In this document: positions 1 through 64,000 of the stretch, in pieces
Numbering within the stretch: the first letter of the stretch is position 1
Layout: every line of letters begins with the position of its first letter
From: an uncultured Verrucomicrobiae bacterium
GTDB lineage: Bacteria > Verrucomicrobiota > Verrucomicrobiia > Chthoniobacterales > JAFAMB01
Length of the DNA stretch: 64,000 nt
Reading direction: 5' to 3'
NCBI GenBank assembly: GCA_963813025.1
Contig: CAWEXO010000011.1
Location: 736,001 to 800,000, forward strand
Translations under genes and position numbers: made by a program
Notes under the pieces: model-generated
What the model saw: the letters and a program-made list of their open reading frames with translations, nothing else
Databases searched by the model: none
What the model was told of the DNA's origin: nothing

Positions 1-182
1 AACCTCATTTCTCTGGAAGGTTCAGGCATTCAGTGGCGAGAACGCAGCGCAACCTCCAAAAGAGCTGTCCCAATCCCACGTCGCTGAACGCCGGGCAGCA
101 CATACAGCTGATCTATCCAATCTTTTCGATAGGCGACAATGCCGAGCAACATCGCGTCTTCAAACGCACCCCAGACTGCTGC
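1..182 (-). pseudogene. GNAT N-acetyltransferase fragment
   Basis: Manual minus-strand translation gives AVWGAFEDAMLLGIVAYRKDWIDQLYVLPGVQRRGIGTALL (QxxGxG acetyl-CoA motif), then a stop and an out-of-frame TFQRN. No N-terminus is visible. Confidence 0.65.
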
Positions 183-267
183 GTAGCCGGCCGGGTAAAA
201 CCGTTAGTTTCGAAAACGAAAACTTTTCTGGACTCTCTTCGAACGATTCTTCTAGACTCGTTCGAGC

Positions 268-849
268 ATGGTCGCCCTAACCCCCCCACTGAACCAAGTC
301 CCTTTTAAAAAATGGAAACCGCGACTGGCGCTGATTCTGTTGATGGCGGCGTTCTCGAGCTGTTCAACTGTGACTGTACGAACCGACCATGACCCGAGAG
401 CGGATTTTTCCAGGTACCGCACTTACGCCTTCGGTCCTCTTTCGCGGAACGCTTTGGCGATCAGTCCTGGTGTGCGAGCCCAAATCGAGACTTCGATTGA
501 CCAGGGTCTAGCTGCCCGAGGCCTTCGCCGAGCCGCGCGCCCGGACTTCTTCGTGGCTTATCATGTAACGACCCGGGAACAGATCTCTGTCCAGACGTTC
601 CATGACTGGGGTCGTTGGGGCGTGGGTGGACCTCGGTGGAATTATTATGCGCTTTGGCGTGGATCTCCGACGATGACGAGCTATGTCCACCGGTCTACCA
701 TCGGGACTCTCGTGGTGGATTTTGTCGATGCCAGAACCGATCGATCTTTCTGGCGCGGAATTACCACCGGCACGGTTCGAGGTGCGCAAACGAACCGGCG
801 AAATGTCGCGGACGCGATTAGTCGGATGTTACAAAACTTTCCACCTTAG
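268..849 (+). CDS. DUF4136-like lipoprotein
   Basis: Signal-like N-terminus with Cys; DHDPRADFSRYRTYAF and GTLVVDFVDARTDRSFWRG motifs. Confidence 0.8.
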   Translation: MVALTPPLNQVPFKKWKPRLALILLMAAFSSCSTVTVRTDHDPRADFSRYRTYAFGPLSRNALAISPGVRAQIETSIDQGLAARGLRRAARPDFFVAYHVTTREQISVQTFHDWGRWGVGGPRWNYYALWRGSPTMTSYVHRSTIGTLVVDFVDARTDRSFWRGITTGTVRGAQTNRRNVADAISRMLQNFPP

Positions 850-935
850 CCTGCATCGCTCGCAAATCTTAGAGATTTGCGAGCGATACAAGCTCTTGCA
901 GCAGATTCTCCGGCTGGGCCGGAGAGTTCTGCTGC
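849..935. repeat. Composite two-hairpin REP-like element, family A, copy 1
   Basis: ATCGCTCGCAAATC-N5-GATTTGCGAGCGAT plus GCAGCAGATTCTCCGGC...GCCGGAGAGTTCTGCTGC; related copies at 17095, 42743 and 58302. Confidence 0.8.
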
Positions 936-1041
936 TTTGTTTGAGAGAAGAGTTTAGCGTCAAAAAGGATTGTTCAGTTACCAAACTCTCGTGCATCAAT
1001 CGGGTCAGGACGCGCAACATTTTGGCACTGACACCGACTAC

Positions 1042-1338
1042 CTACGGCTCCTTTTTGGTTTTTGCTCTCATCCTCGCAATGATTCTCCAGGCGAAGATTA
1101 CCAGAAGCGAGCCAAGGAAAGCGGCGATCAGATCTTCGAAGGTGACCTTCAGCTCCCCGAGCCCGAGGTTAATTCTAAAGAGCCGGAACAGCTCGCCGCC
1201 AATAACGGCGCCGATCATGCCGATCACAAAGTTCGTCCAGCGGCCCAGACCCTCCTTTTTAAAAGTTACAGCCCGACCCGCGAGCGTGCCGGCAAAACCG
1301 CCGACAACTATCCAGACAATGAGTTGCCCAATGTTCAT
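1042..1338 (-). CDS. GlsB/YeaQ/YmgE (transglycosylase-associated) small membrane protein
   Basis: MNIGQLIVWIVVGGFAGTLAG...GMIGAVIGG pattern with three hydrophobic segments. Confidence 0.8.
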   Translation of the reverse strand: MNIGQLIVWIVVGGFAGTLAGRAVTFKKEGLGRWTNFVIGMIGAVIGGELFRLFRINLGLGELKVTFEDLIAAFLGSLLVIFAWRIIARMRAKTKKEP

Positions 1339-1394
1339 GGTTTGGCGATGACGCGACCAAAGAGCATACACATTCGCCTATCCGAAAACATCAT

Positions 1395-3038
1395 TCAATT
1401 TCCGGCCAGCATTGCCAGGGCGAGTAAGACCGCAACCACGATAAGCGAGAGACTGGCGACTGGCCATTGTCGCAAAAGATTGTCCAAATGCTCCATGGCC
1501 GCTCCGCAGCTCGATGTGGCGCGGGCCGCACTTCTTCCCGCGACCACGATATCTCCCTCTGGTATCCGCGGGAGGCGATCCCTCCATCGCCCGAGTCCGA
1601 CGAACAGCACGAAGCCGCCAAGAATCGGCCACAACGCGCTCCAAAGAACCGCTGGAACGAAGATATCGGAGGGGGCGCCCAGGCCCGCGGCCGGATACAA
1701 AGCCCAGGGAACCGCGATGGCAGCGACCGCGATCATCAGCCAGGGGATAGCGAACCTGACCGGCGCCGCTTGCTGGGGATCCTTTGACGCGCTCCGCATA
1801 AGCTGGCGTAAGAAGTGAAACATGAGAAGCGACGACCCGACCGCCGACAGGCCGGCGAGGGTGCCCACCAAACCTTCGCCCAGAGTGCTCTTCACCGCTA
1901 ACTTGGCATGAGCACCGCCGGTCAGAGGCAGCCCGCCGAGACTAAGCGCAAGCGCCGCCGCCAGCGACAGCACTAACCACCAACGGCGGCTTCCGGTGAG
2001 GCTGACCACGCCGACTGCGAGGAATAAACCGCCTTTCACCAGAACATGATGCGCCGCGTAGTAGGCTGTCTGCAGCGCAGCTCCTCCATCGCCGGCCATT
2101 TGACCCATGCCGAGCACCGTGGCGATGAACCCCATCTGGCTCACGCTCGAATAGGCGAGCACCGCCTTGGGATTGGATTGGGTAATGCCGACGATGACTC
2201 CGTAAAAGCCAGTGAACAGTCCGACGGAAACCAACGTGCCGCCCCAGCGCGACAGTGCCACTCCCAGCGGTAAAAACCGGATCAGCCCGATGACTCCGGC
2301 CTTTACGCCGGCCCCGCTCAGCACAGCTGCGGCCGGGACAGGCGCCGCGGCGTAGGTCAATGGCATCCAGAAATGGATCGGAACAAGGGCGATTTTCATT
2401 GCAAACCCAGCAATCACCAGAGCAAGCGCGGCGGTTCGCCACGGAGAGCCCGGCAGCGCTGCCATGACATCGCTGATCAACAGGCTGCCATGCGCCGAGG
2501 TGGCCGCGAGCAGCACAAAACCCATGAGGAGCAAGGTCTCGCTTAACAACGCAAAAGCTGTATAGAGCGCACCGGCCCGCTGGGCGTTCGGTGTGCCTTC
2601 GTGGATAACGAGGCCGTACGCGGGGAGACTGGCCAAGGCGAAGAAAAAGAAAAAACCAGCCAGGTCAGCCGCCACGAAGACGCCGAGACTGCCTGTCAGC
2701 GTCAGCAACCAGCAGACCGTGAAACGGCTCCTGTTCGGCGTGTCCCTCAGAAACGCCGAGGCGTAAGCGCCGGCAACGATCCAGAGGAGCGCTGCTACCC
2801 CCAACAACATCGCACCCGGTCCGTCTAGCGCGAGCGTCATGAGGTAGAACCTAGGGTCCGGGATAAATGGGGGCGCATTGACCGCGAATAACGAGGCAGC
2901 GACCGCCGGCATCGGGGCAAAAGCCACTAGCGCCGGCATGCGATTCCGGAGATCCCGAAAGAGGCAAGCAAGCAGCATGGCGGCCGGCGTGGCGAGCGAG
3001 GCGACAAGCAATAGCGCGCTGAATGGTAAGTTTTTCAT
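1395..3038 (-). CDS. Mrp antiporter MrpD-like proton-conducting subunit (copy 2)
   Basis: KIALVPIHFWMP and LAYSSVSQMG motifs; ATG at 3038 overlaps the upstream stop (ATGA). Confidence 0.85.
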   Translation of the reverse strand: MKNLPFSALLLVASLATPAAMLLACLFRDLRNRMPALVAFAPMPAVAASLFAVNAPPFIPDPRFYLMTLALDGPGAMLLGVAALLWIVAGAYASAFLRDTPNRSRFTVCWLLTLTGSLGVFVAADLAGFFFFFALASLPAYGLVIHEGTPNAQRAGALYTAFALLSETLLLMGFVLLAATSAHGSLLISDVMAALPGSPWRTAALALVIAGFAMKIALVPIHFWMPLTYAAAPVPAAAVLSGAGVKAGVIGLIRFLPLGVALSRWGGTLVSVGLFTGFYGVIVGITQSNPKAVLAYSSVSQMGFIATVLGMGQMAGDGGAALQTAYYAAHHVLVKGGLFLAVGVVSLTGSRRWWLVLSLAAALALSLGGLPLTGGAHAKLAVKSTLGEGLVGTLAGLSAVGSSLLMFHFLRQLMRSASKDPQQAAPVRFAIPWLMIAVAAIAVPWALYPAAGLGAPSDIFVPAVLWSALWPILGGFVLFVGLGRWRDRLPRIPEGDIVVAGRSAARATSSCGAAMEHLDNLLRQWPVASLSLIVVAVLLALAMLAGN

Positions 3039-4567
3039 GGCAAAGCGACCCCGGATGCAGGTGGGCGACCAATCTTTAGCAGTGCGATCGGTTTCTGGGG
3101 GAGCAGTCCGACAAGCAGCGAACAGAGAGCAAGGGCCACGACCACCAACTCGTGCCGCCGGGAAACTTCCGCGCACAGGACCAGTGGTTCTTCGGGTTCG
3201 GCGAGTGCCGGCGCAAGGACCCGGAACATATATCCACCGGCGAGCAATCCTCCGAAAAGGATTACCGGTGCCCACCACCATTGGCCCGTGATGACCGTAG
3301 CGGTTAGCAACAGCCACTTTGTCACGAAACCTCCGCTCGGTGGCACTCCGACGAGCGAGAGCGCTCCAATCCCAAAACCGAAGACGGTCACAGGTAGAAC
3401 CCGTCCAACGCCGCGGAGACCGGCGATACGATCATGGCCGAGTGCACTGGCGATCAGCCCCGAGGCCATGAACATGGAGGCCTTGGCAAACGCGTGCGAG
3501 ATGGCCTGGAACATGCCCCCGGAAAGAGCGGCATCCAGTCCGGCCTGCGTCCGGCCGGGACCGGCGGCGAGCGGGAACATGAGAAACAGGTACCCGATCT
3601 GTGCCACCGTCGAATAAGCGATCAGGAGCTTTAGCCGTGCCTGCCGGAGCGCGAGCACACTGCCGACCAGGATAGCGGCTGAACCAAGAACGCCAAGAAT
3701 TTGCGCCGCACCCTCGAGTGGCAACCGCGGCATGACGTCAAACCAGAGGCGGACGATGAGAAAAAACGACGCTTTGACCACTAAAGCAGAGAGCAGAGCG
3801 CTGGCGGCTGGTGGGGCGCCGGCATGCGCTGGCGGTAACCAAAGATGGAGTGGAAAGAGCGCGGTTTTCACGATTAGTCCCGCGGTCATCAGCGCGGCTT
3901 CAAGCCAAACAAGAGACCCGGGACGGATCTGTTCAGAGAGAACGACGATATCGAGCGTACCGTACTCACCATAAAGCAGCGCGGTGCCGAGCAGGTAAAG
4001 CACGGACCCGAGAAGCGCAAAGAACAAGTAGCGCAGTGCGGTGATCAGTGTTCCCGGACTGCCTTCTAGATAGACCAGCGGTACTGCGGCGAAGGTGACC
4101 AGCTCTAGCGCCACGTAAAGATTAAAAAGATCGCCGCCTAGAAAGATACTGTTCATCGCGGCCCAAACCGCAAGCAGCAGGGCCCAAAAGATCAACGAGG
4201 TGCGGGTCTCGGGCCTCCCGGGCGGGACCTGGAATTTTGCAGGCGCGTACAAACCCGCGGCGCAAATCACGATAGCGGTTGTGGCGAGCATGGCGGCGGA
4301 AAGGCCATCAGCGCGCAGCGCCACTCCAAGTGGCGGAGTCCACCTGCCCAGGAAATAGGTCAGGGTATTACCGGTCCGCCAGACGACCATTGCGATTGCT
4401 ATGGCGATCCCCAGTCCAGCCGGCAGCAGGAGCAGCGCGATACCCCGGGCGTACCGCCCGCCGGTCACGAAAGCGAGCAACAAACCCGCGACAGGCAGCA
4501 CGATGGCGAGCACGAGAAGGAAGCCACCTGCTGAGGACACGCCAGAAAAAGACTCGGAGAGCTGCAT
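3035..4567 (-). CDS. mrpD: Mrp antiporter subunit D
   Basis: DLFNLYVALE, KTALFPLHLWLPPAHA, LIAYSTVAQIGY and GVPPSGGFVTKW motifs. Confidence 0.85.
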   Translation of the reverse strand: MQLSESFSGVSSAGGFLLVLAIVLPVAGLLLAFVTGGRYARGIALLLLPAGLGIAIAIAMVVWRTGNTLTYFLGRWTPPLGVALRADGLSAAMLATTAIVICAAGLYAPAKFQVPPGRPETRTSLIFWALLLAVWAAMNSIFLGGDLFNLYVALELVTFAAVPLVYLEGSPGTLITALRYLFFALLGSVLYLLGTALLYGEYGTLDIVVLSEQIRPGSLVWLEAALMTAGLIVKTALFPLHLWLPPAHAGAPPAASALLSALVVKASFFLIVRLWFDVMPRLPLEGAAQILGVLGSAAILVGSVLALRQARLKLLIAYSTVAQIGYLFLMFPLAAGPGRTQAGLDAALSGGMFQAISHAFAKASMFMASGLIASALGHDRIAGLRGVGRVLPVTVFGFGIGALSLVGVPPSGGFVTKWLLLTATVITGQWWWAPVILFGGLLAGGYMFRVLAPALAEPEEPLVLCAEVSRRHELVVVALALCSLLVGLLPQKPIALLKIGRPPASGVALP

Positions 4568-4907
4568 CAAGGCTCGGCTTGCTCCTGGTCGGGTTTCTTC
4601 GGCGAGTCAGCCCGCAAAGACGCGCGGCCGGTCTGCTGAAAAGCCCGAGCAGCAGGGCGACTGCTAGAGCGGTAGCGGCGAAGGCCACGACAATACCGGT
4701 GATAACCATTGCCTGTGGCACGGGATCGCCGCCCAGTCCTACTGCCGTTCCCCGGCGAGCGATGACTCCGAAAATCAGGAAGACTCCGCTCCCGAGGAAG
4801 TTAAAGGAAACAATCTTGCGGAGCGGCTGCGGCTGAACAATAAGCCCGAAAAGGCCGAGACCTACCAGAATTGCGCCAGATAGTCCAAACACGATGGGTG
4901 CGCTCAT
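4567..4907 (-). CDS. mrpC: Mrp antiporter subunit C (apparent frameshift near the 3' end)
   Basis: DPVPQAMVITGIVVAFA motif; an alternative frame ends in TGA overlapping the mrpD ATG (TGATG). Confidence 0.8.
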
Positions 4908-5851
4908 GGCTCGGGTGGCCGCTCCGGAGGGCCGGCTACTAACAGGCCGAGGGTTACCGCGATGGAGACCGTCAGGGCTGCTTCGATGGTGAGGATGAGC
5001 GGCTTGGCATGGGCTGGTGGATAGGCCAGGAAGCCGGACGCGAGCGCGAAGCCGGCTAACCCTGCCGCGAGAAATACCACGGTTCCGATCACCAAAAGCA
5101 GCCGCAACCAGCGGCGTGTGACTGGTGGCGGGTCAGTCAGCCCGGCGATCTTGGCCAGAATCCACATTGCTGCGACAACGGTGCCGCCTTGGAAAGCGCC
5201 TCCCGGAGCATCGGCTCCTACCCAGAAAAGATAGGTGCCAACCATAAGGCCCGCCGGGGCCAGAATTTGAGCAAGGAACTTCAATATACCATCAGGCTCC
5301 GGCACGTGGAGTCGCCCGGGCCGGCCGCCCCAGAAATCATCGGGAGCGAGAGCCCAGACGCCAATGAGGGCTAACAACAGAACGACCGTCTCCAGAAAGG
5401 TGTCGAACGCGCGAAACGCGAGCAGCACTCCGGTAACTGGATTGCCTAGACCGGTTACCGGCAGGTTGGCTAGTGCAGCCGGCGCGAGCGTGGGCGCGGG
5501 TTCCGGCAAAAGCAGGACGATAGCGGCCAGAGCAAGAGAGACACAGACGCACAGGACGGCTGCCCCCACGTGGGTAGTCAGGCCCGCTCGCTCTTCGTCG
5601 CTCTGCGCTTCGGTCCCACGCAATCGCGCGGAGGCGGCCAGCAACAGCGCGCCCGTCACCCCGCTGCCGATGGCGGCTTCGGTCAAAGCGACATCTACCG
5701 ACGAAAGCGACACCCAGGCGAGCGCCAGCAGCAAACCATAAACGACGAAACCGACGACCGATGCAAAGGTTTCGCGCACCAACGTGGCCCAGGCAGCAAC
5801 CGCGAGAATCAGCAGAGCCAGGCCGCCCTCGAGCACCAGGACGATGTTCAC
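4904..5851 (-). CDS. mrpB: MrpB-type subunit (DUF4040 + MnhB domains)
   Basis: DVALTEAAIG, NPVTGVLLAFRAFDTFLE and PGGAFQGG motifs; GTG start overlaps the mrpG stop. Confidence 0.8.
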   Translation of the reverse strand: MNIVLVLEGGLALLILAVAAWATLVRETFASVVGFVVYGLLLALAWVSLSSVDVALTEAAIGSGVTGALLLAASARLRGTEAQSDEERAGLTTHVGAAVLCVCVSLALAAIVLLLPEPAPTLAPAALANLPVTGLGNPVTGVLLAFRAFDTFLETVVLLLALIGVWALAPDDFWGGRPGRLHVPEPDGILKFLAQILAPAGLMVGTYLFWVGADAPGGAFQGGTVVAAMWILAKIAGLTDPPPVTRRWLRLLLVIGTVVFLAAGLAGFALASGFLAYPPAHAKPLILTIEAALTVSIAVTLGLLVAGPPERPPEP

Positions 5852-6144
5852 TTGTCCGGATCTCCTCCCTGGCGCGCGGCGCGTGCGATGAGTTGGCCGA
5901 CGCTTGCCGCGGACAGCAGCACGAGCAGCCAAACGGCGATCAGCTTCAATCCTTCAAAGAGCGACTCTGTCCGCGGCAGCAGCCCGAGCACCACGAGACC
6001 AAGGCCGAGATTGTCGGCTTTTGTCAACGCATGCAGGCGAGAGAGCGTGTCGGGAAAACGGAGCAGGCCAACAGTGCCTGCCAGGAAAAAGATGAACCCG
6101 GCTGAAACCATCACAATTGTGAAAACGTTAAGCACTAAGGTCAT
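5848..6144 (-). CDS. mrpG: Mrp antiporter subunit G
   Basis: GLLRFPDTLSRLHALTKADNLG motif. Confidence 0.9.
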   Translation of the reverse strand: MTLVLNVFTIVMVSAGFIFFLAGTVGLLRFPDTLSRLHALTKADNLGLGLVVLGLLPRTESLFEGLKLIAVWLLVLLSAASVGQLIARAARQGGDPDK

Positions 6145-6424
6145 CCGGTTTCGAGGTGGTAGACTGGTTTGGTGGCGGCGGAATGTTCTTGATAAAGGTA
6201 ATCGATGCGAAGGCGGTCAGCAGGGCCAGCGTAAGCGCGACGTCGGCAGCAGCCTTCAGCCCGGAGGCCGAGGTTAACAACAGCAAGATAGCTATCCCGC
6301 CGGTGCCGAAAAGTTGCGTCGCCATCAGGCGGTCTACGTGACTCGGGCCGCGCAAGATGCGGAACAGGCCGAGCGCTACGACTACCAGCACGCCGCCAGC
6401 GGCGACGAACAAGAAATCAGACAT
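6128..6424 (-). CDS. mrpF: Mrp antiporter subunit F
   Basis: RILRGPSHVDRLMA motif, three TM segments. Confidence 0.85.
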   Translation of the reverse strand: MSDFLFVAAGGVLVVVALGLFRILRGPSHVDRLMATQLFGTGGIAILLLLTSASGLKAAADVALTLALLTAFASITFIKNIPPPPNQSTTSKPDDLSA

Positions 6425-6929
6425 GGGTGTTTTTGGTTCCCAACGCTCGGATCAGCCTCGCCTCGTCCTCCGCCATGTGGTCCAACAAAGGCTGACTCGT
6501 ATCGAGGCAGTGCATGACGAGTCTTCCCTGCCCGTCCAGTCCAGCGGGCACTGAGCCCGGCATCAGGCTTGTCATGGCGCAGAAAACACTTCGAGCCGGA
6601 GACGGAGCAAGGCGGCAGGAGAAGGTCATGAAGCCCGGTTTGAGAGGCAATCGAGGATCGAAAACACGCTTGGCTACATCCATCCCGGCGATCAGCGAGT
6701 TCCACAGAAAACGCAGCCCCATCAGAGTAAGCAAAAAAAAACGCACGCGTCCCGGTTCCGGCGGCATGAGACGAAAGCTCGTCCATGTCGCGGCCGCGGC
6801 AGTGGCCAGCCCGATGAGCAGTCCGCTCGGTTCGGTACCGCAGAGCACCAGCCAAAGGCCAAAGAAGCCGGCAGATCGGGTAATCCCAGCGCGGATAGAA
6901 CCTGAAGGATCATTGCTCGGGATGCTCAT
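6417..6929 (-). CDS. mrpE: Mrp antiporter subunit E
   Basis: PLKPGF...SLMPGS...LVMHCLD motif. Confidence 0.85.
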   Translation of the reverse strand: MSIPSNDPSGSIRAGITRSAGFFGLWLVLCGTEPSGLLIGLATAAAATWTSFRLMPPEPGRVRFFLLTLMGLRFLWNSLIAGMDVAKRVFDPRLPLKPGFMTFSCRLAPSPARSVFCAMTSLMPGSVPAGLDGQGRLVMHCLDTSQPLLDHMAEDEARLIRALGTKNTHV

Positions 6930-7011
6930 AAGCCTTTGGCGTCGGTCCTCGCCTTACAGCGTCTGTAGCAACGCGGGATGGCACCAGCAAGTTGAGATGT
7001 ACCCCAAACCA

Positions 7012-7863
7012 TCATAGCGAAACCACTTGCACAGAGACCTCCATATGATCAAAAGCGTCCGACGCGCCGGACCAAGTGCCGGAGAGTGGGGAAGCCTTCT
7101 CATGATCGCGAGCGACCGCTACCGAAACGTGTTCGGAACTGGCGAGCTTGTTATTCGTGGGATCAAATCCGCGCCAGCCTGCGCCTGGTATGTAAATCTC
7201 CGTCCAGGCGTGGGTTGCGCCGTGCTGACCTTCGCCCAGGATGATGTAGCCGGTTACAAATCGCGCGCCAAAGCCCCAGTGCCGCGCGGCCTCCATCATG
7301 AGCACGGCATAGTCGCGGCAGGACCCGGTGCCTAAAGCGAGCGTCGCGCAGGGCAGCTGTACGCCGGCTTCCTCGCGGCGAGCATATTTAAAGGATTCGT
7401 AAATACGCGTGTTCAATCTGTCGAGTAGCACATGGGTCTCGACGATCTGGCCGGGGCGGTAGAGGTCCAACAGCCATTCTTGCAGCGCCGGCCCGTCGTA
7501 GGGGTAACTCGGGAGGCGGTATTGGATGAGTTCCACCTGTTCGTTTGGTGCGTATTGGAACGGATAGGAGCGGGCGCTGGGTTCGATGACGCAATCGATT
7601 GGTTCATCATTGTACAAATCCACATTGACTTCACTCCGCAGGCTCAGTTTCTGCCCCGGCTCCGTGAATTTGATGATAGTGATTGAATTTCCGTAAACAT
7701 CACGCAACCAGCGCACGCTGGCCTTTGGATAAACGTCAAGAGATCCACTCGAGATGTGGAGATCATGCCCTTCTCGCGGCCGCAGGAGCGCATGGTGGGG
7801 ACCGAAGGTAACGGGCTTGTGGTAATAATAGTCGCTGTCGTGTGTAATGCGGATTCTTTGCAT
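7012..7863 (-). CDS. Transglutaminase-like protein
   Basis: GSCRDYA, ARFVTGY and THAWTEIYIPGAGWRGFDPTN (Cys-His-Asp triad). Confidence 0.9.
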   Translation of the reverse strand: MQRIRITHDSDYYYHKPVTFGPHHALLRPREGHDLHISSGSLDVYPKASVRWLRDVYGNSITIIKFTEPGQKLSLRSEVNVDLYNDEPIDCVIEPSARSYPFQYAPNEQVELIQYRLPSYPYDGPALQEWLLDLYRPGQIVETHVLLDRLNTRIYESFKYARREEAGVQLPCATLALGTGSCRDYAVLMMEAARHWGFGARFVTGYIILGEGQHGATHAWTEIYIPGAGWRGFDPTNNKLASSEHVSVAVARDHEKASPLSGTWSGASDAFDHMEVSVQVVSL

Positions 7864-7887
7864 AGGGAGAGGATTAATGACAATCAG

Positions 7888-8871
7888 TTAAAAAGCGGCA
7901 GGCTGCGAAGCGAAGAGATTCAGTCCCAGCTGTTGGGAAAGGAACTCGGCTGTGAGCCGGCCTTTGACGCTATTTCCGAAGTTGTCGAGCGGAGGGGCAA
8001 AAGCGCCCAGTCCACCCTTACCCGGAGAGCTGGCCACCGTTCCGCCACTGACCCCGCTTTTGCCGGGTAAGCCTGTATCGTAAAGCCAGTCGCCGGAGCT
8101 TTCGTAGAGCCCGGCGGTTACCATAACGGCAAGGACGTGCTGGCAATGGATGGCATCGATGATCCGCTCTTTGGTCTGCGGGTGCACGCCTCCATTGGCC
8201 AAGGTGGCGGCCATGACCGCGATATCCTTGGCTGTCACATTCAGCGAGCATTGCCTGGTATAAATGTCGGTCGCCTGGAGAGGATCGAAATAGATCCGGC
8301 CATAGGTTTCGAGCAGTTTGGCGGTTGCCTCGTTTCGCTGGTTGGCAGATGCCTCGGATTGATACACTTCCTCGTTGAGAGCGAGATCTCTCCCGGCAAA
8401 GCGGGACAATCCCTCCTGAATAAACTGCCACTTGGCATCGGCATTCGCTCCTAGTGCGAGACTCGCAGCCGCGATCGCGCCGGCGTTCACCATTGGGTTT
8501 GTCCTCCCTTCGCCCGCCCGCTCGATCGCTTTCATCGAATTAAAGGGCAGCCCGGTGCTGTTTACGCCGAGCTTCTCGCGCGCCTGCTCTTCGCCAAGCA
8601 ATTGACAAATCAAAGCGAACACAAACGGCTTCGATACGCTCTGGATCGTGAACTCGACGTCCGTGTCCCCCGCGGCGTAGACGGTGCCTGAAGTTCCGAC
8701 CACACATACTCCGAATAGGTCGCCCGGGACCTTGGCGAGTGCCGGTATGTAATCGGCGTTCTTCCCTTCTTTGACAGATTTGAAACGCTGATGCGCCTCC
8801 GCCACCAACTCGCTGACCCGCTGGGCAGAGGACAAATGACCGGTCGAAACCGACAATGAATCGGTCAGCAT
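7888..8871 (-). CDS. glsA: Glutaminase A
   Basis: ADYIPALA, FTIQSVSKPF, NPMVNAGAI and PGKSGVSGG motifs. Confidence 0.95.
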   Translation of the reverse strand: MLTDSLSVSTGHLSSAQRVSELVAEAHQRFKSVKEGKNADYIPALAKVPGDLFGVCVVGTSGTVYAAGDTDVEFTIQSVSKPFVFALICQLLGEEQAREKLGVNSTGLPFNSMKAIERAGEGRTNPMVNAGAIAAASLALGANADAKWQFIQEGLSRFAGRDLALNEEVYQSEASANQRNEATAKLLETYGRIYFDPLQATDIYTRQCSLNVTAKDIAVMAATLANGGVHPQTKERIIDAIHCQHVLAVMVTAGLYESSGDWLYDTGLPGKSGVSGGTVASSPGKGGLGAFAPPLDNFGNSVKGRLTAEFLSQQLGLNLFASQPAAF

Positions 8872-8930
8872 GACAAGGAACCTTAACCTACCGGTTTCAG
8901 GAGTCGAGCGGCGAGTAGCTGCGGGTTGGA

Positions 8931-8966
8931 GTGCCGGTGCCAGTGCTAGTGCTAGTGCTAGTGCTA
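8931..8966. repeat. GTGC(C/T)A hexamer tandem array, left part
   Basis: gtgccg gtgcca gtgcta x4; resumes as gtgtca gtgcca gtgcta at 10093-10110 after the IS. Confidence 0.85.
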
Positions 8967-10090
8967 GTACTTAGTTGCTTTAGTTCTTTATATTTATGAA
9001 AAATTATGATTTGTTGGATGGATGGCAACGGGTTGCATCAAACTTTCTGTGGAAAACCGCAAGCTCTTGGAGGGTTGGAGTCGAGCGCAACGGGTCGAAC
9101 ACCGGCTCAAGGTCAGGAGTCAGATTATCTTGAAGGCGGCAGCGGGCTTGAGTGGACGTGCGATTGCCAAGAGCCTGCGCATTCCCGAGGTGACGGTGAG
9201 TAAATGGCGGCGGCGCTTTGTGCGCCAAGGCCTGGCTGGCTTGGAAGACGCGCCACGCAGTGGAAAGCCGGCCAAGTATGATCAAATGACGGTCAAGCGG
9301 GTCTTGGCGCTGCTGGATGAAGATCCACCGGCGGGCTACGGGCGCTGGAATGGGCGACTGCTGGCGCAGAGTCTGGCCGATGTTTCCTCCGATCAAGTCT
9401 GGCGCATTTTGCGCCAACAAGGCATTGAATTGGAACGGCGCCGCAGCTGGTGCATTTCCACCGATCCGGAGTTTGTGCGCAAGGCCGCTGACATTGTCGG
9501 TCTTTATCTCAATCCGCCCCAGAATGCGCTCATCTTGGCCATTGATGAAAAACCAGCCATTCAAGCCCTGGAAAGAGCCCAAGGTTGGATTCGCTTGCCC
9601 AATGGCAGGGCGCTGACGGGTTTTAGCCACGAGTACAAGCGCCATGGCACCTCCACTCTCTTTGCCGCCCTCAACATTGCCAGCGGCCAAGTGCAGGCTG
9701 GTCATTACCGGCGCCAGCGCCGACGGGAATTCCTGGAGTTTATGAACCAGGTAGTTGCCGGAAATCTCGACAAAGAAATTCATGTGGTCTTAGACAACCT
9801 TGCGACCCATAAGCCAAAGCAAGATCGCTGGTTGAAGGCTCACCCCAATGTGCATTTTCATTTCACTCCAACCCACGCTTCTTGGCTCAACCAGATTGAG
9901 ATCTGGTTTAGTATCTTGAGCCGCCAAGCCCTCCAGGGGGCAAACTTCACCAGCGTGGCAGAGCTGCGCAACGCCATCGACACCTTCATCAAGAACTACA
10001 ATAACAATGCGGCTCCCTTCGAATGGACCAAATCCCAGGTACATCAGGGGAAAGTCGCCATACATATAACTAACTTACGCAATTAGGCAC
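8967..10090 (+). mobile_element. IS630-family insertion sequence
   Basis: Flanked by TA (8965-8966, 10091-10092). Imperfect terminal inverted repeats TAGTACTTAGTTGCTTTAGTT / AACTTACGCAATTAGGCACTA match at 16 of 21 positions by eye, counting the TA. Confidence 0.9.
9022..10086 (+). CDS. IS630-family DDE transposase
   Basis: N-terminal HTH; AIDEK, YKRHGT, VVLDNLATHK and HFTPTHASWLNQIEIWF motifs; uninterrupted ORF. Confidence 0.95.
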   Translation: MATGCIKLSVENRKLLEGWSRAQRVEHRLKVRSQIILKAAAGLSGRAIAKSLRIPEVTVSKWRRRFVRQGLAGLEDAPRSGKPAKYDQMTVKRVLALLDEDPPAGYGRWNGRLLAQSLADVSSDQVWRILRQQGIELERRRSWCISTDPEFVRKAADIVGLYLNPPQNALILAIDEKPAIQALERAQGWIRLPNGRALTGFSHEYKRHGTSTLFAALNIASGQVQAGHYRRQRRREFLEFMNQVVAGNLDKEIHVVLDNLATHKPKQDRWLKAHPNVHFHFTPTHASWLNQIEIWFSILSRQALQGANFTSVAELRNAIDTFIKNYNNNAAPFEWTKSQVHQGKVAIHITNLRN

Positions 10091-10285
10091 TAGTGTCAGT
10101 GCCAGTGCTAGTTGCGAGCGATCGGACCACATTGAAGCTATTGCGACTCATACGAGATGTGGAAAGCCTTTGCGCCGTGGGTCGCTGGCACTGGCACTGA
10201 CCCATTTGCCGATGCGGAGATCGCCGTTGAAACATAATACCGGTCAGTTAGCGTGACCCGCGATGATCCATTTGATAAATCGCCC

Positions 10286-11157
10286 ATGAAGCACGTCGTC
10301 ATCACCGGCGTTTCGTCCGGCATCGGATATGCCTGTTCCAAGGTCCTGCTCGACCACGGGTTCCGCGTTTGGGAGTGTGCGCACGCAGAAGGATGCCGAC
10401 CGGGTACAGCGCGAGTTTGGGCAGAATTTTTCTCCGCTCCTCTTTGACGTGACCGATCAAGCAGCAGTGGAATCTGCCATGGCGAAGGTCGCGGAGCACC
10501 TGTCGACGAACACACTGGATGGCTTGGTGAACAACGCGGGAATCGAGGTAGCCGGCCCCCTGGCTTCTCTGTCCGCGGAGGAGTTTCGTCATCAGCTGGA
10601 GGTGAACCTGGTCGGGCCCTTTATCGTTACGAAAGCATTCTTACCGCTTCTAGGCGCGGATCCGGCCCGCCGAGGACCGCCCGGGCGAATCGTGAATATC
10701 AGCTCCGCCGGCGGCAAAATCGCCGGTCCTTTTACCGGCGCTTATTCCGCGTCCAAATTTGGATTAGAAGGTTTCTCGGAAAGCTTGCGGCGCGAATTGA
10801 TCCGGTTTGGCATTGACGTGATCATCATCGGTCCCGGCGCGGTCGTGACTCCGATCTGGCAAAAGTCCGACCAGGGGGTCACTGAGCGATTTCGTGACAC
10901 TCCTTTTGCCGAGGCCTTGAGCAAGTTTGAGCGCTATGCCTTGCAGGAGGGTGCCAAGGGCCTTCCCGCCGGAGACAATTGGAAAATCGGTCTGGCGTGC
11001 TCTGGTAGCGCCCCGACCAAAGGTGCGTTATGCCGTTATTCCGAATCGCCTCACCAACTGGACCATTCCGCGATTGCTGCCCCCAAGACTCCTCGATAAG
11101 CTGGTGGCCGGCTTCATGGGAATCAAAAGGCGCGGAGGAATCCGCGAGACGAATTAG
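10286..11157 (+). CDS. SDR family oxidoreductase (two apparent frameshifts)
   Basis: TGVSSGIG in one frame; LVNNAG and YSASKF in a second; C-terminal PRPKVRY in a third. Confidence 0.8.
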
Positions 11158-11172
11158 CAAATTAATTAAGCC

Positions 11173-12417
11173 ATGCAAGACACAAGGCGTTCCACCCTGC
11201 CGGCTTTATTTGCCCTGCTGCTGGGTTTCGGACTCATGCAGATGGGAAATACCTTGCAGGGCACGCTCCTGAGTATTCGGGGCGGAATCGAGAGTTTCTC
11301 TCCAGCGCAGATCGGTGCGGTCGGGGCAGGCTTCTGGATTGGTATCGTCGTCGGCTCGCTCCGTTGTGGAAGAATCATTCGAAATGTTGGCCACATTCGG
11401 AGCTTCCTGGCTCTGGGAGCGATCGCCTCGAGCGTGCCGCTCCTTCACTTGCTGATCCTCAATCCGGTTGCGTGGATCGTCGCTCGTTGTCTAACCGGTT
11501 TTTGCTTTGCCGGGCTGTTTATCGTCGTGGAGAGCTGGCTCAACAGCGCAGCGACCGCCGACACACGGGGTCAAATCCTTAGCGTTTACGCGATGACCGG
11601 ACTATCGGCGGGGGTCTTGGGACAACTTCTTCTTCCAGCGACTGATCCGGCGGGCTTCAGGCCATTCTGTCTGACCTCGATCATTATTGCTTTTGCCCTG
11701 GTGCCGATTGCTTTGACTCGAGCTACAGCACCGACGCCAGGCGAGCATGCCCGGATCGACCTGCGAGTGCTCTATCGACAATCGCCCTTTGCGCTCATCG
11801 CCGCGCCTCTTTGTGGAATAACGACAAGTGCGTTCTTCGTCCTCGGCCCGATCGTGGCTCAACGGCGGGGGCTGGATACGGGCGGAGTTGCGGCATTCAT
11901 GGCGAGCGGTACCCTCGGACCATTTGTGATGGCTTGGCCGGTCGGCTGGCTCTCGGATCGCCTCGACCGGCGCGTTGTGGTCATTGGGGCCGCGATCACT
12001 GCGGCAGCGACGCTCTTTGTGATGAAGCAGCTGGTACCGGAGGACGCGACGCGTTGGGTGCTTTACCTCTGCGCCGGCCTGTTCGGCGGAACGATCGTAC
12101 CGGCCTACAGCGTTGTCATGGCGCATATGAACGACTCTGTTGACCCAGGCGAATTCGTCGTCGCATCGGGCGGGCTCCTGATTATGCAGGGACTCGGTGC
12201 GACGGTTGGACCGATCATTGCCGGCTTTGCCATGGAAGCTTCGCCACAAGGCCTGGCCTATATGCTCATCGCGACGCAGCTCTTGCTGGCCACATGGGGA
12301 ATCTACCGCACGACTCGCCGGGCCGCTCCGCCCCAGACGCAGAAAGGGGCTTTCCTGGTTGAGCCGGCTGTTCCCGTGGGTACCGCGTTCGAGGCGGCCC
12401 ACTTCGGAAACCGTTAG
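11173..12417 (+). CDS. MFS transporter (YcaD-like)
   Basis: About 12 hydrophobic segments; VVESWLN and GWLSDRLDRR motifs. Confidence 0.9.
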   Translation: MQDTRRSTLPALFALLLGFGLMQMGNTLQGTLLSIRGGIESFSPAQIGAVGAGFWIGIVVGSLRCGRIIRNVGHIRSFLALGAIASSVPLLHLLILNPVAWIVARCLTGFCFAGLFIVVESWLNSAATADTRGQILSVYAMTGLSAGVLGQLLLPATDPAGFRPFCLTSIIIAFALVPIALTRATAPTPGEHARIDLRVLYRQSPFALIAAPLCGITTSAFFVLGPIVAQRRGLDTGGVAAFMASGTLGPFVMAWPVGWLSDRLDRRVVVIGAAITAAATLFVMKQLVPEDATRWVLYLCAGLFGGTIVPAYSVVMAHMNDSVDPGEFVVASGGLLIMQGLGATVGPIIAGFAMEASPQGLAYMLIATQLLLATWGIYRTTRRAAPPQTQKGAFLVEPAVPVGTAFEAAHFGNR

Positions 12418-12576
12418 AATAGAACGTGCATGGGAGGTAGCGCGGACCGTCTCGGGTCTGTCGGACTTTGGACAGTGCGGCATTCTGAGACGATCTCCAG
12501 CGCTAGCGCGATCAATCGCTTGATGGTTTACTAACGATTTTCCGGGGGCGCGGTTAATTGGGGACAGGTCACGTTG

Positions 12577-12710
12577 GTAGCGCGGACGGCCTCGTCCGAA
12601 ACTCTCGTTCGCGTGCCAGTACATCGCGCAGATCCCTTTGATAGATGCGTTGGAGTGAGACGTACTGCTTGTGGGTCACGTCCGGATACGGACGAGGCCG
12701 TCCGCGCTAC
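12577..12710. repeat. GTAG-type REP inverted pair
   Basis: GTAGCGCGGACGGCCTCGTCCG and its reverse complement CGGACGAGGCCGTCCGCGCTAC about 90 nt apart. Confidence 0.75.
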
Positions 12711-12902
12711 GAGACATACCAATGTGAGTCGGCATTCCAGATGACGCTGCACTCCTCTGACGCTTTTCCCGGACTTGACACACACCTTGAACGGCCCGTA
12801 TATCCGGTCGGTCCCCACCAAAAAGGAAAGCCGGCGAGCGAGGCTCAGGCGAGTTTTTCAGAAAATGTCAGTACAGATGCGGCGAACTGTAGGCCTGTTT
12901 TT

Positions 12903-14007
12903 GTGAGAGAATCCAAACGAAGGGACGACCGCGATCGTTGTTGGCTGGCGTTGCTGCTGGCAGGGACAGTAGCCCTGATAGCCGGTTGTCAGCGAGAAAA
13001 CAAAGTCAGCGCTCCCGAGGTGCGTCCGGTCCGAACCATCGTCGCGGAGAAAGGGAATGCCGGCGAGACGCTCACTTTGACCGGGCATATCGAGGCCGAG
13101 AACGAGGCGACACTTGGCTTTCGGATCGGGGGACGAGTGATCGAGCGCAATGTCAATGTAGGCGATCGGGTGGAACCCGGGCAGGTTCTGGCCAAGCTGG
13201 ATCCCACCACCGAGCTGAGCGCGTTACAGTCGGCGGAGGCGGGCCTTGCGGCTGCGCGCGCTTCCCTGACCCAGGCGCGGAACAACTTCGATCGGCAGCG
13301 ACAGCTTTTTCAACGAGGCATCATCAGCCGCGCCGAACAGGATCGGGCGCAAGAGGCTCTGGATGTTAGCTCAGGCTCAAGTTGAAAATGCTCTCGGCCA
13401 GCTCGCCATTTCCCAGGAACGGGTCGGCTTTACTGAATTGAAAGCCGATGCACCCGGCACGGTTACGGCTCGGGGAGCGGAACCGGGAGAAGTCGTTCAG
13501 GCGGGGCAAATGATCGTCCGAATCGCTCGCCAGGAGGGGCGCGATGCGGTGTTTGATGTGCCGGCCCAAGTCCTGCGTTCCGTGCCGAACAACGCGGAGA
13601 TTAACGTGCGACTGGTCGAGGATCCCAAAGTGATGGCCCAAGGGCGGGTGCGCGAGGTGGGTGAACAAGCCGATCCGGTTACGAGAACGTTTCAGGTCAA
13701 AATCGGGCTAATCAATCCGCCGCCCGAGATGCGTCTGGGCTCGACGGTGAATGGGAGCACGCAACTGGCCTCGGTTCCGGCCGTTGCGCTGCCTGCCTCG
13801 GCGCTTACCCGGCAGGCCGTACGGTCCGCTGTCTGGGTGGTTGATCCTGCAACGCACCTGGTGTCTCTGCGCGACGTCGAGATCGCTAATTTCTTTCCGG
13901 ATACGGTGATCGTCACCAACGGCCTGGAGAATGGTGATATCGTCGTGACGGCAGGAGTCCAGGCACTTCACCCCGGACAAAAGGTTCGCCTCCTCGAATC
14001 AACCTGA
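12903..14007 (+). CDS. RND efflux periplasmic adaptor (frameshift near 13365; start approximate)
   Basis: IAGC lipobox; GFRIGGRVIERNVNVGDRV, ADPVTRTF and GDIVVTAGVQALHPGQKV split over two ORFs. Confidence 0.85.
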
Positions 14008-14013
14008 TCAATA

Positions 14014-17000
14014 ATGAATCTCTCGGACTGGGCGCTTAAGCACCGATCCTTCGTTATCTATCTCATGGCGGCTGCGGTCGTGGCCGGCGTGTTTTCCTAT
14101 CTCCGACTCGGGCGTAGCGAGGACCCGGCGTTTGTTATAAAGACAATGGTCGTCGGCGCCGGCTGGCCGGGCGCCACACTGGACGAGACCCTCCAGCAAG
14201 TCACCGAACGACTTGAGCGCAAACTGCAGGAGACGCCGAATATTGATTTTGTCCGGAGCTTTACTCGCGCTGGACAAACGACCATCTTTGTCAACCTCCA
14301 GCAATCCACCACCGCGAAGGAAGTGCCGGACATCTGGTATCACGTTCGGAAGAGTATTGGGGATATCGAACATACGTTGCCGCCTGGAGTGGTTGGCCCC
14401 TTCTTCGATGACGAGTTCGGAGAGACGTATGGAATCATCTACGGTTTTAACGCGGACGGATTTACCCACCGCGAGGTGCGCGACTACGTCGAAGATATTC
14501 GCTCGCGGCTGTTGCACGTGCCGGATGTCTTGAAAGTCGAAGTTCTCGGGGCGCAAGAGGAGAAAGTTTTCGTTGAATTTTCAGTCCAGCAATTGGCGCG
14601 ACTCGGGATCGATCGAGCCGCGCTCATCTCCGCTTTGCAAGCGCAGAATGCTGTTATTCCCTCCGGCACGATTCAGACCGGGAACGAGAGACTATTGCTG
14701 CGCGTATCTGGCGCATTCGAGTCAGAGGCCAGTCTTTTGGCGGTCAACTTCGTTTCCAATGGGCGGTATGATTCGTTTGCGCGATATCGCGACCGTGCGC
14801 CGGGAGTACTCTGATCCTCCACAGCCGCTCTTTCGGGTAAACGGACAACCGAGCATCGGCCTGGCGATTGCGATGAGGGAGGGCGGCGATATTCTTGCGG
14901 TCGGCAGGAACGTTCGGCATCTGATGCGGGATGTTGAGGCTAATCTTCCCATCGGGATCCAACCCGTTCTGGTTGCCGATCAACCCGAGGTGGTCGACCA
15001 CGCGATCAGTGCTTTCACCGAGTCACTCTGGCAGGCGATAGTTATCATCTTGATTATAAGTTTTATTGCCCTTGGCGTTCGAGCCGGAACGATCATCGCA
15101 CTTTCGATACCGCTGACGCTCGCCCTTGTTTTGCCAGTGATGCAGGTGGCCGAGATCGATCTACAGCGAATCTCGCTGGGCGCGCTGATCATTGCGTTGA
15201 GTCTGCTGGTCGACAACGCGATGACCACCATCGATTCGATAAGCTCCCGTCTGACGGCCGGTGACGCCAAAGAGAAGGCGGCAACCTATGCCTATGACAC
15301 GCTGGCCATCCCGATGCTGACCGGGACGTTCATAACGGCGGCGGCTTTTGTTCCAATCGGTTTCGCGGCTAGCGGCGCCGGTGAGTACACCTTTTCCATT
15401 TTTGCGGTCGTCAGCATCGCTCTCCTTGTCTCCTGGTTTGTTGCCGTCCTGTTTTCGCCGTTGCTCGGGATAGCTCTCCTCAAGAAGCCCAAACCCTCCA
15501 AGTCCGGTAAGCCCAACGTAGTCTTGCGAGTGTTTCGCGGCCTGCTTGTCGGGGCGATGCGGTTTCGCTGGATCACCGTGGCGGTTACCGTTGCCTGTCT
15601 GGTCTTATCTGTCCTGGCGCTGCCGTTGGTGCCAAGGGAATTTTTTCCGGCCTCGGATCGTCCGGAGTTGCTGGTTGATATCAGGCTGCCGCAGAATGCC
15701 TCGATCTACGCGAGCGAGGCGCAGGTGAAGCGGCTGGACGGTCTTTTGAGAGGAGATCCGGATGTTCAGAGCTGGAGCAGTTATGTCGGACGGGGAGCGA
15801 TTCGGTTCTATCTGCCGCTTAACGTGGAGCTGGCGAACGATTTTTTCTCTCAGACCGTAGTGATCGCAAAAAACCTGGCGGGGCGCGAGCGCTTGCAGAA
15901 AAAGCTTGAGACTGAGCTGGCGGAACAGTTTCCCAGCGCAGTGTCGCGGGTTTCGACTTTGGGTTTGGGACCTCCGGTCGGCTGGCCGGTGCAGTATCGC
16001 GTGAGCGGTCCGGACCTCGGCCAGGTGCGGACGTTTGCTCTGCAACTCGCAGCCGTTATCGCCAAGAACCCGGGGCTCAGGCACGTGAATTTCGACTGGA
16101 TGGAACCGGCGCGCATGCTTCGGATCCGAGTCGACCAGGACCAGGCGCGACTGCTCGGTCTCAGCTCGCAAGCGATTGGGAGCGCGCTTAACGCCGTCGT
16201 TACCGGAACCCCGGTCACGCAGATACGCGATGGCATCTACCTGATCGATGTGATTGCCCGGGCGAACGATGAGCAGCGAGTTTCGCTCGCGACACTCAGC
16301 AATTTGCAGGTGCCCGTGCCGGGTGGACGCACCGTTCCCTTGAGTCAGTTTGCCAGGTTCGATTTCGCCCAGGAATACCCGTTGGTTTGGCGCCGCGACC
16401 GAGTCCCAACCCTGACGGTGCAGGCTGACTCCGTGCCTGGTGGACTGCCCGAGACCGCGGTGTCAGCTCTTGCCCCCGAGGTCGATAAACTGAACGCAAG
16501 TCTGCCGCCGCCTTACCGGATCGAGACTGGGGGGGTAGTGGAGGAGAGCGCGAAATCCCAGGCTTCTGTTGCCGCTGTGGTTCCGGTAACCTTGTTGTTG
16601 ATTATCACCTTGCTCATGATGCAATTGCACAGCTTCAATCGCATGCTCCTGGTGCTGGCGGTTGTCCCAATGGCGTTTATCGGCGTGGTTGGCGCCTTGC
16701 TCATCTTCCAAAAGCCGCTTGGCTTTGTTGCTATTCTGGGCATTCTGGCCCTCATCGGAATGGTTGCTCGCAATGCAGTTATTCTTATCGAGGAGGTCGA
16801 GGCGCAGCGCAGAGTTGGGGTGGACGCTTGGAATGCGGTCATCCAAGCATCTTTATCTCGCTTTCGTCCTATTGTGCTCACCGCTATATCGACGGTTTTG
16901 GGAATGATTCCGATTGCCGTTACCATCTTCTGGGGTCCGATGGCGTTTGCGATTATGGGCGGTTTGCTGGTAGGTACGATCCTCACCTTGATTTTTCTGC

Positions 17001-17080
17001 CCGCGCTGTACGTCGCCTGGTTCCGGGTCAAAGAACCTCGTACGCGTGAAGGAGTCCTGGCGCCGGCAACCGGAACCTGA
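14014..17080 (+). CDS. RND efflux permease, AcrB family (frameshift near 14765)
   Basis: MNLSDWAL...LGRSEDP, LLVDNAM and SRFRPIVLTA motifs over two ORFs. Confidence 0.9.
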
Positions 17081-17094
17081 ACGGTTCGTGCCCT

Positions 17095-17176
17095 GGAGCA
17101 GCAGAACTCTCTGGCGTAGCCGGAGCGACCGCCTGCATCACTCCCAAATCCCTGAGGATTTGCAAGCGGCGCAGGC
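17095..17176. repeat. REP-like family A, copy 2
   Basis: GCAGCAGAACTCTCTGGCGTAGCCGGAG plus GCCTGCATCACTCCCAAATCC...GGATTTGCAAGCGGCGCAGGC. Confidence 0.7.
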
Positions 17177-17178
17177 TT

Positions 17179-18416
17179 ATGTTCAAAACATTTTTTGCTG
17201 GCGCTATGATCAACAACATTCAGGTACCCGGGTTTCTCACCGCGACAATTGCCATCATTGTGTTTTTCGTGGGTGTCGGCCTCAATCACGCGATCGCGCC
17301 GCTCCGGCGCTGGAACATTCCGGAAGCGGTGACCGGCGGCCTGCTTGCGGCGATCGTGACCCTGATCGCATACCGGTTTTTGGGTGTAGCGATTACGTTC
17401 GATCTTGGTGCCCGTGATTTGCTGTTACTCTATTTCTTTACCGGCATCGGCCTCAACGCTCGAGCTCAGCGATCTCCTTACCGGAGGACGTCCCTTTCTC
17501 GTTCTGCTGACCCTCACGGTCGTCTTCCTGATACTGCAGAACCTGATCGCAGCCGGCAGTGTTGCCGCGCTCGGTCTTCCGAAAGGGATCACTGTGCTAC
17601 TGGGTTCTGCCTCGTTGATTGGCGGACACGGCACCACCATCGCTTGGGCGCCCCTCATCCAGCAACGTTTCGGATTGGTGAACGCCATGGAGGTCGGGGT
17701 AGCCGCGGCGACGCTTGGGTTGGTAATCGCCAGCGTCGTAGGCGGGCCGGTCGCGGGGTTTCTGATCTTACGTCATGGGCTCAGAGGACCGATCGACGAG
17801 TCGCCGGTGGTCGGACTGCCGGACGTTCCCGATGCACCAGGGAATGACGACCTGAACCATATCAGCCTCCTGCGGACATTTCTGGTTCTCAACGTGGCGA
17901 TACTCCTTGGTTTCGTCGTCGATGAAGTTGTGGCGCAGCACTGGTATAAAGCTGCCTCTCTTCGTCGCTTGCATGATCGTGGCGATTATCCTCACCAATA
18001 CCATTCCGCGCTTGTTACCGCGTCTGCGCTGGCCTTCACGGAGCCCGGATCTGGCGCTCATCTCCGATCTTTCCCTGAACATTTTCCTGGCCATGTCGTT
18101 GATGAGCCTGCAGCTGTGGACGCTTGGTGGACTTGGCCCAGCGCTTGTGGTGGTCCTGGCCATCCAGACGGTAGCCACGGTCGCCTACATTGTGTTTGTC
18201 GTTTTCCCGGCAATGGGTCGCGATTACCTGGCAGCGGTGATTGCCGCCGGGTTCAGCGGCATCAGCCTCGGCGCGACACCGACCGCCATCGCCAACATGA
18301 CGGCGGTCAAGAAGGTCTATGGCGCGGCTCCGACAGCGTTCATCATCCTTCCCCTGGTGTCCGCCTTCTTCATCGACCTCGTCAATGCCTTGGTCATCGG
18401 CTTCTTCGTGCGCTGA
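17179..18416 (+). CDS. gltS: Sodium/glutamate symporter (two apparent frameshifts)
   Basis: NIPEAVTGG, GGHGT, AAATLGL and GATPTAIANM motifs over three ORFs. Confidence 0.85.
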
Positions 18417-18424
18417 CCGATGAA

Positions 18425-18586
18425 CGTCTTGGAGTGCGCGCGAACTTGTCGCCGCTTTAGGACCGCGCGGAGCGCGGCTTAGGCCGAGGACGGAACAGCA
18501 AAGCGCCGGTTTCGGGCGAGAAGAGCCCCATACCCGCGCTCCGCGCAGATCTCAAAGCGGCGACAAGTCGCGCGCACTCCAAGACG
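18425..18586. repeat. Long inverted-repeat REP/MITE-like element between convergent genes
   Basis: CGTCTTGGAGTGCGCGCGAACTTGTCGCCGCTTT ... AAAGCGGCGACAAGTCGCGCGCACTCCAAGACG, near-perfect arms of about 33 bp. Confidence 0.85.
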
Positions 18587-18587
18587 C

Positions 18588-19739
18588 TCATCGGCCATTG
18601 GTCATCACCGTGGGCCGTATTCGCAGCATTGTCCGGCCGTAAGATTCCGCGCAAGCGAAGACCGCTTTATACACTTCGCAATAAGGGTCCTTGGCCATCA
18701 TCGTTCCAAGGGCACTGTAGGTTCGCACCGGGCAGCCGCCATGGCAGATCGAAAGATAGCGGCAGGAGAGGCAGTCTTCGTCTTGCACCAAGCGCTTCGG
18801 CCGTTCCACGAAATCTTGCCGCGCCCGGCTCGTTTTCAGCATGCGAGTGAGATCGGGTTCTTGAAAAACGTTGCCGAAAAAATATTCCGGATAGCTGGTA
18901 ACCCAGCAGTCGCACTGGGCAACTGTGCCTTTGGAGTCCACGGAAATAAATTGGTTGGAGCAGTTCTCCTTCCAGATGCAGGGAAGACGCGCCTCTTTAC
19001 CGGTGAAATGATTCATCAACCCGTCAAACGGGCCCGAGGGAAACGCCCTTCCCGTAGCCTCGCGCTATCCAGATATCGAAGAGCCCGACTAAAAAGGCGG
19101 CCAACTCGAGCATATCGAGCTTGAAATCGTCCTCGATTTGTTTTGCCGGACCACCGGGAAACGGGGTATTGACCTGGAAATCCGTCAGACCGAGTTCCTC
19201 GGTGTAATAACGGTAAAATTTTTCCGGACCTGCCTTCAGAGTGGCTTGGTGAAGCACGGCGATCACCCCGATCTCGATCCCGGCCGCTTTGGCCTCATGC
19301 AGCCTTTGTGTCCAGAGCTTGGTGTAGGCCTCCGCGCCGCCTCGGAAAAGCTTGCGATGAACATTGGGATAATCCATCGATGTTCCGAGTGAGCCGTTAA
19401 ACATCCCGTGGATCACGTCATTCCACGCGGGCGAGTAACTGATCAGATTCGTTTGCAGATAGTGAGAAAAGCGCCGTCCTCGCTTCGCGGCGGCGGAGTC
19501 CATAACCTCTCCCGCATGCGCGAACCAGTCGGGTCCCATGATCATCGCCTCGCCGCCCTGCCAGTAAATTTCGCACTCCTCGATGCGCTCTTTCTCCAAA
19601 TGGTCCAGCAAGCGCTTAGTCAACAGAGGGAACAGGCGGGTGACAGACGATGCGGCTCTTTGTGCTCAAAGCAGTAATCGCAAGCGACGTTGCATTCCGA
19701 CGTCGGAAGAAGAATGACGCTGAAAACTCGACCACTCAC
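18588..19739 (-). CDS. Radical SAM/SPASM-domain enzyme, putative peptide maturase (about two frameshifts)
   Basis: Manual translation from GTG 19739: MSGRVFSVILLPTSECNVACDYCFEH (CxxxCxxC). Then YWQGGEA, LQTNL and the SPASM region CIWKENC...AQCDC...CLSCRYLSICHGGC...DPYC. Confidence 0.9.
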
Positions 19740-20635
19740 TGTGTATTTTGCCCCGCCCAGGTCGGGTTAGCTGGTTTGTCGAGGCGCAACCGGCCAGGTC
19801 TTCGACCGATCTCGTTTGCCGCCGCTTGAATGTCGGAAAAGAGCTCTTTTACTCCTTCACAGGAGTAAGCTGGATCCGGCCATTTGAAATAGCCGCGGCA
19901 TGGCTGTTGCCAGGGACAGGCCGCGCATTCAGCGTCCCTGTGCAAGGAGGCTGCTCAAGATGACTCTCGACAAATTCCGCGGGAGCGCCTCCGATTGGTC
20001 CGAACCGAGCCGGAGCGGGGCAACTTGGCCTGTCCATCGATATCGTACTGGAGAAAGAACGGCTGGATCTTCCTCGAGGATCATCCAGAGCGAGCCGGCG
20101 TCAGCGCCACGTAGGCGGTCGCGAGCAGCGAGTGGAAGAACTCCACCGGCGCCTCGACCGCCGGTTCATAAAGATAGAAGTCAGAGCTTCTTTGAGTTCG
20201 GTTAGGGTCGTCGGCGTATGGTTGACCCGGCAATATCCTCGGACTGGAAACCGCAAGGCTCCAGCGAGTTTGACCGCCTTGAGCAAACCGCGTCCAGCCG
20301 GGATGGTCACGCGGACGTCGTGGACTGCGCAGGCATCAACCAATCGGTAGAGGTCCGAAAACTCCGAAGCCGGGTCGGCCAGAACGATGTCAATGGAACG
20401 TCGGAGTCGCTGTGCGCCACCTCCGTCCAGGCATCCGAATCGCCCGACATCCCTTCGACCTGGAGCCACTCCAAACCGGGGAGCGGATCGCCGAGCCATC
20501 GGCAGAGTTCCTCTCGATTCCGGACAATGGCGACGAAGGGCAGATCACCTTGCGTTCTCCGCCAGAGCAGACGGCAAGATCTGAGAGGACGATGATGATC
20601 TTCCTCGGGCACGCAAATTCCAGAGGCTCACTCAC
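19736..20635 (-). CDS. Hypothetical maturase partner with a degenerate SPASM-like tail (multiple frameshifts)
   Basis: Stitched frames give DLPFVAIVRNREELCRWL...DIVLADPASEFSDLYRL...PVEFFHSLL...LWMILEEDPA...CAACPWQQPCRGYF...YSCEG. GTGA overlaps at both ends; no CxxxCxxC seen. Confidence 0.6.
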
Positions 20636-20926
20636 CACCGATTGAGCCAGCTGCCCGCGACGTCGGCCACCCCAGCGGTTGATCCACCTACCCCGACGCC
20701 GAGGACCCCAGCGGTTGATCCATCCGCCGCGGCGAGGACCCCAGCGGTTGATCCAAACTCTGCGCATTGGCCTTCGGCGCGGAGGCAAGCCAAGCACGCC
20801 AGCCAGCCCGATCGCCGCAATCGCGGCCCCAGACCATTTTCCCATGCTCCGGAGAAATAGCCGCCTGTTCAGCGACTCTTTTTCGCTGTCGGAGCCTTCC
20901 GTTTCAGAAGAGGGTTGATTATTCAT
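20632..20926 (-). CDS. Putative RiPP precursor with a Tat-like leader and four W[IL]NRW repeats
   Basis: LNRRLFLRSMGKWSGAAIAAIGLAG, then WINRWGPRRGG-WINRWGPRRRGR-WINRWGGRRR and, after a 1-nt shift, GSWLNRW-stop. Confidence 0.75.
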
Positions 20927-20946
20927 AACATTAAAGGGCGAGGTTC

Positions 20947-21454
20947 TTATTCTTCATCTTCAGTTCGGCGCCAGAATCGAAAAGTGCATGGCGGCGATAA
21001 GCCACTTTCCATTCTCTTTCGTGGCCGTAACCGACAGATTGAGCGGGAAGGTGAAATCTGTTTCCGTCCTTCTTTCCACTGACGTTGCCTGACGTCATCA
21101 TCCAACCCATGTCCGATCGCGAGTGCGCCGACGCTCGAACTCGTATTCGAAATTTTGTTCTCCAACGTCGAAGCCTTCAAAGAGATGTTCGATGGGCCGC
21201 TTTGAGTTCATCCGGACCCGACCAGATTTCCCCGGGACCGGTGCCCATCATGGCCGCTTTCTGGGAAAGGACAGCCATCACTCCATCCAGGTCGTGGTTT
21301 GTAAAAGCCGCGTCGTGCGCGTCGAGCAGAGCGCGAAGCGGCGCTAACTCGGGATTCTCCGGTTCTGCGTAGGCGTCTGCGCACTCGCAGCGCGAAGGGA
21401 CTGCGGCGGCGCGCTGCTTGCTGCGGCCACTGTAGTAGCTGCTGTTCGGTTCAT
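20947..21454 (-). CDS. NTF2/SnoaL-like protein (frameshifted; ends approximate)
   Basis: LRALLDAHDAAFTNHDLDGVMA...MMGTGPGEIWSG and, in another frame, TATKENGKWLIAAMHFS. Confidence 0.65.
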
Positions 21455-21644
21455 AAGCATTGTACACTTGTAAGCGAAGGTAATCGCTCAACAAGAGCAA
21501 ACTGAGTTCTCGCGAGGTTCTGTTTTGAGCGGCCGTTCGCTCCCGGAGGTCATTTGAGAGGGCTGGATACTGGAATTGCCTCGCAATGGCGTCAAGGGCG
21601 CTTGCGGTGTCTGAATCGCGGCTAAGGACGTCGAGAATCTTATT

Positions 21645-22552
21645 TTAAGCGAATTTCCGTCCAGTGAGTTGCTCTAATACTCGCAGCGGCGAGCTCGTCT
21701 CATTGCGCAATTGTGCGACCGGAACAAGAAAGGTTTGTTCTAGCTGATACTGGCCGCGCATCGCGGCATGCGAAACCTGGTCAGTAAAGGCAAGCCAGGT
21801 GGAGCCAGCCGGAAAGTCCAGCTCGAATCTGTTCTACCTCGGTCTGGTAGCGATCATCCATCTTCATCCGGTTATGAAGTTCGAGCATGAGATGGTCATA
21901 TGAGTGTCCGCCGGCTTTTCGTGACGTGAAGGAGCCTCAGCATACTGCTGCTTCCAAAAACCGGCCGCCTGATCGAAGAAAAAAAACGCGCAGCCATCTG
22001 TTCGAAAGGTTCGCCAACCCGCCAAACGCGTCCTCGGCCAGAGGGATTGACGTTCGTAAAGACTCGTAAAATTCGTTTTCCGTGGGTGGGTGCGGATGGG
22101 AAACTATCGACATGCAAGCGGGTGTCATCCTTTCGCCACGACGTGGCGCGACCCTCAATCTGGATCGGACGGAAACTCGTCCGTGCCCGGATCAATCCAC
22201 TTTCATAGGGAGAAGCCAAGCGCAGGACGAGATCGCGGGCGAAATCGGCAAAACGCGCAATCATCTTGCGAAGAAGTTCGGCATTCGGCGCCGAGGCGGC
22301 TGTCCCGCGGAGCGTCCGACTGCGCGGATCGTAGCTCACGTTCTTGGCCTTGCCGACGATCGCCGGAGAGAAGAGGGCGCTTTCTTCATCCGTCACGGCA
22401 AATCGGTACTGCGGGAGAAAGAGGATCTTCCCGCTCTCTAAAGCGCTGATCGCGCGGTCGACCAGACCAGCAGGAGCAGACGAATCTTGCGGCTCAATTT
22501 CGATGAGCTCAAGAGGGCTCATGCTCAGCCTCGCGGAATCCGTCGCCTTCAT
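21645..22552 (-). CDS. kdoO: Kdo hydroxylase family dioxygenase (frameshifted near the 3' third)
   Basis: SWRKDDTRLHVDSFPS...RILRVFTNVNP; continues in other frames as YDHLMLELH...FTDQVSHAAMRGQYQLEQTF to TAA at 21645. Confidence 0.8.
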
Positions 22553-22621
22553 TCAGGTTCATTTGATTTCCGCAGCGGTGGCAATCATCTCCTCTTCCGA
22601 AGATTACCCGAGGACAGAAAC

Positions 22622-23530
22622 CTATTTTACGTCCGAAGGTGCTCCGGAAGAAAGCGCGCGCTCCGGAGAACGGCGATTTCTCGGAGGAAGGTTCGGATCG
22701 AGAAAGCCCAAAGCGTGCGGCGGTTGGATGACGCGCACGCCCTCTTTGTGTTGCGTTTCCAGAATCGATTCATGGAACTGCTGCATCTTCGTCCAGTGCA
22801 GCTTCGGGCGAAAATGATGCTCCGCGTGGTAGCCATTATTGAACCAAAGCAGGTTGTACCATTTATCGTACGAGCTGACGCCCCAGGCGATTGGCTTGTC
22901 GGGATTGCCGCCGTAATGAAGAAAGTAACCGTTCAAATACGTGCAGCAATGTCCCAGATAATAGAATGGCAGAAAGAAGAGCCAAAATTTCCAGTTCAAC
23001 ACAAAGCCGATGGCAATGGTCAGGCCAAGAATCGCGATCTCAATTAGTCCCCATCGTGCGTCGACTGGGTTTTTCCGTTTGATTTCGGCATAAATGGTCT
23101 TTGGATCTTCGCGCAAATAGCTCAGGAAAATATAGCTCCAGGGATTCTCCGCTTCGCCGTTGTGCCCGTGGCGGTAAATCGAAATCCAGTCGTGTGTATG
23201 TCCATGCTCATCTGGGCGATCACTGTTCCCCATATGGTGCCGATGATGCACGTGCTTATAAAAGGTCTGAGAAATTCCGAGCGTAACCGACTCCATGATA
23301 CTGAAGAGTCGATTGAGGATCCTGGATTTAAAAAAAGGGTTGTGAATCAGGTTGTGCGAGACGCCGTTAATATTCCATGAAACGCTGACCGAATAGATCA
23401 ATCCGAGGCAAATCAGCAGCCACCAAGGTGCGTAGGGAAAGATGAAGAACAAAGTGACAACGTAGGCAAAGTGCAAAAGGCCGCAGGCGACACAAACTGC
23501 ATCCCATTTAGAGTACGAAAGGATTTTCAT
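22622..23530 (-). CDS. Membrane fatty acid desaturase family protein
   Basis: Three His boxes: HNLIHN, HVHHRHH and YHAEHH. Confidence 0.85.
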   Translation of the reverse strand: MKILSYSKWDAVCVACGLLHFAYVVTLFFIFPYAPWWLLICLGLIYSVSVSWNINGVSHNLIHNPFFKSRILNRLFSIMESVTLGISQTFYKHVHHRHHMGNSDRPDEHGHTHDWISIYRHGHNGEAENPWSYIFLSYLREDPKTIYAEIKRKNPVDARWGLIEIAILGLTIAIGFVLNWKFWLFFLPFYYLGHCCTYLNGYFLHYGGNPDKPIAWGVSSYDKWYNLLWFNNGYHAEHHFRPKLHWTKMQQFHESILETQHKEGVRVIQPPHALGFLDPNLPPRNRRSPERALSSGAPSDVK

Positions 23531-23691
23531 AACGCAGAAATCAGCTCCTAGTGCAGAGAATTAGATCCCGTCGGGGTCGAAGGATGTCAAGCGTTGTCTT
23601 GCAAGCGATTGCCAAAGGACGGGTTTTGCAAAGACAGAGAGGTCAGGTTAAGGCATCGAACGAAGGACGTTTGAACGCTTAGGTATAGTGA

Positions 23692-24177
23692 GTGAAACAG
23701 AACGCACGCTTTGTTCGGATCGCCCTCCCGCTCAAGTTGATCGCTTTGGCTTGTGGATTGTCAGCCTGCGCCGGCACCGGACGAGTGGACGAACGCGACC
23801 GCGCAATCGACACTTACGTAGTAGATGCAAACGTCACGGGTCTTGCCGAAGCGCGTGCTCGCCGCTACTGGATGGAAAATTCGAACAGGTTTCCGCCAAC
23901 GCCCTACCTTGCGGTTGATGCGACTTTAGTGTTCCCCAGCGAAGTCCAGAATTTGTGGCCTAAGCTCATCAACTCAGAAACTACGGCCAGTTTTTTTGGT
24001 CATGGGCTGGAGTCCGGCTCCTACTCAGAGCTGCAACTTTATTGCGTGCTGATCTTTGATACTCGAACCAGACAGCTAGTAGGTAACCGGGGCTACCTCG
24101 TCGTCGACCTGCCTTCACGCGGAAGCGTGGCTCGGTTTGGTCCTTACCTAGCCAGATATATTAGTGCGGGCAGGTAA
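23692..24177 (+). CDS. Hypothetical lipoprotein, paralog 1
   Basis: LSAC lipobox; strong similarity to the next ORF. Confidence 0.75.
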   Translation: MKQNARFVRIALPLKLIALACGLSACAGTGRVDERDRAIDTYVVDANVTGLAEARARRYWMENSNRFPPTPYLAVDATLVFPSEVQNLWPKLINSETTASFFGHGLESGSYSELQLYCVLIFDTRTRQLVGNRGYLVVDLPSRGSVARFGPYLARYISAGR

Positions 24178-24267
24178 ACTGGACTTGAATTGGTGCTCCA
24201 AGTCCGCGAGTCATATTTCCAATTGAAAACGCGTCCAGGGGAGACACTGTGAGACGCTCATAACAGT

Positions 24268-24765
24268 GTGAATGTGAATTTTTTCAGGGTCATTTTGTTC
24301 CATCGAGCATGGCCAATTGTTGTGATGGCAACGATGGCCGCCTGTGCGGAACACGCTTACTCGCGAATCGACAACCGCGACTACGCGATCGACACCTATA
24401 TCCCGAAGCCGAACGTGGTGGCTGTCAGCGAAGCACGCGTCCGCCAATTTTGGGCGCGCAACGCGGCCAGATTCGGAGGGCAGCCTCCGTACCTGGCGGT
24501 TGACGCAACGTATGTTTTTCCGAGTGAAATCGTCCAGGATCTGTGGCCAAAGCTGATCAACTCCGAAACGACCAGCAGCTTTTTTGGGCATGGCCGGGAA
24601 CAGGGATCCTATCAAGGCCTGGATATGTATTGCGTAATGATCTTCGATACGCGAACCAACCGCTTTGTTAGTGATCAGGGTTTCGTTGCGGTCAATTTAC
24701 CGACTCGAGGAACCATCGCGAGATTTGGCCCTTATTTAGCCCGGTTCATCGGTACCGGACGGTGA
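24268..24765 (+). CDS. Hypothetical lipoprotein, paralog 2
   Basis: MAAC lipobox; shares AIDTY, YLAVDAT, LWPKLINSETT, FDTRT and ARFGPYLAR with paralog 1. Confidence 0.75.
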   Translation: MNVNFFRVILFHRAWPIVVMATMAACAEHAYSRIDNRDYAIDTYIPKPNVVAVSEARVRQFWARNAARFGGQPPYLAVDATYVFPSEIVQDLWPKLINSETTSSFFGHGREQGSYQGLDMYCVMIFDTRTNRFVSDQGFVAVNLPTRGTIARFGPYLARFIGTGR

Positions 24766-24892
24766 GAAATGTGGGCGCAGTCGAAAACGGGACCTTCCGC
24801 CTTTTTCAGGGCGAGGCGTTGTGCAAGACAATCTGTTGCTGGTCGTTTCATTTTGTCCCTCAAAAGGCTTAAGTTAGCGTTTGAGTTGATCC

Positions 24893-25657
24893 ATGCTGAC
24901 AAAACGCATCATACCTTGCCTCGATGTCACGGCCGGTCGAGTGGTCAAAGGCACCAAGTTCCTGCAGTTGCGCGACGCCGGTGACCCGGTCGAATGCGCG
25001 ATGGAGTACAATCGCCAAGGCGCTGATGAGCTGGTCTTTCTGGACATCACGGCATCTTCCGACGAGCGCCGAACAATGATCGAAGTCGTGGAGCGCACGG
25101 CGGAGCAATGTTTCATGCCGTTGACGGTGGGTGGAGGAATTCGCAAGGCGAGCGATGTGCGCGACATGCTCCTGGCTGGCGCGGATAAGGTCAGCATCAA
25201 CACCTCGGCAATCAATGATCCGCGGTTGATCAGCGAGGCGGCGGAAACTTTCGGTGTCCAATGCATTGTGGTAGCAATCGACGCGAAACGCACCGAGCCC
25301 GGCCAATGGCTGGTCTACACCCACGGCGGGCGCCGGCCGACCTCGCTCGATGCTGTGCGCTGGGCGCGCGAGGCCGAAGAACGCGGTGCCGGCGAAATTC
25401 TGTTGACCAGCATGGACGCGGACGGAACAAAGGACGGCTATGATCTCGGACTCACCGCTGCGGTGGCCGACAGCATTGGCATTCCGGTGATCGCGAGCGG
25501 CGGCGCGGGCACCCTGCAACATCTGGCCGATGTGCTCGTAACTGGGCACGCCGATGCGGTCTTGGCCGCCAGCATTTTTCATTTTGGCGAATACACGATT
25601 GGGGAAGCGAAAGCCTACTTGGCGGAGCGGGGGGTAGCGGTGCGGACTAGCGGATAG
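24893..25657 (+). CDS. hisF: Imidazole glycerol phosphate synthase subunit HisF
   Basis: [19 protein letters not shown] and [13 protein letters not shown] motifs. Confidence 0.97.
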
Positions 25658-25699
25658 CGGACGGCCAATGGCCGATGGCCGACCGGCGATTGCGTCCGG

Positions 25700-26182
25700 G
25701 TGCTTGGCTGGGCTACCTTATTCCAGGTGAAGGAAATACTCGTCCCGGTCGACTTTTCGGACGTCACCATCAAGGTGGTCAAGGTGGCGGCGCATCTCGC
25801 GGAGCCGTTCAAAAGCCGGATTCTCTTGATGCATGTCGCGGAGACGGCTACGCCGATGGCCACAATCGGCGCCGCGCCGGATGTGGTGCCGGTCCCTCCG
25901 GCCACGGACAACGCGGTACGCTCCGATACCCATGAGCGCTTGGCGCGTCTAAAGGAGCTTTTCACTTCGGTCGGCCTGGAGTCATCAGTCATCGCTCTCG
26001 AGGGTCCGCCGATTGATCATATCATGGCGCAAGCCGAGGCGTCGCGCGTCGACCTCATTGTCCTCGGATCCCATAATCGGGGTCCGCTCTATCATCTCTT
26101 TGCCGGTGGCGTAATTGAAGGCATCCTGAAACGAGCTCGCTGCCCCGTGCTTATCGTGCCGTTGTCGGGAAACGCGCCGTGA
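25700..26182 (+). CDS. Universal stress protein (start uncertain)
   Basis: ILVPVDFS...DLIVLGSH...CPVLIVP. Confidence 0.9.
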   Translation: MLGWATLFQVKEILVPVDFSDVTIKVVKVAAHLAEPFKSRILLMHVAETATPMATIGAAPDVVPVPPATDNAVRSDTHERLARLKELFTSVGLESSVIALEGPPIDHIMAQAEASRVDLIVLGSHNRGPLYHLFAGGVIEGILKRARCPVLIVPLSGNAP

Positions 26183-27183
26183 ATTTCGCTACCTTGCCCG
26201 GCCTCGCTGTCCTGAATCCACAAGGTCGTGATCCGGATCAGACATTCCTGGAAGGCCCGGGGGATCCGAATGGGGAGCAGCATCCTCCGATTAACTACCA
26301 TGGTTATGCGGCGTGTTCCGCCGGCGGCTTTTACCGCACGGTTTCCCTGGCCGCTCGGCACCGCAATGTCTTGCTCCTCCTTCGCCGTGATTTGGGCAGA
26401 GCGGCCCGTGCACTGGAGACCTTAAAAGAACATGGCTGTTTTGTGGCGATTGCTTTTAAGGAAGCGGGCGCCTTCCAGGTGGAAGCTAATCTCGGTCGCG
26501 TAGGGCATTACGAAAAATTCCGGCGGTTGGCTGCCCGGGCCGACCTCTGTCTCTCGAGCACGCCGGACTTGATTCCAATTTACGCGGCGGTTTGCCGTAA
26601 CGTGGCCTTTGTGCCAACACCCTACCCCTTGGATTTCGAGAGCTGGACCTTTGCGCGGGATCCGAGCGGGCGGCAGGGGATTTTTCTGGGCACTCGGGAA
26701 CTGGATGTCCCTTCACGTCATCACCTTCTTTTGCTCGCGGCCGCAAGAACTCTTCCCTACTCGCTGAGCGTGATTGGACCAGAACAGGGCCGGCTCACGC
26801 GCCTGGTAGAAAATCTCGGGTTTCCTGGCGACCATGTGAGAATACACCCGCACCTTGCGTATCTGGAGTATTTGCGCTTAATCGCGCAGCATCGGATCAT
26901 TTTCCAGTTCGATAGCAGTTTGGTGCCGGGACAAGTTGCGGGCGATGGAGCGCTCTGCGGTGTCCTGACAGTTGGTGGCAACGGGGCGATCGAGCGTTTG
27001 ATCTGTCCATTTCTAAATGGGCACAGCAAAGACTTCAACGAGCTCATCGAGCTGGCTCGGCGGCTGATGATTGATGAGCAGTTTTACCGCGAGCAGCTCC
27101 TGGTGATGGAAAGAAGCGCGCGGGACCTGATCAGCTTTCAGGCCGTGCGCGCGCTGCTGGCAAGCTTGTTTCCCGGGCTTTGA
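26179..27183 (+). CDS. Hypothetical protein, possibly glycosyltransferase-fold
   Basis: 334-aa ORF overlapping the USP stop; only a weak C-terminal resemblance to GT-B enzymes. Confidence 0.55.
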   Translation: MNFATLPGLAVLNPQGRDPDQTFLEGPGDPNGEQHPPINYHGYAACSAGGFYRTVSLAARHRNVLLLLRRDLGRAARALETLKEHGCFVAIAFKEAGAFQVEANLGRVGHYEKFRRLAARADLCLSSTPDLIPIYAAVCRNVAFVPTPYPLDFESWTFARDPSGRQGIFLGTRELDVPSRHHLLLLAAARTLPYSLSVIGPEQGRLTRLVENLGFPGDHVRIHPHLAYLEYLRLIAQHRIIFQFDSSLVPGQVAGDGALCGVLTVGGNGAIERLICPFLNGHSKDFNELIELARRLMIDEQFYREQLLVMERSARDLISFQAVRALLASLFPGL

Positions 27184-27231
27184 GTTTGGGCGGTGCTTGA
27201 GCAAAGAGGGTGCCTCGCGGTGTCTTTTGCC

Positions 27232-27400
27232 CCTGTGCCGGTAGGGCGATCCGCCTTGGCGGACGAGCGCCAGGCGAGATCTTGTTTGATGTGTCCGCCA
27301 TAGCCTTGGCGAAGACGGAGCCGTCTTGGGAAGTGGCAACTCCGGCGTCCGGCTCAAACCAGTCTTCGCTAAAGCTCAGATAAATTTTCGCCCTGCCGAC
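27232..27400. repeat. GTAG-type REP cluster, family B
   Basis: CCTGTGCCGGTAGGGCGATCCGCCTTGGCGGACGAGC recurs inverted at 54942-54977 with one mismatch; closes with AAATTTTCGCCCTGCCG. Confidence 0.75.
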
Positions 27401-27482
27401 GCAGGCCAGAAACACATGGCGAGACAACTGACAAATTTTCGGCCTACCAAAAACCGGCTCTCGGTTGTAATTTACTGCTTTC

Positions 27483-27947
27483 GTGGCCCACTCTTTACAC
27501 ATCCAATCTTCGCCGCTTGTTGAGTTAAATCTTGAGTCGATCCTGTCCCTGTTACGATCACGCGGGATGCGGATCACCAAGAGTCGCAAACAGGTTCTGG
27601 CCGCGCTGCTGCGAGCAAAACGGCCGGTCTCGCTGGACGAGATTCAGCACGGCTCAAGAACGACCGAATGCGCGCCTGATTACGTCACCGTTTTCCGGAT
27701 TCTGAGTCTGTTGCTCGAACTTGGCTTGGCCCAAAAGGTGAATTTAGGCAGATCGTGCAGTTATTTTGAGTTGATCGATCCGCAACAACACTACGACCAC
27801 ATCGTCTGCACCGAATGCGGGAAAGTAACGTTAATGGTCGACGCCTGTCCGGTGGAAAAGTTCGAGCGCAGCATCGAGAAACGTTACGGATACTCTGAAC
27901 TGCGGCATTCGCTCGAGTTTTTCGGAAAATGCCAGGAGTGCGTCTGA
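27483..27947 (+). CDS. Fur family transcriptional regulator (start uncertain)
   Basis: RITKSR, VTVFRIL, HYDHIVCTECG and terminal CQEC motifs. Confidence 0.9.
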   Translation: MAHSLHIQSSPLVELNLESILSLLRSRGMRITKSRKQVLAALLRAKRPVSLDEIQHGSRTTECAPDYVTVFRILSLLLELGLAQKVNLGRSCSYFELIDPQQHYDHIVCTECGKVTLMVDACPVEKFERSIEKRYGYSELRHSLEFFGKCQECV

Positions 27948-27965
27948 ACCGGAGCCGGCGGTCGG

Positions 27966-29303
27966 ATGAAAGATCTCTTCGATGACCCGAAAGACCCGAC
28001 GCCGGAGTCTTTCAGCGAGGTCGCCGGTGTTCCTTTAGCCACGCGGATGCGCCCGGCAAATCTCGATGAGTATGTCGGACAACAACACATTCTCGCTCCG
28101 GGCAGACTTTTGCGGCGAGCGATTGAGGCGGACCGAATAGCCTCAATTCTGCTTTATGGTCCTCCCGGGGTCGGAAAAACAAGCCTCGCTCAGGTAATTG
28201 CCGCGAGCACAAAAAGTCATTTCGAACGGCTCAGCGGAGTGGAAAGTTCGGTCGCGGATATCCGGCGTGTGGCCGGTTCGGCCGCGTTGCGACTGAAAAC
28301 CAGCGGTGTCAAAACGATCCTGTTCATCGACGAGATCCATCGGTTTAACAAAGCCCAGCAGGATGTGCTCCTGCCTGACGTAGAGAATGGCATCGTCCGA
28401 TTAATCGGCGCGACGACTCTGAATCCCTTCTTCTATGTCAACAGCCCATTGGTATCGCGTTCCCAGATTTTTCAGCTTGAGCCGCTCACGGACGCGGATC
28501 TGGTCACCTTGATGCAGCGTGCGCTCGCTGACCCGCAGCGTGGTTTAGGTCGGTACCGAGTGAGAGTCGACGAGGAAGCGCTGCAGTTTCTGGCGACCTC
28601 TAGCGAAGGCGACGCCCGGCGGGCCTTGAACGCCCTAGAAATTGCGGTGCTCACTACCGCGCCGGGTCAGGACCAGACGATCGTAGTGACTCGCGGCATT
28701 GCCGCAGAGAGTATTCAGAAAAAGGCCGTAGTGTATGATGCCGACGATACCGGGCATTACGACACCATCAGCGCCTTCATCAAGAGCGTGCGCGGTTCTG
28801 ATCCGGACGCCGCACTGTATTGGTTGGCCAAGATGCTTTACGCCGGCGAAGACGTGCGGTTTATTGCGCGCCGGATCGTCATCGCGGCATCTGAAGACGT
28901 TGGCATGGCCGATCCGCAGGCTCTCCTGGTGGCGGTTGCCGCCCAGCAGGCGGTCGAGTTTGTCGGTTTGCCGGAGGCACGAATTCCGCTGGCGCACGCG
29001 GCGGTTTACCTGGCGACGGCGCCAAAGAGCAATCGGGCGTACGCCGGTCTCAATCAGGCAACCTCCGATGTGGAGAAAGGCCGAGTGCTGCCGGTGCCAA
29101 AATATCTTCGCGGATCGGGTTCGAAGCTTCTCGGGGAAGGCGACGGCTACAAATATGCGCACGATTATGAAGGCGCCTACGTAGCTCAGGCCTATGTGCC
29201 AGAAGGCCGAACCTATTATCTGCCCAGCGATAACGGTTTTGAGAAACAGATCAGAGAAAGGCTCGAGCATTGGCGCCGGCTGTTTGAGGAACAATCAAAA
29301 TGA
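27966..29303 (+). CDS. rarA: Replication-associated recombination protein A
   Basis: PLATRMRP, GPPGVGKT, DEIHRFNKAQQD and ISAFIKSVRGSD motifs. Confidence 0.95.
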   Translation: MKDLFDDPKDPTPESFSEVAGVPLATRMRPANLDEYVGQQHILAPGRLLRRAIEADRIASILLYGPPGVGKTSLAQVIAASTKSHFERLSGVESSVADIRRVAGSAALRLKTSGVKTILFIDEIHRFNKAQQDVLLPDVENGIVRLIGATTLNPFFYVNSPLVSRSQIFQLEPLTDADLVTLMQRALADPQRGLGRYRVRVDEEALQFLATSSEGDARRALNALEIAVLTTAPGQDQTIVVTRGIAAESIQKKAVVYDADDTGHYDTISAFIKSVRGSDPDAALYWLAKMLYAGEDVRFIARRIVIAASEDVGMADPQALLVAVAAQQAVEFVGLPEARIPLAHAAVYLATAPKSNRAYAGLNQATSDVEKGRVLPVPKYLRGSGSKLLGEGDGYKYAHDYEGAYVAQAYVPEGRTYYLPSDNGFEKQIRERLEHWRRLFEEQSK

Positions 29304-31099
29304 AAAGCTTTTTTGGTTCGTTGTTAGGCACTCTGGTTGCCATGTTTCTCTGCGTCGCCGGGCTGGCCTTCATTTTGCTTTTGTTGATAGGTCTGGCGGC
29401 GCTCCGGGGTAACAAAGCGTTTCAGGTAACCAATAATTCTTTGCTGGTCTTTGATGTTTCCGCGCCGATCAATGATGCGCCGCCCGAGCCATCCCTGGCC
29501 GCCGCTCTGAGCCAGGGACCAACGGGTCAGGAACCTACCCTCACCCTGCGTGAAGTGCTCACCGGTATTGACAGGGCCGCCACCGATAAGCGGATCAAGG
29601 GGATATTTCTGACCGGCAACGTCACGCCATCCGGTTACGCCTCTGGGTACGCTGCGCTCAAGGAAATACGGGAAGCGCTTCTTCGATTCAAAAAACACGG
29701 CAAACCCGTGTACGCCTATCTCCTCGTGCCGATGGCCCCGACTCTTTACCTGGCCTCCGTGGCTGACAGAATTTTTATTGATCCGCAGGGGGCTATGCTG
29801 GTTCATGGACCGGCGGCCGTGCGCCTTTATTTTGCGGATGCATTTCAAAAATATGGGATCGGAGTCCAAGTCACCCGAGTCGGCAAATACAAGTCGGCAG
29901 TCGAGCCATTCATCACAGACAAAATGAGTCCGGCCGATCGCGAGCAAACGCAGACGCTGTTGGCCGATCTCTGGTTCGAGATCAGCTCGGCGATCGAGGA
30001 ATCTCGCAAGCTTCCCAAAGGCGCTCTGCAGCAGATGATCTCGCAGGAGGGTCTGATCGATCCGCAAGCAGCGGTGAAAGCCAGTCTGGGAACCGACCTG
30101 GTCTCTCTCCCGCAAGTCGTTGCCGAACTCGAAAAGCAGTACGGCACCGACTCGGCAAAGAACACCTTTCCGCAGGTGGCTCTTGATACCTATGTGAACA
30201 GTCTGGAATCCAGCCGGCGCGCAGTGAACGGGCCGAAGGTCGCGATCGTCTATGCGGAGGGCGATATCGTCGATGGTGAAGGTCAACCCGGCGAGATCGG
30301 CGGAGACAAACTTGCCCGCCAGATTCACTCCTTGGCGGCGGACAACTCGGTAAAGGCAATTCTGTTGCGGGTAAACAGTCCCGGCGGCAGTGCCCTGGCG
30401 TCAGAAGTGATTCGACGGGAACTGCAGCGAGCGGCTCCGACGAAGCCGGTGATCGTTTCCATGGGTACCGTGGCGGCCTCGGGCGGCTACTGGATTACGA
30501 CGGCTGCGAGCCAGGTATTCGCGGAACCGACCACTATTACCGGGAGCATCGGTGTCTTTGGACTACTTTTTAACATCCAGAAGCTCGCCAATGATCATGG
30601 GGTAACCTTTGACTCGGCTACCACGACCCCTTTTGATTTGCTTGGCACGATCTCGCGTCCGCAAAGCCCGGCCGAACTCGCGGCGATCCAGAAAGTCATT
30701 GACAAGATCTATGATGATTTCATTGAGCGAGTCTCTAAGGCGCGCAAAATTCCTGCGGAACAGGTCAATGAAATTGCGCAGGGAAGGGTTTGGGCCGGTT
30801 CGGAAGCGCTGAAACTCAAGCTGGTGGACGAAGTCGGCGGGCTACGGGAAGCCTTGGCTTACGCCGGCAACAAAGTCGGCCTGGGGGAACATCCTTCTTT
30901 TGTCGAGTACCCGGCTCGGCAGGAACTTGAGCAAAAGATCGTGGAGCTCCTTCGCGGCCGCCAACGTCCGCCGGTCACCAAACTAGGTGTTCTCGGAAGC
31001 GCGCTGGAAGAGTTTAAAGAGGATCTCAAGAGCCTGAACTCCTTGAACGATCCAGAGCACGCGTACGCCCGGCTTCCAATCGGCATCCATTGGGAGTGA
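29300..31099 (+). CDS. sppA: Signal peptide peptidase SppA, 67K type
   Basis: RVGKYKSAVEP, RVNSPGGS, AASGGYW and TGSIGVFG motifs. Confidence 0.95.
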   Translation: MKSFFGSLLGTLVAMFLCVAGLAFILLLLIGLAALRGNKAFQVTNNSLLVFDVSAPINDAPPEPSLAAALSQGPTGQEPTLTLREVLTGIDRAATDKRIKGIFLTGNVTPSGYASGYAALKEIREALLRFKKHGKPVYAYLLVPMAPTLYLASVADRIFIDPQGAMLVHGPAAVRLYFADAFQKYGIGVQVTRVGKYKSAVEPFITDKMSPADREQTQTLLADLWFEISSAIEESRKLPKGALQQMISQEGLIDPQAAVKASLGTDLVSLPQVVAELEKQYGTDSAKNTFPQVALDTYVNSLESSRRAVNGPKVAIVYAEGDIVDGEGQPGEIGGDKLARQIHSLAADNSVKAILLRVNSPGGSALASEVIRRELQRAAPTKPVIVSMGTVAASGGYWITTAASQVFAEPTTITGSIGVFGLLFNIQKLANDHGVTFDSATTTPFDLLGTISRPQSPAELAAIQKVIDKIYDDFIERVSKARKIPAEQVNEIAQGRVWAGSEALKLKLVDEVGGLREALAYAGNKVGLGEHPSFVEYPARQELEQKIVELLRGRQRPPVTKLGVLGSALEEFKEDLKSLNSLNDPEHAYARLPIGIHWE

Positions 31100-31107
31100 G
31101 AGGGGCA

Positions 31108-31240
31108 CTGCTCGTCCTGATCGAGATGTAATCCAACAATAAGGAGGTCAAGCGGGAGCTTGCCCCTGCCGACCTTGGGTGTTGCAGGACCAAGCTCTTT
31201 CTCTGACGTGTCCGCCATAGCTTCAGCGACGGAGGAGGCG
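31108..31240. repeat. Dispersed intergenic repeat plus REP-like segment
   Basis: 31108-31175 resembles 54703-54770 (CTGCTCGTCC.GATCGAGA...TAAGGAGGT.AAGCGG.AGCTTGCCCCT); GTCCGCCATAGC also occurs near 27293. Confidence 0.65.
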
Positions 31241-31378
31241 GAAGTTGGGTGGGGACGGACTTCTGCGCGGTAGGGATGAGCTCCGGCTCGTCCGAATCGC
31301 GAATTGCCTTGCGCTGAGACGGTCAAGCAGGAGCTGGCACAGGGACGTAGACCCTCCCGGGGTCCTCCGCGACATCGC

Positions 31379-32137
31379 TCAACCGTGAAAGGCCCGTCCT
31401 TCCTGGTACATCCGCAGCCGGTCCTGCATGCCAGCCAGTTGCTCTTTCCGATCGTCCGCATCGAGCCGCTGCATGGCCCAGCTCTGATATTTCTGCGCAT
31501 CGGCGAAATCGCCGCTTTCGGCATAGGCCGCCGCCAGAGTGTCGATCGCAAAAGAGTTTGTCCATTGGCTGAGAGTGCAGGCCCGGAGAGCGAGTGAAAC
31601 CGCCTTCCTGCCATTGCGGACCCGCGAATCACTCGCGGTAGCCAACATCCAGGCCAGGTCATTCAGGGTTCCGGGATCATTCGGCTGCAGCTTGACCGCT
31701 GCTTCCAAAGATTGGCGCGCCTCCGGATAACGCCCAGACTCGATACAGCTCCGGCCTTTGCTTTCGTAAAGCTCCGCCAGGAGAGCGGGCGAGACGTTAT
31801 CCTTTCGCGCCAGGCGAATACTGGTGTCGATAAGTTGCAGCGCCTCATCCTCTCGTTTGGCCAAAGTCAGGACCGCCGCCTTCAAGAAGTACGCGCGCCA
31901 ATTCCGAGGGTTCGTGGCAATCACCTGGTCGATGATGTTCAGGGCGTCGTTGACGTTGCCGGCCTGGGCCAGTTTAAAAGCATCATCCAGCGCTGCTTGA
32001 CCGATCGTCATCCGCCGTTGCCAGATATCGCCCCAACCGCGCGTTTCCGTGGATTGGGCTCGCAAGTTGCTAACTAGAGAAATAGCAGTAAAAAGGAACA
32101 GGACAGTTCGAGCCACCCTGAATGATAGACTTTTCAT
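31379..32137 (-). CDS. Tetratricopeptide repeat protein with signal peptide
   Basis: TPR-like helices; LNDLAWMLAT and DTLAAAYAESGDF motifs. Confidence 0.85.
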   Translation of the reverse strand: MKSLSFRVARTVLFLFTAISLVSNLRAQSTETRGWGDIWQRRMTIGQAALDDAFKLAQAGNVNDALNIIDQVIATNPRNWRAYFLKAAVLTLAKREDEALQLIDTSIRLARKDNVSPALLAELYESKGRSCIESGRYPEARQSLEAAVKLQPNDPGTLNDLAWMLATASDSRVRNGRKAVSLALRACTLSQWTNSFAIDTLAAAYAESGDFADAQKYQSWAMQRLDADDRKEQLAGMQDRLRMYQEGRAFHG

Positions 32138-32145
32138 AACAACAT

Positions 32146-33087
32146 ATGCGGCGATCTCCTGACAAATTCGGCGTACTAACCCTGATCGGCGTCCTTCATC
32201 TATGCAGCTTCAGCATCCCGGGCGCAAAGGCAAACGAACAGAGCGCGGGTGTTATTTTAAGCCGGAGTACGGGAAATCATCTCTTCGTGCCGGTGCGGAT
32301 AAATAATCGGCCGGCCTGGTTTGCCGTAGACACCGGCGCGGCTCTTACGATCGTCGATCGGACCAAGGCGAAAACCCTCGGCCTCTCCAATCGCACCGGC
32401 TCAGTGATCCTCCCCAGGCAGATCGAGGTCAACGATCGAGTTGTGCCGGTAGCCCAGGTGCAAAGCCTTATGATGGGCGGGGCCAACCTCGGCGCAGGAC
32501 CGGTGGCCCTGATCGACTTGCGTGAATTTCACGGCCGATTGCGTGAATCAGGGAGCCTGGTTCCGATGGATGGCATTATCGGACTCGATATCCTGGAGAA
32601 GTACGCGGCAGTGATTGATTGTTCCAATCAACGGATTTATCTGCAGGCAAGCGGGGACGGTTCGCCCGCATTTTCGAGAACGGTCAGGGGTTTTCGATTG
32701 AACGCTGTCCCCATGCGGATAACGCACTCCGGCGCGCTTGAGGTCGAGGGCAGCATTGGAAACAATCACTACAGCTTCGTTGTAGATACTGGCGGATTTG
32801 AGACCCTCATTCCCCTGAGCGTTGCTATCGCCAATGGTGTGCCCGTGCTGCGAACGACCGTCAGCGCCAAAGGGATCCACTCAAAGGAACGCCCGGTCGG
32901 CATTGCGATCGCTCCAAGCATCGATATCGGGAAATACAAGCTCGGTCCGGCCCTGGTCGGAGTAACCGCGTTGCCGGAAGGTCCGGAGGATCTCCGCTAC
33001 CCGTTTGGCGGACTTCTCGGAGCGGACTTTTTTTTCAAGCATCGCGGCGTGATCGATGTCGGCGACAAGCTGCTCTATTTCAAGTAG
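32146..33087 (+). CDS. Two-domain retropepsin-like aspartyl protease
   Basis: Two DTG motifs (FAVDTGA, FVVDTGG), each followed by GIIGLD/GLLGAD; signal peptide. Confidence 0.85.
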   Translation: MRRSPDKFGVLTLIGVLHLCSFSIPGAKANEQSAGVILSRSTGNHLFVPVRINNRPAWFAVDTGAALTIVDRTKAKTLGLSNRTGSVILPRQIEVNDRVVPVAQVQSLMMGGANLGAGPVALIDLREFHGRLRESGSLVPMDGIIGLDILEKYAAVIDCSNQRIYLQASGDGSPAFSRTVRGFRLNAVPMRITHSGALEVEGSIGNNHYSFVVDTGGFETLIPLSVAIANGVPVLRTTVSAKGIHSKERPVGIAIAPSIDIGKYKLGPALVGVTALPEGPEDLRYPFGGLLGADFFFKHRGVIDVGDKLLYFK

Positions 33088-33184
33088 CTGACACAACTGG
33101 CCGCTCGGCCCGCGGGTTTACTCGATTTCCTCCCAGCCGCGGCTTGCAATTCGCCGACCCGAAATTACGCTCGAAACAGCGATT

Positions 33185-33883
33185 ATGCCGATCCCTACCG
33201 GAAAACACAGTATTCCTGGATTTGATCCGGCGCTGGAGACTCTGCACTCGGATATCATGTTGATGTGCAGCCTGGTCCGGCGCACCGCGAGCAATGTGCG
33301 ACGAGGCTTTCTGGAGAATGATGATGACCTCTGCGCCGCCGCGATTGCGGACGACGAGGAGATTGATCTTCTGGAGAAACAGGTAGACCTCGCCGGCACC
33401 GAGATCCTCATGAAATATCAGCCGATAGCCTTCGATCTTCGTTGGGTTCTGGCGGCGATCAAGTTGAGTGCTCACCTTGAGGGAGTGTCAGATCATTTTG
33501 TCGTCATTGCGCGCCGGCTTCGCCAGGCGGAAGGGGGCGCATTGGCTGAGGATCAAGAGCTGATGGCGCCTCTTTTTGATGCGGTGGAGAACTCCTTAGC
33601 CCAGGCACTAGAGTCCTTTGATACGGTGGACGGTACCCTCGCCGAAAAGGTGCGCGTCCAGATGCCGCCCCTGGCCGAGAGTCTCCGCGATCTCGAGGAG
33701 CAGTTTACCGAGGAGATTAGCGCAGACCGTCAGTCCTCTCGGCTGCGCATTGCCATGATGACGCTGACGCGGAGCCTTGAGCAAATTGCCCACCTCATCC
33801 AGAGCATCGCCGAGGAGATTATTTACGTAGCTGAGGCCCAGAATGTTCGGCATTCCGGCAACCGCCTGATCGAGGACGGCTGA
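33185..33883 (+). CDS. phoU: Phosphate signalling complex protein PhoU family
   Basis: DEEIDLLE...QPIAFDLR...LEGVSDH and SLEQIAH...IAEEIIY repeats. Confidence 0.8.
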   Translation: MPIPTGKHSIPGFDPALETLHSDIMLMCSLVRRTASNVRRGFLENDDDLCAAAIADDEEIDLLEKQVDLAGTEILMKYQPIAFDLRWVLAAIKLSAHLEGVSDHFVVIARRLRQAEGGALAEDQELMAPLFDAVENSLAQALESFDTVDGTLAEKVRVQMPPLAESLRDLEEQFTEEISADRQSSRLRIAMMTLTRSLEQIAHLIQSIAEEIIYVAEAQNVRHSGNRLIEDG

Positions 33884-33955
33884 TCAGCCTGTGCCGCTCG
33901 CAAATTCGTAGCGGGTTTGCAAGTGACACCGGCTATCGTCCTCCATCCCCTCAAC

Positions 33956-36013
33956 ATGTCTGAATCCTGCCCAGAAACGCCGCTCTGGCAGCCGAGCGCA
34001 TTTCAGATCGAAAACGGTAATCTGACCCGTTACGTGCGCTGGCTCGCGTCACACGGGTATTACCGGCCGATGAGCGGACCGGCCGAGCTCTATCGGTGGT
34101 CAATCAAAAACCCTGCGGAGTTCTGGTCGTCGATCGCCGTATACTTCGATGTCCACTTTTTCACCTCGGCGGACATGGTATTGACGAGCGGCAGCGCCTT
34201 GGAGGCGCGCTGGTTTCCGGGCGCAACCTTGAACTACGCGGAACATCTTCTCCGTGGCGGCAAAGACTGTCCAGAAAAGCTCGCGGTGATTGCTCTTGCT
34301 GAGCCCGGGGACAGCCGGGGTCGTCGAACCTACACCTTCGCCCAACTCGAGCGAGAGGTGGCCCGCGTTGCCGCCTGGCTCCGGTCCATCGGTGTCGGCA
34401 AGGGAGATCGGGTAGCCGGATTGATGCCGAATTCGCCCGAGACCGTTATCGCCTGTCTTGCCAGCGCGAGCCTGGGAGCGATCTGGTCGAGCTGTCCGCC
34501 GGAGCTGTCTCCCAAAGGCATTATCGATCGCTGGTCGCAGATCGAGCCAGTCGTCCTATTTTTCGTTTCCGGTTACCGGTATGGCGGGAAATTCTATGAC
34601 CGGCGCGAAGCGGTTATGCAGGTGATCGAAGGTCTTCCAAGCGTCCGCGCCGCCGTTCAAGTGGAGGAAGAAAGTCTCTTTTTACTCGCAACGACTGGCT
34701 CGGTGCGCTTTTTCCAATGGACTCAACTCGGAACTCGCAACTCGGGACCCGCCACTCGGGACTCGCAACCCGGGACCCGGGACCCGGGACCCGACACTCT
34801 CCAGTTTGAGCCGGTCGGCTTCGGGCATCCGCTCTGGATTTTGTATTCTTCCGGAACAACCGGGATCCCCAAACCGATCGTCCACGGTCATGGAGGGATG
34901 CTTCTCGAGCATCTCAAAACGCTCTCTCTCCATCTTGACCTGAAAGCGGACGATCGCTTCTTCTGGTATACCACCGCCGGATGGATGATGTGGAATTTCC
35001 TGATATCTGGTCTGGGTCTGGCGGCGACAATTGTGCTTTATGATGGCAGCCCGAAATACCCGGATCTGGGCGTGCTCTGGAGATTGATCGAGCAAGAAAA
35101 GCTGACCTACTTCGGTACCAGCGCGCCCTTTCTCGCGGTCTGTGAGAAGGCGGGGCTCGAGCCGGGCTTCGTTGCCAACCTGACCTCCCTGCGTTCGATC
35201 GGGTCAACCGGAGCGCCCCTCTCGCCGGAGGGTTTTCGCTGGGTTTACCGATCCGTGAAATCCGATCTTTGGCTCGGGTCGGCTAGCGGCGGCACGGACG
35301 TCTGTACCGCCTTTGTTCTCTCGCATCCCTGGTTACCCGTATATGCGGGAAAACTTCAGTGCCGGGGTTTGGGCGCTCCGATCGAAGCGTGGGATGCTGA
35401 AGGTAAACCGGTCTGGGACGAGGTCGGCGAACTGGTCTTAACCGGATCGATGCCCTGCATGCCCGTCGGGTTCTGGAATGATCCGGATAGAGAACGGTTC
35501 CGGGCCGCTTACTTTGAGCATTACCCGGGAATCTGGCGCCATGGCGACTGGATCGAGATCTGTGCCGGGGATGGCCAATGCATCATTTACGGACGTTCGG
35601 ATTCGACCCTGAATCGAGGCGGGATCCGTATGGGAACCAGCGAATTTTACCGAGTCATTGAAGCGATCCCGGAAGTTCTCGAAGCCCTGGTCATCGACAC
35701 CACGAGCCTGGGGGCCGTTGGGCAACACGGGCGGCTCCTGCTTTTTGTCGTGCTGCGCGAGGGCGAATCGCTCAGGCAAGCCCTCAGGGAACAGATTTGT
35801 TCCACGGTCAAGGCCGCTTTATCGCCGCGCTACGTTCCGGACGAGGTATATGCCGTCCCGGAAATTCCGCACACCCTGAACGGCAAAAAACTCGAGGTGC
35901 CGGTCAAACGAATCTTCCAGGGAATTGAGCCGGCGAAAGCCGTGGCACGCGAAGCGATGAGCAACCCCGATGCGTTGAAACCGTTCCTGGAACTGGCAAA
36001 GAGCAGCCGGTGA
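33956..36013 (+). CDS. Acetoacetate--CoA ligase
   Basis: WFPGATLNYAE, ILYSSGTTGIPKPIVH, SGGTDVC and GRSDSTLNRGGIRMGT motifs. Confidence 0.92.
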   Translation: MSESCPETPLWQPSAFQIENGNLTRYVRWLASHGYYRPMSGPAELYRWSIKNPAEFWSSIAVYFDVHFFTSADMVLTSGSALEARWFPGATLNYAEHLLRGGKDCPEKLAVIALAEPGDSRGRRTYTFAQLEREVARVAAWLRSIGVGKGDRVAGLMPNSPETVIACLASASLGAIWSSCPPELSPKGIIDRWSQIEPVVLFFVSGYRYGGKFYDRREAVMQVIEGLPSVRAAVQVEEESLFLLATTGSVRFFQWTQLGTRNSGPATRDSQPGTRDPGPDTLQFEPVGFGHPLWILYSSGTTGIPKPIVHGHGGMLLEHLKTLSLHLDLKADDRFFWYTTAGWMMWNFLISGLGLAATIVLYDGSPKYPDLGVLWRLIEQEKLTYFGTSAPFLAVCEKAGLEPGFVANLTSLRSIGSTGAPLSPEGFRWVYRSVKSDLWLGSASGGTDVCTAFVLSHPWLPVYAGKLQCRGLGAPIEAWDAEGKPVWDEVGELVLTGSMPCMPVGFWNDPDRERFRAAYFEHYPGIWRHGDWIEICAGDGQCIIYGRSDSTLNRGGIRMGTSEFYRVIEAIPEVLEALVIDTTSLGAVGQHGRLLLFVVLREGESLRQALREQICSTVKAALSPRYVPDEVYAVPEIPHTLNGKKLEVPVKRIFQGIEPAKAVAREAMSNPDALKPFLELAKSSR
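34726..34795. repeat. Ten-unit heptamer tandem repeat (ACYCGNN) inside the ligase CDS
   Basis: actcgga actcgca actcggg acccgcc actcggg actcgca acccggg acccggg acccggg acccgac. Confidence 0.85.
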
Positions 36014-36530
36014 ATTGGCGAGAGCCGTAAAGAATCTAGCGCGGCATAGCCACAACAAGATCGTCTTCGTCCTCGCTTCAGCGGACAAGGGGCAAGAATC
36101 CTGCGGCGGGGGAGTTCTTATTCATGCTGAGTAATCGGCCTGGAAACGTGAACACCGAAGAAATTGAACAGAAGATCGCGAAGATCACGGCGCGGCAGAG
36201 CCGCAACCAAAGCATCCGCGCAGTCCACTGACAGGCTGGAAGCCTGTGCCACTTTTCCAGCGTGACACCGGCATCTTGCCGGTCAATCTTCAAACTGTTC
36301 AGCTCCTCGTAAATCCTCGCAGGAGAACAACATTTTCACGGACAGTAGTGCAAAGAAGACTGTCCGCGAAAATCGTGGAGTGAGCGAAACAATCCTTTTA
36401 TTTGTTCTTTACTCCTACAGAATGTGGCGTTTTTAGAATGAGTACTCAATTTCTATGAGCTGTTCCCAGAGGCCGCATTCATCGATGATTCTCAAAGATT
36501 TCTCTTCTTTGTGATCTCGCGATCGTCTGT

Positions 36531-36861
36531 TCAAAATCTTCGAGGCGTATCATCGGGCAGTTTGAGCAGATAATCGAACCGCGCAGTCGGCGAAAGGTAA
36601 AGGACGTTTTCCGCATGATACGCGGTCGGTTCGTCAATCCGGGAACGGCGCCGGCTGCCGGGTGCGGCGTGCTCCAGCGCTTGACGCCGAAGCGCAAAAC
36701 GGGCTTCAGCAAACCTTAAAAAAGATCAGGCAGAGCACGGGCTGCGAATATTGTTGAGCGGTAAGTCCCGAGTTTGCCCGGAGTTGGTCCGCGGCATCCC
36801 AGAGTCGCTTTTCCAGCGTGTTCGTTCCTTGATTTTTTTTGGGGGGAGCAATCCAGATCAT
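36531..36861 (-). pseudogene. hsdM: Type I R-M methyltransferase N-terminal remnant
   Basis: Manual translation: [47 protein letters not shown], shift in a T run, then LRFAEARF...AYHAENVLYLSPTARFDYLLKLP and a stop. No catalytic domain follows. Confidence 0.8.
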
Positions 36862-36899
36862 TTTTGAATCTTGAGCGGTGATCGTTCCGCGCTCGGTGG

Positions 36900-37307
36900 T
36901 TAATGCGATCGCTGTGACAAAAGTTTTAACTTCGGAAAGTAGCGACGCAAATAACCGCGATCTACCGCGGCCAATCGATCCGATTGAAAGAGAGCGTGCG
37001 CGCCAATCAGAAAATCGGGAATCATAAACCTCCGCGGGCCGCCTTCCTGGCGATAGTTCCTGAAAATGCTTCCGGCCTCAAACGCCGCTGCAGGGTTAAT
37101 CGGATCAAATCGAATGCCGAGTTCTTCCAGAGTCTGGAGAGCATCCTTCATTGAAGGAAAAGCAGGGGCAATCTCGGAAAATACCACATCGCACGCTGCT
37201 AGTTCGCCTTCCCGCAAGGCGGCAAGCAACACACCGGACCAGTCACCGGCGTCTGGTTCATCATTGAAGATCGCCCAGAGCACCGAAGAATCGACTGCCG
37301 TGATCAT
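36900..37307 (-). CDS. vapC: VapC/PIN-domain toxin
   Basis: AVDSSVL...VVFSE...[10 protein letters not shown]...D acidic residues. Confidence 0.9.
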
Positions 37308-37561
37308 CGATTGGTTCCGGCCGATGGCAGTTCTACAGGCCCGCGCGTCTGTTCAAGCCAGGCCTTCGTACTGGCGGCCGGAATCCGTTTCTTGCCAATT
37401 CCTCGCACTCTTTTCCAAGCCGCCTCGTTGGCGACTTTGACCGCCTTTAAGAACGGCGCGTTTTCGTCGAAGTCGAGTTGTTGTCCCGTCTTGAGTCCGA
37501 GCCGTTGCCGAATTTTGAGCGGGATAGTGATTTGCCCTTTGCTGGTGAGAGTCGCCTTCAT
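37304..37561 (-). CDS. AbrB/MazE/SpoVT family antitoxin
   Basis: MKATLTSKGQITIPLKIRQRLGLKTG; its stop overlaps the toxin start. Confidence 0.9.
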   Translation of the reverse strand: MKATLTSKGQITIPLKIRQRLGLKTGQQLDFDENAPFLKAVKVANEAAWKRVRGIGKKRIPAASTKAWLEQTRGPVELPSAGTNR

Positions 37562-37587
37562 TACTGTAAAGTAAGAATTTACAGTAA
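37561..37587 (-). promoter_or_regulatory. Palindromic operator of the AbrB-VapC module
   Basis: TTACTGTAAA-N7-TTTACAGTAA perfect inverted repeat abutting the ATG; minus-strand TTGCCA-N16-TAAATT overlaps it. Confidence 0.65.
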
Positions 37588-37662
37588 GATCAGCCTTTGG
37601 CAATCCAGGATGGCGAGGGCGCTACGTACGGGCCGTCCGCCTTACACAGGGAAGGCCCCGAG

Positions 37663-37900
37663 TCGGTAGGGCGAAAATTTATCCGAGCCTCAGCGAGGAC
37701 TCGTTTGAGCCGGACATTGGAAGTGGCCGCGCGCAGCGGCCGGCTCAAACAAGTTCTCGCCTGGCGCTCGAATAAATTTTCGCCCTACCGGCTCGGGGCA
37801 AAGACTGGCACTGGCACTCCCCCGGATGACCGATGACCGATGACCGATTACCGATGACTCCTGACTCCCGACGCCGGCACCGACACTGGCACTGGCACTT
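37663..37900. repeat. REP family B plus hexamer and heptamer arrays
   Basis: CGGTAGGGCGAAAATTTAT...ATAAATTTTCGCCCTACCG; CTGGCA repeats; (CGATGAC)n. Confidence 0.75.
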
Positions 37901-37942
37901 TCTTCCCTTGGTCTACCGGCTCCCCTTTGATACCACTATCCC

Positions 37943-39340
37943 ATGGCGCGTTCCCAAGTTCCCCCAAAACCCGCCGAGCGCGATCGGGCGCCAGCCGGAT
38001 GGCTCTCCCGGGTTACGGGTTTCTTCCTTTATCTATTTCAGCGGATTACCCCAGACCCGTATATTTTCGCGGTCTCCCTGACGATTCTCACGGCGATGCT
38101 TGCCTTTTTGTTTGCTCCAAAACGAACGCCGGAAGTCCTCCTCAGCTCTTGGTACGCAGGCATGTTCAAGATTCTGGAATTCGCTTTTCAGATGGTGCTG
38201 ATCCTGGTAACGGGCTATGCGCTGTCTAACTCGATCCCGGTGAGGCGGCTGCTCGGATGGCTGGCATCGCGGGTCAGCACGCCGCGCGGCGCGATCGTCC
38301 TGACGATTGTGGTCGTGATGGTTACCTCGTTTTTTAACTGGGGATGCGGCTTGGTCGTAGCGGGCCTCCTGGCCCGCGAAATCGCGAAGCGGCTCAGGAT
38401 CGATTTCGGATGGCTGGTCGGGGCCGCCTATTCCGGGTGGATCATCTGGGCAAGCGGTTTCTCCAGCTCGATCGCTTTGGCTCAGGCTACTCCCGGTTCA
38501 GCGCTCAACATCGTGCAGAAGATGACCGGCGAAGTTCTTCCGTTGAGCCGTACGGTTTTTGCACCGTTCAATCTGGTTCCGGTGCTTGTGCTCCTGGTTC
38601 TGCTGCCCCTCCTTTACTGCGCGATGCAGCCGGCCGAGAGTGACGCGATTGCCGCGGACGCTGATCGGCTGCGTGAGGAAGATATCCTGCCCGAAACGAA
38701 AACTTCAACTGAACCGACAATCGCCGAAAGATTGGAGCGGGCCTGGATCCTGAATCTAGTCGTTGTGGCGGCCGGGATCAGCGCGCTCAACTTTGCCTGG
38801 GCTAGAACCGGTCCCAGCCTCGACATTAACTCAGTCATCTTCATTTTTCTCCTGGCTGGACTCCTTCTGCATTGGACGCCCATCGGTTACGTCCGGGCCG
38901 TGAACAGCGCCGCGCGGATCACCGGACCCTTAATCCTCCAGTACCCGCTTTATGGCGGGATCATGGGAATTATGTCCGGTACCGGGTTAGCCGATGTGAT
39001 TTCAAAAGCGTTCGTCAATTTTGCCAACGCGCACACGCTACCGTTCTGGAATTACATTGCTTCAGTGATCATCAGCTTTTTTATCCCGAGTGGAGGAGGA
39101 CACTGGGCGGTTCAGGGTCCATTCGCGGTACCGGCAGCAGCTCAGGCACATGCATCCCAGGCGGCCACCGCGATGGCGGTGGCGATGGGTGAGCAGGTCA
39201 CGAACATGATTCAACCCTTCTGGGCGTTGCCGGTCCTGGCGATCGCCGGCATCAGTCTGCGCCGCGTCATGGGGTACACGGTAATGAGCTTCTTTGTAGG
39301 GTTCGTGGTATTCGCGCTAGCGCTCCTGCTGCTGACCTGA
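37943..39340 (+). CDS. atoE: Short-chain fatty acid transporter, AtoE family
   Basis: PDPYIFA, FAFQMVLILVTG, QYPLYGGIMG, FIPSGGGHWAVQGP and NMIQPFWALP motifs. Confidence 0.9.
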   Translation: MARSQVPPKPAERDRAPAGWLSRVTGFFLYLFQRITPDPYIFAVSLTILTAMLAFLFAPKRTPEVLLSSWYAGMFKILEFAFQMVLILVTGYALSNSIPVRRLLGWLASRVSTPRGAIVLTIVVVMVTSFFNWGCGLVVAGLLAREIAKRLRIDFGWLVGAAYSGWIIWASGFSSSIALAQATPGSALNIVQKMTGEVLPLSRTVFAPFNLVPVLVLLVLLPLLYCAMQPAESDAIAADADRLREEDILPETKTSTEPTIAERLERAWILNLVVVAAGISALNFAWARTGPSLDINSVIFIFLLAGLLLHWTPIGYVRAVNSAARITGPLILQYPLYGGIMGIMSGTGLADVISKAFVNFANAHTLPFWNYIASVIISFFIPSGGGHWAVQGPFAVPAAAQAHASQAATAMAVAMGEQVTNMIQPFWALPVLAIAGISLRRVMGYTVMSFFVGFVVFALALLLLT

Positions 39341-39738
39341 TGCTCGGTTGCCTGGTGCAACGTTGTGAGGCGGCGCCGGTGAGCGTGGCTGAATACCTGG
39401 GCGTCGGGAATTCTACCGTTGCCGCTCCGAGTTTGCCGCTCCGGAGGAGCTGAAAGAAAATAGGCCGGCGCTTCAGCGCCGGTACGCCGATTAACCAGGA
39501 GCCGCGTCCCGTAGGGCCGCCCTGAATAACGCCGCAGCGGACGAGGCGCTGCGGGAATGTGTGGCGATGATCTGACTGTGGATGGCGCAGGTGACCTTCA
39601 AACCGACCCTCCGGGACGGTGTCACTCAGATGGAAGCTATACCGGCATTTCATGTCAGCCCATTTTCGCTAGCCCCTCCGGGGCACAGAAGCGGATACAA
39701 AAGCCACGTTGCGAAACAGCCTCCTCATCTGGCGCACC

Positions 39739-40401
39739 TCAAGGCCGCACCAAAAGCACATCCACTGTCCGCGGCCCGTGCACTCCTTTGACCTTGGTCA
39801 TCTCGATGTCAACCGTACCGGAGGGACCGGAAAACAGGGTGATCGGTTTTCCCTTGATCGCGATCAGCTCGCGAATGCCTTCCGGAACAGTCTCCCGGAT
39901 CTGGTCCTGCCGAACGACACACAGGTGATAGTCAGGCAAAAGGGTAAATCGGCGCGGCCCTTCCCCGGTTGCGCCGGTCAAGATGATTGTGCCGGTTATC
40001 GCCAGCGCAAGTGTGCATTTCGTCAAAACGCCATCGCAGTGATCGATCTCTTCATTGGTCAGGTCGCGCTCCCGAACCGGGTCCATAGTTCCGGATATCC
40101 ATTCCTCAGGGATGCCGCGCGGAATCAAGATTCGGCGTTTGCCGCGCTCCGCGAGCAAATCAGCAATGGCTTGGCGCACACCGGGTGTCGAGGTCTCCCG
40201 CACAAAAGCGCCGCATTCGGTTACCCGTACTTTGAACAGCTCGATCATGGCCGCTGGATCGAGCTGGCCAGAGTGCGAATAGCCGCGTTTCAACTCTTGC
40301 CTGCTCTTGCTTTGCAGCTCCAGGCGGGCATCGCGCGACAAGCCGTTTCCGACAATCTGCTCAATGCTTCTCAGAATGTCCGCTCGCGAATTCTCATTCA
40401 T
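39739..40401 (-). CDS. lutC: Lactate utilization protein C (LUD domain)
   Basis: LLPDYH and SGPSGTVDIEMTKVKGVHGPR motifs. Confidence 0.88.
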   Translation of the reverse strand: MNENSRADILRSIEQIVGNGLSRDARLELQSKSRQELKRGYSHSGQLDPAAMIELFKVRVTECGAFVRETSTPGVRQAIADLLAERGKRRILIPRGIPEEWISGTMDPVRERDLTNEEIDHCDGVLTKCTLALAITGTIILTGATGEGPRRFTLLPDYHLCVVRQDQIRETVPEGIRELIAIKGKPITLFSGPSGTVDIEMTKVKGVHGPRTVDVLLVRP

Positions 40402-41887
40402 GAGAGACCTCATGTTTAGTCGCGGATGGGTCCGCCGGCTCCGACCTGGTCCGCTTCCACCATTCGTGAAAACTTTCGCTGGGCAGGGCGGGAAAATCTC
40501 GCACCGCTGTCCAGGCACCGAGCGGACCCGGCAGGCCCGTGATGAACCCGTCGCGCTCAAAAAGTTTCAGTCCGATCTTCGCGAGGCTTTCCCACCCGTG
40601 CAGAGCTCCGTAGCTGCTGAAAACCAATGCCGCAGCTTGCATCATTATATTCTCCGGATCGAGACGGCCAACCAATGTCTGCTGTTTCTGGCGAACGATC
40701 TTGCCTCGCAAATGAATCAGCACGTCCGGAATGTTAATTTTAACCGGACAAACGTCATAACAGGCGCCGCAAAGCGACGAGGCAAAAGGAAGGCTGGTGG
40801 AGTGTTCGAGGTTTTGGAGTTGCGGCGTGACAATGGCGCCGATCGGTCCCGAATACACTGAGCCATAAGCGTGTCCACCGGTCTGTCGATAGACTGGGCA
40901 GATATTCAGGCAAGCGGCGCAACGGATGCAATGAAGTGTCTGTCGAGCGGCCTCATCCGCCAGGACTTTCGTCCGGCCGTTATCCAAAAAAACGACGTGC
41001 ATCTCGCGGGGCCCGTCCCCGCTATGAACGCCGGTCCAGATCGAGGTGTACGGATTCATGCGTTCACCCGTGGCGGATCGGGCCAGCAATTGCAGGAAAA
41101 CTTCCAGGTCCTGGAACTGTGGGATGATCTTCTCAATGCCGACCAGGGAGATCAGGACGTCGGGAAGCGTGAGACACATCCGGGCGTTTCCTTCGCTTTC
41201 GACGATCACGATCGCGCCGGTATCAGCAACAGCATAGTTCGCTCCGCTCACCGCGACCTTAATCGTCAGAAATTTTTCCCGAAGATAACGGCGCGCCGCG
41301 CCGGTAAGCTGCTCAGGGACGTCTGTTAGTTTGTCGATTCCAAGCGCGGCCAAAGGCATCTTTTTCTCGAAGATTTGCCGGATCTGGGCGCGATTTTTGT
41401 GGAGAGCCGGGACCACGATATGCGAGGGTTGATCTTCCCCCAGCTGGATGATCAAGTCAGCCAGATCGGTTTCGTCCGGCGTGATGCCGCGCTCCTGGAG
41501 ATACTCGTTTAAGCCGATCTCGTCCGAGGTCATCGTTTTGACCTTGATCACCTCTTTCGCGGCGTGACCGCTGATGATGTCGGCAATCAGGCGATTCGCT
41601 TCATCGGCGTCCCTGGCCCAGTGCACCTGTCCCCCGGCCGCTGCGAAGTTGGTTTCAAATTGCTCAAGATAGAGGTCGAGATACTTGAGGGTCTGCGCCT
41701 TGATGTCGTAGCCCGCCTGACGCAGCGCTTCCCAATCAGGCGTCTGGCTGACGAGCCGAGCGCGTTTGCCCCGAATCAGATCAGTGGCGTGCCGGACATT
41801 GTGACGGAGCTGCGTGTCTTGTAATGCCTCTTTGGCTGCTTCCGGAAACGGCGGCGCGCTGGCCGCGTGACCCACCCGCGTGCTCAT
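40394..41887 (-). CDS. lutB: Lactate utilization protein B (Fe-S)
   Basis: PSHIVVPALH, CIRCAACLNICPVY and SLCGACYDVCPV motifs. Confidence 0.92.
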   Translation of the reverse strand: MSTRVGHAASAPPFPEAAKEALQDTQLRHNVRHATDLIRGKRARLVSQTPDWEALRQAGYDIKAQTLKYLDLYLEQFETNFAAAGGQVHWARDADEANRLIADIISGHAAKEVIKVKTMTSDEIGLNEYLQERGITPDETDLADLIIQLGEDQPSHIVVPALHKNRAQIRQIFEKKMPLAALGIDKLTDVPEQLTGAARRYLREKFLTIKVAVSGANYAVADTGAIVIVESEGNARMCLTLPDVLISLVGIEKIIPQFQDLEVFLQLLARSATGERMNPYTSIWTGVHSGDGPREMHVVFLDNGRTKVLADEAARQTLHCIRCAACLNICPVYRQTGGHAYGSVYSGPIGAIVTPQLQNLEHSTSLPFASSLCGACYDVCPVKINIPDVLIHLRGKIVRQKQQTLVGRLDPENIMMQAAALVFSSYGALHGWESLAKIGLKLFERDGFITGLPGPLGAWTAVRDFPALPSESFHEWWKRTRSEPADPSATKHEVSHE

Positions 41888-42627
41888 GCCGCTTTTCCTT
41901 CCTCAGTCGAGGCGAGAATTTCGGCGATGTGGACCGTTCGCACGCCCGAGCGTTGGCGATGCAACGAGCCGAAAATATGCATCAGACAGGAATTGTCGCC
42001 CGCGGTGCAGATCTCCGCCTGCGTATCCAGAATGCAACGCACTTTCTCGGCGAGCATCGCCGCGGATGTCTCCGCATTCTTCACGGCAAACGTCCCGCCA
42101 AACCCGCAGCATTCTTCCTGGTTCGGGAGACTGACGAGCTCAAGACCGCGCACGTTCTGAAGCAGCTTGATCGGTGCGTCGCCGACCCGCAGCAGACGCA
42201 GAGAATGACACGAGGGATGGTAGGTCACCCGATGAGGATAATAGGCTCCGACATCCTCGAGGCCAAGGCGTTTGACCAGCAGTTCAGTAAGCTCGTAAAC
42301 ACGCGGCGCCAACGTCGCGATCGCCTGGGCCAACGCGGGGTCGCCGGCCGTGGCAGCCAGTTTGGGGTAGTGCTCCCGAATCATCGCGACACATGAACCC
42401 GACGGCGCGCAAATTACCTCCGCATTCTCAAACTGCTCAACGAACTTGCGCAACAGCGGTAATGTCTCGCGCTGATACCCGGTATTGTAGTGCATCTGGC
42501 CGCAACAGGTCTGAGCAGGGTTGAATTCGACCTGGTGCCCGAGCCGTTCCAAAAGCGTGACAACCGCTTGACCCGTAGCCGGGAAAAGCAAGTCGGTGTA
42601 GCAAGTAATAAAAAGCGAAACGCGCAT
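41884..42627 (-). CDS. lutA: Lactate utilization protein A (CCG domains)
   Basis: QTCCGQ, YHPSCH and ECCGFGGTF motifs. Confidence 0.92.
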   Translation of the reverse strand: MRVSLFITCYTDLLFPATGQAVVTLLERLGHQVEFNPAQTCCGQMHYNTGYQRETLPLLRKFVEQFENAEVICAPSGSCVAMIREHYPKLAATAGDPALAQAIATLAPRVYELTELLVKRLGLEDVGAYYPHRVTYHPSCHSLRLLRVGDAPIKLLQNVRGLELVSLPNQEECCGFGGTFAVKNAETSAAMLAEKVRCILDTQAEICTAGDNSCLMHIFGSLHRQRSGVRTVHIAEILASTEEGKAA

Positions 42628-42742
42628 ACCGGTCGGGGAAGTGCAGGGCAGAACCAGCGCAGAATCTGAAGGTTGGGAATTGGTCTGGATGAATCAAGCT
42701 TTTTAAAAATGAATCCCCCACAATCGAGTCCTCCTCTCACAG

Positions 42743-42832
42743 AGCAGCAGAACTCTCCAGCGTAGCCGGAGAGTTCTGCTGCCACAGCGGGCCTCGCTCG
42801 CAAATCCCTCAGGGTTTGCGAGCCAGGCAGGC
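42743..42832. repeat. REP-like family A, copy 3
   Basis: AGCAGCAGAACTCTCC...GGAGAGTTCTGCTGC plus GCTCGCAAATCC...GGTTTGCGAGC. Confidence 0.8.
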
Positions 42833-43783
42833 TTCTGAGGCCAGATCGCAAACGACAATTCCGCGCTCGATCTGGATGGTCGCGTGGTCAATCCGAAAAA
42901 GCTGGTTCAGGTCGCGACAGGCTTTTCCCAAAAGGTGATCATCGTCGCGCACAGCGTATCCGTCGTAAAAAGGAATTACAAGGTGCGCCGTCAAGGCGGT
43001 TTCGGTCGTGCTCATCGCCCAGATGTGCAAGTCATGAACAGCCTGAACCCCGGGTAGTTCGGCGAGATATTTCCTGACCGCCGATTCGTCGATCCCGGGT
43101 GGAACCGAATCGAGCGAAAGATTTAACGAATCGCGGAGAAGTCCCCATGTGCCAGCCAGGATGACGGCGACAATGATCAGGCTGACGAGGGGGTCGATCC
43201 AGTACGCGCCCGTCAGGAGAATCAAGATACCAGCGATAACCACGCCGGCCGCGGTGCCGGCATCAGCAGCCATGTGAAGGAAAGCTCCCTGGATATTGAT
43301 GTCGCGTTTCCGTCCGGACATAAACAGCATCGCGGTTATCCCATTGATCAGGATGGCGATTAATGAAACCCAGATGACCGTCCATCCGGCCACCGGTTCG
43401 GGTTTCCAGAAGCGCTTGATCGACTCCCAGGCAATCGCGCCGATCGCGATCAGCAGGAGAATGGAATTAGCTAATGCCGCCAGAATCGAGGAACGACGGT
43501 AACCATAGGAACGGCCTGGTTTTGGCCCGACATTCGACAAGAGCGCGGCGGTCCAGGCCAGCAACAACCCGATGACGTCGGTGAAGTTGTGACCCGCATC
43601 TGCGATCAGAGCCAGGGATCGCGCGGAGAGCCCAAAGACGATTTCCACGATAACGAACGCGAGATTGAGGCCAATACCGACCGCAAACGCTGTCCCGAAA
43701 TTCTGGGAATGCACATGTCCGCCGTGACCGCCCGCGTGTTCCGCGTGAGGGCTGTCCGAGGGCTGGTGGTCGGTACTAGCCAT
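42809..43783 (-). CDS. Cation diffusion facilitator (CzcD/ZitB-like)
   Basis: His-rich N-terminus; SLALIADAGHN, AFLHMAAD and VHDLHIW motifs. Confidence 0.92.
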   Translation of the reverse strand: MASTDHQPSDSPHAEHAGGHGGHVHSQNFGTAFAVGIGLNLAFVIVEIVFGLSARSLALIADAGHNFTDVIGLLLAWTAALLSNVGPKPGRSYGYRRSSILAALANSILLLIAIGAIAWESIKRFWKPEPVAGWTVIWVSLIAILINGITAMLFMSGRKRDINIQGAFLHMAADAGTAAGVVIAGILILLTGAYWIDPLVSLIIVAVILAGTWGLLRDSLNLSLDSVPPGIDESAVRKYLAELPGVQAVHDLHIWAMSTTETALTAHLVIPFYDGYAVRDDDHLLGKACRDLNQLFRIDHATIQIERGIVVCDLASEACLARKP

Positions 43784-43797
43784 TGAAATTGCCGGTT

Positions 43798-44343
43798 TTA
43801 TTCCCAGTACTCAAATAAAGGCCCGTTCTCGCCGAAGACCGGGTCGCATTCCGGCCGGGGAACTTGCGCGATTTTCTCTTTCGCGTGCAGCCGCTCCGAA
43901 GGATCGCCGCGGCACAGGTCCCAGTGCATTCCGTCCGGATAAGCACCAACCACACCGAAATCAGGGCTTGAACCAGCATTTCGATGGCCCGTTCCCGCAG
44001 GCAGGATGACCACATCACCCGCCGCTACTTCCGCCGTCACCCCATTCTCACCGCCGAAGAGGACCGAAGCTTTTCCCTGAAAGACGCCGAGCACTTCGTG
44101 CGTGTTGCTGTGGTAGTGGTGAAAAGGATAGATGCCGTTGCGCCAAGAGTTGGTCCAGCGGTTTGTCGCAAAAAGGTCTTCCACGATTGCCGCCCGATTC
44201 GATCTCGTTAGCGAAACCACGTTTCGATAGATTAGAAGCGGCAGCTTCGGATTATTGGGGATTTTGCCATCGTCGGCAAAGCGATAGATCTCCGCTTTCT
44301 GCTTCGGCTGAGGGTAGCCTGGAGATTGAATCGATGCACTCAT
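43798..44343 (-). CDS. Cupin domain protein (YjlB-like)
   Basis: FHHYHSNTHEVLG and GDVVILPAGTGH motifs. Confidence 0.85.
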   Translation of the reverse strand: MSASIQSPGYPQPKQKAEIYRFADDGKIPNNPKLPLLIYRNVVSLTRSNRAAIVEDLFATNRWTNSWRNGIYPFHHYHSNTHEVLGVFQGKASVLFGGENGVTAEVAAGDVVILPAGTGHRNAGSSPDFGVVGAYPDGMHWDLCRGDPSERLHAKEKIAQVPRPECDPVFGENGPLFEYWE

Positions 44344-44447
44344 AAGAAAAAGCTACCTCATGAGAGGGAACGTTTCACATATCGCGTGCGGCAGGTGCCA
44401 CACGTTAGACACGGAACGTTCCTCATCCCCCGTGCTACACTCAGGTT

Positions 44448-45068
44448 GTGAACGTTCTGGTCATCGGCGCGACTGGCGGAGTCGGTCAGTGGCTCGTCAA
44501 CCTGGGTTTGCAACGTGGTCACACGGTGACGGCTTTTGCCCGTGAGGCGAGTCGGGTCAAAGCGCAGCATGACCGCTTGCGGGTGATCATCGGAGATGTG
44601 CTGGTGCGGGAGACATTGATCGCGGCGGTCGTCGGACAGGATGCCGTCGTCTCAGCACTCGGCGCGCGCACGCTCGAGCCGAACACCACATGCTCCGAAG
44701 GAATGCGAAACCTCACCCGAGCCATGGAGCAGGCCGGCGTGCGCCGCTTGATTGCCGTGAGTTCTCTTGGGGTCGGAGACAGTCGCAAGCGGGCCGGTCT
44801 TTTGCTGACGCATCTGGTGATTCCACTCTTACTAAAAAACGTCATTCATGACCTCGAGCGTGCGGAGGAAGTTATTCGGAGCACTCAGCTTGATTGGATT
44901 ATCGTGCGTCCGGGCGGCTTGACCGATCATCGACCGGTCCACCATTACCGAGTCGCGGAAGGCGGTTTACGATCCTCCCGGATTGCTCGTGGTGATGTGG
45001 CGTCCTTCATGTTGCAGCAATTGGAGGACAACACGTATCTGCACAAAGCGGTTGCCATTGCGGGCTGA
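44448..45068 (+). CDS. NAD(P)H-binding oxidoreductase (atypical SDR / flavin reductase-like)
   Basis: GATGGVG, DWIIVRPGGL and IARGDVA motifs. Confidence 0.88.
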   Translation: MNVLVIGATGGVGQWLVNLGLQRGHTVTAFAREASRVKAQHDRLRVIIGDVLVRETLIAAVVGQDAVVSALGARTLEPNTTCSEGMRNLTRAMEQAGVRRLIAVSSLGVGDSRKRAGLLLTHLVIPLLLKNVIHDLERAEEVIRSTQLDWIIVRPGGLTDHRPVHHYRVAEGGLRSSRIARGDVASFMLQQLEDNTYLHKAVAIAG

Positions 45069-45111
45069 AGGCGGTTGCATCCTGATCTGTGGCGCTCTTT
45101 AGTCCCTTAGA

Positions 45112-46521
45112 ATGCCGAACTCAGCTTTCCGCTGGATCACCGATCCAAGCTTTTACCCGACAGCGCGGCTCGCCATGCAGGCGCCCCCCGAAAAGCACGC
45201 CTTTGTTGCCGCGCTTGCTCCAGATCACCAATCCCGTCCCGACGCCTTAGTCGTCGTCGATCTCGATCCAACCTCCTCCCGTTACAGCCAGATTGTTGGC
45301 TCTCTCGATATGCCCGATCTCGGCGACGAGCTTCATCACTTTGGCTGGAACGCCTGCAGTACCGCGCTCTGTCCGTATGCCCCTCATCCGCACGTGGAGC
45401 GACGGTACCTGGTTGTGCCGGGTTTGCGTTCCTCGCGGATTCACATCGTCGATACCAAGCCGAACCCGCGCAAACTAACGATCGCCAAGACCATCGAGCC
45501 GGAGGAATTGATGGAGCGATCCGGTTATTCGCGGCCTCATACTGTCCATTGCGGGCCGGAGGGAATCTACCTCAGCGGATTGGGAGCGCCTGATGGCAAC
45601 GGTCCAGGTGGGATTTTCCTGTTGGATCACTACGATTTCAACGTGCTTGGCCGCTGGGAAATCGACCGGGGTCCGCAAGAACTCGCGTACGACTTCTGGT
45701 GGCATTTGGGACACGACACCATGATCACGAGCGAGTGGGGGACGCCAAATCAGATCGAGACTGGAGTGCAGCCGGAGCAGCTGTTCGCCAGCGCATATGG
45801 GCACCGGCTGCATGTCTGGGATCTCCGCCGACGGAAACATCAACAAACGATTGATGTCGGGAAGGAACAGCAGATGGTTCTCGAACTGCGGCCGTCCCAC
45901 GACCCGACCAAGACCTATGGGTACGTCGGGGTGGTGCTGTCTTTGAAAGATCTCTCGTCCTCAATCTGGCTGTGGACGAGAAATAACGGAACCTGGGATG
46001 CGCAAAAGGTGATTGAGATTCCGGCCGAACCGGCCGATCCGGAGGAGTTGCCACCGCTGCTGAAAAGCTTCAAAGCCGTTCCGCCGCTGGTCACTGACAT
46101 CAATCTCAGCCTGGATGATCGTTGGCTTTATGTCTCCTGCTGGGGAACAGGCGAGTTACGGCGTTATGATGTTTCGATTCCCGACCGGCCCCGGTTGAGC
46201 AGCGTTGTGCAAATCGGCGGCATTGTCCGTCGAGCGCCACATCCCGCTCGTCCCCAGGAACCGCGGCGCGGTGGTCCGCAAATGGTTGAAGTGAGCCGCG
46301 ATGGTAAACGTGTTTATTTCACCAACTCGCTTTATGCCGCATGGGATGAACAATTCTATCCGGACGGCGTGGGAACCTGGATGGTCAAGGCGGACGCCGC
46401 TTCGGACGGATCGCTCAAACTTGACCCCAACTTTTTCGTGCATTCCGACGAGCGCCGATTTCATCAAGTGCATTTGGAGGGTGGAGATAGTTCCTCTGAT
46501 TCGTACTGTTATCCTTCGTAA
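45112..46521 (+). CDS. Selenium-binding protein SBP56 family (methanethiol oxidase-like)
   Basis: GDELHHFGWNACS, YDFWW, GGPQMVEVSRDGKRVY and WDEQFYP motifs. Confidence 0.92.
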   Translation: MPNSAFRWITDPSFYPTARLAMQAPPEKHAFVAALAPDHQSRPDALVVVDLDPTSSRYSQIVGSLDMPDLGDELHHFGWNACSTALCPYAPHPHVERRYLVVPGLRSSRIHIVDTKPNPRKLTIAKTIEPEELMERSGYSRPHTVHCGPEGIYLSGLGAPDGNGPGGIFLLDHYDFNVLGRWEIDRGPQELAYDFWWHLGHDTMITSEWGTPNQIETGVQPEQLFASAYGHRLHVWDLRRRKHQQTIDVGKEQQMVLELRPSHDPTKTYGYVGVVLSLKDLSSSIWLWTRNNGTWDAQKVIEIPAEPADPEELPPLLKSFKAVPPLVTDINLSLDDRWLYVSCWGTGELRRYDVSIPDRPRLSSVVQIGGIVRRAPHPARPQEPRRGGPQMVEVSRDGKRVYFTNSLYAAWDEQFYPDGVGTWMVKADAASDGSLKLDPNFFVHSDERRFHQVHLEGGDSSSDSYCYPS

Positions 46522-46675
46522 ATGATCGCGCGGCCCAAAGGGTTGCGTTGAAAATGGGCCGGCGACGGCGTTTTTCCTCGGTCACGTATCGCTTCAGATA
46601 TGCTCTCTCCTCGCGCCTTGCCGGCGCCCATTTTGAACGCAACGACATCATCGGTAAATATGAGACGGTGTACTA

Positions 46676-47323
46676 GTGAATACTACCCCACTCTGGCCGT
46701 GGCTGACCATTATCGGGCTAGGTTTCTGGCACGGCCTGAATCCTGCGATGGGCTGGCTGTTTGCGGTAGCTCTCGGCCTGCAACGAAAAAGTCGCCGCGC
46801 GATGTTTCAGGCATTTTGGCCGATCGGTCTGGGCCACGCGTTGGCAATTATCCTGGTGGTCGTACCGGCGGTCTGGCTTGGAACAGTCCTTCCTTTGAAA
46901 TGGGTGCGTTTAGGCGGCGGCATTTTGTTGGTCGGCGTTGGCACCTGCAAGCTGGTTCGTCTGCGGCATCCGACCTGGGTTGGAATGGATGTGGGGTTTG
47001 CTGACCTTGTTCTCTGGTCCGCTCTGATGGCCACGGTGCACGGCGCCGGCTTGATGCTCGTGCCCGTTTTACTGGGAGCTCCAGCGGTGTTCTGCGGGTC
47101 TTCGCGGAGTGGAGCAACCTGCTTCCTCCCAGCCGTGGCGGGCGCGGCATCGCTCGAAGCGGTGATCCTGCATAGTCTCGCTTACCTCGCGGTGACGGCG
47201 TTAGTTGCCTGGCTGGTCTATGACTTTGTGGGACTTTCGGTCCTGCGCCGTTCCTGGTTCAACGTTGATTTTCTTTGGTCAATCGCGCTGATCGCCGCGG
47301 GCGCTACGCTGTTTGTGGCGTAG
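46676..47323 (+). CDS. Hypothetical membrane protein
   Basis: GFWHGLNPAMGW and HGAGLML motifs; multiple TM segments. Confidence 0.75.
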   Translation: MNTTPLWPWLTIIGLGFWHGLNPAMGWLFAVALGLQRKSRRAMFQAFWPIGLGHALAIILVVVPAVWLGTVLPLKWVRLGGGILLVGVGTCKLVRLRHPTWVGMDVGFADLVLWSALMATVHGAGLMLVPVLLGAPAVFCGSSRSGATCFLPAVAGAASLEAVILHSLAYLAVTALVAWLVYDFVGLSVLRRSWFNVDFLWSIALIAAGATLFVA

Positions 47324-47778
47324 CCGGCGGGCGCGAGCTGGATCTGATGGGACCGCTGGATCTACAGGCTATTCCGGACGAGCTTGCCGCGGGCTGGGCC
47401 GCTCCCTTCTGCTTGACTTCGCCTTTTGGTCTTTTGACTGCGTCTTTTTGGATACAGCATCGGCGGATGGTTTGACCATTCCTTCATTCGCTTTGCCGCG
47501 CGGATCTTGTCCCTTCTTCTCGGGATGATCGCTGGTTGGCCCGGGATAATCCTCTACGTCGCTCACAACGATGATTTCGCACGGTGCAAGGCGGGCGGTC
47601 GCCTCGGAGAAGGTAGAATGATCAGGGAAGGTCGAAGCTGTCTTGGAGCGGTGCGAGGCAAATCCCTGAACTAGCCTCAATCACGATGGGGCTAGATTAG
47701 AAGAATCGCCGGTTTCGCGTCTCCACTGCGTTGACAGATCCTGAATGGTATCGCATCATATCCGACATAGGAGATAGC

Positions 47779-48216
47779 ATGAGCACTTTGACGTATCCCG
47801 CGACAAGGTTCAGCCCTCTCCCCCCGGTCGATCTGACCTCGAGAGCGGAGCGGGAACGTCTCAGCCCTTCGGCTCTTAGAGCGTTTTTCAAAATCGTCGA
47901 GACCTGGAGAATTAAAGACCAGGACGCTCGAGAGCTTTTGGGCGGCGTAACGAATGGACCATACTATCAGTTGAAAAAGGATCCCGGGAATAAGGTTCTA
48001 CCGGCCGACGTGCTCTTGCGGATTTCTTACCTCGTTGGCATCTTCAAAGCGCTCAATACTCTGCATGGGCAAACGCTGGCCGACAAATGGGTTAGCCTGC
48101 CGAATTCTCATCGCATGTTCGCGGGCAAAAACCCGCTGGAGTACATGAAAAAAGGCGGTATGCCGGCGATGCAAAACGTGCGCCGGTTGCTCGATGCCCG
48201 GGTACAAGGACTTTAG
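47779..48216 (+). CDS. Xre/MbcA/ParS-like antitoxin
   Basis: AGGAGA RBS before the ATG; RISYLVGIFKAL...W...PN...PLEYM...VRRLLD; directly upstream of the RES toxin. Confidence 0.85.
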   Translation: MSTLTYPATRFSPLPPVDLTSRAERERLSPSALRAFFKIVETWRIKDQDARELLGGVTNGPYYQLKKDPGNKVLPADVLLRISYLVGIFKALNTLHGQTLADKWVSLPNSHRMFAGKNPLEYMKKGGMPAMQNVRRLLDARVQGL

Positions 48217-48221
48217 AGGGC

Positions 48222-48902
48222 GTGAATTTACCGCCTGTCTCGTCCATCCGATGCTTCGACACTCATCGACTGGTCGCGGCGAAGTATAGCGATGATTCCA
48301 GCGGGGTGCTTGGCCGCGTCGCAGGAGATTCGACGAGCCTGCGTGCTTTGGCCGAATTGGAGAGCATCACCGATGAGAGATTGCTGGGCGAGCACGATCT
48401 TCTGCCGGGAATTGGCGTGCAGGAGCTTGTTTTTGGCGTTCCGCACGCTCATCTGATTAATGCTGCCTTCACCTACGCACATCCTTTCGGCGGCCGGTTT
48501 AATGGCCCTGATCGAGGGTGCTGGTACGCCGCATTCGCGATTGAAACCTCGCAGGCGGAAGTAGCATTTCACAAGACCATTCATCTGGCTGAGATTGGAG
48601 TGTTCGAGGATGAAGTCTTGTGCGTCGACTATCTGGCGGACTTTGCTGGTGAATTTCACGACCTCCGCGGCAATTCCAATTTCAACGATTGCTTCGCGCC
48701 CCATAGCTATGTAAAATCGCAAGCGCTGGCTGAGGGGCTCTCGTTGGCAGCATCGCTCGGCCCCGTGTATCCGAGCGTCCGGCATACCTCAGGGACGTGC
48801 TTGGCGTGTTTCCGGCCAGCACTCGTCTCCAATGTTCGACGTGGACGCCATTACCGGTTCACGTGGGCAAGAGAGACGACCCCGGTTATCACGGAAGGCT
48901 AG
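48222..48902 (+). CDS. RES domain toxin
   Basis: GRFN...WYAA...AEVAFH...YPSVRH conserved R/E/S pattern. Confidence 0.85.
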   Translation: MNLPPVSSIRCFDTHRLVAAKYSDDSSGVLGRVAGDSTSLRALAELESITDERLLGEHDLLPGIGVQELVFGVPHAHLINAAFTYAHPFGGRFNGPDRGCWYAAFAIETSQAEVAFHKTIHLAEIGVFEDEVLCVDYLADFAGEFHDLRGNSNFNDCFAPHSYVKSQALAEGLSLAASLGPVYPSVRHTSGTCLACFRPALVSNVRRGRHYRFTWARETTPVITEG

Positions 48903-49045
48903 AACGAATGCGACTAGAATCTTCCGCCCCTTCGGGGCGGCCCGACGAGAGGGCGTTTTCCCGGGGTTAAAACCAGGTTAAAACCCACGGGCTGAGTCCT
49001 GACGTCCTTCCGGGACTGGCACTGGCACTACCGCCGACCCTCTCT

Positions 49046-49852
49046 ATGCTCCTCCCAATGGAAACCTGGATTTCGCGACTGCCGCTCAATCTTCGCGAGT
49101 ACGCGTGCGAAGCGACGGGCACCGCCTGGAATGTCTTTGTCGGGCTGAGCGCGGTCGTCTTTGACTTTGGGAAGGGGCTTTGGATGGAGCACTGGTTGCC
49201 CAGCGTGAGCGCCCGGCTCCTGATCACCGGCCTGATTTTCTCCGGAAGCGGTTCGCTTTTCGCGGTCTCGCCCTTGGGCAAGCTTAGTGGTGCGCATATC
49301 AATCCATCGGTGTCCTTGGCCTTTTGGGCACGCGGCAAGATGAAAACGCACGATTTTGCCGGCTACGTAATCGCGCAGGTCCTGGGCGGAATTCTCGGCG
49401 CCTGCCTGTTAACCGGCGTCTGGCAGGGCTATGCGCATAGCGTGAATGATGGCATGACGCTTCCTGGGCCGGGTTATCCCCTTTGGTTTGTTTTCGCGGC
49501 GGAAGTCGCGATGACCGGAGCGCTGATCCTTGGCCTTTTTGCTTTTCTCAGCAGTCACCGTTTGCTGCGCTGGACGCCGCTGATGAACTGGATTCTCGTA
49601 GCACTGCTGGTCTGGATAGGAGCCCCGATTTCGGGGACCAGCCTCAATCCGGCCCGCAGTTTCGGGCCGGCTCTGGTGCATTGGCTTTGGGACGCTCAAT
49701 GGATCTACTGGATCGCTCCTCCGCTCGGTGCGCTCCTGGGAGTAGCGATTTTCCGGATCGTAGCCGCCGAGCGAACCGTGTTAACCGCCAAGCTCTTCCA
49801 TGTCGCGCATTACACGTGCATCTTCCAGAACGTCTATGTTCCGCACCGGTAG
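49046..49852 (+). CDS. Aquaporin/MIP family channel
   Basis: SGAHINPSVS and GTSLNPARSFGP loops. Confidence 0.9.
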   Translation: MLLPMETWISRLPLNLREYACEATGTAWNVFVGLSAVVFDFGKGLWMEHWLPSVSARLLITGLIFSGSGSLFAVSPLGKLSGAHINPSVSLAFWARGKMKTHDFAGYVIAQVLGGILGACLLTGVWQGYAHSVNDGMTLPGPGYPLWFVFAAEVAMTGALILGLFAFLSSHRLLRWTPLMNWILVALLVWIGAPISGTSLNPARSFGPALVHWLWDAQWIYWIAPPLGALLGVAIFRIVAAERTVLTAKLFHVAHYTCIFQNVYVPHR

Positions 49853-49897
49853 CCTGCGTTGCCCACCAATCCTTAGATCTTGGTGGGCGACGCACGC

Positions 49898-51115
49898 TTA
49901 CTCTTCCAGACCGAATCCGCGGTGGATGACGTTGGCTCCTTCATCAACCCGGTCCTCATCGACAATGACCGAGATCTTTATTTCGGAGGTCGAAATCATC
50001 TGGATGTTGATTCCGGCGTGCGCCAGCAATTCAAACATTTTTGCCGCGACGCCGGAATGGGAGCGCATCCCGATACCGATCACGCTTAGTTTGGCGATCC
50101 CGCCCTGAGCGGAGAAATTTTTTGCGCCAATCTCGGCTACAACGGGGCCGAGCGAACGTTCAATAGTCGGCAGCTCGTCACCGGGAATGGTGAAAGAGAT
50201 ATCGGTTGTACCGGCGGCGGAGACGTTCTGCACGATCATATCGACGTTGACGTTGATCGCGGCGATCTCGTTAAAAATGCGAGAAGCGGTACCCGGTCGA
50301 TCAGGAACCTGGGTGATCGTTACCTTGGCTTGCTGGCGGTCGACGCTGACGCCACGGATGACGACCTTTTCCATGCCGCTGGTTTCTTCTTTCACGATTG
50401 TGCCCGGTTCATTGTTAAAGCTGCTGCGAACTTCGAAAATTACCCCGAATTTTTTGGCGAATTCAACCGACCGCGACTGCATCACCTTGGAACCGAGGCT
50501 GGCCATCTCGAGCATTTCGTCATAAGAAAGCTCGGGGATTTTACGAGCGCTCTTCACGATCCGCGGATCGCAGGTGTAGACGCCGTCGACATCGGTAAAG
50601 ATCTGGCAAAGATCCGCTTTCATGGCGGCAGCGAGGGCGATCGCGGTGAGATCAGATCCACCACGTCCTAAAGTGGTGATCTGTCCTTCCAGAGTTTCCC
50701 CCTGGAATCCGGCAACGATCACAATCAGCCCGGAATGAAGAAAATTCTGGAGCCGTTTCGGAGTGATGTTCGCGATCTTGGCTTTGGTGTGGACACCGTT
50801 CGTAACAATACCGGCCTGCGCCCCGGTAAGCGAAATGGCGCGCCCGCCCAAGTGAGTCACGGCCATGGCGGTGAGCGCGATGGTGGTCTGTTCTCCGGTC
50901 GAGAGCAACATGTCCAGCTCGCGTTCGCTGGGATGGGGTGTTATCTGCCGAGCAAGCTGGATCAAGTTATCGGTGACGCCAGACATTGCCGAAACCACCG
51001 CGACGACGTGGTTACCTTTCTGCTGAGCTGTCAGGATGCGGCGAGCAACCCGCTGAATGCGCTCCGGCGTAGCGACCGATGTGCCGCCGTATTTTTGAAC
51101 AATCAGTTTCCCCAC
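49898..51115 (-). CDS. lysC: Aspartate kinase
   Basis: VQKYGGTSV, TLGRGGSD and ACT domains. Confidence 0.96.
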   Translation of the reverse strand: MGKLIVQKYGGTSVATPERIQRVARRILTAQQKGNHVVAVVSAMSGVTDNLIQLARQITPHPSERELDMLLSTGEQTTIALTAMAVTHLGGRAISLTGAQAGIVTNGVHTKAKIANITPKRLQNFLHSGLIVIVAGFQGETLEGQITTLGRGGSDLTAIALAAAMKADLCQIFTDVDGVYTCDPRIVKSARKIPELSYDEMLEMASLGSKVMQSRSVEFAKKFGVIFEVRSSFNNEPGTIVKEETSGMEKVVIRGVSVDRQQAKVTITQVPDRPGTASRIFNEIAAINVNVDMIVQNVSAAGTTDISFTIPGDELPTIERSLGPVVAEIGAKNFSAQGGIAKLSVIGIGMRSHSGVAAKMFELLAHAGINIQMISTSEIKISVIVDEDRVDEGANVIHRGFGLEE

Positions 51116-52215
51116 AGCAGATCGAGAATCGCGTTCTTTTCGGGAGGCGCGGAAAGAGGAGGAGAAACGCGATCGAGGATTGCGCCCACATCTTTAAGGC
51201 CGTGACCGGTAACCGTGATGACAATCGTCTTGACCCTGCCGAGCTCCGCCTGCAGTGGGTACCGCGCGCTCGCTTGGCGACGCAGACATTTCAACAGCCC
51301 GGCGACTCCAGTCGCGCTGGCCGGCTCGACGAAGATGCCTTCCTCGCGCGCCAACCAGCGATGAGCCTCGAAGATCTCGGCGTCCTCCACGATATCAACC
51401 GCTCCCGCGGAAGCCTGAATAGCCGCGGTGGCGAGTTTCCAGCTCGCCGGATTGCCAATGCGAATGGCCGAAGCCTCGGTTTGCGGGTCGGGAATGATTT
51501 TATTGAAATAGATCGGGGCAGCACCACTTGCCTGGAACCCGAGCATTCGGGGCTGATGACGCGCCAGTCCGGCGGCAAAGTATTCCTGATAACCTTGCCA
51601 GTAAGCGCTGATATTTCCGGCATTGCCGATCGGCAGGATATGGAGGTCGGGCGCGTCCGCCAGAGCGTCGACCACTTCAAAGGCGGCAGTTTTCTGGCCG
51701 GCCAGCCGGTGGGGATTTATCGAATTGACGACCGCTACGCCCGGTTCTTCCGCCAGCATTCGCACCAGGTTGAGACAAGTATCGAAGTTTCCATCAATCC
51801 CAATCACCGTAGCGCCATAGATGAACGCCTGTGCGAGCTTGCCCATGGAGATCTTACCGGCAGGCAGAAGAACGGCGCAACGAATCCCGGCCCGCGCAGC
51901 ATAAGCGGCCGCAGCCGCGGAGGTATTGCCCGTAGAAGCGCACAGGAGGAGGCGCGCACCGTGTTCGACCGCTTTGCTCACGGCCACTGTCATACCGCGA
52001 TCTTTAAATGAGCCGGTCGGATTCAGGCCTTCGTGCTTCAGGTAAACCCGGCAATCGTGGCCCACCAGGCGGCTCAGCCGAGGAGCATCGATGAGCGGCG
52101 TCGATCCTTCACTAAGACTGATCACCGGCGTTTGCTCGTTCACCGGCAAGAATCGACGGTAACGCTCGATCACCCCCACCCGAAGGAAGGTCCGCTCCTG
52201 CGAATGAGTGCTCAT
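51103..52215 (-). CDS. thrC: Threonine synthase
   Basis: NPTGSFKDRGM, CASTGNTS and PIGNAGN motifs. Confidence 0.95.
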   Translation of the reverse strand: MSTHSQERTFLRVGVIERYRRFLPVNEQTPVISLSEGSTPLIDAPRLSRLVGHDCRVYLKHEGLNPTGSFKDRGMTVAVSKAVEHGARLLLCASTGNTSAAAAAYAARAGIRCAVLLPAGKISMGKLAQAFIYGATVIGIDGNFDTCLNLVRMLAEEPGVAVVNSINPHRLAGQKTAAFEVVDALADAPDLHILPIGNAGNISAYWQGYQEYFAAGLARHQPRMLGFQASGAAPIYFNKIIPDPQTEASAIRIGNPASWKLATAAIQASAGAVDIVEDAEIFEAHRWLAREEGIFVEPASATGVAGLLKCLRRQASARYPLQAELGRVKTIVITVTGHGLKDVGAILDRVSPPLSAPPEKNAILDLLWGN

Positions 52216-53504
52216 CACGAAATTGCCCAGAGCAGGGCCGGAGGCGATTTGACACACTCCAGATCACTGATCCGCTGAACCGCGGTTTGCATTCGGCCAA
52301 AAGGCGCGTTGTGGATCATCAAAACCAGCGGCACGCAACTCACTTCGTGGCTTTCCGGTTGAATCACCGAGGAAATCCCGATCTGGTGGGCCCCAAGGAC
52401 GCTGGCTATCTGGGCAAGTACGCCCGGCTGATCGTCGACGGTCAACCTCAGGTAGAAGGCTGAGTCGATCTCGGCGAGCGGGCGGCATTTTCCGTACATA
52501 CTGTGCGGAACGAAGCCGAAAGCTTTTCCGCCCGAGTCGAGAAAGATAGCGGCTTGAGCGAGATCGCTGATAACCGAGCTGGCTGTGGGATCCTGACCGG
52601 CTCCGCGGCCATAGAAGAGTGTATCGCCGACCACATCACCGCGCACCATCAAGGCATTAAAAACTCCATTCACCGAGGCCAGGACGTGCAACTTGGGGAT
52701 CAAAGTCGGACAAACCCGAACCTCAATGCCGGAATCGTGATCCGCCCGGATCGTCGCGAGCAGCTTAATGCGGTATCCGAGCCCATCGGCGAAGCGGATA
52801 TCCGCCGACGTAACCTTTTCGATACCCTCGACATAAACCTGGTCTGACCTTACCCAGAACCCATAAGCCAGCGAAGCCAGGATGATGGCTTTGTGCGCGG
52901 CATCTTCCCCGTTGACGTCAAGGGTAGGATCCGCCTCCGCGTAGCCCTCCCTCTGCGCTTCCTCCAAAGCTTCGGCAAACTCCAACCCGGCGTCCGTCAT
53001 GCGGGTGAGAATGTAATTGCTCGTCCCGTTGAGGATCGCTCGGATGGATTCGATATGGTTTCCAATAAATGCCTCGCGAATGGATTTGATGATCGGAATA
53101 CCGCCGGCCACCGCTGCCTCGAAGAATACCGGGATGTTTTTTTCTTCGGCTTTCCGGAAAATTTCCTGACCGCGCTCGGCGAGCAACGCCTTGTTTCCCG
53201 TGATCACGGGTTTTCCGGCGTCGAGGGAACAAAGGGCGAGCTCATAGGCGCCCTGGGTGCCGCCCATCAATTCGACTACAATCTGTACATTTTTGTCGGC
53301 AACCATTTCCCGCCAGTCGGCCGTCAAGAGATAGGCCGGCGGTTGTACATTTCTTACCAGAGAGGGATTTCGCACTGCGATCCGGCGAACGGCTAATTCA
53401 AGTCCCACGCGTTCGGTCAGAAGAACCCGATTCTGTTGCAGGTGACGGAACACGCCTGCGCCTACGGTGCCGAGGCCCGCCAGACCTATTCCGATTTGCT
53501 GCAT
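52215..53504 (-). CDS. hom: Homoserine dehydrogenase
   Basis: GLGTVG, EAAVAGGIP, GYAEADP and a C-terminal ACT domain. Confidence 0.96.
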   Translation of the reverse strand: MQQIGIGLAGLGTVGAGVFRHLQQNRVLLTERVGLELAVRRIAVRNPSLVRNVQPPAYLLTADWREMVADKNVQIVVELMGGTQGAYELALCSLDAGKPVITGNKALLAERGQEIFRKAEEKNIPVFFEAAVAGGIPIIKSIREAFIGNHIESIRAILNGTSNYILTRMTDAGLEFAEALEEAQREGYAEADPTLDVNGEDAAHKAIILASLAYGFWVRSDQVYVEGIEKVTSADIRFADGLGYRIKLLATIRADHDSGIEVRVCPTLIPKLHVLASVNGVFNALMVRGDVVGDTLFYGRGAGQDPTASSVISDLAQAAIFLDSGGKAFGFVPHSMYGKCRPLAEIDSAFYLRLTVDDQPGVLAQIASVLGAHQIGISSVIQPESHEVSCVPLVLMIHNAPFGRMQTAVQRISDLECVKSPPALLWAIS

Positions 53505-53592
53505 AGCGAGGGAGGCGCACTGTCGTGGAATCGTTTCCAGGTGTAAAGGGGAAGTTGAGAGTGCGGTGCCAGTGCCAGTGCTATCCTTTACC

Positions 53593-54351
53593 ATGAAATC
53601 GTCCATTGAACGTTTTACCGACCGCGTTTCGGATTATCGCAAGTACCGGCCGGATTATCCACGGGAACTCCTGGTGTTCCTGGAAAAACATGTTCTGCTG
53701 CCAGGTCCGGTGGCGGACGTTGGATCCGGGACTGGGATTTTATCGGGTCAGTTGCTCGCGAGCGGCTACGAGGTCTTCGCGGTTGAACCGAATCGGTCCA
53801 TGGCGGCAGCTGCCGAGGAGCAGTTCGGCCGCGATCCGCGGTTTCATGACGTCCCGCGCTTGGCCGAAGAAACCGGTTTGCCGTCGAGTTCGGTTCGACT
53901 GATCACTTGCGCCCAATCGTTCCACTGGTTCGATCGCGCCGGCGTAAAAAAAGAGTTCCGCCGGATTTTAATGCCGGCCGGTCACGTCGCCATAGTTTGG
54001 AATGAGCGATTGGATCGCGCCACCCCTTTTCAGGAGCAATATGAAAAGATAATGCAGGAGTTTGCTCCTGAGTACCCCCAGGTCGTTCATCGCAACGTGA
54101 CTGCGGAACAACTCGAACAATTTTTCGCGCCAGGCAGCATGGAGTGTCTGACCTTCTCGCATCCGCAGCCGCTGTCCCGGGAACAGTTGATTGGGCGCGC
54201 TTTATCCTCCTCTTACGTTCCGAAGGAAGGGGAAACAGGCTATCGAGAGATTCAGGCAGCGCTCGAGTCGCTCTTCGATCGGACACAGCTGGACGGAATG
54301 GTCCGTATGGACTACGAGACCCGGGCGTACTTCGGCTCCTTTGAGGGCTGA
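53593..54351 (+). CDS. Class I SAM-dependent methyltransferase
   Basis: YRPDYP, DVGSGTG and AQSFHWFD motifs. Confidence 0.9.
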   Translation: MKSSIERFTDRVSDYRKYRPDYPRELLVFLEKHVLLPGPVADVGSGTGILSGQLLASGYEVFAVEPNRSMAAAAEEQFGRDPRFHDVPRLAEETGLPSSSVRLITCAQSFHWFDRAGVKKEFRRILMPAGHVAIVWNERLDRATPFQEQYEKIMQEFAPEYPQVVHRNVTAEQLEQFFAPGSMECLTFSHPQPLSREQLIGRALSSSYVPKEGETGYREIQAALESLFDRTQLDGMVRMDYETRAYFGSFEG

Positions 54352-54419
54352 GGTGCCGGGTAAACATTCGATCCACGGGCGTGGCTGTCACAAAAAGGAT
54401 TACTCCCAACATGTCGCTG

Positions 54420-54978
54420 GCCCTGTGCCGATAGGGCGAGAATTTTAATTCGAGCCTTAGGCGAGAACCGGACCGTGGAGGTCGCCATGCCAAAGAGGCT
54501 CGAATAAATTCTCGCCCTACCGGCGCAGGGTCGAGCCATGTTGCGAGACAGCCTCTTTAATTCGAGCCGCTTTCGGAGTGGCGTCAAGGACCAGGAGCGG
54601 TAGGGATGAGCTTCCGACTACGGAGAAGCCTTCCTCGCGGCTCGGATATGGAATGGCACAAACGCTTGGCCGGAGGGCGCGCCGTAGCCTTGCGGAGGCG
54701 GCCTGCTCGTCCAGATCGAGAGGTGGCCCAACACTAAGGAGGTTAAGCGGAGCTTGCCCCTATCGACCCTTACCGACCGGGGGTGTCATGAGAAACTCTT
54801 TATCTGATGCGTCCGCCAAAGACATTCTATCGATCTTCAAATGGAAAAGTTGTGGCTTAAGAGTTTCTGAGCCGCAATATCCAGGAGCCGTCGGAGCCTG
54901 CGGCTTTCCCCAGCGTCCGGCTCAAACAAGTTCTCGCTAAAGCTCGTCCGCCAAGGCGGATCGCCGTACCGGCACAGG
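54420..54978. repeat. REP-rich intergenic cluster (family B and others)
   Basis: TAGGGCGAGAATTT...AAATTCTCGCCCTA inverted pair; segments shared with the repeats at 27232, 31108 and 37663. Confidence 0.7.
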
Positions 54979-54979
54979 G

Positions 54980-56167
54980 TCAAGAACACTCTCTGAAAAT
55001 GCGATCTCGGGGTTCTCGCAGCGCTCCCAAAACCCGGTCGATTTCCTCTTCGGTATTATAAAAATGCGGGCTGAATCGGAGCAGTTTGCGGCCGGCGCGA
55101 TCTTCTCGGGCTGAGCAGATGATATTGTTTTGGGCGAGCTTCGCATGAAGGGCGGCCAGGTCACGTGTAGGGTGAGTCACTGTCACAATTCCGGAAGCGA
55201 TTTCGCTCGCGACCGGACTTCGCAGCTCGAATCCCAGCTCGACGAGCCCATGGGCCAAAGTTTGGCCGAGGGCTCGGATCCGGCCGGCCACTCGTTCAAT
55301 TTCGATTTCAAGAAGTAGATCGATAGCCGCCTTCATTCCCGCGATCGCCGGAAAATTCAAAACCCCGGGCTCGTACCGTTGGGCTGTCGACACAAACTCG
55401 ATGTCGTTCTGCGCGATGAAGTTCGGGCTTTTCACGTTCCACGCCCCAAGCAATGTTGGGCGGCAGATTTCAAAACGGAACTGGCGAACAAACACAATAC
55501 CCATCGCAACTGGTCCGAGCAGCCATTTATGGGCGTCTGCGCTGAGGAAATCGACGTGTTCAACCGTTGTGGGAAAAGCGCCGAGCGTCTGGATCGCGTC
55601 GACGCAAAACATTATCCCGCGCTCCGATAAAAGCTGCCCGATGGCGTCCAGATCGATCCGGTAACCGGAAACGAAATTACACGAGGCGAGCGCCACCAGC
55701 CGGGTACGGGGCGACAAATTTTTTGCCACCAGCTTAGCAGTTAGTTCACCGAGATTGGACGGTTCCAGGAAACGAACCGTTACGCCGCGCGATCGGAGAT
55801 TGAGCCACGGATAGACGTTAGCCGGGTAGTCGTCCAAATAACACAAGACCTCATCGTCGCGCTGCCAGTCAATTCCGTTGGCAAAAAGGCTTAGTCCCAG
55901 TGAGGTCGGACCCAGTAGCGCGATTTCCTCAGGAGCTGCATGGATCAACCGCGCGGCCGCTGCACGAGTCTCCTGAATGAGCTGCGTGATCTCCGAGAAG
56001 TCGACGAACTCCGTCGAAAAGCGCCCGATCAGGTGCGTTATCGCATCGGCCACCCGCTTCGGCAGGGCGGTGACCGCCGCGTGGGCCATAAAGATCTTGT
56101 GACGGCAAATCGGAAATTGGAGGAGTCGTTGTTCTTCGTCGTTCTCGATTAACTGCAGGAGATCCAT
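54980..56167 (-). CDS. Class V PLP-dependent aminotransferase / cysteine desulfurase-like
   Basis: VDAIQTLG, ADAHKWLLGP and RFSPHFYN motifs. Confidence 0.88.
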   Translation of the reverse strand: MDLLQLIENDEEQRLLQFPICRHKIFMAHAAVTALPKRVADAITHLIGRFSTEFVDFSEITQLIQETRAAAARLIHAAPEEIALLGPTSLGLSLFANGIDWQRDDEVLCYLDDYPANVYPWLNLRSRGVTVRFLEPSNLGELTAKLVAKNLSPRTRLVALASCNFVSGYRIDLDAIGQLLSERGIMFCVDAIQTLGAFPTTVEHVDFLSADAHKWLLGPVAMGIVFVRQFRFEICRPTLLGAWNVKSPNFIAQNDIEFVSTAQRYEPGVLNFPAIAGMKAAIDLLLEIEIERVAGRIRALGQTLAHGLVELGFELRSPVASEIASGIVTVTHPTRDLAALHAKLAQNNIICSAREDRAGRKLLRFSPHFYNTEEEIDRVLGALREPRDRIFRECS

Positions 56168-56298
56168 AACCACGTATAGTTTCCAAACCTCAACTTTCAA
56201 ACGGTCAAAAGCCTCGGGGCCGTGGGACAGTGGTTCTTTCGGACCCACAGTGCCAGTGTCAGTACCGGACTGATGTGCTAAGCTAAGCAGCGAGTGCG

Positions 56299-56658
56299 AT
56301 GTACCAGATCGTCTTTAACGAGATCAGCGCGGCAGAAATCTCGAATATTCCGAAAGAGCTGCAGCTCGAATTGCTGGCCGAATTCAAATTTCTGCCGGAC
56401 GATCTGGATCAGCTCGATTCGAAAGCGTTCGGTTTGATCGAGCGTGACGATAAGAAGCTTTATCGGTATCGCGCTCACGATTATCGGATCTACTTTGCTC
56501 GGAGCGAGGAAGGCATCGTAGTGCATCGAGTGCTCCACAAGAATACCATTCGGGATTTTCTCTATCGTTCGAAGTTGCCAGTGGGAGAAGACGAACAGTT
56601 GCAGGAACACGCCGGATTTTGGAAGCTGATCGAGGAAGGGGAGAAGAAGAAACGATGA
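56299..56658 (+). CDS. RelE/ParE-like protein with no adjacent antitoxin
   Basis: MYQIVF...LYRYRAHDYRIYF...VVHRVLH pattern. Confidence 0.65.
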   Translation: MYQIVFNEISAAEISNIPKELQLELLAEFKFLPDDLDQLDSKAFGLIERDDKKLYRYRAHDYRIYFARSEEGIVVHRVLHKNTIRDFLYRSKLPVGEDEQLQEHAGFWKLIEEGEKKKR

Positions 56659-57332
56659 ACCGACGATATTCCAGCTCGGGCCGTTTACTAGCACTGACCC
56701 TGGCACTAGCCCTGACATTGACACTGCCGGCCTTTTCCGAACTCCACTGGGACGCTCCTCCGCAGCAGAGCTTCAAAGTCAAGCCAACCGCCGAGGATGT
56801 AAAAGCGATTTTCAAATTCCAGAATACGGGCTCGACCCCAGTAACGATCAGCGAGGTAAAGACCTCCTGCGGCTGTACCACCGCGGCTCTAGACAAGAAA
56901 GAGTATGCTCCGGGAGAAGCGGGTCAGATCGTAGCTGATTTCCATGTAGCGGGGCGGACCGGTCATCAGGAAAAAGCAATCATGGTCAGGACCAGCGATC
57001 AGCCACGGCCGACCATCCTTTCACTGGCGGTTGATATTCCTGACCTGGTCAAGATCGATCCTGAAATCGTTTTCTGGAAAATCGGCGATCCACCCGATTC
57101 CAAAGCTATTCACATCAGCGTCAATGATGAGGTACCGGTGCGGATCACCTCGGTCGAGAGTGACAACCCAACGGTCCACCTGACCGTGCATGAGACCAAG
57201 CCCGGGAAGGAGCTGGAACTTGAGTTGCGTCCGGCGGATACCGCCCATCCGGCCAGCGCTGTGCTGTTGGTGCAAACCGATTATCCCCCGGAGAATCCAC
57301 AGACGCATTATGCGTATGCACGGGTGAAATGA
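56655..57332 (+). CDS. DUF1573 Ig-like domain secreted protein
   Basis: FKFQNTG...VKTSCGCT...PGE motif; signal peptide. Confidence 0.85.
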   Translation: MNRRYSSSGRLLALTLALALTLTLPAFSELHWDAPPQQSFKVKPTAEDVKAIFKFQNTGSTPVTISEVKTSCGCTTAALDKKEYAPGEAGQIVADFHVAGRTGHQEKAIMVRTSDQPRPTILSLAVDIPDLVKIDPEIVFWKIGDPPDSKAIHISVNDEVPVRITSVESDNPTVHLTVHETKPGKELELELRPADTAHPASAVLLVQTDYPPENPQTHYAYARVK

Positions 57333-57787
57333 GATTTTCTCGGTCTACGGGAATCATTCGGGTCGCGCTGCGGCAAGCTCTTGGCATCATTGCCGTCGCG
57401 CTCCTGCCAGCGCTGCTTTCGGCTGCTTTTCATCCCCGCAAACCAACGAAATTACGATCAAACGAGGTCGATCTCGCAACGGTGGCGGGTTGGGGACAGA
57501 CCGTCCTCTGGGTGGATGCCCGGTCAATGGAGGAGTTCAGCCAAGGTCATATTTCCGGTGCGATCCCGCTGAATCTGGAACAATGGGACCAATTAATCCC
57601 CGCTTTCCTGGACCGATGGAATCCCGGCCAGAAGATCGTGGTTTATTGCAGTTCGCGTGATTGCGATCTCAGTACGCAGGTTGCGGCCCGGCTTCGAGAA
57701 AACAAGATCAGCCCGGTGTACGTGCTGCGCGGAGGCTGGGAAAGTTGGGTCAGCCGTCATCGCTCAGAAATCCGTACGGATTTCTGA
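57329..57787 (+). CDS. Membrane-anchored rhodanese-like protein
   Basis: VDARS...GHISGA, VVYCSSRDC and LRGGWESW motifs. Confidence 0.88.
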   Translation: MRFSRSTGIIRVALRQALGIIAVALLPALLSAAFHPRKPTKLRSNEVDLATVAGWGQTVLWVDARSMEEFSQGHISGAIPLNLEQWDQLIPAFLDRWNPGQKIVVYCSSRDCDLSTQVAARLRENKISPVYVLRGGWESWVSRHRSEIRTDF

Positions 57788-57845
57788 GCGATGTCGGCTG
57801 CCTTTTAGAAAAGAAAGACAAAAACACGTTCGAAAAACACGTTCG

Positions 57846-58337
57846 TTGAATTCATCTATTTTTAAAAAGGCCTTCGCGGAGCGTCTGCGAAGAGCTCTCT
57901 CTACGAAGCTCTGGTTGTTTGTTTTCCAGACTTGCCGGGTGGTGTTAGGAGGGATCTTTGTCTTGGCTGGGGCGACAAAAGCGTACGATCTGGCAGGGTT
58001 CGCCGATCAGATCAATCACTTCCATCTGTTGCCCTGGCCCTTGGTGGCCGGTCTGGCGGTATTTCTTCCCTGGTTGGAGATGATCTCCGGGATTCTGTTG
58101 ATTGTGCGGAAGCTCGAATTAGGTGCACTGCTGATCATTACTGGGTTGCTCGTCGTGTTCACCTTTGCCCTGACCAGCGCCTGGCTGCGCCATCTGGACA
58201 TTGATTGCGGGTGTTTTGGTCATGCCCTTCCTCCAATGACGGTCGCGTGGGGCGCGGTCCGCGATCTTTTCCTGCTGACTCTGACCAGTCTGCTCTGGGT
58301 AGCCTGCATCGCTCACAAATCTTCTAAGGATTTATGA
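57846..58337 (+). CDS. MauE/DoxX family membrane protein (start uncertain)
   Basis: RVVLGGIFVLAG, LPWLE and DIDCGCFG motifs. Confidence 0.8.
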   Translation: MNSSIFKKAFAERLRRALSTKLWLFVFQTCRVVLGGIFVLAGATKAYDLAGFADQINHFHLLPWPLVAGLAVFLPWLEMISGILLIVRKLELGALLIITGLLVVFTFALTSAWLRHLDIDCGCFGHALPPMTVAWGAVRDLFLLTLTSLLWVACIAHKSSKDL

Positions 58338-58389
58338 GCGATGCAGGCCCTGGAGGCAGAATTCTCCGGCTACGCCAGAGGTTTCTGCC
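58302..58389. repeat. REP-like family A, copy 4
   Basis: GCCTGCATCGCTCACAAATC...GATTTATGAGCGATGCAGGC plus GGCAGAATTCTCCGGC...AGAGGTTTCTGCC. Confidence 0.8.
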
Positions 58390-58443
58390 GGAGGGCGGCC
58401 CAACTGGTTGTATAATCGAATGCTCCATGCGATAGACGTATCC

Positions 58444-58682
58444 ATGCAAAAGCTGCAAATTTTGTTTCCCGATCCTGTGATGCGCCGGTTGCGCCGGATT
58501 GCGCGAATGCAGGATCGCCCAATCAGCGAAATTGTGCGCCGAGCCGTGACGACGCTCTGAAGCGAATTCCCGACACAGCGGAACGGGAAACGCCGCCGTC
58601 GATTCCGACGGTTAATGCCGGTAAAATGCTCGTCGCGCCGGAGTCGCTCCGCGACATGGTCTATCGTGATCGGGTTGGCTGA
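58444..58682 (+). CDS. Ribbon-helix-helix antitoxin (one apparent frameshift; absent from the ORF track)
   Basis: MQKLQILFPDPVMRRLRRIARMQDRPISEIVRRAV, then shifted DDALKRIP...RDMVYRDRVG-stop ending 5 nt before the PIN gene. Confidence 0.7.
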
Positions 58683-58687
58683 CGGGC

Positions 58688-59122
58688 ATGAAAAGTTTCG
58701 ATACCAATATCCTGATCTATGCCATCAATGAGGCGGCGCCGGAACACGAACAGGCCAAGCGCTTCGTTAGAAATATCGTGGCAAATCCCGACGACTGGAT
58801 TCTGGCCGAACAAGTGTTGATTGAAGTGTACTGTGTTTTGCGAAACCCGGCGGTTTTCCGGAAACCGTTATCATCCGAGCAGGCTTTGAGCATCATTGAT
58901 TTCTATCGAACGAACGCAGGTCTGCAGATTTGCTGCTACGAAATCGAGTATTGGGCCGAGCTACGGCCAATTCTCCGATCGCCCGGTTTTCCCGCGAAAA
59001 GAACTTTTGATGCGATGCTCGCAGTTACTTTGCAGGCGAACAGAGTTGAATTGTTTTACACTTGCAATACCAAGGACTTTGACCGGTTCGGGTTCGACAC
59101 AGTGTCAAATCCAATCGATTAG
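58688..59122 (+). CDS. vapC: VapC/PIN-domain toxin
   Basis: FDTNILIYA, QVLIE, FDAMLA and NTKDF motifs. Confidence 0.9.
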   Translation: MKSFDTNILIYAINEAAPEHEQAKRFVRNIVANPDDWILAEQVLIEVYCVLRNPAVFRKPLSSEQALSIIDFYRTNAGLQICCYEIEYWAELRPILRSPGFPAKRTFDAMLAVTLQANRVELFYTCNTKDFDRFGFDTVSNPID

Positions 59123-59139
59123 CGAAAGTATCAGGAACA

Positions 59140-60240
59140 ATGGACACCCATCGCAGTTGGGCTGAAATCGAATTCCGCGCGCTCGAACACAATCTGCGGA
59201 TTCTTCGCTCCTTCCTGACCTCCGGCGTGCAAGTCGTGGCTGTCATCAAAGCAGATGCCTACGGCCACGGACTGAGAGAGGTCGCGGTGGCAATCGATTC
59301 CAAGATCGACGCCTTTGGGGTCGCGAATTTAGCGGAAGCTCTAGAGATCGTTGAGGCCGGCGCAGGCGCACCGGTCTTGATCCTCAGTCCTGCTCTGCCT
59401 TCGGAGCGACGGGCAATCGCGGTGAATCGTTTTATTCCAATGATATCGACTGAAGGAGAAGCCGAAGCGTACGCCGGCCTGGTGGGGAGTGGACCGCCAT
59501 TGCCCGTCCATTTCGTGGTCGATACCGGCATGGGCCGGATCGGTTTGTGGGAACAGGAAGCCGCGCAAACGCTTAGCCGCATTTTGCGGCACAAGAAGCT
59601 TCAAGTAGTCGCCCTTTCATCGCATTTGCCGGTAGCTGATGAGGATCCGCGGTACACGGACGACCAATTGGGTAGGTTTGCCGGGCAAAGGGCCGATCTG
59701 TTCCCTGTTGGTGTACCGTCGACAATCCTCAACAGCGCCGGGGTCTTGAGATGGCCCCAGGCAGCGCGGAGTGGCGATCTAGTGCGGCTCGGATTATCCG
59801 TCTACGGTATCTCACCATTTTCCGAGATCCAGAGCCGCTTACAACCGGTATTGACTTGGAAAACCCGGGTCATTCTGGTCCGTTCGCTTGGCCCTGGGCG
59901 CAGCATCAGTTATGGCCGGACGTTCGTGACGACGAAGCCGACGCGAGCGGCGACCCTCGCGATCGGCTACGCTGATGGTTATCAACGTCATCTTTCCGGT
60001 CAGGGAACCGAAGTACTCGTTCGCGGCGTGCGCTGTCCGGTGCTCGGTCGCGTGACAATGGATCAGATCGTAGTCGATGTGACTGGCGCCGGTGCCATCG
60101 AACCAGGAGAGGAAGTGGTCTTGATTGGCCGGCAAGGCGCCGCACAAATCCTGGCTACTGAACTGGCCGATAAGGCAGGAACGATCGCCTGGGAAATTTT
60201 CACCGGAATCACCAAACGCGTAGCCCGGGTATACCGCTAG
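59140..60240 (+). CDS. alr: Alanine racemase
   Basis: AVIKADAYGHG, DTGMGRIG, GYADG and GRVTMDQ motifs. Confidence 0.96.
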   Translation: MDTHRSWAEIEFRALEHNLRILRSFLTSGVQVVAVIKADAYGHGLREVAVAIDSKIDAFGVANLAEALEIVEAGAGAPVLILSPALPSERRAIAVNRFIPMISTEGEAEAYAGLVGSGPPLPVHFVVDTGMGRIGLWEQEAAQTLSRILRHKKLQVVALSSHLPVADEDPRYTDDQLGRFAGQRADLFPVGVPSTILNSAGVLRWPQAARSGDLVRLGLSVYGISPFSEIQSRLQPVLTWKTRVILVRSLGPGRSISYGRTFVTTKPTRAATLAIGYADGYQRHLSGQGTEVLVRGVRCPVLGRVTMDQIVVDVTGAGAIEPGEEVVLIGRQGAAQILATELADKAGTIAWEIFTGITKRVARVYR

Positions 60241-60309
60241 CTAAGCTAGAGCCGACCCAAAGAGGGCCTCGCACGGAGGCCGCGGTACAACGAAGCCGCA
60301 ACCAGCGAT

Positions 60310-63300
60310 TTAGGGAGAGTCTTCCTGGAGAGTAAGCGCGTTCTGCAGAATTCTTTCGAGGGATTCCATCCGATAATGGTTGCCCAGGATCTCCAGGCGT
60401 TCGCAAAATGTTGTGGAAGCAGGGTTACGTTGCCGCAGATGGTCGATCTCTTGCCGCAGGGCGACGATATCGCCGAGTTTTGTCAGCTCCAGACAATGTT
60501 GGAGTTCCGCCTTCGGCGGCAAAGGTTCTTCCAGGGGGCTCTGCTCCGCCTGTTCGATCGTGGAAAAAATCTTTGGGGCGGGTTTGTCGGCCGAGCTGTA
60601 AATCCAATTTAGTTTCAGGTGACGCTCTAGTACGGCCAGCAACTCCGCTTCATAGACAGGCTTCGGCAAAAAGTCGTCGAAACCGGCGGCGGTTGCTTTT
60701 TGCTTATCGTCGGCATAGACGCTGGCCGACGATGCCAGGGCAAGTAGTGGAGGACTATTCGCGAAGGCGCGCACCTCGCGAATCAAAGCATGACCGTCTT
60801 TTCCCGGCATGCGAATATCAGAGATAAGGACATCGTAAGACTGGTTCCGGAGCAGCTGAAGACACTCCTCGGGACTGTCGGCTTCAGTAACCTGGAAACC
60901 GACGTGCTGCAGCATTTCATGGAGCAGCCGGCGATTGAGCACGTTATCATCCACCACCAATACTCTTTGGCGAGGACCTTCATAACCGACGATCTGGCGG
61001 CGCTCGGACCGCGAGTCCCCCGGTGCGGTTCGGGATAGAGGCACGGAAAAACTGAACGTGCTGCCGGTGTTCTCGACGCTACGCACAGAAATTGTGCCGT
61101 GCAGTAATTCGACGATGCGGCGGCTGATATACAGGCCCAGGCCAACCCCCTGGTTATTATCCTTATTGTTCGAGGCCTGAAAAAACGGTTCGAAGATGCG
61201 TGGTAACTCCGAGGCCGGGATGCCGCTGCCGCTATCAGAAACATCAAAGACAAGAGTCGGCATGACCAGCCGAACGTTGACAGTGATGTTCCCCCGCCGA
61301 GTGAACTTCAGCGCATTGCCGAGCAGGTTCAAAAGCACCTGGCGCAGACGGAGGGGATCGGCGGAGATCCATTCAGGCGTCTTCGGGTCAATCATGTAGG
61401 CAAAATCGATTTCCTTTGTGCGGCAGCGGAGCTGAAATTCATCGACGATTGCCCCGAGCCATTTCCTGAATTGGACAGGGACCGGATTGATCGCGATTGA
61501 ACCTGCCTCGATCTTCGATAAATCGAGCATCTCATTGATCATGAGCAGAAGGTTTTCTCCGCTCTGATAAATTGTTTCCAGGCGCTTGCGCGCGATTTCG
61601 CTGAGATTGGAGTCGCGCAACAGCAAGTGAGAAAAACCCATGATACTGTTGAGCGGAGTCCGCAGTTCGTGGCTCATATTCGCTAAAAAATTTGTTTTGG
61701 CGCGATTCGCGGCTTCGGCTGCTTCCTTGGCTTCTTGCAGGCGCGCTTGGCTCTCTCGCAGATCCTGGGTCCGCTGATCCACCAGGGAAACCAGTTCGTA
61801 CTCGCGCTTTTTCAGGTGGCGCACCCGCAGCCGGATAAAAAGGGCCAGAGCGGCGCCGATAAGCGCCACATAAACCGCATAGGCCCACCAGGTGCGGAAC
61901 CAGGGCGGGTCGATCACGAACGCGAGAATATATTCCTGGCTTTGGACGCCATCAGCATCCCGGGCCCGCACATGAACACGATAGTGGCCCTCGTTGAGCG
62001 CTCCCGTTCGCCAGATCGGTTCACTGGTGAATGGCGACCATCCCGAACTCAAATTTTCGAGGCGGCTCGCGAATTCTATTTCGTTGGCGTTCGCAAAATG
62101 GTCAGTACCGAAACGGATTTGGATGTCTCTGCTGTCAAACGGCAATTCAAGCATCTCGCCCGCTCGGGGCAAGGCGATTGATTTTCCGTCGTTCGAAGAG
62201 GCGCCTTCCGGGTAGATTAAAAACGAAGTAGCCGACTTCGGCAAGTCGTCGAGATTTAGCTTTACGGCGCCAAAGCTGCCGGCGATCCACACTTCGTTCA
62301 GGTCGCCATTTTGTTCCTCGCGAATATTGAAAATCTCGCCAAGGAAATCACAAATGGCGTTGGGAATCGGTTTGCGCTTTCCATTGGAATCAACGATCCA
62401 TAGTTTTCGCTTGTCGGGCGAACGCGGGGAGCCTCCGGCTTCGTTGGTGACGAGCCAAAAATGATCGGGAGGCAGAAGACCCGGAGAAGCCAGCTCGACC
62501 GAGGCTGAGCCGAGAGCCGGTGATAAACCCAATGGGCTCGCCGAATCGTTTTCGGGATCATAAAGGAAAAGACCGGATTGCTGGCATAGCAAGACCTTGC
62601 CTTTCCAGGCGAAAACCGCCGGCGTCCCGGACTGACCGGAAGAGGGTGGGATGTTGATCGGGCGAAGCGACGGATCATTCTGATTTCTTCTTTTCAGAAG
62701 GTCCAGTCGGGTTCGATAAAATTTGTGGTCGGAGCTTGCCAGGTAAAGCTCTCCCGAAGAAGTCTCGTAGACCGCTTCGATGTTCTTGCTGAGACTGGGA
62801 ATTTGATAGCTAGAGATAACTTTTTCTGGGTGGAGTTCGACAATTCCAAGGCCATAAGCCATTCCTGCAAAAAACATGTCCGGGTAAGCCTTCGATTTCT
62901 CCAGAACAGTGATGTAATGGAGAGCACTCTGAACCGGATCTACCCGGTCGGTGCGAACATTGAAAAGCCCGACGTCGCCTCCGGCCAGGAAACCGCCAGA
63001 ATACTGGATCATCGACCACATACTCGAACTGATTTCATCGAGCCGGCGGAATCGAAAGACGTCCGCGTTGTCCTTTTCCAGCACATAAAGACCGTCTCTC
63101 GTAGAGGCATACATTCGTCCGTTGCACCGGATTAAATCACTGACGCTTCCTCGGCCAAGGCCGCTCATATGGTCGAAGATGTCCGCTGAAAAAGTCGCGT
63201 CTAACCGAGTGACGCCATTGTCGCCGACTACCCAGAGCCCATTGGAATCATCAAGAACTAGGCCTAAGATCGAGGGATCGGGAATACCATTTTCAGAAAG

Positions 63301-64000
63301 GAAAAGGCGTTTCACATTCCCATTCAGATCTACAAAGGCCAAGCCGTGTCCTCGCACCGCGAGAGCGAGGCTTTGATCGGGCAGAAGCTTGGCGGTATAA
63401 ACTCCTTGGCGGAGTAACGAGTCGATCGCGGTTTCGAGCGGTTCGAGCCTGGTATCGGAAAGGCGGAACAATCCAAGAGTGCCGGTTATCAGGATGATGT
63501 TGCCGTCCGCGGTTTCGATCGCGCCGTGAAGTCTGGTTGTTCGTAAGCGCTCATCATTGGCAACTAGCACGTACCGGTCATCGATCAGTTCCCAGAGTCC
63601 TTGCCCCATGGCCTGGACGTAAATGTGATGTGGCGTTTGGCAGACGTACCATTCGGCAGAAGTACCGGTCGGCCACGGCAAAGGGTGGAACGTGCCACCT
63701 TCAGTGAACATCAGGAGTTTATCAGAAAGGAAGTAAACTCGACTTCCTCGAACGAAGATATCCCAGATACTACCAAATTCCCTTAGCGCTTCAGGTAACT
63801 TAGGATCGACTCGCCGAAACTCGTAACCGACGGCGGTGCGCTCCAGAGTTCCGAGGACGTTATCGCCCCCGACCCAAATATTCCCCGCTTTATCGCGACC
63901 GAGCGCGCGAATAGCACCCCCAGAGGTCACCGGAACTCGGTTCCACTGAATTCCGTCAAATTCGAGAACGCCATCCAAGCTGCCGAACAGCATCGAGCCT
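60310..64000 (-). CDS. Hybrid sensor histidine kinase/response regulator with a beta-propeller sensor (5' end outside the window)
   Basis: Propeller-like repeats, [12 protein letters not shown] segment, [20 protein letters not shown] and receiver VVDDN...SDIRMP...KP. Confidence 0.92.

Follow-up and report, generated by a model that had tools for sequence, protein, structure and literature searches.

Radical-SAM (rSAM)/SPASM maturases are usually treated as single-protein catalysts, sometimes aided by a small RRE protein. Degenerate rSAM/SPASM-type proteins encoded together with a true rSAM are represented by the families TIGR04347 (pseudo-SAM/SPASM), TIGR04304 (GeoRSP SPASM-domain protein) and TIGR04419 (PsgB). 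DynA-type enzymes link Trp to Asn, a general point that is not used as evidence here. In anSMEcpe (PDB 4k36), the ligands of auxiliary cluster II (Aux II) are C317, C320, C326 and C348 and those of Aux I are C255, C261, C276 and C330, as given in the part of PMC5715301 that covers these clusters; in the same part, the Twitch domain, a truncated SPASM, carries just one auxiliary cluster, at the position equivalent to Aux I and nearest the active site, and CX2CX5CX3C is absent. TrnC and TrnD of thuricin CD are rSAM-fold proteins encoded side by side that form a complex, in which the radical chemistry of only one is strictly needed (PMC12093266, in the passages on this pair). For PapB, intermolecular electron transfer is required, likely via the second auxiliary cluster (PMC10470005, in its account of electron transfer). 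The triceptide motif is defined as aromatic-X-X in the relevant passage of PMC12912966.

We analyzed 64,000 nucleotides of DNA from an uncultured Verrucomicrobiae bacterium, here called the window, in which an rSAM/SPASM gene is preceded by a gene for a second, degenerate protein, the partner. The features of this cassette are as follows.

20948 to 21500, minus strand: SnoaL-like protein (PF13474/DUF4440) with an N-terminal signal-like segment; limits approximate, from alignment to the related locus L002
20632 to 20926, minus strand: precursor peptide, with a twin-arginine-signal-like leader, NRRLFLRSMGKWSGAAIAAIGLAG..., then repeated WINRWGPRR(G/R)G units
19736 to 20612, minus strand: partner gene, ~285 aa, a degenerate rSAM/SPASM-fold paralog by anatomy, conservation, fold and profile match
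18588 to 19739, minus strand: catalytic rSAM/SPASM enzyme, anSME/DynA-like, with CNVACDYC (CxxxCxxC) and the full SPASM Cys set

Like ChlB (PDB 9gm3) and anSMEcpe, the partner is predicted to combine a partial (beta/alpha) barrel with a C-terminal Cys-bearing SPASM-like region, and it has their CX2CX5C...C arrangement of Aux II ligands. Unlike them, it has no CxxxCxxC and no Aux I Cys and is ~100 residues shorter; judged by its Cys content, it cannot cleave SAM canonically. TrnD is an active rSAM enzyme with clusters, whereas the partner is without the radical-SAM cluster and Aux I. The partner is also the reverse of Twitch, to which it does not belong: the CX2CX5C...C (Aux II) ligands are kept and Aux I is lost. 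With TIGR04347, TIGR04304 and TIGR04419 it shares, going by the family names, the concept of a degenerate companion to a true rSAM; no partner member among 104 matches any of these models at E≤0.01. The precursor resembles those of triceptide/3-CyFE and GRRM systems in presenting repeated W-[IVLA]-N within a Gly- or Arg-rich repeat to an rSAM/SPASM enzyme. The rSAM itself, unlike triceptide and GRRM rSAMs, scores far under the GrrM/OscB, XyeB, FxsB, YhhB and AmcB cut-offs, and literature searches found no mandatory pseudo-rSAM partner, Tat-type leader or SnoaL-like gene for the triceptide and GRRM systems. These searches also found no published work on the partner family or the cassette.

The partner gene and its family

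The likely true limits of the partner gene are a GTG start at 20612 and a stop at 19736-19738. An earlier note on this DNA had placed the gene at 19736..20635; its lower end stands, and its upper end has to be moved, since the precursor gene runs down to 20635 (its stop is at 20632-20634). That note had stitched the ~300-aa product together, and several frames are indeed needed: tblastn with P0001, an intact ortholog from the same genus, recovers the partner in pieces from frames -3, -2 and -1, the last of them garbled in places, and a DNA alignment to the same ortholog places 15 indels of 1-2 nt within the gene. The ORF at 19736..19945 (minus strand) holds the tail, ...HRDAECAACPWQQPCRGYFKWPDPAYSCEGVKELFSDIQAAANEI..., with CxxCx5C and a distal Cys. 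Searches of the window's own ORF pieces against Pfam and NCBIfam gave no match for the partner.

Intact homologs of 277-293 aa, whose absence would have counted against the earlier note, are found at all nine of nine relatives' loci, and the family comprises 780 proteins at 90% clustering and at least 382 representatives at 50% clustering. In an alignment of 104 diverse members, with identity to P0001 down to 23%, residues W182, C234, C237 and C243 (P0001 numbering) are invariant, and C256, G245, F247, K248 and P250 are at least 90% conserved. The CxxCxxxxxC motif and distal Cys that had been noticed in the window copy are therefore invariant or nearly so across the family, the place of the missing fourth Cys is taken by F247, four residues past C243, and neither the window copy nor the 104 homologs contain CxxxCxxC. 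SPASM domains are recognized by seven Cys, which bind two auxiliary [4Fe-4S] clusters; of these the partner keeps only four, of Aux II type, having lost those of Aux I as well as the last Cys of CX2CX5CX3C. In place of an Fe-S cluster, the four that remain could hold zinc.

Conservation extends to the polar motifs PVEFFHS, LWxIxEEDP and ECxxC...GYFKWPD, and GYFKWPD, beside the Cys motif, is conserved as tightly as the CX2CX5C spacing. Conservation this strong in polar motifs could point to a catalytic site of a different type.

This family is not covered by any Pfam or NCBIfam model. At E≤0.01, none of the 104 members matches Radical_SAM (PF04055) or SPASM (PF13186/TIGR04085); P0002 reaches 13.3 bits with TIGR04085 (E 0.087), below the cut-off of 27, and P0001 matches no NCBIfam family at E≤1. 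No Pfam match to a PqqD-like RRE was found in the 104 members, and an RRE-like role by homology is rejected because the fold of the partner, a barrel with a SPASM-like tail, is unrelated to the winged helix of the RRE.

Fold and origin of the partner

The AlphaFold (AF2) model of the partner has a pLDDT of 94.9 and a pTM of 0.91, and it shows a partial (beta/alpha)6 TIM-barrel core followed by a SPASM-like tail, the combination that the earlier note had proposed to look for. The top Foldseek matches are ChlB 9gm3 (E 5.7e-6) and anSMEcpe, both with probability 1.00. In VIA-align, the Z scores are 13.7 for ChlB (258 residues), 12.2 for anSMEcpe (249), 11.3 for TigE and 10.4 for CteB, compared with 6-8.7 for generic TIM barrels. 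The four best structural matches are thus all rSAM/SPASM peptide maturases, where an unrelated fold would have spoken against a shared origin.

Profile comparison points the same way. The partner family aligns with the cognate rSAM family in hhalign at E 5.9e-5, with a probability of only 65%, over 162 columns, so that the parallel once noticed between the tail of the partner and that of the enzyme is more than chance. The alignment pairs C234, C237, C243 and C256 of the partner with C331, C334, C340 and C362 of the rSAM, whose Cys spacing, CX2CX5CX3C...C, is the same as in anSMEcpe. It places F247 opposite rSAM C344 and LWxIxEEDP opposite the Aux I region CIWKENC, and the positions aligned to rSAM C262 and C268, equivalent to Aux I, hold no Cys in the partner. 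The loop between the third and fourth paired Cys is 12 residues long in the partner (C243-C256) and 21 in the rSAM (C340-C362). Only the C-terminal ~180 residues are similar. When hhalign was made to align the two families globally, it gave no credible pairing of the N-terminal half, and therefore the sequence cannot tell what replaced the CxxxCxxC loop. Searched against PDB sequences, the partner profile finds no rSAM at E≤10 and only weak barrel-like matches (best E 0.033).

By predicted fold and profile similarity together, the partner derives from an rSAM/SPASM enzyme of the clade of its downstream neighbor. As read from the alignments, it has lost the Cys for the SAM-cleaving cluster and for auxiliary cluster I and keeps the four Cys of Aux II type. 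The fold, the profile match and the loss of cluster Cys all support the earlier proposal of a catalytically dead rSAM paralog.

The cassette and the predicted two-subunit maturase

In related genomes and metagenomes, found with a nine-sequence partner alignment as query, the partner lies between the precursor and the rSAM, with the SnoaL-like gene, the conserved first gene of the cassette, upstream. The order precursor, partner, rSAM is the same at nine of nine relatives' loci. Where there is room, the next gene downstream of the partner encodes an rSAM from the same clade at 36 of 37 genome loci (34 counted by script, plus L038 and L039 by eye) and at 64 of 68 metagenome loci, so the co-occurrence on which the earlier note had staked its reading is nearly complete. 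Upstream, 32 of 37 genome and 53 of 57 metagenome loci have a precursor that combines an RRxFL leader with two or more WxN units; scored by WxN alone, a precursor is present at 37 of 39 genome loci, where W-[IVLA]-N is repeated 3-7 times. The aromatic-X-X precursor beside an rSAM/SPASM maturase that characterizes triceptides is therefore the usual arrangement here. Among loci that leave 1200 bp or more of room, the SnoaL-like gene is upstream at 33 of 34 in genomes and 40 of 43 in metagenomes. The cassette is intact, with open frames in all four genes, in one cultured strain, Chthoniobacter flavus Ellin428 (L038).

The rSAM is split in the window into three frame pieces (19620-19739, 19024-19623 and 18588-19019), the last of which contains DEDCLSCRYLSICHGGC...KDPYCEVYKAVF. 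Its GTG start overlaps the TGA stop of the partner (GTGA), as it does at L002. The best NCBIfam scores are all below cut-off (given in parentheses): anSME 138 bits (349), DynA 135 (450), DarW 124 (650) and GrrM/OscB 74 (310). Membership of the cyanobacterial GRRM group is rejected, the rSAM reaching 73.8 bits against the TIGR04261 cut-off of 310. The precursor does not match TIGR04260 at E≤1, and no NCBIfam precursor model matched it; it weakly matches the NCBIfam formate-dehydrogenase TAT-target model (E 0.016). In the ortholog it terminates ...RWLNRW. Repeats of the W-[IVLA]-N type are also present in a distant subfamily.

Six long partner forms were chosen by length among the 150 representatives listed. 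Four of them carry Pfam Radical_SAM above threshold, fused N- or C-terminally; the other two are fused to DUF483, not rSAM, one of them also with a methyltransferase. Modeled as a complex, the partner and the rSAM reach an ipSAE of 0.77 (0.75, 0.77 and 0.78 in three runs), compared with 0.00 for the best of three controls. This mark is reached in 116 of 157 solved complexes and in 2 of 215 mismatched pairs, counts that hold only roughly because the alignments were our own. The runs share at least 74% of contacts, with a partner pLDDT of at least 83; the model was built from unpaired alignments and may partly reflect memory of rSAM structures. Predicted interface residues are not above average in conservation, and random subsets matched the observed interface mean in 8627 of 10000 draws (A2), 3901 of 10000 (A1) and 2604 of 10000 (rSAM, A3). 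Together, the controlled modeling and the natural Radical_SAM fusions support binding of the predicted partner subunit to the rSAM, and with it the heterodimeric maturase suggested earlier. None of the predicted contacts with the rSAM involves the Cys motif of the partner (234-256), and therefore a direct cluster-to-cluster relay is unsupported.

These results bear on three accounts of what the partner does. We hold with good confidence that it is a non-catalytic subunit of a two-subunit radical-SAM peptide maturase, which is probably of cyclophane type, with the partner probably as its one-cluster subunit. That the partner is instead an enzyme itself, a TIM-barrel-like tailoring protein making a second, SAM-independent peptide modification with or without an Fe-S or metal site, seems quite improbable. 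Such an enzyme would account for the family-wide polar residues (PVEFFHS, LWxIxEEDP and ECxxC...GYFKWPD), which lie outside the predicted rSAM interface, and for the two DUF483 fusions; yet the best structural matches are rSAM/SPASM maturases and not other barrel enzymes, the conserved motifs are matched in the alignment by parts of the cognate rSAM that are structural or bind clusters, and the strict gene order, the overlapping genes, the rSAM-domain fusions and the complex modeling, which passes its controls, all tie the partner to the rSAM. It is unlikely, too, that the four Cys of the tail hold structural zinc or no metal and that the partner is only a scaffold or a folding or assembly chaperone with no redox role. 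The shorter loop between the third and fourth Cys and the position of the Cys region outside the predicted interface would fit this, as would the complete cluster set of the rSAM, which keeps its own full SPASM Cys set and thus has no obvious need for an extra cluster. Against it, the CX2CX5C spacing and the alignment to Aux II ligands are exact across the 104 diverse sequences, and the adjoining GYFKWPD motif is conserved equally tightly.

As a non-catalytic subunit, the partner would bind one [4Fe-4S] cluster at its Aux II-type site and dock on the catalytic rSAM at the SPASM/Aux II face, through outer helices of its own barrel. Together the two would cross-link the W-x-N repeats of the precursor, most likely into three-residue cyclophanes (triceptide-type chemistry), a chemistry read only from the precursor motif and sub-threshold family similarity. 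In triceptides, such a cross-link joins the aromatic ring to residue 3 by a C-C bond and removes 2 Da per motif. In the most likely division of labor, a conserved pocket of the partner, formed by PVEFFHS, LWxIxEEDP and GYFKWPD in place of the lost Aux I site, would hold the arginine-rich leader or the core and present the repeats, and the partner cluster may offer a path in or out, via Aux II, for the electron returned by oxidative cross-linking. The twin-arginine-type leader suggests Tat export after modification, and the SnoaL-like secreted protein may act after export. Such a leader, together with a conserved secreted protein of SnoaL type, suggests that these widespread, mostly uncultured soil bacteria make a product that is periplasmic or extracellular.

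A more elaborate version is doubtful: a RiPP class in which the leader is itself the Tat export signal, and in which the partner acts like a Tat "proofreading" chaperone, holding the peptide on the rSAM until every W-x-N is cross-linked, also wiring the Aux II of the rSAM outward through its own cluster, and only after that releasing the product, to be exported by Tat and cut by signal peptidase. The acidic pocket formerly occupied by Aux I would bind the RRxFLxxxGKWS leader or else the NRR repeats. If true, this would give a dead radical-SAM fold a new job and link RiPP maturation to protein export in a new way.

The non-catalytic-subunit reading has consequences of its own. The cassette would include a second subunit that looks obligate and is a degenerate version of the enzyme, with the outer auxiliary cluster site alone. 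Since evolution has placed the Aux II site in a protein of its own, the partner offers a natural way to study the function of Aux II. Should the partner be required, expressing such clusters in another host with only the rSAM would not succeed, a point of importance when soil Verrucomicrobiota genomes are mined for cyclophane peptides.

Frameshifts in the window copy

All four genes of the cassette (partner, precursor, rSAM and SnoaL-like) are frameshifted in the window, the precursor near 20794, 20759 and 20652. These frameshifts are probably indel errors of the assembly. Read in the frame of the ortholog, none of the four genes contains an in-frame stop, substitutions favor the third codon position (95 of 167 for the partner and 95 of 117 for the rSAM), and the majority of indels are single-base insertions. 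Other genes of the window are split as well, for example a glutamate symporter at 17179-18460, and the genome is in 16 contigs and 80% complete.

That the whole cassette is instead a decaying pseudogene cluster in this genome, the family being real and this copy dead, we rate as less than an even prospect. In its favor, the indels counted against the same-genus ortholog are unevenly spread: the partner has 15, the precursor 5, the SnoaL-like gene 12 and the rSAM body 2, a density of ~1.8% in 19750-21500 compared with ~0.2% in the rSAM body; the window copy of the cassette is also the only one in the genome. Short-read contigs from related strains are without the window indels at 20240, 20394 and 20658, but they come from other strains, mostly at <95% identity, and therefore do not decide between artefact and decay. 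One soil sequencing run contains 6% of the sequence words of the window; among its contig pieces, 7 of 30 are at ≥99% identity and 13 of 30 at <90%, a patchy cover that comes mostly from related strains.

The cassette and the state of its window copy

The partner, the gene under study, lies in a cassette of four co-directional genes that runs along the minus strand from ~21500 to 18588 of the window:

~21500-20948, minus strand: SnoaL-like gene, upstream of the precursor
20926-20632, minus strand: precursor peptide
20612-19736, minus strand: partner
19739-18588, minus strand: radical-SAM (rSAM)/SPASM enzyme

The last two genes share a GTGA overlap, formed by the TGA stop of the partner and the GTG start of the rSAM. 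Small indels break all four genes. The last open-frame piece of the partner (19736..19945) contains ...AECAACPWQQPCRGYFKWPDPAYSCEGVKELF..., exactly the tail sequence written in the earlier note, and the last piece of the rSAM contains DEDCLSCRYLSICHGGC...KDPYCEVYKAVF.

We used the same-genus locus L002 as the reference for these indels (2849 bases aligned, 83.7% identity). Against L002, gap openings number 15 in the partner (1-2 nt each), 12 in the SnoaL-like gene and 5 in the precursor; of those in the rSAM, 2 fall in the gene body and 3 in the divergent 5' part. The intact same-genus ortholog P0001, whose residue numbering is used here, covers the window partner in tblastn only with three frames, and garbled stretches remain. 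In the reading frame of the ortholog, none of the four genes gains a stop codon, and substitutions favor third codon positions, with 95 of 167 there for the partner and 95 of 117 for the rSAM (protein identity to the ortholog 76.9% and 94.0%, respectively). The indels are mostly single inserted bases, split genes occur elsewhere in the window too, and the assembly consists of 16 contigs and is 80% complete. Together, these observations favor assembly error, which is the probable source of the cassette indels. True decay of the window cassette is a less probable reading, in line with the uneven density of the indels and with short-read contigs of related strains (other strains than the window's), in which the indels at 20240, 20394 and 20658 are absent.

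A further sign of indels outside the cassette is a sodium/glutamate symporter-like gene, recognized from its translation (17179-18460, plus strand), which is split into the overlapping frames 17179-17847, 17405-18460 and 17907-18416. The Kdo hydroxylase gene at 21896-22552 (minus strand), syntenic in L002, matches PF11004 (E 4.3e-63) over profile positions 6-191 of 275 only, and is probably truncated by another frameshift.

A partner family encoded beside the rSAM enzyme

With the longest window piece as query, matches were found in 13 of 41 related genomes, in open frames of 283-371 aa. Nine loci were fetched; in each, precursor, partner and rSAM/SPASM follow one another in that order, and the partner is an intact protein of 277-293 aa, counted from a plausible start. 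Scanning species-representative genomes yielded 39 loci, most of them from Verrucomicrobiota (Chthoniobacterales, Candidatus Udaeobacter, Terrimicrobiaceae, Chthoniobacter flavus Ellin428 and Verrucomicrobium sp. BvORR034), with two in Vulcanimicrobiota MAGs and one in a Dormiibacterota-labelled MAG. The window's own genome holds a single copy. A metagenome scan was seeded with a distant partner subfamily, whose members are 30-42% identical to one another; 80 of the 318 confirmed loci were kept.

Gene context was scored by purpose-built HMMs. Among loci with room, a same-clade rSAM lies directly downstream of the partner in 64 of 68 from metagenomes (a cruder regex count gave 54 of 70 metagenome loci) and, by script, in 34 of 37 from genomes; L038 (Chthoniobacter flavus Ellin428) and L039 also have it, missed only by the position filter, which gives 36 of 37 and leaves one locus, L049, where it is absent. 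An upstream precursor (RRxFL leader plus at least two WxN) is present in 32 of 37 genome and 53 of 57 metagenome loci, and an upstream SnoaL-like gene in 33 of 34 and 40 of 43 with room. The earlier note's proposal of a two-protein enzyme thus agrees both with the existence of intact homologs and with their co-occurrence with the rSAM.

The SnoaL_3/DUF4440 protein, the conserved fourth gene product just upstream of the precursor (window ~20948-21500, minus strand; L002:412-948; L038:2991-3605), has a signal-like N-terminal segment. In L039, from a long-read MAG, partner and rSAM lie within one 749-codon open frame (3707-5953), which could be a genuine fusion or the product of an indel error.

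No Pfam or NCBIfam family is assigned to P0001 or to P0002, a second homolog, which has one sub-threshold SPASM match (E 0.087). Among 104 diverse family members, none matches SPASM or Radical_SAM at E<=0.01, and the four other family matches, each in a single member, are at chance level. A word-indexed search returned 780 proteins, with the source name 'hypothetical protein' for all 120 matches listed, and an exhaustive profile search returned 382 representatives at E<=1e-3, 146 of these at E<=1e-30. In the protein atlas, members fall in unnamed clusters from Verrucomicrobiota and Pseudomonadota, in one cluster auto-named 'Radical SAM domain protein family', and in another with SPASM on 17% of its members.

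Predicted fold and retained Aux II-type cysteines

Across the 104 aligned sequences, which are as little as 23% identical to P0001, W182, C234, C237 and C243 are invariant. Conservation is at least 90% at C256, G245, F247, K248, P250 and a few other positions, and no conserved Cys occurs upstream of residue 234. Three motifs recur: P[VI]EFFHS, LWxIxEEDP and ECxxCx5CxGYFKWPDxxYxC. The tail described from the window copy, with CxxCx5C, a distal Cys and no N-terminal CxxxCxxC, is a property of the family.

An AlphaFold2 model run on this alignment (pLDDT 94.9, pTM 0.91) shows alternating strands and helices to residue ~165, then a hairpin, then a helical Cys-bearing tail. Foldseek against the PDB placed ChlB first (9gm3/9gmc, E 5.7e-6 to 3.6e-5) and anSMEcpe next (~1e-3), amid generic barrels. 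A search independent of Foldseek gave ChlB (Z 13.7, 258 residues aligned), anSMEcpe (Z 12.2, 249 residues), TigE (Z 11.3) and CteB (Z 10.4), followed by PqqE (8.6), SuiB (8.4), SkfB (8.1), MoaA (7.6) and unrelated TIM barrels (Z 6-8.7). Because the top four matches are set apart from the remainder and cover model residues 8-283, the partner is predicted to have the fold of an rSAM/SPASM maturase, ~100 residues shorter, as the earlier note had supposed.

Aligned by hhalign with 16 cognate rSAMs, the partner family pairs residues 95-274 with rSAM 183-380 (E 5.9e-5, probability 65%), matching C234, C237, C243 and C256 to C331, C334, C340 and C362. The fourth Cys of the rSAM CX2CX5CX3C motif, C344, has no Cys counterpart: F247 stands four residues past C243, so that the Cys noted earlier as missing is indeed absent. 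LWxIxEEDP falls opposite CIWKENC, with the Trp retained and both Cys gone, and PVEFFHS opposite GPFD. The rSAM itself has all expected Cys (C24, C28, C31, C262, C268, C284, C286, C331, C334, C340, C344 and C362), with the same spacing as anSMEcpe, whose ligands are given in PMC5715301 as C255, C261, C276 and C330 for auxiliary site Aux I and C317, C320, C326 and C348 for Aux II, the proposed route of electrons to the surface. From this spacing and the hhalign pairing, the partner retains exactly the Aux II ligand set, whereas the ligands of the radical-SAM cluster and of Aux I are lost; a Twitch domain shows the opposite pattern. A [4Fe-4S] cluster may be bound at this site.

A predicted heterodimer and its possible role

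Among 150 representatives listed, six are far longer than the domain, and four of these match Pfam Radical_SAM above threshold: P0162, with a HemN-like rSAM followed by the partner domain, and P0208, P0210 and P0265, with the partner domain followed by an HxsC/MoaA-like rSAM. The latter rSAM parts are without a full SPASM. P0181 and P0198 join the partner domain to DUF483, and P0198 additionally to a methyltransferase. Given these several rSAM types and DUF483, the domain may belong to different kinds of rSAM system.

Modeling of the partner-rSAM complex from alignments of both proteins gave ipSAE values of 0.75, 0.77 and 0.78 (median 0.77), with the best of three controls at 0.00. Of solved complexes, 116 of 157 score this high, as do 2 of 215 mismatched pairs, a calibration that is approximate here because the modeling used purpose-built alignments. 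At least 74% of contacts recur between runs, and partner pLDDT is at least 83. In the model, partner helices 66-76, 92-103, 119-128 and 156-158 face rSAM 322-341, which flanks the Aux II Cys, with further rSAM contacts at 266-270, 310, 319, 58-60, 10 and 12. The predicted interface residues are no more conserved than average, and the Cys region of the partner lies outside the interface. The model scores, the Radical_SAM fusions, and the gene order and overlap support the putative heterodimeric maturase of the earlier note.

The precursor (window 20632-20926, minus strand) has a Tat-like leader, RRxFLxx(M/L)GKWS, followed by a hydrophobic stretch and AxA; the same type is found at L002:970-1260, at L003:1954-2280 (a homologous locus) and in upstream ORFs of the metagenome loci L050-L129. 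The core consists of repeated GW[IVLA]NR(R/W)G, with NRW, NRR, NRF or NWW at its end. Precursors of the distant subfamily are of the same kind (e.g. SRRDFLxGLGKWSxxVIGG...AxA, then GW[IVLA]NRRGGGG-type repeats), with GKWS conserved even there. This leader and its weak match to a TAT-target model (E 0.016) suggest export after modification.

We favor a role in which the partner would hold the peptide and carry one cluster, because its most conserved motifs, which are acidic and aromatic, lie outside the predicted interface and, by alignment, at the rSAM bridging/Aux I region; because arginine abounds in the precursors, both in the RR leader and in the NRR or PRRR repeats; and because the catalytic rSAM begins directly at CxxxCxxC, without an RRE. 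A fitting precedent is PapB, which depends on intermolecular electron transfer, likely via the second auxiliary cluster, for its reset after oxidative cross-linking (PMC10470005). The repeated W-x-N fits the aromatic-X-X definition of triceptides (PMC12912966), and the rSAM has sub-threshold similarity to anSME, DynA, DarW, DarE and GrrM/OscB; both suggest triceptide-type cross-link chemistry.

Paired or degenerate rSAM proteins are already known as a general idea. Neither an Aux II-only pseudo-rSAM subunit nor a pseudo-rSAM linked throughout its family to a Tat-leader W-x-N repeat peptide and a SnoaL-like protein is described in Pfam, NCBIfam or the searchable literature. We found no paper on the partner or the cassette, which is weak evidence because the search did not reach most of the subscription literature, the main triceptide surveys among it.

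Elsewhere in the window, tandem paralogous genes at 23692-24177 and 24268-24765 (plus strand) encode small proteins of 161 and 165 aa with lipoprotein-like or signal-like N-termini, ending in ...GSVARFGPYLARYISAGR or ...GTIARFGPYLARFIGTGR.

Follow-up and report, generated by a model that had tools for sequence, protein, structure and literature searches.

The window, a 64,000-nucleotide stretch of an uncultured Verrucomicrobiae genome, probably holds the gene for a repeat-peptide precursor that a radical SAM enzyme modifies before export; the gene is carried in a four-gene cassette whose frame breaks are most likely consensus errors. RiPP pathways normally supply their own protease and exporter; in this family, the peptide modified by the radical SAM enzyme appears to be left to the cell's general export route and signal peptidase. 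The precursor has the outline of a twin-arginine (Tat) export signal followed by a core of W-x-N repeats, and it belongs to a large family, so far without a name, of 1681 clusters at 90% identity and at least 216 at 50%.

Results

The precursor gene and its reading frame

The features that a sequence-only reading had listed for this gene (an acidic N-terminus, NRRLFL, AAIAAIGLAG, the repeats and an 18-base unit) are all present on the minus strand (Table 1), starting from an ATG at 20926. The 18-base unit encodes WINRWG and is exact three times, at 20669, 20705 and 20738. Shuffling (100 shuffles) gives an expectation of 0.04 chance matches, three copies were reached by no shuffle, and no additional copies were found with up to 3 mismatches allowed. 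TRF finds an array at 20669-20755 with a period of 33 and 2.5 copies. The repeats exceed chance. The same architecture was found again in 37 of 38 related loci and in hundreds of metagenomic clusters.

The uninterrupted frame is a 178-aa ORF (20926-20390, minus strand). The intact homologue of a same-genus relative is 96 aa long and 82% identical to the window precursor, and against this gene the window carries extra bases at three places (+2 near 20794, +1 near 20759, +1 near 20652). The three insertions coincide exactly with the frame changes. The window precursor differs from its homologues at exactly two places, the pre-core stretch and the C-terminal end. It had been proposed that compensating frame changes before the core repair the gene, and the intact homologues indeed read AWLA.AP.A.A at this position. 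They agree equally with the proposed fourth W-L-N-R-W repeat and stop after one more frame change (GSWLNRW at 20655-20635 in the third frame, then TGA at 20634-20632); nearly all aligned homologues end in W-x-N-x-(W/R/Y) and a stop, and all 10 in alignment A2 end in W-x-N-x-W and a stop. When projected onto the frame of the same-genus relative, the precursor is 89% identical with dN/dS of 0.11. The 178-aa ORF was considered as a real protein and rejected, as it has no family match and the open frames of other full-length homologues span 99-138 aa, against 187 aa here (search of the taxonomic family; 34 further matches, 4 of them partial). In practice, users of this sequence record should know that the product of the gene is not the annotated 178-aa ORF.

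Table 1. Features of the cassette and of the precursor gene in the window.
Feature	Position	Strand	Remarks
SnoaL_3/DUF4440 (NTF2-like) exported protein gene	20960..21502	(-)	upstream of precursor; ORF pieces 21500-21177, 21079-20960
Precursor peptide gene	20632..20926	(-)	~96 codons in relatives; three insertions here
N-R-R-L-F-L twin-arginine motif	20852..20869	(-)	after acidic n-region of 19 residues
AAIAAIGLAG, start of Gly/Ala-rich hydrophobic region	20798..20827	(-)	preceded by invariant G-K-W-S
AWLASAPKANAQS	20757..20795	(-)	neighbouring frame only; h-region end, Pro, A-x-A signal-peptidase-type site
Core, three W-I-N-R-W repeats with Arg/Gly spacers between	20654..20758	(-)	holds 18-base unit
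Fourth repeat G-S-W-L-N-R-W and TGA stop	20632..20655	(-)	third frame only
~285-aa protein gene	19765..20631 (approximate)	(-)	at least 3 frame pieces
Radical SAM/SPASM peptide maturase gene	18588..19739	(-)	ORFs 19739-19620, 19623-19024, 19019-18588; two single-base indels

A conserved four-gene cassette

Judged from sequence, the precursor is part of a conserved cassette with an exported SnoaL-like protein, a radical SAM/SPASM paralogue predicted to be catalytically dead and a radical SAM/SPASM enzyme. The paralogue, the ~285-aa protein, lacks the CX3CX2C cluster motif and has no Pfam or NCBIfam family. The signal of the SnoaL-like protein begins MNRREA. Across the 38 related loci, the SnoaL-like gene lies upstream in 35, the 285-aa gene is present in 27 (two more loci have a contig end inside it) and the radical SAM gene is found in 25. 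Both radical SAM genes are missing from eight loci whose downstream sequence extends for 4.8 kb or more; seven of these keep the SnoaL-like gene, and three genomes with such loci also possess a full cassette.

Within one taxonomic family of soil Verrucomicrobia, that of the window, 23 of the 43 genomes have the precursor gene. A phylum-wide sample, drawn outside this family, gave no match in 400 other genomes at E<=1e-6, with 12 candidates scored, among the results displayed, where genomes had more. Neither an ABC exporter, nor a C39 protease, nor any conserved neighbour was found among 89 flanking ORFs. Onward efflux by a neighbouring RND pump was also considered, but an AcrB-family ORF occurs in the flanks of only one of 37 loci (L019), with a weak HlyD match at L044, and this lack of conservation led us to drop the idea. 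The interval 18400-21800 contains no promoter-like site and two terminator-like sites, both within the radical SAM gene and below the shuffle count. Complex prediction for the 285-aa protein with the precursor scored 0.02 (mark 0.32), which counts neither for nor against binding.

Export signal and leader

Conservation of RRxFL among homologues had been set beforehand as the refutation test of the twin-arginine signal, and the motif proves to be very widely kept. RRLFL is invariant in alignments A1 and A2, and among the 120 best 90%-identity clusters 119 show RRxF[LIVM]. RR is found in 126 and KR in 3 of the 138 anchored representatives at 50% identity, F in 123 and L in 133, while the x of R-R-x-F-L is free (18 different residues in these representatives). 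This family pattern mirrors the Tat consensus, S/T-R-R-x-F-L-K (PMC3383694). The genome to which the window belongs (G000) encodes TatC (191.4 bits) and TatA (67.1 bits), and the pre-core sites are of the E-A-N-A↓G type, with A-x-A present. Mean column identity is 0.82 from the RR to the h-region, the most conserved segment of the precursor, versus 0.71 in the core; the earlier suggestion that the signal doubles as the RiPP leader is plausible. The wider proposal, modification in the cytoplasm before Tat export and signal-peptidase cleavage, fits the genomic context: (i) a radical SAM/SPASM maturase is encoded downstream; (ii) an A-x-A site precedes the core; (iii) TatA and TatC are encoded; (iv) the cassette has no dedicated protease or ABC exporter.

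It is possible, if rather doubtful, that the N-terminus is instead a Sec-type signal or an uncleaved anchor and that its conservation, the RR included, comes from being recognised by the maturase pair instead of the Tat translocase. Curated Tat-signal models fall far under their cut-offs (TIGR01409 7.6/16.7, PF10518 7.2/22.7, TIGR02811 15.5/48.45 bits); for the first two this is weak negative evidence, as the models are short and weak hits are dropped by the HMMER filters. Invariant leader residues are also found outside the Tat motif (G-K-W-S, A-A-I-A), and the commonest pre-core sites tallied (e.g. EANAGA) have a c-region that is acidic or neutral, with no basic residue. Sec export is a live alternative because the precursors of bufferins bear Sec signals, so that such a signal serves cytoplasmically modified RiPPs too (PMC11626156). 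Against this, the fixed R, R, F and L and the variable x of the 50%-identity representatives match the Tat consensus, and KR is rare in the precursor (1 versus 118 RR in one set, 3 versus 126 RR in the other). The neighbouring SnoaL-like protein tolerates RK in its signal, unlike the precursor. The h-region is Gly/Ala-rich and the signal long, at ~54 residues, both of which are Tat-like features, and TatA and TatC are available in the genome.

Origin of the frame breaks

The cassette in the window contains ~30 frameshifting indels. Relative to the same-genus genome there are 8, 19 and 12 per kb across 19001-22000; outside the cassette there are 8 in 17001-18000 and 0-6 per kb in the remaining bins. 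We think it unlikely, at perhaps one chance among several, that the cassette is a real, recently inactivated pseudogene cluster in which the three precursor insertions and the 178-aa run-through are true. In its favour, frameshifting indels peak sharply over the cassette, they are mostly insertions outside homopolymers and not changes of homopolymer length, and frameshifted copies are known elsewhere (L054; P0167, P0221, P0257). Coverage by stop-free frames (at least 150 aa, 3-kb windows) puts the cassette at the 7th-17th percentile of 4379 windows, too coarse a measure to separate an artefact from decay.

The substitution record argues otherwise. Projection of the four cassette genes onto the relative's frame leaves no in-frame stop, and amino-acid change is not raised: dN/dS is 0.17 for the 285-aa gene, 0.05 for the radical SAM gene and 0.32 for the SnoaL-like gene, compared with 0.03-0.29 for flanking genes. 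Had ~30 indels accumulated by neutral decay, many substitutions would be expected too, yet the nucleotide identity of the cassette (83.8%) falls inside the range of its flanks (80.8-89.5%). Insertions outnumber deletions by 30 to 9 across 19001-22000, opposite to the bias of bacterial pseudogenes toward deletions. Single-base insertions are also seen in housekeeping-type neighbours (gltS, acrB-like, KdoO), and the genome is only 80% complete, in 16 contigs. That ~30 indels coexist with retained purifying selection makes an assembly artefact likelier than decay, and the frame breaks are most likely errors of the assembly consensus rather than the organism's own sequence.

The W-x-N core and radical SAM chemistry

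The W and N of every W-x-N are invariant in alignments A1 and A2 and in the best 90%-identity clusters, of which 110 of 120 carry five units; across representatives the number of W-x-N ranges from 0 to 10. Arg occupies position 4 of the repeat in 433 of 600 motifs tallied, and position 5 is R in 316, W in 118 and G in 104 (n=580). The second Trp of each repeat had been put forward as a partner in other crosslinks; at 118 of 580 it is unconserved and therefore excluded from any family-wide crosslink. Nor does the Trp/Arg-rich, antimicrobial-like appearance describe the family, which is mostly Gly-rich and includes a single Arg-rich subtype; the antimicrobial reading is not rejected for that subtype.

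The radical SAM enzyme aligns with 13 homologues in which the CX3CX2C motif (C24, C28, C31) is invariant, as are C262, C268, C284, C286, C331, C334, C340, C344 and C362, which include the SPASM cysteines. The SPASM model TIGR04085 (cut-off 27 bits) gives 56 bits. The enzyme stays under every curated family cut-off; the highest-scoring family model is sulfatase maturase TIGR03942 (145 bits versus 349). The GrrM/OscB model gives 74 bits (cut-off 310), and the other triceptide synthase models give similarly partial scores (bits/cut-off: XyeB 45/450, FxsB 53/370, YhhB 64/445, AmcB 57/425). DynA, DarW and DarE reach 137, 124 and 112 bits, with cut-offs of 450-650. The nearest solved structures are those of the sulfatase maturase anSMEcpe (4k36/4k37, E 5e-24) and the triceptide synthase ChlB, the latter one of three solved structures matched by sequence.

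The invariant W and N fit triceptide-type stapling of Trp to Asn, and XncB and OscB are documented makers of Trp-x-Asn cyclophanes (PMC11002830). A different core chemistry, whether an ether or C-N crosslink of the darobactin/dynobactin kind, an Arg-linked crosslink or epimerisation in place of Trp-to-Asn C-beta cyclophanes, seems improbable, though worth keeping in view. In its favour, the DynA, DarW and DarE models outscore GrrM/OscB, YhhB, FxsB and XyeB, and Arg is frequent at position 4. Against it, all these scores lie far under their cut-offs, no core residue is invariant apart from W at i and N at i+2, C-C cyclophanes are the documented outcome for Trp-x-Asn motifs (PMC11002830), and one of the three matched structures, ChlB, is that of a triceptide synthase.

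Instead of being a free natural product, the stapled peptide might stay with the exported SnoaL-like protein as its stable partner or subunit. This is the least probable reading, for although the SnoaL-like gene is the tightest neighbour (35 of 38 loci), is retained in seven of the eight loci that lack both radical SAM genes and encodes, like the precursor, an export signal, a low-complexity core with 0-10 W-x-N repeats would be unusual for a fixed subunit. The model for such an arrangement is quinohemoprotein amine dehydrogenase, which has a crosslinked small subunit.

Discussion

Proposed pathway

We propose that the radical SAM enzyme acts in the cytoplasm, probably together with its dead paralogue, and bonds the ring of each Trp to the beta-carbon of Asn at i+2. 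All four W-x-N units would be stapled in this way, giving three-residue, triceptide-like cyclophanes. The N-terminal 50-odd residues would act both as recognition leader and as twin-arginine signal. The stapled peptide would then be exported and cleaved by signal peptidase I after A-x-A, releasing a cationic periplasmic peptide of ~42 residues. There, the SnoaL-like protein that the cassette also encodes and that is itself exported may bind or act on the stapled peptide.

The Tat signals of redox enzymes are guarded by chaperones. By analogy, and speculatively, the dead radical SAM/SPASM paralogue might hold the Tat signal, as a dual-purpose leader, until all W-x-N units are stapled; Tat would then export the rigidified peptide, which would work with the exported NTF2-like protein in the periplasm of these abundant soil Verrucomicrobia. 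We regard this extension as unlikely; if true, radical SAM RiPPs would gain their first Tat-routed member, and RiPP export its first example of quality control.

In the literature searched, an RiPP design built on an export signal was found for MNIO enzymes only (Sec and lipoprotein signals), with none for radical SAM enzymes or for Tat. One supplement of PMC11499958 has no Verrucomicrobia, Chthoniobacter or Prosthecobacter entries. The cassette bears on how a cytoplasmic maturase that is sensitive to oxygen is kept in step with export, on the role of a catalytically dead radical SAM paralogue, and on the envelope function of stapled Trp-x-Asn repeat peptides in soil bacteria that are hard to culture.

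Comparison with known systems

DarE, DarW and DynA belong to the same broad radical SAM/SPASM clade and likewise crosslink short Trp motifs. In model coordinates, a stretch of ~70 positions at the N-terminus of the DarE model is missing from the enzyme here. Darobactin and dynobactin precursors have a single short core without repeats and use a dedicated exporter.

Among family models, that of anSME scores best with the enzyme, and anSME also provides the closest solved structure. It is a cytoplasmic radical SAM/SPASM enzyme whose substrate is exported afterwards. The resemblance stops at 145 bits of the 349 demanded by the cut-off, and where anSME acts on an enzyme, the substrate here is a repeat peptide of 96 aa. 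The Cys/Ser-type sulfatase motif is absent from the cores; by eye, Ser is rare and Cys unseen in full-length cores.

The GrrA/OscA1 precursors with GrrM/OscB (TIGR04260/TIGR04261) share with this system repeated aromatic-x-Asn units, a Gly-rich low-complexity C-terminal half and an adjoining radical SAM/SPASM enzyme. OscB forms three-residue cyclophanes between Trp C7 and the C-beta of Asn/Asp (PMC11002830). Against the cores, TIGR04260 gives at best 20.6 bits and none reaches the cut-off of 31; weak matches (E<=10) are found for 4 of 10 members and 9 of 15 proteins, and lie in the repeat half of the model, through its end. What sets the family described here apart from GrrA/OscA1 is its leader, an export signal of the twin-arginine type with an A-x-A site; two further cassette genes, one for a predicted dead radical SAM paralogue and one for the exported SnoaL-like protein; and its hosts, soil Verrucomicrobia.

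Bufferins differ in enzyme (MNIO with DUF2063, radical SAM here), in chemistry (Cys to thiooxazole) and in signal (Sec, twin-arginine here; the main text of PMC11626156 mentions Tat 0 times). Their design, rated rare among bacterial RiPPs (PMC11626156), is nevertheless the one that the pathway proposed here from sequence would share: an N-terminus that serves as a general-secretion signal, cytoplasmic modification, housekeeping export, cleavage by signal peptidase and a periplasmic product.

The precursor frame and its repair

Homologues restore the precursor frame that is broken in the window. The signal, hydrophobic stretch, repeats and neighbouring frames described by the sequence-only reading are all present as written, on the minus strand (table). 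A search of 41 related genomes recovered similarly built open frames of about 100-130 aa. When ten homologues were aligned with the window, A-W-L-A-x-A-P-x-A-x-A preceded the first repeat in the homologues and all ten ended in W-x-N-x-W with an immediate stop. These two features, the pre-core stretch and the last repeat with its stop, are precisely where the window differs. Aligned with the intact gene of a same-genus genome (91% DNA identity), the window shows three insertions: of two bases near 20794 and of a single base each near 20759 and 20652. The first two insertions add up to three bases, so the frame is restored after about 37 garbled bases; because of the third, the last repeat and the stop codon can be read only in another frame. 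The repair first proposed, two compensating indels with the fourth repeat and stop off-frame, is therefore borne out by both alignments, and where it placed an A-x-A site before the core, homologues have a site of this type (e.g. E-A-N-A followed by G-A). The gene is present in 23 of the 43 genomes of the window's taxonomic family (E<=1e-6). Four of the 35 matches there are partial and the rest full length; full-length matches other than the window (187 aa) are open frames of 99-138 aa.

An 18-base unit is exact at 20669, 20705 and 20738 (0.04 expected from shuffles), with no further match even when three mismatches are allowed, and TRF detects a period-33 array over the precursor repeats. The three window units (20669-20755) are identical over these 18 bases; those of the same-genus gene (L009:6960-7060) differ at synonymous sites. 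This identity could reflect concerted evolution or assembly collapse.

Features of the precursor region and of genes near it (window coordinates)
Feature	Position	Strand	Remark
Precursor start ATG	20926	-	Opens frame with 19-residue acidic stretch
N-R-R-L-F-L	20869-20852	-	After acidic stretch
G-K-W-S	Between N-R-R-L-F-L and AAIAAIGLAG	-	Precursor frame
AAIAAIGLAG, Gly/Ala-rich stretch	20827-20798	-	Precursor frame
AWLASAPKANAQS	20795-20757	-	Second frame
Three W-I-N-R-W units, Arg/Gly spacers between		-	Same frame as precursor ATG
GSWLNRW, then TGA	20655-20635 (GSWLNRW)	-	Third frame
178-aa ORF, run-on of precursor frame	20926-20390	-	Uninterrupted frame
AcrB-family gene	13545-17080	+	
gltS, sodium/glutamate symporter	17179-18460	+	
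KdoO (Kdo hydroxylase) gene	21896-22552	-	
Paralogous gene, 161 aa	23692-24177	+	
Paralogous gene, 165 aa	24268-24765	+	

Origin of the frameshifts

Indels with lengths not a multiple of three were counted per kb over the 34.5 kb of the window that align with the same-genus genome. Set against the rest of 1-39340, they are concentrated in the bins of 19001-22000 (8, 19 and 12). This hot spot runs from the SnoaL-like gene through the precursor and the 285-aa gene into the beginning of the radical SAM gene. Eight such indels also fall in bin 17001-18000, most of them between genes, and every other bin has 0-6, with 0 in many. The hot spot has 30 insertions and 9 deletions, and the indels are mostly single-base insertions and mostly not homopolymer-length changes.

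These comparisons make a local consensus error considerably likelier than a real, very recent inactivation of the cassette, and the garbling of the window copy is probably technical. Real decay, the unlikely reading, would have to accommodate four cassette genes that contain no in-frame stop when read in the relative's frame and whose dN/dS (SnoaL-like 0.32, precursor 0.11, 285-aa gene 0.17, radical SAM gene 0.05) is like that of flanking genes (0.03-0.29). Cassette nucleotide identity (83.8%) also lies inside the flank range. Single-base insertions extend to neighbouring genes that are intact in the same-genus genome: one in the AcrB-family gene and two in the KdoO gene, with gltS broken into three frame pieces. 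The genome itself scores only 80% complete, in 16 contigs. Frameshifted precursor copies occur in other records too (locus L054 and representatives P0167, P0221 and P0257).

Family and cassette

A profile built from ten intact precursors matched 1681 clusters at 90% identity (E<=0.001, among 8000 candidates scored). In the best 120 of these, nearly all named members are 'hypothetical protein' and no Pfam domain was found. An exhaustive search gave 216 representatives at 50% identity with E<=0.001, 99 of them with E<=1e-10. Species-representative genomes yielded 38 loci, whose hosts are, by record title, nearly all Verrucomicrobiae, Chthoniobacterales, Candidatus Udaeobacter or Terrimicrobiaceae MAGs; one Verrucomicrobium isolate and three further MAGs, of Prosthecobacter, Burkholderiales and Dormiibacterota, make up the remainder. 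No additional matches came from 400 genomes sampled across the phylum outside the family to which the window belongs.

The cassette keeps its gene order across loci. A SnoaL_3/DUF4440 protein with an N-terminal signal is encoded upstream of the precursor in 35 of the 38 loci and the 285-aa protein downstream in 27. The radical SAM/SPASM enzyme follows in 25; a further two loci reach the end of their contig within the 285-aa gene. Eight loci (L025, L034, L036, L040, L043, L046, L047 and L048) lack radical SAM genes within 4.8 kb downstream; all except L034 retain the upstream SnoaL-like gene, and in three of the eight the genome also has a full cassette among the 38 loci. These second copies suggest that one enzyme pair serves several precursors through a conserved leader. 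The 89 flanking ORFs include no ABC exporter or C39-type protease, and nothing recurs in them beyond a few loci.

An MFS_3 ('transmembrane secretion effector') transporter gene adjoins the cassette in 3 of 37 loci (L026, L030, L031), too few for a link. The window also holds two adjacent paralogous genes (table), each with a Cys-containing N-terminal hydrophobic segment and a similar C-terminal end (...ARFGPYLAR[YF]I..GR), both conserved in the same-genus genome.

Signal, leader and export

The RRxFL motif underlying the original Tat proposal proved to be conserved among 138 representatives anchored by a downstream K-W-S: RR in 126 (KR in 3), F in 123 and L in 133, with 18 different residues at x. 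This pattern mirrors the Tat consensus S/T-R-R-x-F-L-K given in PMC3383694. TatC and TatA are encoded in the window's genome. The SnoaL-like protein has its own signal (MNRREA...), in which RK is tolerated in several loci.

We lean modestly towards export through Tat. Export through Sec is rather unlikely; in its favour, the precursors reach only 7-15 bits with curated Tat-signal models, the commonest pre-core sites tallied (e.g. EANAGA) have a c-region without a basic residue, and in bufferins it is a Sec signal that serves a RiPP modified in the cytoplasm (PMC11626156).

Mean column identity is highest from the RR to the h-region (0.82), followed by the core (0.71), c-region (0.61) and n-region (0.51). 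This, with the precursor copies that have no adjoining enzyme genes, fits a second role for the RR-to-h-region stretch as a recognition leader. The precursor gene is tightly paired with that of an exported NTF2-like protein, which points to a partnership in the periplasm (binding, tailoring or protection).

Core, enzymes and relation to triceptide systems

The core has no invariant residues besides the W and N of its W-x-N units. In the best 120 clusters, position 2 is I or V in 589 of 600 motifs, position 4 is R in 433 and G in 146 of 600, and position 5 is R in 316, W in 118 and G in 104 of 580. Distant representatives retain W-x-N, where x can be A, V, I, L or Y, in up to ten units. The second Trp, once proposed to allow other crosslink patterns, thus characterises the Arg-rich subtype, which includes the window, and is not conserved family-wide. 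The predicted mature peptide of the intact same-genus homologue has 42 residues (13 Arg, 8 Trp, 7 Gly, 4 Asn). An antimicrobial Trp/Arg peptide, as the sequence-only reading envisaged, is possible for this subtype but finds no support in the family at large, which is mostly Gly-rich.

The radical SAM protein passes the SPASM domain model, and CX3CX2C and the SPASM cysteines are kept in 13 of 13 aligned homologues. Its scores against the curated family models all fall far short of the respective cut-offs (sulfatase maturase 145 bits, DynA 137, DarW 124, DarE 112, GrrM/OscB 74, YhhB 64, AmcB 57, FxsB 53, XyeB 45); among solved structures, anSMEcpe and the triceptide synthase ChlB are nearest to it. 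The 285-aa protein matches no Pfam or NCBIfam family. Its AlphaFold model (pLDDT 73.7, >90 over the N-terminal alternating strand-helix part) best matches ChlB (Foldseek E 5e-5, TM 0.51-0.54) and anSMEcpe (TM 0.47-0.50). It lacks CX3CX2C, and its only invariant cysteines, C234, C237, C243 and C256, line up with the final SPASM cluster motif of the enzyme encoded next to it (hhalign E 2.6e-4, probability 42%). We take it to be a radical SAM/SPASM paralogue that is catalytically dead. One locus (L051:5090-7288) encodes both proteins as a single 732-aa ORF, either through natural fusion or through an indel where the two genes normally overlap by 4 bases.

In the papers searched, neither this cassette nor a radical SAM precursor with a Tat signal is described; the networks of the primary triceptide surveys may include the enzyme. 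Trp-x-Asn is documented in PMC11002830 as a substrate motif of radical SAM enzymes that form three-residue cyclophanes, with XncB linking Trp C6 to Asn C-beta and OscB linking Trp C7 to Asn or Asp C-beta (further background in PMC11499958 and PMC11851443). A number of cores also give weak matches to the GrrA/OscA1 model, in its repeat half (best 20.6 bits, cut-off 31). The W-x-N core is like that of triceptide systems; curated models place the system in no named family. Because the motif is a documented substrate and the GrrA/OscA1 model is weakly matched, the system would, by analogy, be expected to work like a triceptide system.
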